Source: Leucoraja ocellata
Lineage: Eukaryota
Length of the DNA: 64,000 bases
Reading direction: 5' to 3'
Assembly (NCBI GenBank): GCA_036785375.1
Contig: JAWMAR010000023.1
Span: forward strand, 9,796,001 to 9,860,000
Numbering within the stretch: the first letter of the stretch is position 1; the number at the start of each line of letters is the position of its first letter. This document shows positions 1 through 64,000 of the stretch, piece by piece. The notes below the pieces were generated by a model. It made no database searches and was not told where the DNA came from. It saw only the letters and a list, made by a program, of their open reading frames with translations. Made by a program: the position numbers and the translations under genes.

Positions 1-206
1 CAGAGGATTTAGTTAAGTTAGATGAGTATTTTTCATGCCACTTCTAGATTATGATGACCTCCACAATTTGAATTATTCCTATTATTATTCCCTACATTTA
101 TCAATTAATATATAAACTTAAATCTGTTTCAGTAATGGGAAGAACAAATTGGAGCATCTTCAGTTGGAGCAGTTCGAGATTCTATTCTAACTATTTAAAT
201 GGGTTA

Positions 207-320
207 CAAGTGATAAGAGAATTAGGCCATTCGGCCCATCAAATCTACTCCACCATTCAATCATGGCAGATTCATCTCTCCATCCTAACCCCATTTCCTG
301 CCTTCTCCCCATAACCTTGT
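207..320 (-). mobile_element. CR1-type LINE 3' end fragment
   Basis: Reverse complement of the 3' tail seen after the CR1 RT fragment at ~37600-37710 and at 33540-33670. Confidence 0.65.
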
Positions 321-551
321 ACTAATCAAAGAATTGTGAAACAAAAAATAACCTAAAACTGCCTAAATGTTGATACCCTTGGTATCAATTATACAGCACG
401 TGCACTAATTTAGTGACAACACTGATGTGCTATGGTCTGGTATTACCATGATGTAGGCAATACCATTTTCTCTATTGTGACACCACTAATTTCCCCATGT
501 ATTAACCAAAAGAACCCAAGACTGAACAGGTACTGAATGGAAGGCCTGTCT

Positions 552-820
552 GGGCGGCATAGTGGCGCAGCGGTAGAGTTGTTGCCTTGCAGCGCCAGAG
601 ACCTGGGTTCGATCCAGACTACAGATGCTGTATATATGGAGTTTGTAGGTTAACTCCAGGTGCTCCAGTTTTCTCCCACATTCCAAAGATGTACAGGTTT
701 ATAGGTTATTTGATTTCTGTAAATTGTCCCTAGTGCGTAGGATATAACTAATGTACAGGTGATTGCCTGTCCGTGCGGAGGTGAGTCGAAAGGTCTGTTT
801 CCATGCAGTACGTCTGAACT
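552..820 (+). mobile_element. tRNA-derived SINE (HE1/V-SINE-like)
   Basis: Pol III A box TGGCGCAGCGG and B box GGTTCGATCC, then body CTCCCACATTCCAAAGA...AAATTGTCCCTAGTG. Homologous to copies at 25.7 kb and 53.9 kb. Confidence 0.85.
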
Positions 821-3187
821 AGGTTTACTGCTCCACAAATTATGACGAGGAGAGCGAGTTAGCTTGAGTGATGACTGCACAAAAACCTGAAGAACTTGGG
901 AGTTGTATAGGCCTGTCAATGGGCAGGCACATGCACAATGTGCATGTTTATTCTGTGCTATTTCCACGAAATACAAGTGCATTCGAGGCTTTTCATCTTA
1001 GACCCAACATTCTTACACTGGCCTCAAACATATTGCAATCCTTTAGTATGAAGCACATTTGATATACCATTGCATATTAAAGGTTACAAATCTCCACAAA
1101 AAAAAACATTTTTGTTGGCTATTTACTTTAGATTAGAAGTTGTACAAGTCAAATAACAGTGACGCTCAAAGTACATTTGAATTAAATAAAAGTAATCAAT
1201 TATGCTTTAGGTTGAATTACATTTTAGAACTGGCAGAATGTACATGGGAGACAATGATAATTGGTTTTGTAAGCTAATGCATATGCAATCTGATGTCACT
1301 TGATCACAGAAGTATTATAAAGTAGCGACCTCATTTATTTCAATATTGGCTTGCTTCACTGCATCACAGTTAAACAGCAAAGAAATCAGAAAATCAAAGC
1401 AAATCGAACTGTTGGGTACCTTCTTCATAACTGCCATCAATAATATTGGATTTCTCTTTGTGGCCAGACTAGTGGGCTATTCTGCCATCACATTGTATTA
1501 CATGAATTAAGACATGCAAAATTTATAGGAAGGAAGCTGCTGAAAAAATTGATTGCAATCATCTAAAAGCAAAACACACTGCAGTTACTCATGTAGGTAA
1601 ATCCAAACATAACTGACAAACATACAACTTGTCCAACCTTGATGTTGATGAGCAGGGTTATGAGTTCAACCATCTGCCTGCTCTCATGATGTTACATGCA
1701 ACTATTCTTTGGAAACACTACAGGAGGGCCATGACCAATAAGACCGCAATGATTCAAGATCGCAACTCCTCCTCTCAAAGCCAGTGATGGATGGGGCTTA
1801 ATTGTTGACCGTGATGGAAACACAACTCATAATTAAGCACCGAAAAACTGAAATAGCCTCTCAATTTCCCTCAATATAGAAGAATTTTTTTTTTCTCAAA
1901 GAAAACCCATCTTCAAAGTACAACCTAAAAATACTTTATTATTTATTGGAATTAAATTAGTTTGTTATATTTTATTGTCACAAGTTTAAAAGTTCTTAAT
2001 AGTACACTAAATTGTTTAGTTTATCGACACTTGCAGGTCTGTTCCAGTTACTAGATCCCTCATATTTCTGCAATTTCACCATTGCGTGCAGAAAAATGCA
2101 ACTGACAAATGAAGTAATTACACAAAGGTAGCAGGAGCAGGTATCCTTCATGCAGCATACTGCATAATACAAATTGCAAGATTGAATTCTCAAAATAAAG
2201 AAGAGTTGGGTGTTCCGATTCTGCACATTTGGAATGCTACTGCAAATGAATTTAGGGCTCCTGGAAATAAATCAGAAACCTATTCTGAAAATGAAGCCTA
2301 CATCAATGTTACTAACTATGCTCAGTAACATTCATTTCTATATTGAATGACATTTGGTCGCCCAGAACTGCATACCATCAACACCTTTAGAAGACCAGGA
2401 ATGATGATTGGAAGAGGGGTCAAAGCAGTCCATTTCAAAATTTATCAAAAAATAGGACTGGGAATATCTTGAGAATTCCAAACTAATCAGCATAATTTAG
2501 TTTGCTACATGGACAAATTCCACTATACCACAAAGCAAATAATTCTTGAAGAGAGCAATAATTAAATGTTATTTCATTTTTAAATATGTGGGCCAATTTC
2601 ATTGCAAGCAAATTAATACTGCCAACTCAGAGGTTAATGTTACCGAACACTTTGTAAGAGTCTGGTGGAAGCCCCCACTGAAGCAGCCATTGCAAAGTGT
2701 AATTGAGGAGTGCATCAGTGAGTCTAGTCAGACTAGACCTGGTCAAGACAGCAGATTTCCTTCCCTGACAAAAACAATCTATTAGCTTCTGAAAAACTTG
2801 TTGTTAATATAGACCAATAGTCACAGGCCGTTTTCCCTTGTGCCTATTTTCATCCAGGAATGTCACAAGTAGATTTCACTTTGGGGGTAAGTTAAAAATA
2901 AGTAAATGTCAAATAATAGCATGCACAATTTAGATAATATGATACTTGAATCAAACAATGAAGGCAGCTGCAGCATCCTTGACTTTAGGGAAAATAAATC
3001 AGCACAAACACCAGCATGCCAACCAATGAATTGAGTTGGTAAACACATTCACAGGGATGTCGAGATCAATTCACCCATGAATAGCATACTGGCAACTTAA
3101 TAGAATGGCATTATAATGACTACAAGTAGAACATCAGGATTTTAAGAAAATCTGTTACCTTTAGGAGAATAAAACAAATGCTAAGAA

Positions 3188-4150
3188 TAGATGCAAAATG
3201 CTGGAATAACTCTGTGGGACAGGTAGCATCTCTGAAGAGAAAGAATGGGTGACGTTTCGGGTCGAGTCCCTTCTATTAAGTGTCTATCTTGTGTAAATCA
3301 GCATCTGCAGTTCCTTCCTATGCAAAACAAACGCTAAAATGTTTTCCCCAGGTTAACTTTGCAAGTGTGAATTCCTGGTGCATTCATGATCATATTTGGA
3401 TAAAAAAGTACTTTCATATATTCCACGTCACCAAATCAAGTAATGTGCATGTAGATAGGGGGAACTGCAGATGCTGGTTTAGAGAGAAAAAAAATCTGCC
3501 GAACTGCCCTTGTGTGTATATCCCTATTTAGTTCTGTTTTAACATATAGAGGATATTCAACTTGGCTAGCTTACAACCTAACAGTATGAACATTGAGTTC
3601 TCAAATTTTAGGTAACTCTCTTCACTGTGCCCCAGGACACGCAACCATTTCTCCATTAGCCCTCCACGTGCATTCCTTCCTCTGGCTTCTCAATTCGTAA
3701 TTCTACCCTTACCTCACCGCATTTGTCTTCTCATCTCTGACTTTTGCCCAACCCAACCACAATGGTCTTACCTATCACTCGGCAAGCAAACGAGCATCTG
3801 CAGTTTCTTGTTCCTTCAGTAAGAAACCCAGTTAAAGATACAAGTCAGTCATAGATGCTGCTGCACCCGCTGAGCTTCTCCAGGACTTTTGTCTACCCAG
3901 CTTTAGTTGTCTTGTTGTGTCTAATTGTCTGTGCTCGTTCTCACCTAGCCTGTTTCTTTTATCATTATTACTTTTTTGTCTATCTTTCATTCATTTGTTC
4001 TATATCTGCCTATGTTACCATCTATATCTCTTGTTTCCCTTTCCCCTACCTTTCAGTCTGAAGGGTCTCAACCCGAAACATCACGTATTCCTTTTCTCAA
4101 GAGATGCTGTCTGGCCTGCTGAGTTACTCTAGCTTTTTGTGTCTATCTTC
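3188..4150. mobile_element. Cluster of Penelope-like element terminal fragments
   Basis: Pieces of the recurring GCTGGAGTAACTC...GACGTTTCGGGTCGAG unit in both orientations, plus a degenerate endonuclease C-terminal segment (~3545-3620) resembling 32770-33440. Confidence 0.6.
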
Positions 4151-4544
4151 ATGTAATTCTGAGTTAGTTTCACCAGCATCTTCTTTTCCTACTTTCCCCA
4201 AAATGCCATGGGAAGAATGTTTGGTTTAAGACCTATTGTTTCAGTTAATTAAGCAGCATAATGCAATTGGAAAATACATCCATTATTGATATCACCGACT
4301 TCTGAAGAATACAAGGAACATTTTCCATCTTATTGAAATACAAAATTCTATGGGAGAATGACAAGCTTGATACTGATATGTATCCACCAGTGGAAAAATC
4401 TACAATAAGGGACCATAGTTAAAAGGGGTGGCCATTTAAAAACTAGATATGTAGGTTTTTTCCCCCACCAAGATAGTGAATGATTGAACAATTAAAGGTT
4501 GTTTTAAATTGGCACAGATGATGTCTGGGGCAGCCCAACCATGA

Positions 4545-5035
4545 ACTGTGGCAGGGCAGGCTTGAAATTCAAATTCCTGGGTGTGCATATTTCCAAAGAT
4601 CTTTCCTGGACCCAGCACACCAACACAATTATAAAGAAGGCACATCAGCGACTCTTTACTTCCTGAGAAGATTACGGAGATTTGGCATGTTGAAGAAGAT
4701 TCTCCTAAACTTCTACAGGTGCACGGTAGAGAGCATGGTTCGGCAACTTGAACGTCACACACTTATCTCACCATTGCCATCAGGAAGAAGGTACAGGAGC
4801 CTGAAAACTGTAATGTCCAGGTTCAGGAACAGCTTCTTCCCTACAGCCATCAGGCTATCAAACACAAAAATAAGCTCTGAACTGCAAAAGACTATATTGT
4901 TATTGCACTATATTTGTTATTTTTTCCCCCTCTTCCCCCGTTATGTACTATGTTTACATATTCACATATTTTGTTGCACTGCAGCAAGTAAGAATTTCAT
5001 TGTTCCATCCGGGACGTGTGACAATAAAATACTCT
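4545..5035 (+). mobile_element. LINE RT C-terminal/3' fragment (Rex1/Babar- or L2-like)
   Basis: FKFLGVHISKDLSWTQHTNTIIKKAHQR...LRRLRRFGM and PLPSGRRYRSLKT..SRFRNSFFPTAIRL motifs, with frameshifts. Confidence 0.75.
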
Positions 5036-7810
5036 TGATTGACCTACTTCTGCTCATATTTTCATTTGTTCGTCATAGAAACACATCTCTTTTTAATAAA
5101 GATCATCCATCCAGACAGAACAGTTGGATATCTAGCTATTTGAAGACCCATCTCGTCATCACACAGAGATCTTGGGAACATCAGAGATGTTCAAAAATAA
5201 CCGTGAAGGATTTCGAACATTATGCAAAATATAATTCACCAAAAATTAATGTGGTACATTTACATATTTACACATGGTATAAAATCACAATTGACAGCAA
5301 ACAAAGTCAGTTAGGAACAAGTACACATGGTTTCCACAACACAAAAGGGTAGTTGCTGAGAAACTACAAAAATACTGCTGGGAAGCAATTACTGGATTTG
5401 TTACAAAGCATCATTAAGTATACATGCAAATGAAACATAAAGCTCGGTTGCAGTTCTGTTTAAGACTGGCACAATCTCCCTATATATAAGCCTTTTAAAT
5501 GATGCAATCTGCACATGCTATTTCTTGTTTTTTTTAAAAGGGATAATTTACAGATTAATAAAAGGACAATACAAAAGGTGGAAAAGAACAGTAGTTCACC
5601 AAGGGATGTAAAACTGTAAGCATGTGAAAGCTACAAAAGGCAATTTGGGGTTATCACTACGAATAATAAAGCAAAATGCAAGTCATACACAGGAAACTCC
5701 ACGAAATTCTTTCAAATTTGCCGTGTTGTGTATTTAATGGAAGTGCTCAGGTTACAAGATTATTGCCAACTTTCGCAAATAAAAAACTGCAGGGGTGGAC
5801 CATTTGGCCCCTCCTGTCAATTCCAGAATTCAATTAGTTCACAGTTGATCTTTTCAGCACGAATGTCTAATCCCGTGATTCTCCCAATATCTGAAATTCT
5901 CGACACAAAGATTTATAAAGGTTTAATAATGATGAGAACCAATATTTGAATCTCAAAATAGTTTTTTCCAGCGTACGTTAGGTCTACCATAGATAATTCA
6001 GAGAAAAACACTTCAGAATAATGCCGTCCTCCCTGTAGTCTTTGCAGATGGCGTCCAGTAGGGAGTTTTCTAAAAATACTTGCGACCAAAACGAACACTA
6101 ATGTCAAGCACACTGAATACCGCGCAGAAAAGGAGCTCGATCATATTTCATTTGTAAGTTTCTCAATAATTGTTGATTGGCAACAAATAAACAGAACATA
6201 CGACATTCAAAGCTCTACAGTGATTAGAACACGCACCACCCCTCTCGTTAGTTCAGCTTTTATATTGCCACTGAATATACTGCGTGTCATGAGACAAAAG
6301 GCAATCTTGAGTAAAGGGCTTGTGTGTGCTGATTGCATAACTCAATACATAATTGCCACCTTTGAGAAGAAAGCTTGAGTCATCTACTTTCAGTCTGTCC
6401 ATCTCTCCCCACCCTGGTATCTTGCACCATAGAATTTCACGCCCAGGGCCAACGGCAAAGAAATATAACCTTGATCCTTGATTAATAAATCCAGAGACCC
6501 AGCAATAAACCTTTTACAACCAAGATTCATTTCAGGCCCAGCTTTGTAATATGCAATTAATTTCCAACATGTCGAAATACATGAGATATAATTAAGACAT
6601 TACCCAACAAGAAAAAAACATGTGCCCGTCGAAATGGGTTTCTTGAAACCGCCAGAATTTGGCTATTGCACCATTTTCTCTTTTTTTTTTTGTTTGACAC
6701 ATCAACTGGATTCACAGTTCGCAATTTCAATCAGCATTTTAAAACGTAACCCCATAGCAGCTACTCGCCAGAAAACCAGCCTTAACATTATCCCTCCAAC
6801 CCCAAATGAGATTTCTGGAAACGCTTAAGTGATTTTTTTTTGTGTCTCAAATTTACAGCAAAATCGTGAGAAACATGTGACCCATCAGGCTTTTGTCAGT
6901 GCTTGTTTTTGTCAATGTATGTTTGAATGGTGACGTGATGCTTAAATACAAAATTTAATTAAAAAATATATTTTATACTGGTGTCCTTTCTGAAACACTT
7001 ACTGTATTGTGGCATCACTACCCAAACTGTTGTCCTTTCCCCAAGAGAATTCTTTCCTTCTCTCCAACCCGATATAAATGTAACATATCCTAATTTTAGC
7101 GATCTTGGAACAGTTGACCAAGTGTAGGTTGGACGCAAAGCCAGTTTTGTTTTAATTTAGTGCAATGACTAAACGAAATGGCATCTTCCAAGAGAGATCA
7201 CGTTTTTTTTTTGTTTAAAAGATGGCATAGGACCGTGAGTGCTTGTTATTCCACTATTTTTAAGCCACAAAGTAGTCTACATCTCTGGTGTTCCAGCAGC
7301 TCTCTCTCCTTCTCCCTGCTGGGGCAGAGGACGGGCTGCCACAAAATGGCGGACTCTCCAGAACTTTCCATCGCCTTAAAATGGCGCCCGAGTGGAACAA
7401 GGAGAGGGGGGGTGGGGGGGGAGGGACAAAGGGCTGAGCATGGACGCCACCAACACGCCGCAGTTTTCTGACAAAGCTATTGGTATCGAGCTTTTGCTTT
7501 TTTTTTTCTCGAAGGTTGTATTTCCTCATTTCGGTGATCCAAACAAAAAAATCTTCCCATAATCGTTCAAAGCGTCCAGAATTATAGTGTGAGTCGAAGG
7601 AGGCGCTTATACACACGGGTTTTAAAAAATATATAAAACGTCTATTCTTTTAAAGGATGAAATAAATAGAGGTATCCCTGGAATTGCGCTCTCAAAAGAG
7701 TTCCTCTCTATTCGCCGTGCTCCTGCACCGACGGCTGCAGCCCTTCCAGAACTTTCCTCCCAGTCACTGTGGCGAGTTGGACCAGCGCGACTCGGCACAC
7801 TCCCAGCCTC

Positions 7811-8180
7811 TGCGCACGCGCACTTCTCACTCGCGTCGAGCACTGGGGGGGAGGGGAGGAGGCTGCACATTCCGCGCACGCGCACTTCTCACTCGCGTCG
7901 AGCGCTGGGGGGGAGGGGAGGAGGCTGCACATTCCGCGCACGCGCACTTCTCACTCGCGCCAAGCGCTGGGGGGGAGGGGAGGAGGCTGCACATTCCGCG
8001 CACGCGTACTTCTCACTCGCGTCGAGGGCTCGGTCGGTGGGTGGTGGGGGGGAGGGGCTGTTTATTCCGCGCACGCGTATTTACTACTCTGGGAGGGGGG
8101 GAGGGAAGAAGGGCTGCACGTACCGCGCATGCGGCCGCGGCCGGCCTGCCCCAGGCGGCACATTCCGCGCACGCGCAGTC
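7811..8180. repeat. GC-rich promoter minisatellite, 62-bp unit (about 4 good copies plus 3 degenerate)
   Basis: GCGCAYGCG core recurs at 7812, 7874, 7936, 7998 (exact 62-bp period), then at 8069, 8125, 8167. Confidence 0.9.
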
Positions 8181-8480
8181 GCCCGTGCTGACGGGGGGGA
8201 GGGGGCGGGGTGGGAGCGGGAGACCGGCGGGGGCGGTGCGTCGCAGACGCAGGCGCAGTGGCGGTACATTCCCCCCCTGTCGGCTGGGAAGCTGACGGTG
8301 GATTTTCCGCGCGTGCGCGCTGCGGCGCGGAGCCGAAAGCGAACCCGGGGCATCGTGGCGCTTGCGCGCCCGCCCGCCCGCCGTGGAGGATTCGGCGCGT
8401 GCGCGGTGGGGCGAAGCCTCGGGTCTCGGGACGGACTGTTAGCGTCTCGAGGAAAAAAAAACCGCGTCAGGTCGGGCGGC

Positions 8481-8549
8481 CGAACGAACGAACGAACGAA
8501 GGAAGGAAGGAAGGCGGGCGAAAACGACAGAGAGAGAGAGAGTGTGTGC
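8481..8549. repeat. Compound microsatellite (CGAA)n(GGAA)n and (GA)n(GT)n in the probable 5' UTR
   Basis: Directly visible. Confidence 0.85.
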
Positions 8550-8674
8550 GTTAACCTCATGGTGGGATTTTACCTCACGGATTAACCCCCGGCCTCGGGG
8601 GCCGACAGACGCCAACAACCACCACCCCCCTCCGCCGATCCCAGACATTCACACAGTCCTATGACTCGCTAAGG

Positions 8675-8757
8675 ATGGTACGAGAAACCAGGCACCTCTG
8701 GGTGGGGAATTTGCCGGAAAATGTCCGCGAAGACAAGATTATCGAACATTTTAAACG
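8675..8757 (+). CDS. SPEN: SPEN coding exon 1 (start codon; N-terminal part of RRM1)
   Basis: Translates to MVRETRHLWVGNLPENVREDKIIEHFK(R), the vertebrate SPEN N-terminus. ATG in AGGATGG context; donor CG|gtaaga; 83 nt, phase 2. Confidence 0.97.
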
Positions 8758-11544
8758 GTAAGAAATGAAGTCAAAAGACTCTTCGGTGTGTGGGAAGGAG
8801 CCCGGCCTCCAGCTTGCTTGGGATGAACTGGAACCGGAGAAAGTGGCCGGTTGTCTTGCTGCAGCTGTGTGAGTGAGATCGGGACACACACACACACGCT
8901 GCTGGTTAAGTTCACATCCTTCACTCCGCTAGTAAAAGGGGTCACAGGCGGCCCTACGGTATTCCTATTGTTGTGTAGCAATGCCACAATCTCGGGCAAA
9001 CTGCTCACTCACTGGTGTCAGTCACCCCAACAGCTTTTGAGCCTCTCCATTCCACAGGGAAGAAAGATCGTCCACTCGAAATGGGACACAAACACGTTTT
9101 CTCTCTTTTGTTTTGTTATTCTAGCCCGTGACTTAGCTAAATGGCGATTGCGTGATTTTCAAAGCATCGCGTTTGCAAATGAAGTCAAGTTAGTGTTGGA
9201 TGTGTGAATAGTTTGGGGAAGCTCCAGCCCCATGAGAGGGGAGGGATGTGAAGGTCTGACTATGTTTTAGACACATGGGAGCTGTAATGGAGGCCAGGGC
9301 TGTCTGTGGGAAACGGGACTGGGGGAAGGGTGTCCAACACAACACAACACATTTGCTGATAGCAAAGGTCCTAACTGGCGCTTATCTGCGATCAGAAACT
9401 GTTTGACCCTGCATAGTAGAAAATAAACTTACAGGCTCACGATACACTTCTGTGAGCAGGAAATATGTGCAACATGTCATTGTAATTGCTTTTAATTTTA
9501 AAAATAACGATTTGATGTGAAGATTTAGGTACCTTGCTTTAAATAGCTTCTAGAAAAGAGGCAGCGATCGAGTTGCAATTAGTTAAAGGTTCGAAATTGT
9601 TCGCCCTATAGTGAAGAATTGGAATTTGGAAACTACCTAATGTATTGTACAAAGCATGGTTACGTTGTGGAAGCTGGTTGCAAGTGGGCATACTGTTTGT
9701 GTCTAACTTCAATTGTTATGTGTTCAACGGTGTTGTTGATGTGAAAGGAAATGATAAAATTGGGATACTGAGCGTAGCGTGAGTAAAATGGCGGATCCCA
9801 TTCTCGGCATCAAACCTCACGTTTGTCATTTGAAACATGTACTTTGTCGGAGGATGTGTAGTAAAATCTAATCTCCCACATTGTGTATGATTCTGTGATT
9901 TCCATATATGTAATAAAGTGTTTTGGGAAACATTATGCGTTAAAGATGCAGTATCTGCGTCTTTGATCTGAATTACATTAATTTTAATACAAAGGCATGT
10001 CCGATCTATTGGAAGATTTATCACAACTATTGAAGTACAGAAGCTATGTCAATTGAGGTTATTATTTAAAAAAAATGCGAAAAGGCCCGTCAGTTAATTT
10101 TAGGGAAACATATTTATGAATTCCAAGGTGCATTAGTGATTTAACTCTGACTTCTTTGTTTTAATAAATGAACCTGTTAATTAACCTTCCAGGTTTGTAA
10201 CAATCCATGGAAGATCTCGAGCAACCTAGTTGACTTGATTTGCACCGTTTCGACCTCGTGTTTAAAATGCTGCACCTGTCTTGAAAATCATTACCTTTAT
10301 TGACGATTTATGTTGTCAAAAATAAAAGAAAAACCAAGGGTTTGGGCCAAAATGCAGACGGCATTGTTCTAACACCTCTAGGTTTCGCTTCTTGTCAGGC
10401 GTAGATATTGAGTAGGAATCAGTACTTGAAAGTGATGTGTACGATGGAAAACAAATGTTAGCAAGGGGATCCATTATATTTTGGCAGCGTTCCGTGTTTT
10501 GATAAAGGATTTTGGTAAGAAACTTCTATATTTTGGGTTGATGGTGAAGTTGCCCAGTTACAGTTGCTTGGTGATTTATTCAAAGGCTATTAGATTGTCA
10601 GTCTTAAATTAGATCTAGTTACTGGTTTACATCTAACAGTATAGTTTGTGGAAAATCTTATATTAAGTACATAGATCATTGTACATGATCACAGTGAAGA
10701 CAAACTTCATTTTTAGTTCCCATTTATAACCATACAAATCCAACCAAATATTACAATCATTTGTTTGATTTTTTTTTTAGGGACATGAACATATTTTGGT
10801 GCCTTTTTCCAGTCCAAAACCCCCCTAAAATTAAAAACATTTTGAATATGCATTTAATTGGCATAATGGTTACAAGCACTGAAATCGGTTACGGTTTGCA
10901 GAATCTGCTGTCTATATTTATATTTAATTATAGAAGAGCCTTGTATTTCTGGTATAACAGTCTGAAATGCAAATAAGCTAGTTCCCACCCCTCCCCCACC
11001 GGAGAACGCGAGAAACGCGTAAGGGGGAGGGTGCAAAAGGTTTCAGATAGAAACGAGCTGGAACAGGGGAAACATACAAAAAAACCTGTGGATTGTGAAA
11101 CAAAGCTTTTGCTAATTCACGCTGTTTCGATATTTGGTGCATTTAATATTTATATTTCATAACAGCAGGGAGAATTATTAGGAAATCATTAGCTTAAATT
11201 GAATCTATGTTAGATCGGTGCGTTTTTCTTCCCTCGTACACCCCAGAGTATAATTAGAATATAGTAAAAAGTGTAAGTAAAGCGGGCGATGTCAGCAAGG
11301 ATGGTCTGGATGCTTTCTCCAGCGAAAAGAAGATCTGGCATTAACATTTCAAATCGTTTAAATGTTCTTGGACACAGCAGTGTTGTCATATTTTTGGGTG
11401 TGTAAACAGTGTGGACTATGATGAGGGCGTGGTCTCCTTGTGATCTGCTTTATTTTGCCAAAATAAGCCAACGTAGTTAACTAAGACTCAATTGTAGTAG
11501 CCGTCTAATTGGAACAACTAAAAGCTCACGCCCCTCCCCTGACA

Positions 11545-11642
11545 TCAGTCTGAAGAAGGGTGTCGACCCGAAACGTCACCCATTCCTTCTCTCCAGAGAT
11601 GCTACTTGACCCACTGAGTTACTCCAGCATTTTGTGTCTAAT
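11545..11642 (+). mobile_element. Penelope-derived short repeat with hammerhead-like core
   Basis: CTGAAGA-AGGGT-GTCG-ACCC-GAAAC-GTC followed by CCTTCTCTCCAGAGATGCT...GAGTTACTCCAGCATTTTGTGTCT. Confidence 0.7.
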
Positions 11643-13094
11643 TGGAACAATTATTGTTTAGGCCTCAGGATATTTAACATTTTTTGAGAAATGTTACCAA
11701 TCGGTTGTAATACACTGTCCCATTTGAATTCTGGCTAGTTTGTATCCACGATTTAAAAACAAAAGCATTTTCTTGTCATAAATAAATGACAGACTATAGT
11801 CCATTTAAATAATACTGAATTATTTTGCCAGTAAGCTATAGAATGAATTTTGTTTCTAATCAAATGTGGGCCAATAACTTAAACTTAGTCTTCCAGACCA
11901 TTCCCCTTATAGGGTCAGTTGTTTTCACTGACATGGGAAATATCAGATTTATCCTGAAATCTGTAAAACTTGTCATGTATAAATTTAATGTCGCATTCAG
12001 TATTGATCTGTGCTGCTTCCTGAGTTCACTTCAGAAGATTAATGTAAATTATGTCATATGTCAAGCTCTTGACATTGCTGCAGAATCATCCCATGCTCCA
12101 CCCTATTTCCAAGACACATATCTACTGTTTGCCAAAAACTGGCCTATTTTCTGAGATCCACTAAAAAGTTGTGAGGTTACAGGTTCATGTACAGTTTCTG
12201 GAAGTGTCATAATATAACAAGATCTTTCTATTTTAATTTCATTTAAGTAACAATGTTCAGGCTGATGTTGGAGTTAAATTCAAATCGGACATTTTCCATT
12301 CATAGTAGTTGTAGTACTGATCCATTGTATATTTTCTTGTAATACAATTAAGTAAATTACACACAGGATGGTGGAATGACAGATTTGGCTTTGACATTGC
12401 GTGGCTAGCAGTTAAAAGATGAATAATGAATCCTAACTTTTTGTCCAAAATTTCTGGCTCCCAACTATCCGTTGAGGTTTCATAGCACAATATTCAACAA
12501 AAGCGGCAGCTGCTCCCTGGCTGCTGTGTCTGTGTGAGAGCTTTTGGTTTCATATGCAAAGAGGAAAAATCTTTTTCATTAATGCAAGAGAATTACTCTT
12601 ACAACACTATCAGTATTAATTGAAGTATAATCATTTGAAAATTATAAATATATTAACTTTGAGTTAGTACAAGGATAATATTCTACAGTGAGGTCAAGCC
12701 ATGTTGTGGGACCTGAGGCAAAAGTGTAGGCTGACGTCTTAGTGAAAGGGGAATACAGCTGTATGTGGAATGGGCCTAGCTGGGCACCTCCCCGTCTGAG
12801 GTCATTTGTTGCCAGCCCGGATTGGTCCTGGTCTTTTCTCCAGTTCTTCACCCCCCTATGTTCAGTCTGAATAAGGGTCCCGGAAACATCGCCGATCCTT
12901 TTCCTCCAGCGATGCTGCCTGACCCGCTGAGTTACTCCAGCACTTTGTATCTATATTAAATCAAAGCCTGACCCTCTAATCACCTTGTAAAATATCCTGT
13001 TGTTTTGAAAAATAAAGGGTGTTCTCGGTGGCTGATGTTGCCACACAAACTAATTGATCATTTTTGATATTGTGGGTCATATCATATTATGATA

Positions 13095-13310
13095 TTGTGG
13101 GTCGGCTCTGACCTCCCTACCATCGAGGGGATCTATCACAGTCGCTGCCTCAAAAAGGCTGACAGCATCATCAAGGATCCACACCATCCTGGCCACACAC
13201 TCATCTCCCCACTGCCTTCAGGTAGAAGGTACAGGGAGCCTGAAATCTGCAACATCCAGGTTCAGGAATAGCTGCTTCCCCACAGCCATCAGGCTATTAA
13301 ACTCAACTCA
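13095..13310 (+). mobile_element. Rex1/Babar- or L2-like LINE 3' fragment
   Basis: CLKKADSIIKDPHHPGHTLISPLPSGRRY motif, same family as the 4545-5035 fragment. Confidence 0.7.
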
Positions 13311-16300
13311 AACTGGTGGATTTGCCTACTTTCCAATGGTATTTATATTCAGTAGCTTCTGTGAAGCGCTTAAGGCATCCAGGGGATAAACAGCTCAATT
13401 GAAATGCAAATTTCTTTAATGATAACATTGTATTGGCAATCTTCACAATTTATAATTATTTACAACTTGTATGGTGGATTTTTCTTAAATTTATTTGACA
13501 TGCGGTTTGTAGGTTAATTGGCCTCCAAATTGCTCCAAGTGTTGAAGGAATGGATGAGTAAATGGGATAACATAGAACTAATGTATTACAGCTAGTGATG
13601 ACATTTGCACTGACTAAATGAAATGTTGCCATTATTGTAATGTCAGAGAGAAGTTGACAAGAAATATACTTGAATTGAGGTAATGTAGATAACAAATAAT
13701 GCCAAAACACTGGTCCGCCTGCTCATACTGAGATATCAGATTGTTAAGCAACACCTTGGCGGCATTACATTTGCGAGGTATATTTGGTTGTCTCTCTTAC
13801 TTGGCTTTGAGCAATATTGTATACAGTGGTTACAACACATTATTCAGCCAACTCTTTCGTGAACATGTATGCAGTATTGTGGAAGTAGTGTGCAAAATTG
13901 TGTATGAGGATTGGTTTAGTTTTGGAATATCAGTTACCATGTTCCGGCGGTTTTAGTAATCGCCTGACGTTTACTTTCAGTTTTGTCCAGTCTGCTATCC
14001 ATTCTGCTGCTTTTACTTCGATTCCATATGCTTTGGGTTAAGTTGCATCTTCTCAAAGACATATTGCATCTTGGAAATCTGAAACTGAAAAACCTGGGAA
14101 CACACCACATGTCAGGCTAGATGCAGCCCTGCTCAAAGAGCATTTCTGAAATTTTCTATTTCAATAAAAATTAACAGAGTTTACTGTTCAGTTTTGGAAC
14201 AGGTTGACTATTCTGTATTATATATTATGCATGTTTTTCGATTGAATCTTTGAATATGTTAGTGGACATTTATTTTTAATACATTGGCACCTAAACACAT
14301 TGATGGAGTTGAAGGTAGACACAAAATGCTGGAGTAACTCAGCGGGACAGGCAGCATTTCTGGAGCAATACTGCATACATGTTCACGAAAGAGTTGGGTG
14401 ATGTTTCGGGTCGAGACCCTTCTTCAGAGATTGATGGAGTTGATATTTATGATCACTCTGGACTCATACCGACCAACAAAATTTAAAAGTAACAGTGATT
14501 TCACCAGGGGATTTAGTGGTTCAACACCACGAAACAGCCTTGGATGTTACTGCTGCCTCAGCACCTCCTCCCGTAGCCACTCGTCTGAATTTATTTCATT
14601 TTAATGGAATGCGTGATACCTGGGTCGAGCGGTGGTGGTAGGTCATTCAAGTGGATCAGAACGAGCACCGTCCACAAAATACCGAAGCCCAGCTGTTGAA
14701 GCTGTCAGTTTAAATTTGTTTCTCAATATTTGGCACCCAGACTTGTTTAAATTAGAATTAAATTTAAATCTTGCATATTAGACAATTCGCCATGACACAA
14801 AACGAACCTGCCTTATTTTCCCAATCCTGCCAACCCCTTGTGAAGGCTACGGGATTCCGCACTATATTAGCACTTTACCTGGCTCGGGAAATCACGAGCA
14901 AAGATCTTTGATCACGAGATCCTGCTTTCTCATTGTATTGCATAGGGAGGGAGCGCACTCTGTTTAAAAAAAACAAATTGTATTTCTGTTATACCAGCAG
15001 CTCACCATTTTTAAATAAAATCCGGCCAGTATATATCGTTTTTCTTTTGAAGTAATCTTGAAGTAACTTAATCAAAGCGTCAAATTATTACCATTTATAT
15101 ATCTTTGCGGGTTTACGATAGATACCTCTTAACGGAAGCGAACATTTTAATAAAATATTGCGGATGGTTGAAACCCAGAATAAAGAAAACTTTCTGTAGA
15201 TCCGGCAACATTTTGAATTGAAGCCCCTTCGTTTAAACTGGGAAAAGAAAACAAGTTGGTACTTGTTTTTCGTTCATGTTCTAACGAAGGATCTACCTGA
15301 AACGTTAAGTCTGCTTCTCTTTCACGAACATTGTCTGATCTGCTGAATCTTCCCGCCACAAAAATGTTGAGTCTTAATAGGTTGTGCGGATAGTCCATAT
15401 ATCCTTTGAGTTAGTATAAAATTAGATTCATTATTACGCTAAGTTTTAGAAGTGACATTTGGAGAAACCGAGAACCGCCTGGAACGCAGGTTTTCTGCAA
15501 AAGCAGTACAGTTCCTGGCACCGCATAATATGCATTGTGTAAAAATGTCGGTGTGGCATTCACTTCTCCCTAGAGACTTGCCCAGAAGCAACAAGGCAAT
15601 TTATTCTACTGATGAACGTCACTCTAATCGCATCACGATTTAAAAAAATAGAATCTTTTTTTAGGGAGATCATTGTACAGTTACTGAATAGAAACTATTT
15701 ACAGAAATGGGGAAACAATTTTTTTACGTAGGAGTGAGTACAAATTAAAACACGCAGCGTTTAAATCTTACTGCAATACAAGCAGACCATGTGATATCCT
15801 TGCAAGATCCACCCAATTTCTGAAAAGTAGATTATTTGATGACTGCACCCAATGAAAATCCTAGAAGGAACAATGTCCTTGAAATTAAAATAAAATGTTT
15901 ACGGGCAAATTACGTTGAACAATATCTAAATAACCGATCATTATTTCGCTGGAGTTATTGATTTACTAAAATGGCCCGATTTCGAGCCTTTTTTTCCTGC
16001 GTCTCCCGCCATTATATGTGGCCGTTTGATTCTCGTAATATGTCCCGCCATTTTACAGCATTGCGCCGCTGGTCGGCTGCGAGATTGCAGTAATCGAGAG
16101 AGCTTGGAAGGCAGCCACAAGGTGTGTCATGCGGCCGGTATAGCTCATCACTGAGGGAAAGCACATAAATAGCTGTTCTCGGGATTTGCTCAAAGTCCAG
16201 TTGTTTATTTAAACGGCCTTGGCTTCTCGAAGTACACACAAGCTTGTAAACAGATAGCATGTATTTGAATGGGGGTTAAAATAGAATAAAACCTCCGATA

Positions 16301-18646
16301 GCAGCATTCGCCGAAGTCTTTGTGAAAAGATTGCATTTTACTGCCTGCCGTTTTCGCAATTGCAGCTACAAAAGCATGGATTAGATTAATTAAAATTTGT
16401 ACAGTTTGCATGTTGTCCTTATTTGACAGTACAGTTAACTATGCAACATAAATTGAACTATCGTAATTATACATATTATAATTCAACTACAAAATAAATG
16501 TATTCTTAATAAAACACACACAGCTTCCATGATTCTCCAAACCAGTACCACCCCCTTCCCCAATATCGCCAGGATTGGTGATTTTCACCTAACATCACGT
16601 CTTGGGCTGGGAAATAGAAGGAAGAGTTGGGGTGTTACAATTGATCTCAGTCATCTGGGTTTGAAAAGCATAAATTAGGTTGTACTTTTGTACCGATTAC
16701 TCTATAATGTCACCAGGAAATGCATGCAATGGCCTTTATATTAGTTTAGGGATTTTGAGTTATTAAATAAGTCTATTTGGTCTGACATCCTAAAATAAAC
16801 TTTATAGGTTCCCCAAGTCATCTGTGGCAAATCATTTCTGGACCACCAGCTAAAAGATGCACATTTTGAATACAACAATGTAAAAAGATGTTGAAAATAA
16901 GACCGAACTTAAATGTATTATCTCTCATTTTGATAAAGCACCAGAATGTATCAAAGAATAACTGACAGTGTTTAATCGCAGATTGGTTACAGCACAGGAG
17001 GGGTTCATTTGGCTCCTTGTGTCTATACTGGCACCATGTGAGAACATCCTACTCTCCATATTTCCCTTAGTCCTGCAGATTCTCTCCTACAAAACACAAG
17101 AATTCAAGACCAGGATTGGCAGTTTGCAGAGGAGAAACAATTAGATGGAAAATTCAATATTACACTTAAGCTTTAAAAATCGTAGTTGTATGTTCCGTTG
17201 TATTACTATTTATGTTTACTTTTATAATGTACATTAACACCAAAGTTGTTACCTTCAGTTTAGCATTCTTTTTCTACCAAAGTCGAACATTTTGATCATA
17301 AGCCATTTTCTAAACTTCAGTAATGTGGAAACCGAAAATCTTATTTTATAGATAACATAGATGGAATGCTTAAATTTCTGTTTCGGGGAAGATTCAATCC
17401 CATTGATGTTTCTCCATTTAGGTTAAATAAAGAGTCAGCAGGGTGAATTATTCCTTTGGAATTTAATTAGTGCAGCTAATGAGCATGATGCTAAATCATT
17501 AACCTAATGCATCAGTGGATAATTCACCAGGGAATGGGAATATGAAAATTACTTGGGACTTCAAGATTGCTGATGGATGAGATGAGATACAAGGAACTGC
17601 AGATGCAGGTTTACAAAAAATAAAAAATGCTGCAGTAACTCAGCGGATCAGGAAGCTTCTTTGGAGAACATGGATAGGTGATGATTTGTGTCGGGACCCT
17701 TCTCCATACAATAAGATATTGGTGGAACTGGAGCTCTGCTTTTGAAGATGAGAATAGGAACAGGAAAATAAAGCATGAATGAATTCAGTGGTGCGCTTCA
17801 GTCAATCTTGGAAATAATAGCTGAATACTGTCAGCGTGCTTTGTCCAAATTTCTGCATCTGGTTTAAAAGAATCCAGTTAATTTAAGTACAAGGTTTATT
17901 TGAGACAGTGTAAATTAGGATTTTGTACCAGTTTTGATCATAATACATTTACTCCCTCAATCCAACAACATTGCGTATTCATCAGTATCATGGACTAGAA
18001 TACAGAAGATATCAATTGTCATCAACAGCAATTGAGAATCAATTATTCCCTAATCTCCATTTCTGATCTTGCCAAACCACATATATAATGCTTTCTTCAT
18101 GATGTTGGGTATACTTTATGAAATATGGTGTAGCTGCAACCCGAACAGCGTAGTTTACATCGAAAACACAAAAAATAAGTTAATTGTAGAATCATATAGC
18201 ACGGAGACTCAACTCACGGCATTCATGGCAGTCATCAAACTCCACACTTCATTTTCTGTTCTTGCATCCCCATCAACCTCATCCGCTCCCTGATTTTCCT
18301 ATTTCCTACCTGGTGTCATATAGACATACAGTACCTGTGGGAGAAAACTGGAGTGTTGGAATTGGGGGGGGGGGGGGGGGGGGGGGGGGAGAATGGTGCA
18401 CATCAACCTTACACACACGTCATACCAACAACGCACAACCTCAGCATCAAGTAACGAGTCTCTGGAGCTGTAAGGCTGCAGCACCAACTGCTATGCCAAT
18501 AGTGTGTTTAAATTTCATTCTAATCTTTAAACAATTGTTGAAAATAATAGTTTGAATATTGGCATAATATGTAACGTGTTGATTGTAAAATGCCTTGGTT
18601 AGTTTGTATTTTGCATAATAATTTCCCCCCCCCTTTTGTTTTTCAG

Positions 18647-18967
18647 ATATGGCCGAGTGGAAAGTGTCAAAATTCTTCCCAAAAGGGGCTCAGAAGGTGG
18701 AGTGGCAGCCTTTGTGGATTTTGTGGACATCAAAAGTGCACAGAAAGCGCACAATTCTGTCAATAAAATGGGAGATCGGGACCTTCGAACGGATTACAAT
18801 GAGCCTGGCACTATTCCAAGTGCTGCCCGGGGATTAGATGATACCGTTCCTATAGGAACTCGTACTAGAGAGGTTTCAGGGTTCAGGGGAGGTGGTGGGG
18901 GGCCAACATATGGACCGCCACCATCACTACATGGACGGGAAGGACGTTATGAACGGAGACTTGATGG
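18647..18967 (+). CDS. SPEN: SPEN exon 2 (rest of RRM1 and Gly/Pro linker)
   Basis: tttcag|A acceptor; YGRVESVKILPKRGSEGGVAAFVDFVDIKSAQKAHNSVNKMGDRDLRTDYNEPG...YERRLDG; donor GG|gtaagt; 321 nt. Confidence 0.97.
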
Positions 18968-21225
18968 GTAAGTTCCAAGGTTTCTCTAGGCAGGATTTTG
19001 ATAAATAGTGTGAGAAGCAGCAACTCATGTTTAGGTTCCCCAGATGGATTTAAGGAGGAAATCTGTACACTCGTGTCGTTATTGGATATGGAAGAGAATT
19101 GAAACCAGTAGCAGCTCTGGCCTCTTCGCAGTGGATCTATTCTGCAGCTGGCTGGATGACTACTCCTGGGATAAGTTTGGTTAGTGTGATGGAAGGTTTC
19201 TATCAGTTACTATGGAGTTAACCCTCGAAATAAGCTTCCCTTTTCTCCCTGGATTGCAAGCAGTTCCCTCTGGATGGATCCCTTCGATTGAGTGGCATGA
19301 TATTACATCCTGGTACAACCAACCTGAGGAATACTATGGAATTACTAGACCTACAGTTTCAGGCAATATTGAAGTGCATTGAAGACTTCCCGCAGTATCA
19401 TTGGCTTTGGTTTAAATGTAATATATTGATGCACGTTCTTTGGATATGAAATCTTTCGATGAAGATATAGTACTCTTTGATCTACCACCTTGAAGGATAT
19501 TACAGCTAATAATTTTCAACGAATTCATGGAAAGGAAAACTGAAGAATTGATGAAGTAACATATACAAGGGTCTACATATCTGTACTGTTTATTTTGATT
19601 CACCCCGATTGGATCTTATGGATTTTTCTGGTCTGACGGTTAAATTATAGAAGCTTACAAACATTTGGAATTTTATTTTCCCGCATAATGGAATGAAGGG
19701 CATTATCACTTCAACGTGGGATTATATTCATCTTAAAGTAGTTGTATGGCAGATTGGATTACCTGGTTTGTGTTTCATACTCATCTTGATTCTACTTATT
19801 GTACCAGTGGACTATCAAACAAGGGACATCTGTTAGTGGATACTTTACATTTTAACTTTCAGATCAAAAATGAAAAGATTTTAAGACATGGCAACTGACT
19901 GCTAGAAAATGGATATTATATGTCTACTACTAGAAGAAAGCACTGTGCTCTGGGAGTAACGGGTATAGTTGCTTAATATCGACTCGGATTGGGATACATT
20001 TATCTACATCCATCTGAACGCACTCCGCATCTCAGAAAGGTCTTGGGGTTTGGGAGTTACTTTAAACTTTGGGAGCTATCTGTATGAGGCGAATGTACGT
20101 AACACTGGCAATGGAAATTTATCTTTCTTGGGCGTTCAGTTTTCTTGATACAATCCCCAAATCAATGCGGCACTAGCACTATCCGAAGTTGGATTACCCC
20201 TTTAAGAGGGGACCAAATTGGGAATGTTTGTACACTTTTCTCTCCCTAGATTTAATTGGGATTTAGGTCGTGTTTACTGCAGTCTAAAAAGGTTGGTATG
20301 CCCTGCCATGCGTATCTTAGCCCCTCTTCTAACCCAGTCAACCCTTTCTTTCCACTAACTCCAGTAGTCATTAGCACTGCTAAAAGTTCAATCAGCACTT
20401 AGCCAATAGAATCTCACTGTCTTGCACCTCTGTGAGCTACTTTGCCTGTCTTTGTCTTTCATTGATTAGGAATTTGTATTTTTTTTTGTGTGTCAGCTGA
20501 TGGCAATAATGCTTTGGAATCAGCTTGCTTCTTTTCATTGCTGAAAGGTCAGTGTAAAATGATTCCACAGTACATTATAAGCACAGTTCTATACCGCCTT
20601 CATTAAGTCAACTTGACTACGCATAGCTTAGTGGCTTTGCTTCTCGGTGTCTTCTGTTTTCTGAATCTGTAGAATCAGCAAAATAGTAATACTGTTTTAA
20701 TATCTTGCATGGAAGAAATTTAGAATGGGAAGGGATTAAAAAAAAAACCCGAATGGAAACAAAACAGTAAAGATTGAGTAGAGTTATGTAAATTCCAGAA
20801 TTTAAAATAACTAGATTTCTGGATATTATGTATTTTACTGAGGTAAATTACTCAGCGAATTAGTTAGCTTTTGGTAAGTCAGCTTCTACAATAATCCTTT
20901 CCTGACTATACCTGAGAATTGGGAAATAAAAGCTTAGTAATTAGTCTAATATCAACTGCAATAGGAAATTAATAAGCAATGGTTTACTGTGAAATATAAG
21001 CATTGGAAGAAAACAGTCTATTTTTTTTAACAATAATAGTTACTGAACACAATGCTTTTGCCAATTTTGTAAATGTTTCCATATAGTCGCTATTTAAAAT
21101 TCAAGTGCTTATTTTGCCAGTGTTTAATGGGGGAAATTCGGGGATATTTCAGCTATGTGGATGATGCGTGACTGATTCTTTGTTTTCCTTCTTTTCCCCC
21201 ATCCCCTTCCCCAAACAAAACACAG

Positions 21226-21696
21226 GGCTTCTGACAACCGGGAGCGTACTTATGATCATAGTGCCTATGGACACCACGATCGTACAACAGCAGGGTTTGA
21301 TCGTCCCAGACATTATGAACAGGATTACTATAGAGATCCTCGGGATCGAACTATACAACATGGAGTTTATTATGGGTCAAGAAGTCGAAGCCCTACTCGA
21401 TTTGAAGCTCATGATCCACGTTATGAACAAAGAGGGAGGGAACAGTTTGCAATATCAAGTGTAGTACACCGAGATCTCTACAGGGAAGATATTACTCGGG
21501 AAGTAAGAGGGAGACGGCAGGAAAAGAACTATCAGCACAGCCGAAGTCGATCCCCACATTCCTCACGGTCAGGAAACCAATCCCCACAGCGACCTAGCCA
21601 AGGACGGCCACGGCGATCTCCCAGTGGCAGTGGGTCCCGGAGTAGGTCATCAAGCAGTGATTCAGTCAGCAGCAGCAGTAGTACCAGCAGTGACAG
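21226..21696 (+). CDS. SPEN: SPEN exon 3 (Arg/Ser/Tyr-rich region)
   Basis: cacag|G acceptor; ASDNRERTYDHSAYGHHDR...SRSRSPHSS...SSSSTSSDS; donor AG|gtaggt; 471 nt, frame preserved. Confidence 0.96.
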
Positions 21697-24600
21697 GTAG
21701 GTGGAGAGGAGCGTACCACAAATAGTTTCCATCCACGCATCCCATTTGACGTCAGAGTAGATGGGATAATTTGGTCCTTTTGCTTGTCATCAGAAAAGGT
21801 GAAGTGTGTAAGTTGGCAAAACTGGGTATCTCTCTTTATAGTACCGTTTTAATCCAGAGAGTTTTCAATTATTTAAAAGAAAGGAATGAATATTTAGCAC
21901 AAACCCACCAAAGCAGTTTTTGTGCCACTCAAATGCAAAATTAACGTACTGTTGTTATTAGGATGTTAATGAAATTGCAATGGAACAGATGTATCATTTA
22001 TGCCATTTCCGTGAAGGAGAAAAAATACCTTTCCAAAAGGGTAAATCTGAAAATAGCATTTGTGTAGAGCATGTGGGTAAATTGATGATGGTAGTAGCAA
22101 TCTATTGTGATAAGATAATTCTGTAAGCTTGAGTATGAACTTTTTCCCCGCCTGTGACAAAGTGGCAACAGTGTTTACACATTTGGATGTGAATCCTCAC
22201 CACAATGACATTCCATTCAGGATGGTCATCGCATCAAGGTCGTTGCATCTGTTTAGTCTATTCAGATGCATTGTAATTAGGAGGGGGAAAAATCAGTTTT
22301 TCAGTAATTTCTAGTATTGCACATCACTGTGTTCATAATATTAGAACCTTTTATCTTTCCGACTTTGAATATTGTTAGTGGCAGGATAGCAATGTCAAAT
22401 TTCTATACATGTATACAAACTGAGAAACCTTTTTTTCCCCCTACTTGGTCATACATAGCAGCCAATTGTTGATTTGCAAAAACAATTGCATGTTTTGTGA
22501 GAACTATTAGCAGAAAGATCAAAATGTTTTGCCTGGTTTTACTGAACATTTCAATGAGAAAGTATAACTTGTATTATTCCATGATAATCAAATGTGCGTT
22601 TTTGTAATGTTTTATGACGTTATCTCACAATTGGAAAGATTGTGGCATTGTGCTTGATCCCTGACAACTAGATGCATCAGATCCTAAATGTACACAGTGA
22701 AAGATTTACATTTCCTACTGATCATTTAAGTGTAGATTATTTTTAGAATTATTTTTAATATTATTTTACTTGTTGCATTCTGCTGCCTGTAATGGCAATG
22801 TGTGTGTGAGTTCACTCGGCTTGAAGCACTGCCGTGATAGAATCATTAGTTAGTAAGTCTACTTTAGAAGGCAAAGTCCCTTTCATTCCTCAATTTAAGT
22901 AGTGCCTTTGATAATTTATTTTGTAGCATGGTAAATTAGAACTATGCACAATATTCATTTTGTAAACCATTTTGTTGCACTGAAAAGTGCAATGACAATA
23001 AATTGAATCCAATCCAATTCCAAATGAGATCTATCCAAGGTTCTCCACAGGTTTAATGGAACTATTTAATTACTTTACTTTTGCTCCTTAGTTTGGTTCA
23101 AGGTACAGTGAAAAACTTTTTTGTTGCATACTCTCCAGTCAGTGAAAAGACTATACATGATTACGATCAAGCCGTCCACAGTGTACAGATACAGGATAAG
23201 GGAATAACATTTAGTGTAAGATAAAGTCCGATAAAAGATAGTCCAAGCGTCTCCAATGAGGTAGATCGTAGGTCAGGACTGCTCTCTAGTTGGTGATAAT
23301 ATGGCTCAGTAGCCCAATAATGGCAACTGAGCAGTGGCAGTGGTTTGCCAGAACTATGCAGTCTTCATTTACCTCATGTCTAAATTATCTATTCTAAAAT
23401 TCACTTGCTCTTTCCACTTAAGTTCTTCAGTTTATGTGCTGGTAACACTGTTGGTATTGATTATTATTGCTATTATTAAGTTGTATTTCTGTTTGCCAAG
23501 TCCAAATTATTTTTGGAAATGGTAAACAGTAGTGGCTCTAATGCCAATTGTTGTGGCACACTCCAACTTTCCACCATTCTAAACCAAAATCTTTTAACTC
23601 CAAAGTCTTCTGTTTTATCACCATTTAATATGAATTCTGCTACTTGACCTTCGGTACTTATCCGAGTTGTAAGTCTCGTATACAACTGGATTTTAGCGTA
23701 TCTAATTATATTACACCTACTTAGTACCTTAATCTACTGCCTATTACTTCTACATAGAATAGTCAAGCATGACTTGCCCTATTGAAATCTGTGCTAATTT
23801 GTGTGTCAGATTTTTTTTTTTGCCACGTAATTGAGCAAAAATTCCATTGAATCAGGACTTGAGGTCAGCAAAGGTTTGAAAGTGGTTCCCATCAATGAGA
23901 ATAAAACACCTCAAAAATATCTAGTGATTTTTGTGGTGAGAACTTCCTTTTTAATGCTGGCTGCTTTCAGTTGAAATTTCCAAGTAAATTCATTATGTCC
24001 AGCAACTTTGATATCATTTGGCTGAACAGACGATCAAATTAAAGAATTTTAGAGTCAGACAACCAGGAAGCAGCCTTTCAGTTAATTTTAGTGTAGTGTT
24101 AAACAAAAATGAATATGATACCATTAAGGATGTGGCTAAAATATCCTAAACTTTAGAAGCTTTTTTAATTCCCATTTATTTTAAGACATTTGTCGTGTAA
24201 GGAAATTACAATAATCATTGTGCTGTAATTATAATTACAGTTTAGTCATGACGCACTATGATCTCATGTAACTGGGTATGAAATGTTGTTGCCTAAATTT
24301 ACATCCGATCAAGCAATTACTCTTGCTTGCGATGGAGCAGGCTGCAATCAGCAAATAAGAAAATACACTATCACTGGTAGCAAGTTTGGGAATCTCACAG
24401 TACACTGTACATGTGTGAAAATTCTAAAGTTCACGTTAGTTGCATGGATTTGTGAATATCTACACTTGCTGAGATGTGATAATAACCACTAAATCTCTTA
24501 TCTTCATTAAGCTCACTACTTTTGAATTCCTGATTCGATTTTCTCACTGGAGTATAGCAGAACGTTATCTGTCTGCAATCCTCTGACACGATTTCCTTTC

Positions 24601-25704
24601 CTGGTGGATTTTTATAAATATAAGATTGTGCAGCTGCTATATTACATCCTGAATTTCTTTATGTATGTATTGACCAATTGTGGGATATACCCGTTTCAGA
24701 AGCGTGCACACATTTATATGTAGAAAAGGTTAGCAACTGAGTAAAATACCTGGGGCAAATGATCCCTTCTGAGAAATTGTCCCAATAGTATTTGATTTTG
24801 AGGTCGATCATATGTTTTGTGAACAAATTGATGTGTCTAAGACTTATGATTTTTACTGTCACTGTCTTTCCCAATGCTTTTAAGTAATGCATTCTAATGA
24901 TATACTGAATGTGTTTTGATGCTCTATGTAGGTCAGTAAGTGCATTGATGTGTTGTATGCAAATGCACATTACTCTGAATACGTGGGAATTTTTTAGTTG
25001 TGTATGTTGTCAGTATGTTGTTTCTTTATGGAGATACAAGATAGATGAAAGTTAATGGCCCTGATTCTCTTGAAATATGAACCTAAATATGTTCCTGTTG
25101 TGTAAATATCACACGTTTGCATGTTTCTAACAAATATACAGATCTCTGAGAAAAAGCAGTGATGCATAACATGGATTTTGTTGGAAAGGACATTGACAGC
25201 TGCCACCAGTCCTAGGGTTATATTTGGTTGTGCTGTGTCACATTTATTGGATAACTGTTTAATCAGCTCCTTTCCAAGTTCACCAGAGGTTCAGGATTCA
25301 AAATCTTTTAACATCAATCACCATCGTACTACCCAGATGCCCTGCTACCAGCCGTCCCGATTGTGAAATGCTAGTCCCGAGTAAATAATGCCATTTTAGA
25401 GTGAATTTACTAACAAATACACTGCCTGTAATCCATTGTGGACTTTATTCCTCTTGATTCACGTGTAGATGAATAATGGAAATGGTGAAGTTAATTGTTC
25501 TCATTCTGGCTAATCTTCAAAATGCAAAGCAGGAAGAAAAATAGCATTGAATCTCCAGAATAATTAATTTATGTTTACAATGTATAAAATCACATGTATC
25601 TGTTGGACATAATTTTACAATAGCTTGCCAGATTATCCCAATACGGAATTATAGGTAAGCAAAAATGCTGTGACATTTCACACAATTGGGCGTTTTTATT
25701 TTAT

Positions 25705-25996
25705 TTTTAGATATATAGCGTGGAAACGGGCCCTACGGCCCACCGAGTCCACACCAACCAGCGCCCCAGCACATTAACACTACCCTACACACATTAGGGA
25801 CAATTGACAATTATACCAAGTATACAAACACAAGCCAATTAAGCTGCAAACCTGTACGTCTTTATAGTGTTGGAGGAAACCAAAGATCTTGGAGAAAACC
25901 CGTGCAATCACGGGGAGAACATACAAACTCCATAGAGACTGCACCCGTAGTTGGGATCAACCCCGGGTCTCTACCGCTGCGCCACCGTGCCGCCCT
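25705..25996 (-). mobile_element. HE1-like SINE
   Basis: Reverse complement starts GGGCGGCACGGTGGCGCAGCGGTAGAG; body matches 552-820. Confidence 0.85.
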
Positions 25997-26569
25997 TTTG
26001 GCATTGCGCTATAGAGGGAGTCATTTGAATAAATGATTTTTGCAAATTTAAATTACTTGGAATTGTTTGTTACTTGAAACTTGATTTAAACCTTGTATTT
26101 AAATAATGTTAATTACTGTTCTTTTACAAACCATGTTCTCAGGGTATCTAAATCTAAATTTTATTAATTATTTATGTTATGACATCGGATGGAAGCTGCA
26201 TACCAAATCTCGTTGCGCTTATTTGCAATGACAATAAAATATATTATTATTATTATTATGTATTTAAGTTGGAGAGAAAAATCTAATGGCATTTATGAAT
26301 GCTGAGCCAACAGAAAAGCCAAAGGAAAAATCATAATATTGCAGATGCTAGAACGAGTTGCTGTCTGACAGCATCTGTAAGAACCAACACACTTAACGAC
26401 CCAAGATATGAGGAGATATTGGTGCAGATCAAAAGCATTTGCAATGTTACATTTTCAGGAAGGTCTTTAAGGTAAATGGGCTGCAGGTTTAACTGACATA
26501 TTTCTTACTAGAAGCAGCTTGCAATAATAGTCATTTATTTATCAAACAATTACCACAGGGATATGTTTA

Positions 26570-26890
26570 AGAAGGAACTGCAGATGCTAGAAAAATCGAA
26601 GGTAGATAAAAATGCTGGAGAAACTCAACGGGTGAAACTTAGCATCTTTGGAGCAAAATGTTCACCCCAGCGGTATGAACATTGACTTCTCCAATTTCAG
26701 GTAGTCCTTGCTTTCTCCCTCTTCCCCCTCCCCTTCCCAGCTCTCCCACAGCCCACTGTCTCCTCCTCTTCCATTCTTCTTCCTGCCCCCACATCAGTCT
26801 GAAGAATGGTCTCGACCTGAAACATCACCTTTTCCTTCGCTCCATAGATGCTGCCTCAACCGCTGAGTTTCACCAGCATTTTTATCTACC
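26570..26890. mobile_element. Penelope-like fragment with inverted terminal segments
   Basis: AAAAATGCTGGAGAAACTCA at the left end and its reverse complement at the right end, flanking an endonuclease C-terminus/pyrimidine-rich tail. Confidence 0.65.
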
Positions 26891-29151
26891 ACAGGGATAA
26901 CATATGTTTGGCTACACATCTGATTTGGGATTAAATAGTAACTTTCTTAATGATGTAAAACTTGAAAATATGAGATGCCAAAAAAAGCGATGTCTCAGTA
27001 TGGTACCACTTCTCTGGAAAAAAGGAAGGTCTCCAGGGATGCTGACTGACCCGTTGCGTTACTCCAGCTTTTTCTGTAATAAAATTCAACAACGGGGTCT
27101 TGTATTTAACCTAATAGAAAGTAACAAAGGGAGCTAAGTATCTTATGTATGCAGCTGGTCTTTGTGCTATTTTCAATTTCAGAAGCCAAAACACAATCGG
27201 AGTTTCATTTTATCACACCTTTTCTCTTGACAGATAATTTATATGAACTCTGAATTGTAATCTCATTTTTTTGAGTACCATATGTATATACCAAGAGCAA
27301 ACCCCCCACCACTAAGTTGCAGTAAAAATGTTTGGCATAGAATAAAGAACAAAAGAGAATGTCTATGATAGGATGGAGGGTGGGAGTGATTGAAAGTGGG
27401 CAATAAAGGCATTGTACCGTACTGAGACCTTTCTTTTAGAGGGTTGATTCATTACTGTCACCTTGCCCCTCCAATCTGAACTCTCACAGGTACTTAAAAA
27501 AAAAGATTTGAGCTACTCATTGCTGTCCCAGGAATCTGGTGTGAATCTCTGCCCTCTCCTGGTGTATCTCCAATAATGAATTCCTCTGTGACTCAGTATG
27601 GAGAGACTGCCAGCGAGGTCTGGTTTTGGGTGGATTGTGTGAATGTGGAAGCCACTGTGCTGAGATGTTTGCCTTGGACTGCACCTTGGCTGGCAGAGTG
27701 AATCTGGCCAATAGCTGGGGACTGACAATATTTTCACCACGTGTTCACAGAACGCCCAGGTCATACCGTTTTCCTCATCGCCATCTTTTGAATATGATGG
27801 AAACTGCCGTCTCACCCTCTCCTTTGTCCTTTGTTTGCCTGCACAGATTCTCCCAGCCGAAAGTGCAGAGACAGCAGTTTCCATCTCCTCAGGTGATGAC
27901 CGAGACTGTATGACCCAGATTGTGTGTCAGCATATGAAGCAAGTGCTACCAGTTGCTTTCAATGCTTCTAGGTGCCAGCCAGAATGCTACTCCGAGTTCC
28001 ACATCTCAGTGTTGAGAGGCTGCATAGCTCATCCTGGCCTGCCCAACACCAGCCTCCACAGGCTGCCTGCACACCAATTTATGATGCTATTTAATTTGGT
28101 GCTAGCATCCCAACACAACAGTGCACGGCAACAAGGATCCTTGTACAGCCGTGCAGTATGTATTGCATCTCTCTCTATATAATTCTGCAATTACCTTTTA
28201 CATAGCTGATTCCATTAGCACTGTTGTTCCCAGGAATGCAATCTGTTCTATGTGAAGTACCAGTGCAATGAATAGCAGGGTATAAAAGGAGATGCTGATT
28301 TTATACATGAAATTGGCAACGGCAAATAGAACAGTGAGAAAGTAATTAAGAGTGCTCGAAATCTTAGCTAAAGATGCTGGAATTACATGCTAGTTGAACA
28401 CATTGTTTAGCCCATTATGCTTTAATGTACCTTTCTGCAGATGAGTTATTCCTTGAGCTTGAAACGAGCCATGCCGAATTAGTGTAAGGGGATGAATACA
28501 GAGTTCAAAATGGATAAGTAATGTGGGTCATCTAGAAACTCAATGTCTCATTCGCAGTTTGAACAGAAATGGTTTGTAAAACTGTTATCCAGTGCGGCAA
28601 CAATTATTTTGAAGAATAGATTTGATCTATTTGATGTCATGGAGCTCTTTAAGGACTTTAATGTGCACATATAATGTATGAACAGTTAAAATATTTGGGA
28701 ATTTGAAAGGTTTATTGGTTTTGATCCACTAAAATAAAAAAAGGTTCAATACTATGCACTCTGTGGCTAGTTAGTTAACATGATTAACATATTACTGCTG
28801 GTTAGTTCACACGATTTGTTGTGACCTATCCAAAACTGGAAGAGTAGGTTTGATTTTTAGTGTACTATTAATTAGCTATAATTTATTCATTTCCCATCGC
28901 ATCTGCGGCAAGTGTGTGCAAATAGTGGCTGAGCTGGATTTGGCTGTGATGCTTTCATTGTTAAAATAAATAGGCTGACATTAATTTTTCAAAAATATGT
29001 AAAGAATGGATCCATTTTGTTGAAGTGTTGGAAACAAAGCTGTGTGTGGTTATATCTGAAAATGCATTCATTCCGAATTGTTAGAACATGTTGGGAGAAG
29101 TTCAACAAGTTTAGAAATGAATTTTTATACGCAGTATTCTATTAAAGCACA

Positions 29152-29510
29152 TTAATAAACATATAAAATTCTAACGGGATTGGACAGGCTCGATACAGGA
29201 AAAATGTTTCAGATATTTGGGGAGTCCAGAACCAGAGGTCACAGTTTAAGAATAAGGGGTAGGCCATTTAGGACTGAGATGACTAAAAACTTTTTTGCCT
29301 AGAGAGTTGTGAATCTGGAATTCTCTGCCACAGAAGGCAGTGGAGGCCAATTCACTGGATGTATTCAAGAGAGAGTTAGATATTGCTCTTAGTGCTAACG
29401 GAACCAATGGATATGGGGAGAAAGCAGGAACGGAGTACTGATTTTTGGATGATCATCCATGATCATATTGGCTCGAAGGGCCAAATCGTCTACTCCTGCA
29501 CCTATTAGTA
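29152..29510 (+). mobile_element. CR1 LINE 3' fragment
   Basis: Matches the 3' part of the 36686-37712 copy (TRGHSLRIRGRPFR motif and 3' tail). Confidence 0.8.
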
Positions 29511-29704
29511 TTTTCTTGCACTACTTCAGATTTACTGATTAATCGCATTTATCATGTTTACTATGAAGCATGCAAAAAAAGGAATTTCATTGGATCCCGG
29601 TGTATTTGACAATTTAGTGAATCATTTTCTTGAAGGCATCCCCACTGAAAAGGGCAGCATTCGATGTCCATCCCTAATTACCTTTGAAACGATTTACTCA
29701 CATT

Positions 29705-30170
29705 TGACCAATATCCTTCTAAACCCTTTCTATCCATGTACATGTCCAAGTGTTTTTTAAATGTTGTTATTGTACCTGCCTCAACTACCTCTGCTGGCAA
29801 CTCAATCATTATACTTGCCACCCTCTGAGTGAAAATGTTGCCCCTCTTACCTGTGTCTTCTGGTTCTTGATTCCCTTAACCTGAATAAAAGACTCACGCC
29901 ATCAATTCCTTTCATGATTTTATACACCTTTATAAGATTACCCCTGAACCTCGGGTTCCAATGAATAAAATCCTAGCTTGCCCAATCTCTACCCATAGCT
30001 CAAGTTCTTGAGTCCTGCCAACATCCTCGGAAATCTTCTCTGCATTCTTTCCAGCTTAATGACATCCTTCCTTGCGGGGTGACGATAACTGAACGCAATA
30101 CTCCAACTGCAGCCTCGCCAGCCTCTGAGTATTCAACCATTGAGCATAGAATGTCCCAACTTCTATACTC
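29705..30170 (-). mobile_element. Degenerate CR1 LINE fragment
   Basis: Minus-strand LEYCVQ motif (ORF 30056-30247) and CR1-like 3' sequence. Confidence 0.65.
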
Positions 30171-32769
30171 AATAGACTCCGGACTGTCAAAGCTGCCACA
30201 GCCAGACATAAAAACAGCTTTTTTCCACGAGTAGTAGCTCTACACAATAGCCAAAAATCTGTAGCCTCCTTTTGCTCTGGTATTTTGTTTGGTTCACATG
30301 TTTGATCAATGGTGTTTTATTATTAATGTTTAGTGTTTGATGTGTCATTCGTAATTGTCACCATATATGTCATATTGTCACGTGGGCGGAGCACCAAGGC
30401 AAATTCCTTGGATGTGAATACTTGGCCAATAAACTTATTCATTCATTCATTCAATACCCCTTAACAAAGGGGACCTGGCAAGGGGGGACGCCAAGAACAA
30501 AGGGGGCCATTGAGGACTAATTGGGATACTTTGTCTACATATGGCTACATATATATATACTATATATGGCCACTCTTTGCGTACCTTGTGTATGCAAAAC
30601 AAAGAATCACACCGTGACATGTTACATGTGATGATAAAGTATCATTCATTCACTTGTTCAGCTGAACAAGACCCTACTGTAATTTTTGGACAACCTTCAC
30701 AATCTATGATACCAACTACTTTAGTGTTACCTGCAAACGTACTAATCATGGTATTGATCATTTTGAGTGTTCGAGTTACATTCATCCAGACAATGGGAGA
30801 GTGTTATTATTTCCCCTGTGTACCTGATAAACATTGCCAAGACGGGCTTTGGCAAGACGGGTGATGTTACCTGGTAGTCGTTGTATATAAGTGTCTGCTT
30901 CACTAGTGCTTCTCCTCCCCCATCAAATCGCAAGGATATTCCGTATGTATTGTGGTTGGTGCTTCGGTTCGCTGTTGGTTATGGCCAATGCTTGATGTGT
31001 CAAATCAAACCTTGCCCCTGACTATTGTCCAGATCTGATTGTATGCAGCCACAGAGTACTTAAGTTTCAGACAAGCTGTGACTATTGATATTTTTCAATC
31101 ATCTGAAAATATTCTCATTACTAACCTAATGATGGAGATAGGGTCATTTGCAAAGCTATTTAAAAATGGTTGAGCCTGAGGACATTGCTCTGAAATGACG
31201 TCCTGATGCTGAGATCATGCAATTTTTTAACAAATCGTTCATTGGGTTTGAGTTAAATATTAATTACATACAGATATTGAAATTTCAGCTAATGGAGGGT
31301 TTCCTGATTCTCACAACCTTTAATAAGCCTTCTCAATGTCACCTTCTTCAAACAATCCTTTGGCATCAAAGGTTTTGATCAGTCTGAAGAAGTGTCTCGA
31401 CCCGAAATGTCGCCTATTTCCTTCGCTCCATGGATGCTGCCTCACTCGCTGAGTTTCTCCAACATTTTTGTCTCCCTTCGATTTTCCAGCATCTGCAGTT
31501 CCTTCTTAAACACTTGGCATCAAAGGTAGTTGTTGTTACCTTGCCCATTGTTATCCATGGTTCATGAGGATATAATGAAGTTTGAAACCAAACTGAATAT
31601 AAATGAGCAGGTTATTGATAAGTACGTGCCAATTGATAGCATCGTCAAACATTTTCCATCTGTTTGAGACTAGCATCATGTGGTAGTGGTTAGTCAAATG
31701 GGATTTGCCATGTCTTTTACCTGGGACATTTTCTGTCTTGTTTGAACTGGATCTAGATTTGGACACACAGGCCATAAACACTTCAAGGATATATGAGTCA
31801 TAGAGTCTTACAGCATGGAAACAAGCCCTTCAGCCCAACTTGCCCATACCAGCCAACATGTCCCATCTACACTAATCCCACCTGCCTGCATTTGGCCATA
31901 TCCCTCTAAGAAATAATACTATATCAAAACCCTTCTATGAAAGTACTTTTGGATTCTTTGCTCCAGTAGTTGTTGTTCTAGTATATTGCGTATCCTCTAC
32001 TCTCAACTGTTATTTTCTATGATTTTGATTACACGTGATGAATATATACTGTAGACTTTCAATGACTGTGACATATGTGGATAATGGTAGGTACTTAGGA
32101 GGTCAGGTGACATTTTTGGAGAGGGAAACAAAGTTTCTTGGCTTTACTTTATTTCCCTGGCACATGAATGAAGGAGCACTACTATTCCTAAACCAACAAA
32201 TTATCGTTTAATTTTCATTTCAATGACTTTATTTGACTATTTCCATATGTACATAGACTAATATAGTGCACTAAAACGGATTCTACCAGTTGGGTTTTCT
32301 TTGGCTGTTGGTAGAAACCAAGCTGAGGTAGAAGTCTGAATTCATCATCTTTTTTCGGTGTGCTTGTGAAAAGTCGCTCAATATAGCAGATGCACATAAA
32401 TTGGATCAATAGCTAATGGCCTGAAAGTGGAATTGAAGGCCATAGTCACGGCAGATTTCTTTAGAGCTGGTAGGGAAAGCACATTTTGACTAAGAATAGT
32501 CAGAAGATAAGCTGGTTTGGCAATACTTTTACTTGTGTCTATTTATTTGTTAGATGACTGTGCTTATAAATTGGTTTTATTATTTGCATTCTTAGTCTAG
32601 CATTGAGTAATGGAAAATGGTTTCTTAGCAAAGACAGCCAACTCTTAAGATGTATTTTTCCACAATTTGAATCATAAAAGCATTGTAAATGCTGTTTAAA
32701 TATGAATGTGTTTATTTACTGGGATCTCTATTATTAGTAAGTTAGAATCCAATGAAAAACTACTTTGTA

Positions 32770-33440
32770 AATTCTGAGCTGGAGTAACTCAGTGCATCGG
32801 GTAGCAGGGAAATGGGCACTAGACATTTCGGGTCGGGACCCTTCTTCAGGCTGATGGAGTAGAGGAGAGAAAGCTGGAAAAGGGTGGTTGGGGTGAAGCA
32901 AATCCTGGCAAATGATAGGTTGATACAGGTGATGGGGGTATTAAGCAGATGGGTGAAGGAGATAAAAGGGTGTCAAGTAAGGAAAGAGGGGGAGGTGTGA
33001 AATGTAAAACTGGAGGGTGGGCTATGGTGGAAAAGGACAGGGAGAAGGATGGGGGACTGGGATGAGAGGGGTGGGAGATGTGCACATGGTTATGGGGGAA
33101 TGAAGAGGGTGGTGAAGGTGGAAGGAGAAATATGTGCACATCGGGATTGCCGGTAGACAGGGAAGGCATTGTAAGGAAGTATGACTTGAAATAGAATTCA
33201 AGGTTCATACCGTTGGATTGTATGCTTCCCATGCAGTACTTAAAGTGCTGATCTTCCAGTTTGCATGTAGCCACTCTCTGGCAGTGGAGGAGGCCAAGGA
33301 CAGAAAGGTCGGTAGGAGAATGAGGATGAGAAGGGGAATTTAAATAGCTAGCAACAGGAAACACCAGCAGGCCTTGATGGACGGAACGAAAGTGTTCGGC
33401 GAAATGGTCGTCTAATCTACAGTTGGTCTTGCCGATTATG
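32770..33440 (-). mobile_element. Penelope-like element 3' fragment (GIY-YIG endonuclease C-terminal part and terminal repeat)
   Basis: ORF 32846-33466(-): IGKTNCRLDDHFAEHFRSV...PVASYLNSPSH...DLSVLGLLHCQ..ATCKLEDQH...GMNLEF, typical of vertebrate Penelope GIY-YIG domains. Confidence 0.75.
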
Positions 33441-33504
33441 GAATGTGTTTGGTAGTTATTGTACATTGGAAATATAGTCTTAGCAAATAATTAAATTGAG
33501 GTCT

Positions 33505-33675
33505 TGATGTTTTCAAGAGAGAGTTAGATTTAGCTCTTAGGGCTAAAGGAATCAAGGGATATGGGGAAAAAGCAGGAACGGGGTTCTGATTTTAAATGAT
33601 CAGCCATGATCATATTGAATGGCAGTGCTGGCTCGAAGGGCCGAATGGCCTACACCACACCTATTTTTCTATGTA
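33505..33675 (+). mobile_element. CR1 LINE 3' end
   Basis: TTCAAGAGAGAGTTAGAT...GGCTCGAAGGGCCGAATGGCCTAC tail shared with other copies. Confidence 0.75.
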
Positions 33676-34734
33676 AAATGCAATGCTGTGGTAAGCCTAG
33701 AGCAAGGAACTTCAATTTTCATGTAGATTGGAATGAGTAGTGTGAATGGAATTAAATTATAGGCCCACCATGAACTTGAATAGTAAAACAGGCTTTGGGT
33801 CCTACATTGCATAAATCTTATTCTTCAATTGCCATGTGAAATTTAGTTTCCTAAAATGTTCTTTCTAAAGTTTGGCGGTCTCTGTATCATTCTTTTAGGC
33901 TCATATGGCAGCCAAGTTGGACACAGCGGGAACTCCCAAACACCAATAACAGACAATGTTTTGGTGGTGTTAGTTGGAGGATATATAGGGGAGAACAGGT
34001 AAATAACTCTTTTTTAGAATGGTTGCACCTACCGTGACAGGTAGGTGGAGCTTCAGTTTAATATCTCATCTGTCAGAAGTCATTTGAAACAAAAGCAGTA
34101 TATTTTCAGTACCTTTACCCAGCAACTAAAATTGCATTTTTAGAACAAACAAGTATGAGGATGAAAAGGAAGAAGTATACAGATTTGGTATCTGGAAGTA
34201 ATATTGTAAGAGAGATTTTTAATGTTTTTAATTAGCAGAATTAAAACCCTGATTAACAACTAATAATTGATTTTGATGTTTAACTCTTATTTAGTTATTC
34301 TCCTATCCATCTGTATCTTTGTTAGCATTTAATCTTAATGTCAAAAAGTCAGTAACTGTAGGTGATTGTACTTTGAGTGCACACATCAGTTGGTTAATAA
34401 ACTTGTACTATATCTATGAAATCAAAATAGAGCCATTTAGCATATCAGCAGAACAAATCTGGTCTTCAGATTGCAAACCAATTGGTTCTTTATGTTTTGC
34501 TCCTGGCACTTATCATTTTGTTTTGTTTGCAAAACCTGCATTGGCACTTGTTTTACTTGTTTTGATACGAACTGTTTAAAATACATACAAGTTAAGCTCT
34601 GTTGCCGTGGGCTCTGGGTGCTTATGAAGGAAACTGATTTCTAACTACAAAGGGAATCAAGGGTTAAGGAGATCAGCCATGTTCTTATTGAATGGCAGAA
34701 CTAACTCGAGAGCTGAACTCTTAATTCCATTTGT

Positions 34735-34955
34735 TTAAGAAGGAACTGCAGATGCTGGAAAATCGAAGGTACACAAAAATGCTGGAGAAACTCAGCGGGT
34801 GCAGCAGCATCTATGGAGCGAAGGAGATAGGCAACGTTTCGGGCCGAAACTCTTCATCGTCTGAAGAAGGGTTTCAGCCCGAAACGTTGCCTATCTCCTT
34901 TGCTCCATAGATGCTGCTGTACCCGCTGAGTTTCTCCAGCATTTTTGTGTCCTCT
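34735..34955. repeat. Palindromic head-to-head pair of Penelope-derived repeats
   Basis: 34771-34950 reads as a near-perfect inverted repeat centred near 34860. Confidence 0.85.
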
Positions 34956-36685
34956 GAATTCCATTTGTTATGTTCTAATCCGTATTTACTTGAGTATTTT
35001 ATAAGTAGAGAACTTGATTGAAAATAATATTTGAGGCCACAGATGTTGCAGGGTGTGAACTAGTTAGCTCAGCCTCATGGCCTGCAGGGTGTTCAGCTCA
35101 AATGGCTGAACAAATTTTTTTTTTTTCACCTCTTGATTTCAGCCGTGCAACTAGACCAAGTGTATTTTGAAGACTTTGTCCCATTTGGTGAATATCCTTG
35201 AATCTATATTAGTTTTACTAAATATGCAGTGCATAAACAAGAACCCATTTTGGTTTGGGATGGAATACTATCAAATGTCTAGAGATTCAGTTAAACATGA
35301 TAAACAAAAGCTCAGGTGGTTGGTTCATTGTCAAACTGTAACGTCACTTGAATTGTGTGGAAAAATAAGGCTGTTTGTTGCAAAGGAGCAAAACAGCTTG
35401 AGCATCGTTCTATTTCTATATATATGCATTGATATGCAGCGATTGAACCTTTATTAACTATTTAAAATGAAATGATTCTCAAATAGTTACTATTGAGGAT
35501 AGACTTAGTGACCCATGGACAAAGGAAAATTATTGATTTTTTCAAATAAATCCGTCTTTATCTCATATGAAGTGCTGTGCTCAGGCAAAATCAACTCTAG
35601 AATGTTTAATTAATTTTTTTAGAAATATTTATGTAAAAGTGCAATGCTACTAATTGCAGGACAGATTTATAACGTGTTAACTTCCAAAGATGGCTTATTT
35701 TGGCAAAATGCTCCATGTGGCATGAGTTGAAAAGCTTGCATCTCAATATAGCAAAACTGCATATTTAGCTCCTCAGCTAGTTTGAACTGGAAATATCCAG
35801 TCTGGCTTGGCTACTGGCCATGTCACATTGGTAATATGAGCTTCACTTCCTCCTTGGATGGAGTCCTTGTGGTGCGGAGGGGGGGGGGGGGGAGAGGAAA
35901 GGAGAGAAGAGAGGGGAGGGCGCATGTGACTGGCAGGAGTCTGCGGTTAGCCTGGGGGAAGAGGGCTTGCGTTCTCAGCAGTGGCTGTGAAGAGCTGTCG
36001 GTGGGTTAACTTGCAGATGTTGCTGCTGCCCCAGTACACAGAGCAGACGCGGAGGAGAGTGCCTGTGCTCTCTGGGAATCAATGACTTCAGAGATTAAAC
36101 GCTTTTATGAGGGATTTCTAACAGCCGCACATGATGTAATTTTGGAAAACTTTGCTGGTTATTTTAAAGCACTGAATTTCTTCTGAATTTTCTTTAAATT
36201 TAACATTATTGGGTGAAAATTAAAATGTGCTTGTGGCTGTATTTGGTGAAATCAAATGATGTAAAGGGTACGCTTGCATTTCCATGGATACATTCCTGTT
36301 TTTCCCCACTAATTGGATTGTATTTTCATTGCCAGCTTATTTTAATCTCCTCCCCATTGATAATTACTTGGGGAAAAATGAGTTACCGTTGTGTTATTTT
36401 TGGTATTGAGTAGCTTCTTGGTGTCTTGTGCATTCTTCGAGTAAGTATTTCAGGGTCAAGGATGACTTTCTTCCATTTCTGTTTGAGTGTTCTGAGGTAG
36501 CTATGCAGCCAATGTTGGCTACGCATGCTTTGCCACAGCTGGGGCTGAAGAGGTTCTTAATATTGAGGTGGTGTTCTTCTTCAATCATTTGAGCTCAATT
36601 TGTGTGCACTCCCAAAGAAGGAATCTGGGATTCTGAAGCCATCCAAAATGCTTCTTCTGGGATGGTTAGGTCTGGGGATCCAGGC

Positions 36686-37712
36686 AGGCAGTCAGTGTGG
36701 CAGGCAGTGACTAGTGGGGTGCCGCAAGGCTCGGTGCTGGGACCGCAGCTATTTACAATAAACATCAATGATTTCGATGAAGGGATTCAAAGTTACATTA
36801 GCAAATTTGCAGATGACACAAAGCTGGGTGGCAGTTTGAACTGTGAGGAGGATGCTATGAGAATGCAGGGTGAATTGGACAGGTTGGTTGAGTGGGCAGA
36901 TGCATGGCAGATGCAGTTTAATGTCAATAAATGTGAGGTTATCCACTTTGGTAGCAAAAACAGGAAGGCAGATTATTTAAATGGTGTCATGTTGGGGGAA
37001 AAGGGGAAGTACAATGGGATCTGGGGGTCCTTGTTCATCAGTCAATGAAAGTACGCATGCAGGTACAGCAGGCAGTGAAGAAAGCGAATGGCATGTTGGC
37101 CTTTATAACAAGAGGAGTTGAGTATAGGAGCAAAAAGGTGCTTCTGCAGTTGTATAGGGCCCTAGTGAGACCACACCTGGAGTATTGTGTGCAGTTTTGG
37201 TCCCCTAATTTGAGGAAGGACATTCTTGCTATTGAGGGAGTGCAGCGTAGGTTTACAAGGTTAATTCCTGGGATGGTGGGACTGTCATATGCTGAGAGAA
37301 TTGAGCGGCTGGGCTTGTATACTCTGGAGTTTAGAGGAATGAGAGGGGATCCTGAAACATATAAGATTATTAAGGGTTTGGACACGGTAGAGGCAGGAAA
37401 CATGTTCCCGATGTTGGGGGAGTCCACAACCAGGGGCCACAGTTTAAGAATAAGGGGTAGGCCATTTAGAATGGAGACGAGGAAACACTTTTTCTCACAG
37501 AGAGTTGTGAGTGTGGAATTCTCTGCCTCGGAGGGAAGTGGAGGCCGGTTCGCTGTATACTTTCAAGAGAGAGCTAGATGGGGCTCTTAAAGATATTGGA
37601 CTCAGGGGATATGGAGAGAAGGCAGGAACGGGGTACTGATTGGGGATGATCGCATTAAAGGGCTGTGCTGGCTCGAAGGGCCAAATGTCCTACTCCTGCA
37701 CCTATTGTCTAT
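36686..37712 (+). mobile_element. CR1-clade LINE, 5'-truncated, RT domain with frameshifts
   Basis: SGVPQGSVLGPQLFTININD, KFADDTKLG, WQMQFNVNKCEVIHFG, LYRALVRPHLEYCVQFWSP, TRGHSLRI motifs. Confidence 0.92.
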
Positions 37713-40700
37713 TGATTCATTTTAGTTGGTGGAGATTGTTACACTTTCTCAAGTAAATAATGGGAACATTATTGAATTGTTTCCTTTGCCAATTTGGTAA
37801 TCTTGCCAGTCTGGGGCCTGGAATAGAGTGCTAGTTTCAGGATACAGGCATTAAGCATGCAAATGATGTGGCCTGCCCTTCAGAGCTGTCTGAGTGCAAT
37901 GAGAGAATGTTGGTATGGTTCACTTATCCAGCAGTTGATAATGAGAATTTTGCCAGTTAGCATTAGTGTACTTTTCCACTGCTTCGAGGTCCCTGCTGTT
38001 CATAGTCTGTGCATGGTACACATTCAGAATGAAAACAGTTTGAACAAACTGTTGCTGCAGATCCTGAACAATGCCTCAGTTTTTACACATTCAGTACCTG
38101 CAGTTGTAAATCAAAGAAATTCCTGAAATTAAGCACAATGTGCTGGAGTGATCAGTAGATCCGTCAGCAATTGTAAAAAGAGAGAGAGAGAGAGATAGTA
38201 AATAGTTTGGTTGGTAACCTTTGATCCTACGTTCCATCCGTACAGCACAAAATAGAAACACCATTGATCTTATTACTAGGTAGACAAAAATGCTGGGGAA
38301 ACTCAGCGGGTGAGGCAGCATCTATGGAGCGAAGGAAATAGGCAATGTTTCGGGTCGAAACCCTTTTTCAAACCTTATTACTTCCCTTTCCTTCTCCATG
38401 GATGCTGCGTGGCCTGGTAAATATTCACAACGTATTCTGTTTCTTAGCACAAATAATAATGGGGGAGGAACTACTGCAGTTTCATGACCTCTGGGTGTAA
38501 AAAGTTCAATTTCCCTTTCTTCTAGAAGCCAATTTCTCACAATCATTTCAATGGCCCCACTATTTGTGCCAAGCTTAACCTGGCACAGACTCAATGGACA
38601 GATTTCTAAGCCTAAGAGCTTGAAAATCTGTGAAAATTGGCACTGTGTCAGTCTAGTGCAGTTCGAGTCTTTCGGGCCCATTGAGAAATGGTCCGTGCTG
38701 GGGGGGGGGCACTTTATTCAACAGGACCCAATATAAAGTTTTAAAGTGTACCTGAGGTGGAATGTGTGAATTTGGATAAGAATTTTATGTCTGGTTATCC
38801 TGTTATAATTACATCCCACCCTCAAAACCTGTTTCACACGGACACCACATGATCTTGATGTTCTAATTACAGTGAATAAGCTTTCCGTAAGTTTCTATTT
38901 TACGCTGTAAAAATGAAATAAAGTATTCCTTTGAGATGACAAGTGTATAGAAAATACAGACTCATTGGCCTTCAGGTGAGACATTAATTTATGTTTTTCC
39001 ACTGAAAATAGGACTTTGGAAGGTGATCAATGTTTATTCATCTCTTCACCAAAATCAAGAAGTTTATCTGCTTATTTAATTCCTGGGTGTAGAACGATCA
39101 GCACATAATTTAGTACTTATTTTCTCTATGTTATAAAGATGACTACACTTCAGATAAACAGTAAATTAGCTTAGAAATGCCTTTTGTAAACCATGGGAAC
39201 ATGAAGTGTTCTATACTGATGCAGCTTCTTTTGTCCTTAATTGATCTTCCTGCAAAGCAGATCTGAATAGTTATTAAGATTTAAATGAGTCAATCAGCTT
39301 ATTAATTGGATATAAACTTAAAGGAGCACAGGAGAAGAATGACATACAATAATCTTATTTTTATAACATAATGTGTTGTTGTATTGCAAGGTGTGCTTTT
39401 TTTCATGTACCATGCTCTTGCCTACCATGCATAAAGGCTCACCTGGATCTCATCAGATCCGTGACTAAGCTTGACACATTTCTTGCCTTTATGCATTTGA
39501 CCAATCTGTCCAATACTACTCTTCTCCGCTTGATTCTCCATTTTTGCTTAGGTTATTATAGTCAGAGGCTCATCTGTTATGTTTCCCTTCGGCCTTATCT
39601 CCCTGTCCTTTCCTGACACCCCCCTCATTGTTTGGTCTGTCTTTGGTTTCCTTCCATTTCTCATCTACCAGTGATGGCTCAGACAAGCAAGATGTTTTGT
39701 ACATGTACATCAAAGACATGTCCAATCCCTCACATTCCAATTGGGTCTACTTGACTGTCTGACTGATTTCCTGACCTAGTATTGGATAAGCAAAGAAATT
39801 CATTGGCTTCATAGGAGGAAGTCGTGGATTCTCTGCATAAATTCTTGGCCACCAGTTAAATTCAAGGAAATTGTCAGAATCTGGACCGTTTTCACACATT
39901 TTCTATTTGTGTCGGACATGGAGTGTATATTCTGCCCTATTTTTTAATTCATCTGAAACACATGCTTTGGTTACTGGTTTCCCTTGCTTCCCTAGCTGGC
40001 AATGGCAACCACATCTCAAAATAACCCTGTTGGCTGTGAACATTTTGGGATGCATTAGGATTGGGAAATATATCACAACAAATGTGATATCAATTTTTAA
40101 TTGCATAAGTTCAGGCTCTGAAAAACAGCAGTTGTCTAATACTATCCAGTGGCCAGTTTAGATCTTTGTCAGATGTTTGTTAGGATAGCTTTATGTGTCT
40201 GCTTGAATATGGTGAGATATGTATATCCATTTGGCTTGTGCTTGGTGGCCTGCATTGACTCCTGCTCTAACTGTGCTTCAACTTATCCTTGTTCATAGGA
40301 CTTTGATATATAATTAAATACTACATTTTGCGATTATTTAGTGATTTGAAGTTACACCCTCAGAATCACCTAGTAAAATACTTAGTCAAAACCGTATAAT
40401 ACAATGTCTTGTGAATGTATCTATTTCTCACCACCCATCATCACTCCTCCCTCCATCAAACAAACCAGTTAATAAAAATCCACCCTGTTTTGTTTCAGAG
40501 AATGAAATAGCCTCTGCACTTTGGGCCTAGGGATTTGCAAATTTCCATTCCATAAATTAATAATTAAACTATATTTATACATAATGGAGAAGTAAACATT
40601 TGTTTTTCTTTATATTCTGGAAGGTACAAAAGAATCATTGTACTCAGAGTATTAATCATTCAAGGTGTATATTTAATTTCAATTAGTCATTATTTTCAGC

Positions 40701-42136
40701 TTGTATTAAGAGATAATACAATAATTGTTACTTTTTTATTAGACAATCGTTGATTTTAAAATAGCTGTACAAACTACTAATATCGCCATGATGTGGAATG
40801 TATAAACCGTAAGCTTACTTTTACTGCTATGTGAACAGCTACCAGTTGTGCAGCCACAAGACTCAACTTCTTGCTGAGTAGAGACGTTTAGAGATATAGC
40901 GTGGAAACGGGCCCTACAGCCCACCGATTTTGCGCCGACCAGCGATCCCCGCACGCTAAGAGGCCCTAATACAGCGATAATGTCGCGGCTTTTAAAAAAT
41001 ATTTCGAAGGTCATTATTTCTTTCAATTACAACACCATAAAATTCCATGGCACTTTACTGGAGCATTATTGATTTGAAAACTGTCCGCCAAAGATGATAT
41101 CGCAGTACATGATCAAACGTTTAGACTGAGGTAGGCAAAAACAGTAAAGATAGATGTTTATGAATGAAATTCCACACCTTTGTCTAACTGACCTGAAAGT
41201 TTTGTGATCAGTAACAGAAAGATTAGTATCAGATAAATGTATGGTGCCATAATTGAAAGAATACTGAGATTTCAAACAAATTGTATGGTGAAGATGATTA
41301 GAAGGAGAAAGGCCATGGAAAGATTTAAAATTGAGGGCGTGAATTATAACATTGGGGCATTATTGAACTCAGAGCCAGGGTTAGTCAGCATGTATAAAGA
41401 TGATAGGTAAATGGCATGTGATGGTAGAAAGATCATGCTGTGCAGTGCAGTACTGTAAACTCTTGTTTATCCAGTATTTATGCATCTGGAGTTCTCATGT
41501 GACTGGCAAACATTTCTAAGAATATTAATCAGTGAATTTTGTTTCAAATGTTATGCAAAATAAGTGTGACCGTTTTTTTTGTGTGATTAGCAACAACATC
41601 CCCTGGTGCAGATTTTCTTTTTGCAATTTATTCAGTCTGTCATGGAACTTCAAGTTCTTCAAACCAGTAAAATCTCTTCAGCATCTTCTCTAAGGTCCAC
41701 CTACCTAATTTAAGATTTTTTTTTTTTTTTTTAAAGATGTAGCCTTTCATGATCTTAACTTCTTGAAGAAAAATAATTGTACTGATGCTGTTTACACGTA
41801 TATTTAGTTTTATTTCTTTATCCTTTAAATATTTGTAACATTCAAACACTGGTACTGCCCGTAATTTCATTTTTCAATGTAAATTGTAACTGAGATTAAA
41901 CCTGGGGGAATAGGATACATCCTGCTTCGAGGATAACTTCATGGCTTTCTTGAATCAGATTATTTTGGATCCAGTATTGTGTAATGAGACAGTTATTTAA
42001 TAATGTTTATAGTAAAATTACAAATTTTGAGAACAATGACTGAGATAAGCTTATTAATTTTCAACAAAGGCATTTACATAAATGTGCAGGACTTGGGAAA
42101 GTAAGTTAACAGCTAAATTAATAAAATGAAAGGCTA

Positions 42137-42527
42137 AAGGGCCTGTCCCATGAGCATGCGGCAAGCGTGACCTAACATGGGTCGCTTGAGCCGTACGGCC
42201 TCGCGGGGCCGGTCCCACTTCGATCGTCAGAGCCGTGTGGAGTTGTGCGGAGCTGGTCCTGACATTCGAAAAACTGACACTGTCCAAAAATGTCTACGCG
42301 GCAACGGCCTGCCGGCCCACAGCCGCATTGAGGCCGTACGCACCGCCTCGACGGGCGTGCGCAGCATCTCGGCGCCGTATGGAGCATCTTGATGGCGTAC
42401 GCCTAGCGCGGACTTCGCTCGAACTTCCCGTCAAATCGTACGGTGATCACTCGACCTCCGCATGGCCCCCGCTTCCGGTTTGGTCGTGCTTGCCGCATGC
42501 AGTCACATGCTCGTGGGACAGGCCCTT
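42137..42527. mobile_element. Non-autonomous DNA transposon (MITE), 391 bp
   Basis: TIRs AAGGGCCTGTCCCAYGAGCATG / CATGCTCGTGGGACAGGCCCTT, TA on both flanks, CpG-rich interior, no transposase. Confidence 0.85.
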
Positions 42528-45184
42528 TAGATAGTTAAACAATGACTAATACATTTATTGTTTCTAAACATAATCCCAACAATTACATACTTTCTTAAAG
42601 AATTAAAACTTTACTGGAACAAACTAATACAGGAAGTTAAGTTGAGGATAAAGAGGGTTTTAAAAATCTTTAAAAGGATTATCAGATGATGATGATGATA
42701 GAAAAAAAGAATATGAGTAAAATGGAATAGAAAAATAAAAATGGATTGTAAGAACGTTTACTAGTATGTAGAAAGGGTTTATAAAAATACACGTGTTCCT
42801 GCAAAATAATGCCAATAAATTATAAGAGCATTGAACAAATTTGTAATTCCCTTTGCAGCAGGGGGAAAACAGATTAATGGGAATTGTCGGGAATCAAGGT
42901 GAAATATATAGTTAAGGTGAATAAATCCATCAGCAGTAATGGCCATCATCTTAAGGCTTTTAGAAGAGTTAATATAATTATCTAAATTGCCCAGAATTCC
43001 TTTGTTTTGAGGATATCCCAGTGGATTTCAAAGTAATATATTATAAAAATATCTTGACAAAACTGGGACGTTCAGATCAGTTATCCTGTTTTCATGAGAT
43101 AAATAAAGATGAAAAACTTCAATTTATTTATGGCTGGGTAAATCATGATGTAATTAGGCAGATTAAATATGATTATAATGAAAATTAAATTATGATTGGT
43201 AAATTAACTTCAGAATGTTGAATATGATGATGGCTTAGAATAAATTACTGCCAAAATTCAGGGTTCATGGTAACAAAGTCTAAAAAGTGGCGAATGACAT
43301 ATTATTGAAAATGTATCGGTCATTTCTTGGGAGGCGGGGTATAATCAGTAGGTGGCAAAAGGATCATTGTTCAGCTTGATCCAATTATTCAAAATCCATA
43401 CAGTGAATGGATATGTATGTGAATTATATATATTTAAGTAAAATGGAAGTTCTCTTTTTGCATCTGTATATTCTCCAACCCCTCTTACAAAGTATTTAAA
43501 TCTATTTAAAACAAACAACTTATAATAAAAAACGTGCATTTGTAAAAGACACCAAGTGCTGGAGGAACTTAGCAGGTCAGGCAGCATTTCTGGAGAACAT
43601 GAATAGGTAATGTTTCGGGTAGAGGCACAATTGGTCTAATCTTTACAAAACAAATGCAGAGGCCATCAGAAAATATCATTTATAATGTTGTCAGGCGTTG
43701 TGCAAATATATTGTTGTAACTCTTTGTGTGTTTGGCACAAAATGCGAGCTTTTTGGCAGGTTGTAACTGTACTGGAATCAACATTAATCCTTGTAGATTT
43801 ACCTATTTATGCTGAATAGTTAACCAGATTCATATCAATGTGTTCAAAGCCCTTTATATCTGATAGGTAAACTGAAGACATTTTATTTAATAAATACTGA
43901 CTATAAGAGGCAAACTGAAGCTTTCACAAAGTTGGAAATTCGAAACTGAGTACAAATTCGTGATCTGTTTTTAACCCCCCCGCCCCCCCCCATGGATGCA
44001 TGGGTGTTTGATTACCCCTTTATATTTCTTTTGTAGGAAGATTGGAGTGTCTTTTTAATGAAGTTTCTTTGTGAAGATTAATTATGCATTTTTGACAAAT
44101 GTCTGCAGCAAATGCATTTTCATAAATAATGATTGAATTCCCTTTTAAAAAAAATAGCAAGGGAGCATTCAAGATTAGCTGATGCTTGTCATGTAAGAGG
44201 GTCCGTATCCTGTGTGTTTCTGCAACTCTTATGAGTATGTAGTAAGCCAGGAATACTTCTGCTTGCTATGGAATTATGACACTTCTTTCTTTGAAAGGAA
44301 CAACATTTTAATATTTTACATGAGTTTCGGTTTATCTGAATTTGGTGTGTTTAATGTTCCATTTATTACTGATTCGGGAACCAAATCGATTCACTGAGTC
44401 AGCTGCTGAGATACTCCAAACTGCGAGGTTTTCAAAAGGGCAGCTTGATCCCAGACTGCAAATACAACGTGCCAGAAACCTGAATCAGCAGAGTTGAACG
44501 TGTAGCCAATCCTCACAATAGCAATTTACTTTTAACACTTTGTGATCATTATTTTGGGACATATAATATATGTCACGTGTGTGTATTTGCTGATTTTCTT
44601 GGGGGGATTGAAAAATAGATTGTTTTTAACTCATAATGGATATTAGTAAAACCTGTAGGTGTTCAAAAATAAAGAATACATTTGCCTTGCCAGAACTTAG
44701 TTGGATAACCATTGTAGGATGCGTTCTGAAATGCATTGTTGCATTTTGTTTCATATGAACAAATTTACACTTTTGTCTCGATGAAAAATGAAGAAAATGT
44801 CTTGTTCCTTTTTCATGACATATGAATGAAGCCATTTTGGATTGAAACAATACCAATACATAAACAAAAATAATCAATATCTATATCAAACTTTATAGAT
44901 TACAGAATCTATCTATATGATATTTTAGCAGTGGTTTTGCTTATGAGGCATTCTGTTGTATTGAATAATTATTGTTAAGGCAGTTACATCATATATTTAA
45001 TAACTTTATATTGAAGTTGAGTGCTTGGGAGAGCAAGTTTGCAAAACTAGATTTATAAGTAGCACCAGATATGAGTAGAAAGGCATTTCAGGTGGACATC
45101 TATTTTTGTGTATATAGATAGTGGTGGTATTTATCATGATATGTAATCAGCAGAAGAACATCGATTAGGTAACCAGTCACATCT

Positions 45185-46040
45185 TCCCATCGTTACCCCT
45201 TTCCACCTTCTGCAGAGATCACTTCCTCCGCAACTCCTTGGTTCACTCTCCCCTTCCCACCCAAACTCTCCCATCGCCAGGTACTTTCCCCTGCAACCAC
45301 AAGAGATGTAACACCTGCCCCTATACCTCCTCCCACACTTTCATCCCAGCAGTCTTTCCAGGCGGGACAGTGATTCACGTGCAGCTCTTCTAACCTTATC
45401 TACTACCAATGTGGCCTCCTGCACCTCGTCAAGACGAAACATAGACCCAGCAACCGTTTTGTCGATCACTTGCCCTTGATTCACTAAAGCCTAAGCGATC
45501 TCCCGGTTGCTAACTATATTTAACTCCTCTTCACATTCCCATACTGACCTTTCTTTCCTGGGCCTCCTCCATTCCCAGAGTGAGGTCACACGGAAACTGG
45601 AGAAACAGCACCTCGTATTCCGCTTGGCTAACTTACAGCATTCTCCAATTTTAGGTAACTACAAGACCCTCCTTCCCTGCCCCGTGCACCACCTGGACTT
45701 GTACCCATTTCTCCCCTCCCCCTTCCTCCTACTTTTCTTTTTCTAGCTTCACAATTTGCAACTCTTCAATTATTTGTGCCTCACACCTTCTATGACCTTT
45801 GTCCACCATCTGCCTATCAATCAAACACACACACACGCTCTCTCTCTCTCTGTCTCTCTCTGTCTCTTGCCAGGTTTTGTCCTGCCCCTCCTCTATTGCA
45901 ACTTCCTCCACCCCCAATCAATCTCAAGAAGGATCCCAACCTGAAACATCACCTGTCCATGTTCTCTAGAGATGCTGTCTGACCTGCTCAGTTACTCCAG
46001 AATGTTATCTTTTTTGGTAAACCAGAATGTGCAGTTCCCT
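45185..46040 (+). mobile_element. Penelope-like element 3' fragment
   Basis: GTFPCNHKRCNTCP-like Cys motif, FNSSSHSHTDLSFLGLLHSQSEVTRKLEKQHLVFRL, pyrimidine-rich tail and terminal repeat. Confidence 0.75.
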
Positions 46041-46584
46041 GTAATCCATAGATGTGGTCATAAACTAAAAGTAGTAATTCAAATATGAACTGAGTGTTTC
46101 CAAGCAAATGAATATTGCAATATGCATTCTTAAAACCAGGAGAGTGTAGAACAATTCCTATCTCGGAGTCCTCCAGTTCACCATTGCATGACTGCTTTGT
46201 AAAAATCTTCAGTAATTTCTGGCTGATTGCCATGATACTTAATGCAAAAAGTCAGTTGCTTGTTGGCTTTTATAGTGTTGCAAAATAGTCTTCCAGCTGG
46301 TTTAGGTGTCAGCAGCCTGACGTGATTTGACCTTGCAGCTGCTTTGAGTATAATATAACAGCATGGCTGGCAATTGATGAGTATCTTGGATATCATTCAA
46401 TGAGGTGCAGAGTTGAATTGTATAGAGTAATCAACCCACTTCATTCTGTTTTCACATTTTTATTAATTGCACACACGAGTTTTAGTGATGGATCGATGTA
46501 AATTCATAACCGATAGGTTCGCATATTGTCATGAACCGACGAGAAACCTGTTCATTTGGAATACATCTATTCCAATACAATTAA

Positions 46585-46800
46585 TGTGCAGGAAAGAACT
46601 GCAGATGCTGGTTTAAATCGAAGGTAGACACAAAATGCTGGAGTAACTCAGCGGAACACACAAAATACTGGAGCAACGCAGCTGGATAAATAAATAATAA
46701 AAGTCTGAGGAAGGGTCTCGACCTGAAACGTCGTCCATTCCTTCTCTCCAGAGATGCTGCCTGTCCCACTGAGGTACTCCAGCGTTTTGTGTCTACACCC
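46585..46800. repeat. Inverted pair of Penelope-derived repeat fragments
   Basis: GTAGACACAAAATGCTGGAGTA at ~46623 and its reverse complement at ~46775-46797. Confidence 0.7.
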
Positions 46801-47825
46801 AATAAAATCAATGTTAGTTGAGCAGCCATTTGAAAAGCACGTGTAGCCTAGAAAATTCTGATATCAAATGATTTTGCTTCCATTGAGCATATTTTAAATT
46901 GAAATGTCTTCGAAACTGTCCGTAATACTAGTACAAATGTAAGCAGATATATTTGATACATTCTGATTTGTTTTGCATATTCTCAACAAATTAAAATACA
47001 ATTGGCTTTTAGTTTCAATTTTGCGCCTTCTGTCACGTTGAGAAACTTAATTTGCCTTAAAGTTATTTTGAAGTGACATGCCCTCTTCTCCAGTAACACA
47101 ACACACTTCTCGTAGTTGATCCAGAAAGCTTCTTGCATGAACATTCAAGTCAGTAAATCATATTTAAAACATGATTCAATACTTATATATTTTCCTATTA
47201 ATGTTAGATAATGCGTAATCTTACTTTATTTGGTGTTAATAATTACTTAGACTTGTTAATAGCACTGCACAAATTATTCTTCATATTTAGCATCCCATAC
47301 TGTCACACCTGCGGTTTTAAAACAATTAAGCTAAAAGATAGGAGAGAAAATTACGTGAATGGTAGAAATACAGAAATAAAAACATATTGAAAATATTCAC
47401 CAGATCAGGCAGCAATTCTTTGGAGAAGTAATTGAACTGGAATGTTAACTCTGTTACTGTCTCCATAGATGTATTACCTGCATCTGCAGTATTTTTAATT
47501 TTTAAATAAGATATATTCTCTTTCTCCAATAAGTTTGCGGCTTTCATAACAGAAATCAACGTTATAATGGAAGGTAACCCACAAGATTAACCTGAGTGAA
47601 TGATGTTGAATTTGTAAGTTATTTAAGTAAATACGCCACATTTTTGTCCAAATTCACACCTTCACAATTCATTCATCTTCCATGTGCTCCCTCTCGGTCC
47701 CTCCTCTCTGTGTGTAAGTTTAGCACCACAAATTCTGTTATTTTTCAGGAACTGGGCTTTGCGTAAAACGGCATTTATTGACCATCCTAATAAGCGAGTT
47801 CGGTATTCCGACTGCGCATGCCCAG

Positions 47826-48475
47826 GTCATGGGTCACTCGCGATAAACATTCTCGGCTGCTGTGCATACCTGCGTTTCGTCCGTGGTAGGGATCGGGCCC
47901 GGGTCTCTGGTGTTGCATGCGCTGTTGAGTTACTGCTGGGCCATCCCCGTCCCCTCCCGGGTGTCCCGTCCCTATCCGGGGGTGGCCGGGGATGTCCCTG
48001 GGCTGGCGGGGTGGCACAGAGGGGAAGCGTTCTTCTCCGGCTCGGCTCTGCCTGTTCTGCCGGGTTGACTGGCGGCCCTAGTCTAGCGGGGCGCCGCTCC
48101 TTTGCAGTGGCGGCCCGAGTTTACAGCCGGCGTGGAGGAGATGTGCTAGCTCAACTGCTCCAGGCCAGTGTCCCGTCAGTCCGGGGCTGTCGGTTAACCC
48201 GGCAGGATGGACGGAGTTGGGCTGGATTTGGCGCTTCTACTCCCCGCTGGCTGAGGGCCTGGGCTGCCACTGTGGGAGGCCGGTGTCCCATCGGTCCAGG
48301 GTCGGCCCAGGCGTCTCTGGCCGCCCCCGGCCGGGGATGGGGTGCTCGGGGAGGGGCGGTCAAGTGGCGGTTCGGCGGCGCCGGAGGCCCAGGTAGATCC
48401 TGGCTGCGGTGGGGCGCAGGTGTGTGTGTGTGTGCATATGGTTGCCGGGGGTGTTTATCGCGAGTGACTTTTGAC
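47826..48475 (+). other. Long G-U-rich fold-back (candidate structured RNA element) in SPEN intron 3
   Basis: Nested stems pair across the segment, e.g. 47833-47857/48444-48468, 47947-47973/48333-48359, 47976-47994/48312-48330, 48036-48079/48183-48226. See findings. Confidence 0.8.
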
Positions 48476-48974
48476 AAATCCCATGATTCCTTGCACTTTT
48501 TGGCATACCAAACTTGTTTATTGCCCTTGAAAAAGTAGCGATTAACTGCTTTTATGTCCGGGTATAGATGATCCACAGATAGATTGTGCAGGGAGGTTTA
48601 GTGTTTCGAATTGGCAATGACATATGACTTGCTTTATATTTCCAAGTCAGGATGTGGCATCCCTTGGAGATGAACCTGCTGATGTGGTGTTCCTGTGCAT
48701 TAGCTACTCTTATTTGGTAGCAAAGGTCACAAATTCAAGATGTGATGTTGTTGGAGCCTAGATGATATAATTGTAGCCACTGTATGCAAGTTGTGGAGGG
48801 ACTGAATGTTAGGTTGATGGCCTCTCAATTACGTGGTCATGGATGGTGTCTTGAGAATAGTTGTTGCTGTACTCATCCAGTTGTAAGCAGCTGCTTGTGA
48901 CTTTTAGATAGTAGAAAGGCTTTGGAGGGTACTAATCGGCTCCAGATCTAAACACAGACTTAGCAAGTCATGTT

Positions 48975-49910
48975 TATTTTCAGGTCGAGCTACAACAAGT
49001 CAACAACAGATGCTATCTCACTGACTCTACCTTTCACTCTGGGTCATCTGGATAATAGGAACACATACATCAGGCTGCTATTCATTGATTACAGCTCGGC
49101 ATTTAAAGCTATCGTCTACTCCAAACTCATGGCCTCTGTATCTCCATTGGCAACTGGATCCTTGACTGCTTCATTGCAGACCACAATCAGGATGATCAGT
49201 AACAAAATCTCCTCGCTGACTATCAGCACAGGTGCATCTCAAGGCTGCCTGCTTAGACCCATGTTCTACTCTCTTCACACCTGTGTCCATGTGGCCAGCA
49301 CAGCTCAATCAATATAATCAATCAATTCACTGATGACAGAGCTGTGCTTAGTCGAATCATGGGTGATGATGAGTCAGTGTACAGGAGAGAGATTGAACAC
49401 CTTGTTGAGTAGTGCTGCAACAATAACCTCTTGTTCAATGTCAACAAGACCAAAAACTAATCGCTGATGCCCGAAGAGGAGGTCAAGAGACCGCGCTCCA
49501 GTTTGCATTGATGGGTCGATGGTGGAGAGAATTAGCAGCTTCAGATTGCTCGGCATTAACGTCTCAAATAACTTGTCCAGGGCACGGCACTAAGATGTAA
49601 TCACCAAGAAAGTATGCCAGCGTCTCTACTTTCTTAGATGTTTAAAAAGATTCCGTACATCTCTGAATACTCTTAACAATCTTCTACAGTTGAACTGTTG
49701 AAAATACCCTGATTAATTGCACAGTAGCCTCTGATGGCAATTCCAACACATGGCAACACAAGAGGCTGCAGCAGGAGGCTGCGGGGAGTAGCGGACTCAT
49801 CCCGGCCAATCACGTTCACAGCCCAACAAGTGTGTGTGTGTGCATGGGATTTGTCAAAACCGTTCGCATCTAGAAGGTGGCATCTATTATCAAGGAACAG
49901 CACCCACAGG
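48975..49910 (+). mobile_element. Degenerate Rex1/Babar-like LINE RT fragment
   Basis: STTDAISLTL..HLDNRNTYIRLLFIDYSSAF, TGASQGCLL.P, FRLLGINVS motifs, with stops and frameshifts. Confidence 0.8.
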
Positions 49911-50584
49911 GACAAACCTAAACTGGACACAGATGACCAATTGTAACTTGATAGTGTGGTTGGTCATGTCTTGCATCATTTTGCCAATGATTAGACAATA
50001 GTTGCTCTTATTGTTTTTTTTCTACATTTTGTGGACAGGACATAACTGAGCAAATTTCTGCATTGTTGGGTAAATGTCAATTTTGTGACTACTGGGTCAA
50101 CTTGACATGGGCACGGCCTAATCTGCAGTGCTGGTCTTTAGTCCTATAGCTGGGATTTTATTTGGTCCCATAGCGTTTGCTCTATATGATACTTGCATTT
50201 ATTTCTTCATTTCAAGTGGTGTAAATCAATCTACCTTGAGAGCAGCTTCTGTGATGGTGGCAAACTGGGAGGAACAGAGATTATCTATTCAAGATGTGGC
50301 TGAACATGTTGCAAACTACTACTTTAGGTCTCGCATGTTGGGTTCTGCCATAGTTGAAAAAGGGAACTTTCTTGGAGCCGCCTCTTTCTGTTAGCTGTTT
50401 AATCGTTTACCATTACTCATGACAAGATGCCATCAGACTGCAGAGGTTTAATTTGATCCTCTGTGTTTTCCATGGTGCTTTAATTGGTCAGCACACAAGT
50501 ATTATTTTACTCACACCTTTTTATATAATCTCCCTTCTTATTAACAACTAGTTTTCTTTTTTGAAAGAACGGATTCACACAGTA

Positions 50585-50790
50585 TCACACAGGTGGTTGA
50601 GGCCAGTTCATTGGCTATATTTAAGAGGGAGTTAGATGTGGCCCTTGTGGCTAAAGGGATCAAGGGGTATGGAGAGAAGGCAGGGATGGGATACTGAGTT
50701 GGATGATCAGCCATGATCATATTGAATGGTGGTGCAGGTTTGAAGGGCCGAATGGCCTACTCCTGCACCTATTTTCTATGTTTCTATGTA
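50585..50790 (+). mobile_element. CR1 LINE 3' end
   Basis: Same 3' tail as other CR1 copies, ending in TTTCTATG repeats. Confidence 0.75.
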
Positions 50791-50924
50791 GTATAACAAC
50801 TTTTGTTGGGAATTTGTTTTATCCATAGTGTGTTTGGGACAGGTGCTTCACTGGCCTTCCAGTATTGTCATGTTTATCCAACTTCAATCTGTCATCACCA
50901 AGTCTATCTATTTATATCTATTGT

Positions 50925-51135
50925 GTGGGGAAAAAACTGCAGATGCTGGTTTAAATCTAAGGTAGACACAAAATGTTGGAGTAACCCAGCAGGACAGGCA
51001 GCATCTCTGGAGAGAAGGAATGGGTGATGTTTCGGGTTGAGGCCATTCAGTCTGAAGAAGGCTCTCGACCCAAAACATCACCCATTGCTTCTCTCCGGAG
51101 ATGCTGCCTGTCCCGCTGAGTTACTCCAACAATTT
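50925..51135. repeat. Palindromic pair of Penelope-derived repeats
   Basis: 50975-51130 is an imperfect inverted repeat. Confidence 0.8.
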
Positions 51136-51861
51136 ATATCTAGGTTTTCTAACTATGCTATAGATTCTAAAGTTTTTATTTGACTGAATGGAATATTTAT
51201 TTTAATCATTTAAAAACATTAAAAAAAAGTTGGAATTTTGGTCACTGAAATGTAATAAATTTGAATCCTTATAAAGGTGGTTGGCGACACCACATTGAGA
51301 CCAAAATATTAGTCACCAGCACTTATAGTTATCGTGATAGGAATTCATAAACTGTGCCGCAGTCTGTTATTTGTATTCCTTAAACACATTTTAGTATTGA
51401 TAAAGAGACATGATCATGCACTACAGAGTCCAACATTAGAAAGATATTCTACTGATTAACTAACATTGATGTGTAACATAGCAAGCTTTGTTATAAAGAA
51501 ATTGTTTATTGATTTATCACTGTTATAATATTTCAGTTCCACTTCAAAAACATATTTTCAGACTTTGCTGTGCACTTATAACAGCACAAACAAAATATTT
51601 GTATGTGAGTGAATGCATAACCTACTAAAGATCATTGTCGCTGCCACTATAAACCTGACTGTAAGATTCTTAAGTTAATTTTCATTTACAGCTTGGTATC
51701 TTTGGGAAAGTATGAGCTCTCTCCATAGCAACAAGAGATTGTAGATAGATATAAATATGCTGGATATTGTTTAATCTGCAGCCTTGATGGGAATGTGCTC
51801 AATTTTTCTGCCACGTGGAGTGTAGTCGGTCAGTTCTAACCGGTATTTGTATTTGTTGCAG

Positions 51862-52022
51862 TAGTGATTCAAGCAGCAGCTCCAGTGACGAGTCTCCAGC
51901 AAGATCCGTTCAGTCTGCTGCAGTCCCTGCACCACCAGTTCAACTCCCGACACCTGTGGAAAAGGATGAACCACGCAAAAGCTATGGAATCAAGGTCCAA
52001 AACTTGCCAGTCCGTTCTACTG
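51862..52022 (+). CDS. SPEN: SPEN exon 4 (Ser-rich end, start of RRM2)
   Basis: ttgcag|T acceptor (tandem CAGTAG); SDSSSSSSDESPARSVQSAAVPAP...KSYGIKVQNLPVRST; donor G|gtgagt; 161 nt. Confidence 0.95.
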
Positions 52023-53402
52023 GTGAGTGAACACGCCATTTGGTGCACTAATGTTTCTTTCAGATTGCCATCGTGTTCTAGAAAGTATTGGATTAGTTTG
52101 GGGGAATTGCCTGGCACCCAGCAACAAGTACGCTTTTTTTTGTTTTTTAAAACAATATTGGATTTTAGAAAATAGTAGAAAAGCTATGTTCGGAAACCAA
52201 TTTGATCCATTTTTGTGAAACCTCTAGTGTACAATTCCATCACAAAATATAAAGGCATTGTAACCGCAGGGAAGTTCTGGGGTTTTAAATCGTGTGCATT
52301 TCTATTTGATTTAAATTAGCAGATAGCAACTTCTCTCTGATATCTTAATTTATTTGTGGAATAATAGTTGGAAGTTACCTGGCTGCAGTCAGTTACCTCT
52401 GGTGTGCCGGTACTAGATAGAATCTTGGACATTGATGGGATTGGTGTGAATGGGCCCCTTTTTTATAACTGAAACCAGATGTTATAGAAGTTTTACTTGG
52501 AATTAAAGTTATGTAATAATTAGTGGTAAATGCCTAGAATTCCAGACTTGAGATGTTTACTGCATAGTTGAGTGCTCCGCTTTGATTTCACAACATTATT
52601 GGTTTCTTCATATTGTATCTTGTTTTAAAGAGGTTTAAATCATTTGAAATGCTTTACTTGGGAGGTTTTTATTATTATTACAAAAGTTCATGAATAAATG
52701 AAAATTACAAATACTGGTGTAACAACCATGTATAGAAGTTAGAATAAAGCTGATGATTGTTTCTAAACAGCAAGAGAATGTAAAAGAAACTGTCACGCTT
52801 TGCTTAATTTAGGAATAACATCTAGTGCCATAATCCATTTAAAATAAATTGCAAATATAGAATTACAATTTCTTTTTGAATCATTATTGCAATTTAACTC
52901 TATGCATTTCACCAAATGTTGTTTCCTACTTCAGTTAGTAATATCAGAGTTATGCAGCACAGAAACAGGTCCTTTGGCCCATCTTGTCCGTGCTGACCAA
53001 GTTGGCATATTAGGTTTGTCCCTTTTGCCTGAATTTGACCCGTAACCTTCTGAACCCTTCCTATCCATATACCCAACACCCCACTCCATTTGATTTTGTA
53101 GGGGTTTTAATGTTTACCAGCAGCATGACCTGCGCCCTCCATACTTTTAGATAATTTTGTTTGCTCTAATCTAAGAACCGCAGAACGCCAGGAATATTTA
53201 CCATTCCAAATCAGAAGAGCATGACTGATGAAGGCAGCTATAAAATTGGAGATTGTTAATTGTCTTGGCATCATGTTCGACACAGACATTGTGGGCCGAA
53301 GAGCGAGTTCCTGTGTTGTACTAAACTATGTTCTAACTAAAGAAATTATACTTTGCATCATGTGAACAACTATGTACTGAAGATGTTGATTTTTGCATTT
53401 AG

Positions 53403-53603
53403 ACACAAGCCTTAAAGATGGTCTGTTCCATGAATTTAAGAAGTATGGGAAGGTAACATCTGTGCAGATCCATGGTGCTTCTGAAGAGCGCTATGGCCTT
53501 GTTTTCTTTCGACAACAAGAAGATCAGGAGAAAGCTATGAATGCGTCTAAGGGGAAGTTATTTTTTGGCATGCAGATTGAAGTCACTGCTTGGACTGGCC
53601 CAG
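53403..53603 (+). CDS. SPEN: SPEN exon 5 (RRM2)
   Basis: tttag|AC acceptor; DTSLKDGLFHEFKKYGKVTSVQIHGASEERYGLVFFRQQEDQEKA...AWTGP; donor G|gtaggt; 201 nt. Confidence 0.97.
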
Positions 53604-53857
53604 GTAGGTGTCTACTGAGCAGCGATGGGGTTAGAGAGAGCATGCTTGTGCCAAGGGCTTTTTTGAAAGCAAGGTATAATTTTATGTTAAATTAATTAAA
53701 TGACATTGGAACTGTAGTACATTTCCTGTTTGAATTAGTTTTGCTTAATTAGATCTACTGACTGTTACAATCCTATCCTGTGGCCTGCAAAGGGTCTGCT
53801 ATTAAATATAAGCAAATAAAATAAGGAGTACCCATTCAGCCCTTCCTTTCAGTTTTA

Positions 53858-54165
53858 GTTTAGAGATATAGCGTGGAAACACAGTGCCCTTTGGCCCACC
53901 GAGTCCACACCGTCTAGCGATCCCCGCACACTAACACTATTCCACACACACTAGGGGCAATTTACATTAATACCAAGCCAATTAACTTACAAATCTCTAC
54001 GTCTTTGGAGGGTGGAAGGAAACCTAATATCTCTGAGAAAACCCACGCAGTTCATGGGGAGAACATATAAACTCCGTACAGACAAGCACCTGTAGTCAGA
54101 ATCGAACCCGGTTCTCTGGCGCTATAAGGCAGTAGCTCTACCGCTGCGTCATCATGCCACCGCCG
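53858..54165 (-). mobile_element. HE1-like SINE
   Basis: Reverse complement has A/B-box head (GCAGCGGTAGAGCT...CCGGGTTCGATTC) and the same body as 552-820. Confidence 0.85.
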
Positions 54166-54462
54166 CCTTCTATTCAGTAAGATCGTGGAAGATCTTTTGT
54201 CTGAAACCCACAGTCCTGCACATACATCATATCCCTCATTCTGTTAATAGATCTATAGATCTAGAACTTTCTGTCTTGAATATATTTACTGACTGAGCCT
54301 CCACAGCCCTCTTGAGTAGAGAATTCTAAAGATTTGCTATAGTCTGGGTGAATACATTTCTTCCCATTTCTGTTCGATGACTTGCATTAAGATTGACCCC
54401 TGATTGTAAACATTCTGACCATGGAAATGTCAACTCTGCCAAGTCCCATACGAGTCTTAAGT

Positions 54463-54707
54463 GGTCTAAAGAAGGGTCTCGACCTGAAATGTCACCTATT
54501 CCTTTTCTCCAGAGGTGCTGTCTGACCCGCTGATTTACTCCGGCTTTTTGTGTATATCTTCGGTTTAAAGCAGCATCTGCAGTTCCTGAATGTTGTCTGA
54601 AGAAGGGTCTTGACCCAAAACGTCACCCATTCCTTCTCTCCAGAGATGCTGCCTGTCCCACTGAGTTACTCCAGCATTTTGTGTCTATCTGCAGTTCCTT
54701 CCTACCC
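54463..54707 (+). repeat. Two tandem Penelope-derived short repeats
   Basis: GAAGGGTCT(C/T)GACC...ATCTGCAGTTCCT unit occurs twice in direct orientation. Confidence 0.75.
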
Positions 54708-55137
54708 ATAAAGAGTATTGTGTTTCATTAAGAGATGCTGTGACAGAATGCACCACCAGGTGGCTCTGTGTGCTCAGTTCCCCATTTGGGCAGCTGGATT
54801 CAGTCCCATCTTTAAATGAAAAGTATTGATTGGACATTGTGAGGTTGGAGTAATCATTCACCTAAACTAGAACCTGCTGTTCCAAAAGCATTTTCACGTA
54901 ACTATGGATTCTATAACAATTATGCTTTTGATAAGGGGTTCCTTGCTTACTGGAAACAGCACTGAATCTTTGCCACACAAATTAAAAATGCCTCCTTAAT
55001 AAAAAGCCTCAAAATATATCCACACCAAAATCTGCCTGTGGAAATAGATGATGAAGAAATGAGTTGACACGAATACTACTTTGGTACTGGTGACATAATG
55101 TATTTTCGAATTTTTTTTTGTTTGGGTCCCCTTGCAG

Positions 55138-55289
55138 AAACGGAGAGTGAGAATGAATTTCGACCACTGGATGACCGAATAGACGAGTTTCATCCCAAGG
55201 CCACAAGAACATTATTTATTGGAAACCTGGAGAAAACCACAACCTATGGAGATCTTCGAAACATCTTTGAGCGCTTTGGGGAGATTGTG
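55138..55289 (+). CDS. SPEN: SPEN exon 6 (start of RRM3)
   Basis: ttgcag|AA acceptor; ETESENEFRPLDDRIDEFHPKATRTLFIGNLEKTTTYGDLRNIFERFGEIV; donor |gtatgt; 152 nt. Confidence 0.97.
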
Positions 55290-56551
55290 GTATGTACCCT
55301 GAAGGGTTGGTCAATGTCGAGATGACATGGTTTTCTATGAACTTGTGAGTTGAAATGATACTCACTTCCATGTTATATATAAGATTATCCACTCTACTTG
55401 TTCATCTTCTTGATTATTTTCTAGAATTTTTGCAGGGCAGTTATCTTTACAGAATATTAACTGATTAAATAACTTTTGTGTTTTAGATTTTAAATTGCAT
55501 TTGTTGTGGTTTTATACGTCTTAAGTTTGAATATCTAATTGCCACATTATAAGTCGTCCTGGGAGTTGGGCAAAACTGAGAAGCAGGGTCAAATCAATTG
55601 TAAGTCAACGTACATGATGCTAAAAGTTTTGAAACTGAGTCAGCTCTGTGTGGACTCAATACCAGTATTTCAAGGTACTGATCAATCAACCTGTCTGATT
55701 TATTCATTGAAACTGCAAGGGTAGAAAAGGCCCGGTGAAATCATTAACAGATTTAAACATGACTGAGAATGTTAAAGTGGAAGCATATGAAGGTGAGCAT
55801 GTGGACAGGTGTCTGGATGAATATGCCTTGGTGGAGTGTAGGACACGGACAGGAGTAATTAAAGTGCCTGTTGATTGTCATTTTGTCCTTTTTCACATAC
55901 ATTGGATTCCATACAATAGTTGGTAAGTATGTATTATTATAACTTGGAACCAGATTTACAAACTGAATTTGGCCATTAATGTGAAGCAACCTGGTTTCCA
56001 AATTGAAATATAATCAGCATTAAAGAAGTTGAGTTTGAGTCTTAATCTTTGAATTTAAGCATCACGATCCACGAGGAAATGAGGTACTGTTAAAATGAAT
56101 ACTAACATTAAGGGTGTCAGGGGTTATGTGGTGAAGGCAGGTGAATTGTGTTGAGGGGGAAAGGTAGATCAGCTATGATTGAATGGCGGAGTAGACTTGA
56201 TGGACCGAATAGACTAATTCTGCCCTTATAACTTATGAACATACGGGGGTTGAGAACCTCAAGTAATGTTCTAATTGCCCATATCTGCAATTGGAATGTT
56301 AATGCAGATGATAGTGGATTGATACTGTGCATTACTGTTCCAAGTAAAAGTAAGTATGAAATGTACAGTTAACAAAATTAACATTTTTGCAGCACAATTC
56401 ATTTTTTAATGAGACGGGGTGGGGGGGGGGGGGGGGGGGGGGGGTTAGATAACTGTGAAATGATTAAAATGGCCAAGAATAAATTTTGAAATGAGGCAAA
56501 GGGCCAGATTCAAAGTACATGCTATTGTTTTTTTTGTATTTAAAATGACAG

Positions 56552-56677
56552 GATATTGACATCAAGAAGGTAAATGGGGTTCCTCAATACGCCTTCCTAC
56601 AGTACTGTGACATTGCAAGTGTCTGCAAAGCCATCAAGAAAATGGACGGAGAGTACTTAGGAAATAATCGGCTCAAG
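56552..56677 (+). CDS. SPEN: SPEN exon 7 (RRM3)
   Basis: gacag| acceptor; DIDIKKVNGVPQYAFLQYCDIASVCKAIKKMDGEYLGNNRLK; donor AAG|gtcagg; 126 nt. Not in the ORF track. Confidence 0.96.
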
Positions 56678-58431
56678 GTCAGGAAGGAGAAATACAGTCA
56701 TTTGCTTATCAGGAATATTCACTTATCAGGAATTCACAGTGAAATATTAGTAAGAATTTTCTGTTGAACAATTTCTTGTATATTGTTTTTTGTTGTAACT
56801 TTACTTTTGTAATATTCCCCACTGTTTTCTTGAGTTACTTTTCTCTTTCCTCCCTCCAAGTTTTACATTGTATCCTTGGCATATTAGCTAGAGTGTCCAA
56901 GCTGCTGATGTGTCTGTGGATGTAATTGGTGTTACCTTGGGTCAACCTGCCTGAAGTGTGGTTGAACAGTATGTGAAAGCAAACACTACTGTTCCTCTTG
57001 CAGATGGAGCTGAGCGGAGCAAACTGAGCTGAGCTCTGGGGAAGCATCACCTGAGCCCAGTACTTCCTGATTAAGAATCCATTGGGCTACACTGGGAGAT
57101 TGATCTGCACTTATTTCCCCTTCCTTACACCCTATTTTTCTCCTATATGTTACACAGCAACATGTCCCCGCTGCCCCTTGATTAAGTAAATTTGCAGATG
57201 AACTTCAGGCCTCTACGGTTGAAGCATCTGATTTAAAACGTGGGCCCCACTCAATTCATCCCTCAATTTCTCTCACATGAAAAATTGCTTCTTTTTTTTC
57301 TTGACTGGATCTCACCATCTGGGGAAACAAGATCAAAGTAACTTTGACCCAACACTATGGTTTAGTGCTAATTTTTGCACTTTGCAAATGAAATTAAAAG
57401 CAAAGCTTTTCAATTTGCATTTTGTAAGACTTTAATTGGGAAAGTTGTAAGAATGTATAGAATGTTTAGTTAGCGCGATAATATTTGTGAGATTATTATC
57501 GCACTGAATGAATGTGAATGTTGAACTATAATTATGGTGATGGTGAAGCCGACTGGAGCTGCATTCACTTAACAATGTTCAAATAAAATTCAATTATTCC
57601 CAATGATTGCAGGGCCATGGACCAAAACATTTATTGACTTTTCAATTGCTATTTGCTGAACAGCCAAAATTGGTGGGGGGGGGGGGGTTTGCGAGGGTAC
57701 GTGCCGATACAGTGTACCGCATCTCTGAAAAAATGTGTCCCCAAAAAAAGCATTGGCCAAAATCATTTCTTGAAATAGAATATGTACGACAATTTGAGCG
57801 AACTATCCTCCCACCACCATTAATTATATTCTACTCTATTAGTTAGTTATCCTTTTCCAAATTCATACATTTTCTGTACAAATGCAAAAATGACACTTTT
57901 GTGTCCTCTTCAGAACATTTCCAGTAGCAAGTAAATACTTAAGGATTTTATGTCCTGGGGTTATAGACCGTAGTGTCCATGCTCTATGTGCAATTGTATT
58001 GTCCGTGATGGAAAGGGTAACAGATTCCCAAAAGGACTGAGGGAAAATTACCCCTAACGTGCTTAACTATTTCACCCAGTTCCGTAAGGAATTTGAAAAG
58101 CCGAGCCTCTGTTTCAGCTGCTAAATAATGAATGATTCAATAATATGGGAAAGAGTGAGATGAATAGGACTATTATTCACAACATAATATAAATCATGTA
58201 TAGATTTGCATCATGTTTCTATACCAGTTATCTACAGGATAGAGTTTCACGTAGGGTATTATATATAACAGATAAATTAGAGTTGTGAATTTTGGCAATG
58301 AGATAATCAAGTAGATTATATTGGAATACATGAAAGTCTACAATCTAGCTTTGTTTTATTGAATTTGGGCCAATGAGTATTGTTACAATTAAAATGTAAC
58401 CTTTTCTTCTCTTATTTCTTATTCTCCTCAG

Positions 58432-58545
58432 CTGGGATTTGGCAAGAGTATGCCAACTAATTGTGTTTGGCTGGATGGCCTATCTTCAAATATTACTGAA
58501 CAATACTTGTCCAGGCATTTTTGTCGTTATGGGCCTGTGCTGAAA
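58432..58545 (+). CDS. SPEN: SPEN exon 8 (RRM3/RRM4)
   Basis: cctcag| acceptor; LGFGKSMPTNCVWLDGLSSNITEQYLSRHFCRYGPVLK; donor |gtaagt; 114 nt. Confidence 0.97.
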
Positions 58546-58944
58546 GTAAGTGCCTTGTTGCAGTGCTTGTTTACATCTAACAAATTATTAACAACTGGCA
58601 GCAAAAAGATTTTTTTTCCAATTGTTGATTTTCATTTTTCCCCTTCAAAACATACCTTCTATACATTTCATGTTCTGATAAGAGAAAATGATATTCAGTG
58701 CATAGCAATGGGCGTATTGAGATCGTTAGTTTTCAGTTTTATATTGTACCTTAAAAGAAGCCATAATGGAAAATACACTTTAATCAGAGCATTTAAGTGT
58801 AAGCTTTTTTAAAAACCGTTTAGTTGCATAATAAGATTATGTTTGCTTCTTTGAACAGTTTAAATAATAAGATGCTTAAAATGTAATCCCTGTAATGTCA
58901 CCCTGCAAATAGCCTGTTTTATAATATTTTATTTACCGTGTTCA

Positions 58945-59640
58945 TGTATTGGTTTATTATTGTTTCAAGCTTCAAGATACAGTGAAAAACTTGTTTTGTG
59001 TGCTATCTAGGTAAATTATACTAGATAGGAGTACAATCAAAGCATCCATGAGTATAACAGGTAGTGCAAACAGAGAAATGTAATGGATTACTGAATATAG
59101 TGTACAAGATACAGCAAAGGTACTTAAAGAAAATGTGCATTGAGTGGATTGGGAGACCAGGGATGCTTCCCTAGCTTGTGGGAGTCTTGTAATAGTGAGG
59201 AAGAAGCTGCTCTTGAATCTAATGGTATCTTGTATCTGCTGCTTGACGGGAGAGGAGAGAAGATGGAGTGATGGGGATGCAAGTGGTCCTTGATTATACT
59301 GTTTGCCTTTCTAAGGCAAATAGGAAATGTAGATATTGTCAATGAGCGGGAGGCTGTTTTGCTTGATGGATTGGGCTGCATCCACAATTCTGCAGTTTCT
59401 TGTGGTCTTGGGCAGAACAGATGCCAAGCCAAGCTGTTATGCATCCCAACTGGTTGCTTTATATTGTGCATTGGTAGACATTTGTAAGAGTCATGAGAGA
59501 CAGCTAATTTGTTTAATCTTCAGAGGAAGAAGAAGCGTTGGTATGCTTTCTTGGTCGTAGCATCAACTTGGACGGACCAGGAAAGCTTGTTGGTGATAAT
59601 TACGGCTAGGAACTTGAAGTTCTCAACCATCTCTGTTTCA
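58945..59640 (-). mobile_element. Degenerate Rex1/Babar- or L2-like LINE 3' fragment
   Basis: Minus-strand CLRKANSIIKDHLHPHHSIFSPLPSSSRYK motif. Confidence 0.7.
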
Positions 59641-60464
59641 ACACCCAGCTTCCTGAAGTTTGTAGAAAGAATCAGTGCACAAACAGGGAATTTCTAAATG
59701 AAAAATATCAAAATTAAGTAATTCTGTAATACTTTGAGATCTAAAGATTCCCACTTGTCCCATTTTTCTCTTTCAAACGCTGACTGACTATTGTCTCTTA
59801 GCACCAATTCCATATTTTAGTGCCACAAAGTAATCCAGATCTTGCAAGAAACCAAATAATAATAATAACGGCAGTAGAGAACTATTGTGTTGCGGTCTGT
59901 GCTGGGTGATGCAGAGGACTATGATCTCGGTTTTCCACATTTTTTTATGTTGAAAATGGTTGTCAGCATAACAATAATCTGATGATCACAATTCATTTTA
60001 TAAAAAGGATTTGAATCAAACGGATGGTATGTTCAAATCACATTTGGAATATATGTTCACTTCAGCCAATCTCCTCAGGACATCGAATGATGTAGTAATG
60101 CAATACATGACCTCCTCAATATAGCATTCTCTACATCTTCAACTCTTCCTTCAATTTGTCATTCATTACATCTGATACACAATTTCTCTAATAACATTTG
60201 ATTACAGTTTCCTTGCTTATGAATAAGCTGCATAAAACATCCTTCACTGTAATCTTTAGTGATATAAGCTCTCTTAGCCCACTCGACTTTTGGCTCTTTT
60301 ACAGGGAGATTATATCAAACATCAACTCTGACTTGGCCATTCTTTCAATACACATTTGGGTGGATCTCCAAACTGCTCCAGAGAAATTCTGCCATATATC
60401 TATTAGTTACTTGCCATTCCTGTTCAGGGAACTAGCTGACTTCTTTCTTTACCTCCTGGGACAG

Positions 60465-60578
60465 ATTGTGTTGGATCGTCAGAAAGGAATGGCTCTGGTG
60501 TTGTACGATGAAATTGAATGCGCACAGACAGCGGTGCAGGAGACCAAGGGCAGGAAGATTGGAGGAAATAGAATAAAG
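60465..60578 (+). CDS. SPEN: SPEN exon 9 (RRM4)
   Basis: gacag| acceptor; IVLDRQKGMALVLYDEIECAQTAVQETKGRKIGGNRIK; donor AAG|gttagt; 114 nt. Confidence 0.96.
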
Positions 60579-60707
60579 GTTAGTATAAGAGAGTTCATGG
60601 GGATTCTAACTGCACTTCTTATTCCCTTCACTCTTATAAATCTTCTCTTTCGCTCTGTCTTTCAGCACAGATAGATGTTTATAGCGATGTTCCTATACTC
60701 AGATAGC

Positions 60708-60746
60708 CACACACGCGCACACACACACATACACATACACACACAC
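60708..60746. repeat. (CA)n microsatellite, imperfect
   Basis: Directly visible. Confidence 0.85.
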
Positions 60747-61104
60747 CTTCCACAGTTTCAAGGAATTGCATGAGGTGCTAATGTTTTATAAGGAAAACCA
60801 GAGCATGAAATAATAGCAACATTGAAGGGGATTATTTGGTTTAAATCTGAGGAAGAAAATAAAATTTAATGATATTTTGCAATATTGAAAAGCAGACTCT
60901 ATTGGCATTCTGCAGTTCAAAGTGGTTATGTGTTTGGCAAGCAAATTGGAAAAACAGTTTAATGCTTGCAAGGATCAAAAGCATGTAAAACAATACTATT
61001 TGCTGCCAGTTCAACTTTGCAGTTGAATATTCAGCTTTTTTTTAAATGTTTGATATCTATTGTCTCAGCTTCTAATGCCTAACAGTCAAATTTCTTCCAT
61101 GAAG

Positions 61105-61205
61105 GTGGATTTTGCAAATCGCGAGAGTCAGTTGGCATTTTATCGTTCAATGGAAGTCTCTGGGCAAGACATCAGAGACCTGTACGAAATCTTTGCTGAG
61201 CGAAG
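61105..61205 (+). CDS. SPEN: SPEN exon 10 (end of RRM4), GC donor
   Basis: gaag| acceptor; VDFANRESQLAFYRSMEVSGQDIRDLYEIFAER(R); donor AG|gcaagt (GC-AG); 101 nt, phase 2 matches exon 11. Confidence 0.92.
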
Positions 61206-61231
61206 GCAAGTGAATCTTTCATTTGACTTTC

Positions 61232-61340
61232 TGTCTGAAGAAGGGTCTCAACCCGAAACGTCACAATAGGCGATATTCACCTATTCCTTTTCCCCAGAGA
61301 TGCTGTCTGACCCACTGAGTTACTCCAGCATTTTGAGTTT
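61232..61340 (+). mobile_element. Penelope-derived short repeat just downstream of the exon 10 donor
   Basis: CTGAAGAAGGGTCTCAACCCGAAACGTC...CCAGAGATGCTG...GAGTTACTCCAGCATTTTG. Confidence 0.75.
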
Positions 61341-62221
61341 ATCTTTCTTTTGTGAACTTTGTTAAGGCTTTTGAAATGGTGAATTTTGATTTATTGCACT
61401 GATTAGTTCAGAATTTTTGATTAACTTTATGAAGCACACATATGACATGTAAATTAGAACTTTCAGTCTGAGAATTGTTTAGTCATAATATACATTATTT
61501 TGTTAACAACTTAAAAACTAGAACTTCTCTATAATAATTATGTAATATAATGTGTCTTTAATGGATCCATGCATAAACCTGTCTCTTCCCTAATTCAAAT
61601 ATTATTTCAAATTCATTTTCTGGTGTTTAACTCGCAATTGAATTTAAATCAAGAATGTTTGGTGTTATTGAGAATTTTTGTGCGGCTGTTCTATTTTACC
61701 ATCAATATAAATAAAACACACATTGCAAAAAAAAGAGGTTTAAACAGTCACCCCAGACACTTGATGGAAATTATCCTCCATTTGAGAGTCTACTGTAATG
61801 GTCAGAACTTAAAGGAAAATGGCCAGCGATGGGACTTGAATCTTAGTCTGCAACAGAAAAAATAGAGATTTAGAGATTGCAAGCATTAAATCAGTAAATA
61901 GTAACTTATTTTCAAAGTGACCAGTTTAGTACAGCTCGGTGGCCCAGTTAGTAGAACCTTTGGCTCACAGCTCCGGCAATCTGGGTTCAAAACTTAATGG
62001 CATAAACCTTCATGCTGAGCCATGACTGAGTGCATATCTGTCAGCAGTGGGGAAATATTGCCTGCTGTCCTCCAGTTGAGAGTGGCAAATAAAACAGGAT
62101 TACATCTGGAGCATTTAGCTTTGGTGTCAGCCTATTTACAGAGAAGAAATTAATTTTATGCAGCCGTTGATTTGATTTAAAAATTGACATTTGATTTGAT
62201 TTTTGTTTCTTTAATTAGTAG

Positions 62222-64000
62222 GGAGGATCGGCGCGGATCATACCATGAATATCCTACAGATCGAGCCTACTTTGATGCGGTTAGGGGCCCGGCTGCTACA
62301 TTCCCTGAAGATCCTCGGAGAGAGTACCGTGCAAGAAGCAGAGATTTTTATGCCGAATGGGATCCCTACCAGGGTGATTATTATGATCCTCGCTACTATG
62401 AAGATCCCCGGGAGTACAGAGACTACAGAGATCCCTATGAACAGGACATAAGGGAGTACAGTTATCGACAGCGAGAGAGGGAGCGGGAGAGGGAACGTTA
62501 CGAATCTGACAGAGAGCGAGATCATGAAAGGCGGACTTGTGAACGAAGCCAAAGCCCAACACATTCGAGAAGAGCGCAGAGTTGTAGTGCGTCACCAACA
62601 CAGTCTGAGAGGCACCAGAGTGACAGCATGGACTCGGAACGTAGAATATACAGTCGATCGTCAGATCGTAGTGGTAGTTGCAGCTCGCTCTCACCCCCTC
62701 GATATGATAAAGTTGAGAAGACTGACAAAGTCCGACCAGAGCGTTATGATAAAACTGAAAAGGAGAAAGACCGAGTGTTTGAACCCGAAAGAGTTGATAA
62801 AAGGACACAAAGGAAAGAAAAGGTTGAGAAATTGGAAAAAGCAAAAAAAATCGACAAACCTGAAGTGGAAAAACCAGAGAAGAAGGAGAAAACTGAGAAG
62901 CTCAAACTACGCAAGGTGAAGCCTCCAACTCCAAGTTCCCCATCTTCTGAAACAGACCAAGAAATAGACAGAGATCCAAACCCTGATGGACAAAAGGGTA
63001 AAACAAAACAAGGGAAAGAAAAAGCAGAGAAAGACGGGGCTTCAAAAAATCGTTTAGATTTAATTCCCTGTGTGGTGTTAACTCGTGTAAAAGAGAGAGA
63101 GACAAAAGTGATTGAACCCCTGATTGTGGAGAAGTCGAGAGGAAAGCCAGAGAATGATGTGGTCAAATCTCCCCCTGCAGAACAACATAAAGTACAGCTA
63201 ACACGACTTGATCAGACAAAGATAGAGCTGTCCAAAGTGGAGCCCATTCGGCCAAAAATGTTAAAAGAGAAACTGCTTGCCAGCCAAATAGAAATCGTGG
63301 AGAAGGAAGTGAAAATCAAGCATAAAAAGAACCTCAAACCCGAACCGTGTGTTGATGCACCGAATGCAATGGATATTGACAAACTGGAAGCAAGGAAGAG
63401 GCGTTTTGCAGATCCAACGTTAAGAACAGACAGGCAGAAGTTAGAGGTTAAGAGAAGCAGTCAAGAGGAAGAGGAACTGCGTCAAGGTCTAAAAAAACAA
63501 CCTGAGCTGGCTCCCTGGAGAGAAGTGGGTAAAGAAGGAGACGTTGACCGCAGACCCGTGCGCAAAGAATCGCTCAAACGAGAGCACAGAAAAATTAAGC
63601 AAGAAAAATTAATTCCAGCATTCAGCCCCAGGGAAGGGCAGGAGTCTGCCACTGTTTCAGTAGGGATTGGCTTGCGGCCTGGCGTGGATGTACAGTCTAG
63701 AATAAGTGAGCCGTCTGAAGACTTGGTGGACGTTCAAGAAGTTGGAGTGAAGAAAGTGAACACACCAAAACCTCTGCTTAAGGGAGTTCTTCAGCAACTG
63801 CTTCCACACCTTGATGAGATATCGGGAGAAGGAGATATGAAAAGAGATGAACGGAAGAGAAAATATAGCGGAACTGAAGACGCAAATGATCACAAGTCCA
63901 CCCATGAGAAATCGCAGACGGCTGAAGCGGAAGAGAAACTAGGGATTGATATTGATTACACACAGAGTTACCGGAAACAAATGGAGCAGAACCGCAAACT
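62222..64000 (+). CDS. SPEN: SPEN large exon 11, partial (continues past window end)
   Basis: tagtag|G acceptor; EDRRGSYHEY...YYEDPREYRDYRDPYEQDIREYSYRQRERERERER...KNRLDLIPCVVLTRVKE...KLEARKRRFAD...EKLGIDIDYTQSYRKQMEQNRK. These motifs are typical of SPEN and the frame is consistent to the window end. Confidence 0.95.

Follow-up and report, generated by a model that had tools for sequence, protein, structure and literature searches.

What is the role of a long, strand-biased block of UGGA(U) motifs at the 5′ end of intron 2 of SPEN? The window analysed here (the whole stretch of 64,000 nucleotides) carries the 5′ part of this gene, and a sequence-only reading of it had proposed that the block is a multivalent platform for RNA-binding proteins or a detained-intron element. 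The evidence considered below points, with good though not full probability, to a poison, stop-containing extension of exon 2 that ends at a conserved distal donor. Positions are those of the window; the exons, the intron and the intronic elements described all lie on the + strand.

Exon 2 (18647–18967) encodes, according to Pfam and protein matches, the rest of RRM1 and a Gly-rich tail, and ends in phase 2. It matches RRM_1 of Pfam (E 3e-4) and 31 proteins at 57–95% identity, which are mostly named SPEN, MINT or Msx2-interacting proteins; identity to the named SPEN proteins is 93–95% in bichir, bird and mammal and 68–89% in teleosts. A comparison of exon 2 with PDB gave no match. Exon 3 (21226–21696) encodes the RS-rich region; over 124 aa, its two best matches among named SPEN proteins are 78–79% identical. 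Intron 2 (18968–21225; 2,258 nt), the splice boundaries of which were read from the sequence, opens with the proximal, productive 5′ splice site GG/GTAAGT (18968–18976), present as GGGTAAGT in 4/4 loci (the window and three further vertebrate loci described below). This site encloses an in-frame stop: translation past the exon 2 donor meets TAA at 18969–18971. The product of SPEN is an RNA-binding regulator, the kind of host gene required for a poison (AS-NMD) segment. In a sheep SPEN database isoform (P0124), exon 2 is joined straight to the exon after exon 3, and the RS-rich exon 3 is skipped; skipping of this kind may be another regulated splicing choice next to intron 2.

The motif block was recounted between 18968 and 20291, where 23 TGGA, 14 TGGAT, 2 TCCA and 1 ATCCA are found, so that the earlier hand count of about 23 TGGA on the sense strand, 14 of them TGGAT, proved exact. 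These copies form a dispersed array (19045–20194; 14 TGGAT among 23 TGGA) with a median spacing of 73 nt and without a tandem unit or a stable fold. Two nulls were used, namely 1000 dinucleotide shuffles and 542 non-overlapping strand-specific windows from 39 sampled genome stretches (390 kb). The expectation of about 5 TGGA from base composition agrees with a hand value of 5.7, but a fair expectation lies between 8.2 (genome) and 10.0 (shuffles). The count of 23 TGGA is not reached in any of the 1000 shuffles; it is reached in 1/542 genome windows, and sliding windows hold up to 26. The count of 14 TGGAT, compared with 3.36 ± 1.76 in shuffles (0/1000 as high), is matched by 0/542 genome windows (maximum 10), 0/6726 sliding genome windows (maximum 13) and 0/90 other windows of the 64 kb (maximum 7), and TGGAT is the first of 1024 pentamers in the block. 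The k-mer enrichment thus holds against shuffles, genome windows and the rest of the window; the true signal is the pentamer TGGAT, and TGGA by itself is less unusual. The scarcity of TCCA remarked upon earlier is seen in the count of 2 copies, but as a depletion it is insignificant (136/1000 dinucleotide shuffles at ≤2). The strand bias itself was upheld (TGGA 23 vs TCCA 2, binomial p 2e-5). The density of the array drops sharply past the distal donor, with 14 TGGAT in 1,324 nt before it and 2 in the 934 nt after it; by word count these 2 are the only copies of the residual intron (20292–21225).

The claim that intron 2 is free of recognisable transposons was borne out by 0 BLAST matches to the 390 kb genome sample or to the remaining window, the library being of low sensitivity. 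Samples of introns 1 and 3 gave 23–183 BLAST matches each, compared with none for intron 2, and 18391–22986 is the second-longest run without repeat matches in the window. The longest such run (5043–11523; 6.5 kb) takes in the SPEN promoter and exon 1 and reaches into the first part of intron 1. A tandem repeat with a unit of 62 bp (3.5 copies that are 95% alike; 7812–8030) lies upstream of SPEN exon 1 (ATG near 8675), where the sequence is GC-rich. In the 3.44 Gb genome the block has one match place, as found by a search that skips common words. YTH-domain genes occur as near-identical pairs on different contigs (C14/C1987 and C45/C71), and the SPEN block was matched once; the pairing suggests that the YTH-domain contigs are haplotype duplicates retained in the assembly.

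Several simpler identities of the block were rejected. A tandem repeat was dismissed, there being no tandem array in the block, and so was a coding block, the longest sense-strand ORF being ≤71 aa; one antisense ORF of 107 aa lies at the block and overlaps exon 2. A conserved RNA structure was rejected as well: fold z values range from −0.8 to +1.7, none better than shuffles, the covariation term is +2.34 and compensatory pairs number 1/19. The predicted accessibility of TGGAT sites (0.11 vs 0.15 on average) is not higher than elsewhere. An Rfam search of the window returned 0 matches, and no conserved polyadenylation signal was found in the block.

Further SPEN loci were obtained by a metagenome scan with exon 2, which returned 10 loci. 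The three full-length ones (L002, L003 and L004) were used; in the remaining 7/10 the match is confined to the first 53–60 residues, and these were excluded from all counts. The peptide of L003 (bird-like) has 100% identity to bird SPEN, and those of L002 and L004 have 99% and 100% identity to two different percomorph SPEN proteins. By these peptides L002 and L004 are read as two teleost SPEN paralogs, and they may derive from one fish, since they have a common assembly prefix. The three loci provide an independent test, because the motif was picked in the window. After exon 2, TGGAT occurs 14 times in the window and in L003, 13 times in L002 and 14 times in L004, with an expectation of 3.1–3.5 and 0/1000 shuffles as high in each case; its rank among the 1024 pentamers is 1 in the window, L003 and L004 and 4 in L002. 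Summed over the four loci, TGGAT exceeds the genome background 7.1-fold, compared with 0.6–2.5-fold for the remaining 15 NGGAN words, and GGAGGA is present at most once per locus. In L003, too, the density falls past the distal donor, from 14 TGGAT in the 1,298 nt before it to 2 in the 1,482 nt after it.

About 115 nt past its distal donor, the contig of L002 (L002:3615-5797) runs into the last ANKRD13D exons (94% identity to percomorph proteins); this is either an error of assembly or a genuine fusion of a truncated teleost spen paralog to ankrd13d. The L002 sequence past the distal donor was excluded from the boundary count. The L004 contig stops ahead of any distal donor, and the donor is thus seen in 2/3 outside loci.

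The check for cross-vertebrate conservation, on which the platform proposal had been made to depend, gave a TGGAT excess in 3/3 outside loci and end elements that align in 2/3. The block body is collinear with that of L003 (z 6.3 by segment-shuffled controls) and is not alignable with the fish loci (z 0.2 and 0.5); the block bodies of the two fish paralogs give no alignment to each other. Since the same excess is found in blocks that do not align, the motif has been kept through sequence turnover. Single TGGA positions kept in comparison with L003 amount to 11/22, which is not clearly above the controls (mean 7.6, maximum 13). At the proximal end, a conserved flank (18968–19198) contains patches of 81% identity over 89 nt and 75% over 69 nt to L003 (BLAST and alignment). 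What is conserved is the motif content together with a short element at each end, and not a sequence that can be aligned over its whole length.

The second end element, the distal one (20185–20483), aligns with L003 at 77% over 314 nt (BLAST E 1e-59) and with L002 at 80% over 99 nt (5e-14), the latter alignment spanning window positions 20241–20335. Its invariant core has the same order in the window, L003 and L002: a pyrimidine tract with TAG, 42–43 nt, and then AAAAG/GTTGGTATG. The distal 5′ splice-site candidate AAAAG/GTTGGT (20287–20300, last exonic base 20291) is invariant as AAAAGGTTGGTATG in 3/3 aligned loci and has a second GT at 20296. Its agreement with the donor consensus is moderate (6/9); better-matching unconserved GTs are located deeper in the intron (7/9 at 20843 and 20874, and another at 20548). 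Extension of exon 2 to the distal donor would add 1,324 nt in the window, 1,301 nt in L003 and 1,818 nt in L002. The acceptor-like pyrimidine tract with TAG (20235–20249), 42 nt upstream of the distal donor, is likewise invariant in 3/3 aligned loci (TCTCCCTAG). The segment between them (20250–20291) is a candidate micro-exon or decoy exon, whose length is 42 nt in both the window and L003 but 43 nt in L002. It is open and in frame in the window and L003, but the codon registers differ, and its conservation is at the level of nucleotides, not of a coding micro-exon. A little downstream of the distal donor, CTAAC and ACTAAC occur at 20329–20359; the second is extended to CACTAAC, after which come pyrimidines and CAGTAG (up to 20362). 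This stretch is shared with L003, and L002 has CTAAC alone. These motifs we take to be branch point/acceptor-like or bipartite QKI/SF1-like. Searches of the genome-contig and viral-contig collections for the donor pattern gave 0 stretches each. Sequence runs compared with intron 2 and the start of exon 3 gave 0 joints in 4/4 runs (filtered records); the raw RNA run among them contributed 0 reads, and two presumed-RNA runs yielded 3 short contigs, all in the block and none in the distal intron or exon 3.

Use of a distal donor in this intron has been described for mouse. Wei et al. (2021, PMC8327914) list Spen intron 2 among alternative 5′ splice sites and report m6A peaks within it; m6A-bearing alternative exon parts are termed 'poisonous' by these authors (PMC8327914). 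The LeafCutter Spen cluster in that report consists of two junctions, chr4:141517318:141522072 and chr4:141517318:141520859 (PMC8327914), which places the alternative donor 1,213 nt downstream of the normal one. The PSI of the shorter intron is given as 0.337 in the control and 0.167 after METTL3 loss, with p 0.002 and adjusted p 0.156 for the cluster (PMC8327914); by these reported values the distal donor accounts for about 34% of nascent mouse junctions in the cluster. We infer that the mouse cluster is the intron 2 event and that its donor is the conserved distal element. Under this assignment of the cluster, the offset of the distal donor in the same intron is alike in the two species (1,324 nt in the skate vs 1,213 nt in mouse).

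Because the array, the conserved donor-like element and the mouse event come together in one intron, the block is probably a poison extension of exon 2 of considerable age. This reading starts from what is observed, namely the TGGAT excess, its presence in 4/4 loci, the conservation of the distal element and the in-frame stop; the distal donor is presumably used in the skate too. In the proposed mechanism SR proteins would bind the 13–14 UGGAU copies on the nascent RNA and, once bound, would favour the distal donor and help to define a 1.6-kb exon. In the RNA spliced at the distal donor, translation would end directly behind RRM1, and such an RNA is predicted to undergo NMD or to be retained; the stop lies 1,320 nt ahead of the distal donor, well over the 50 nt required for NMD. 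The outcome would be a lower output of full-length SPEN. SPEN and the m6A machinery, both reported on SR-protein-rich RNA, could tune the choice of donor and may also damp transcription. That SPEN itself, drawn in by SR proteins, would close a feedback loop at the block has a little less than an even chance of being correct. Besides the moderate donor match and the adjusted p of the mouse cluster, points against the poison extension are that 0 splice junctions were found in this organism or its relatives (filtered sequence runs), and that the conserved acceptor-like TAG is superfluous in the model. As regards the original proposal of a platform or detained intron, a conserved multivalent element in the gene of an RNA-binding protein is supported by 3/3 loci, and in mouse SPEN is reported to bind its own mRNA (PMC7282817) and its loss to increase Spen expression (10.1101/2025.05.21.655143), but an alternative-donor extension is better supported than a simple detained intron.

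Candidate readers of UGGAU could be sought among SR proteins, since the word fits both the SRSF9 site CUGGAUU and the SRSF1 motif (U)GGA. SRSF9 directly binds CUGGAUU in hnRNP A1 pre-mRNA (PMC6101530, citing an earlier study); the same source places this site in an intronic context and reports that deletion of a similar motif left one SRSF9 function unaffected. SRSF1 binds (U)GGA clusters, which is reported as activating exon inclusion, and the U preceding GGA is stated to be immaterial to its binding (mCross, 10.1101/428615). In the four loci, T follows TGGA in 55/105 cases (p 6e-12) and precedes GGAT in 55/84 cases (p 5e-8). Selection on both flanking U's makes SRSF9, or some further protein, a better fit than SRSF1 alone; the latter by itself does not account for the conserved U's, the one before GGA being immaterial to its binding. 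By analogy with these known sites, SRSF9 may tentatively be put forward as the reader, at somewhat short of even probability, and SRSF1/4/5/6 would be a more doubtful choice.

The same array could act first of all on transcription. In this rather unlikely reading, nascent UGGAU copies would gather SR proteins, and SPEN would be recruited to its own locus as it is by Xist Repeat A, the chief output being transcriptional repression or premature termination and the use of the distal donor a side effect. It agrees with the reports that SPEN loss raises Spen transcription, that SR proteins recruit SPEN to Xist and that SPEN peaks at target genes coincide with SRSF1, SRSF6 and SRSF9 signal (Trotman et al., 10.1101/2025.05.21.655143). 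SPEN RRM2-4 has been found on mouse Spen mRNA (Carter et al. 2020, PMC7282817), and nascent human SPEN resembles XIST in k-mer content, though solely when the cut-off is set at its loosest (PMC13370960). The published binding is not placed in intron 2 in the available text of these reports, however, and the intron is not named by Carter et al. there; the block is without tandem GC-core/U-spacer units, and recruitment leaves unexplained both the donor that is invariant between fish and amniote and the thinning of the array at that point. Cis-silencing is compatible with the poison extension, and both may act together. A detained intron built on a decoy exon is improbable. Here the 42-nt segment 20250–20291 would pair unproductively with the intron ends, and the whole intron would be kept in the nucleus, or the segment would be used as an occasional cassette. 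Its acceptor- and donor-like flanks, invariant in 3/3 aligned loci, would be accounted for, and the intron exceeds 1 kb as in the decoy model (PMC7373989). The mouse cluster as reported, however, consists of two junctions with a common acceptor and has no junction from exon 2 to a micro-exon; moreover, the array lies on one side only, and the segment, in differing codon registers in the window and L003 and 43 nt long in L002, is not a conserved coding micro-exon.

Control by m6A in the first place, with UGGAU secondary, has been assigned a slightly lower probability still than the decoy exon. METTL3/RBM15 methylation and its reading by YTHDC1 would then set the choice of donor, as could be expected from the m6A peaks of mouse intron 2 and from the halving of distal-donor use by METTL3 loss (PMC8327914). 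The sequence of the block argues otherwise. The m6A motif DRACH is depleted in the window (17 vs 28.5) and in L003 (13 vs 24.0); in the fish loci it is neutral, and a count as low as that of the window is found in 4/312 background windows. METTL3 methylates the A of AC, and UGGAU does not contain AC; GGAT outnumbers GGAC 84:18 across the four loci. Around this genome's YTHDC1-like gene, a 50-kb stretch holds ≤6 TGGAT per kb and no comparable block. Nevertheless, a few methylated sites could be enough for m6A control. Neutral composition or a decayed repeat is very improbable: TGGA counts of 23–26 do occur elsewhere in the genome, but the same pentamer tops orthologous and paralogous blocks that cannot be aligned, the block is single copy and its ends are conserved.

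Compared with known systems, the poison extension of exon 2 is closest to the alternative donor of mouse Spen intron 2 (PMC8327914), which concerns the same gene and intron and has an extension of 1,213 nt, compared with 1,301–1,818 nt here. In the available text of that report the event is explained by m6A, without mention of a UGGAU array or of conservation beyond mouse, whereas DRACH is not enriched in the present block and the element reaches ray-finned fish, an amniote and this genome. AS-NMD in conserved segments of SR-protein and other RNA-binding-protein genes (Lareau et al. 2007, cited in PMC8327914) has in common with it the type of host gene, a stop-containing alternative segment and deep conservation. 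The SPEN block differs in not being ultraconserved: alignment is confined to its two ends, and in the 1-kb body the motif persists while the sequence turns over. The decoy exons of OGT intron 4 and SF3B1 intron 4 also have a conserved internal acceptor/donor pair in an intron of more than 1 kb, but the reported mouse junctions indicate real use of the distal donor, and the SPEN array is one-sided.

Like the block, Xist Repeat A (10.1101/2025.05.21.655143) offers SR-like motifs in a multivalent arrangement close to the 5′ end of a nascent transcript; further resemblances are a locus repressed by SPEN and an association with the m6A machinery. Unlike Repeat A, the block has no tandem repeat or GC-rich cores, is AT-rich (39% GC), lies in an intron of a coding gene and is present in fish. 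We know of no Xist in fish. The hnRNP A1 element bound by SRSF9/SRp30c is CE9. Its core word is UGGAU as well (PMC6101530), but it is one short intronic element, as opposed to 13–14 dispersed copies in SPEN.

The splicing event has already been published for mouse; its age and its conservation at the level of the motif appear to be new. In literature searches, no paper turned up that describes the UGGAU array of SPEN intron 2, its persistence in blocks that no longer align, or conservation of the donor as far as fish. A wider and more doubtful proposal is that the UGGAU block could be the ancestral RNA landing pad of SPEN, a module resembling Repeat A that predates the split between ray-finned fish and tetrapods. 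It would have been maintained through turnover of UGGAU and not through sequence that can be aligned, and its reader would be SRSF9 or the N-terminal RRM1 region of SPEN itself; it would combine a poison donor with cis-silencing of SPEN, in a circuit later borrowed by Xist.

SPEN is a dosage-sensitive protein and the silencing effector of Xist. It represses itself, and the cis element responsible is not defined in the literature found; the block offers a bounded candidate of 1.3 kb. One pentamer and one invariant donor can be named, both easily mutated in mouse ES cells. The data suggest that the conserved input is the binding of SR proteins, not the density of m6A. Kept in both teleost paralogs, the block is a clean case of function-like conservation of pre-mRNA without alignment.
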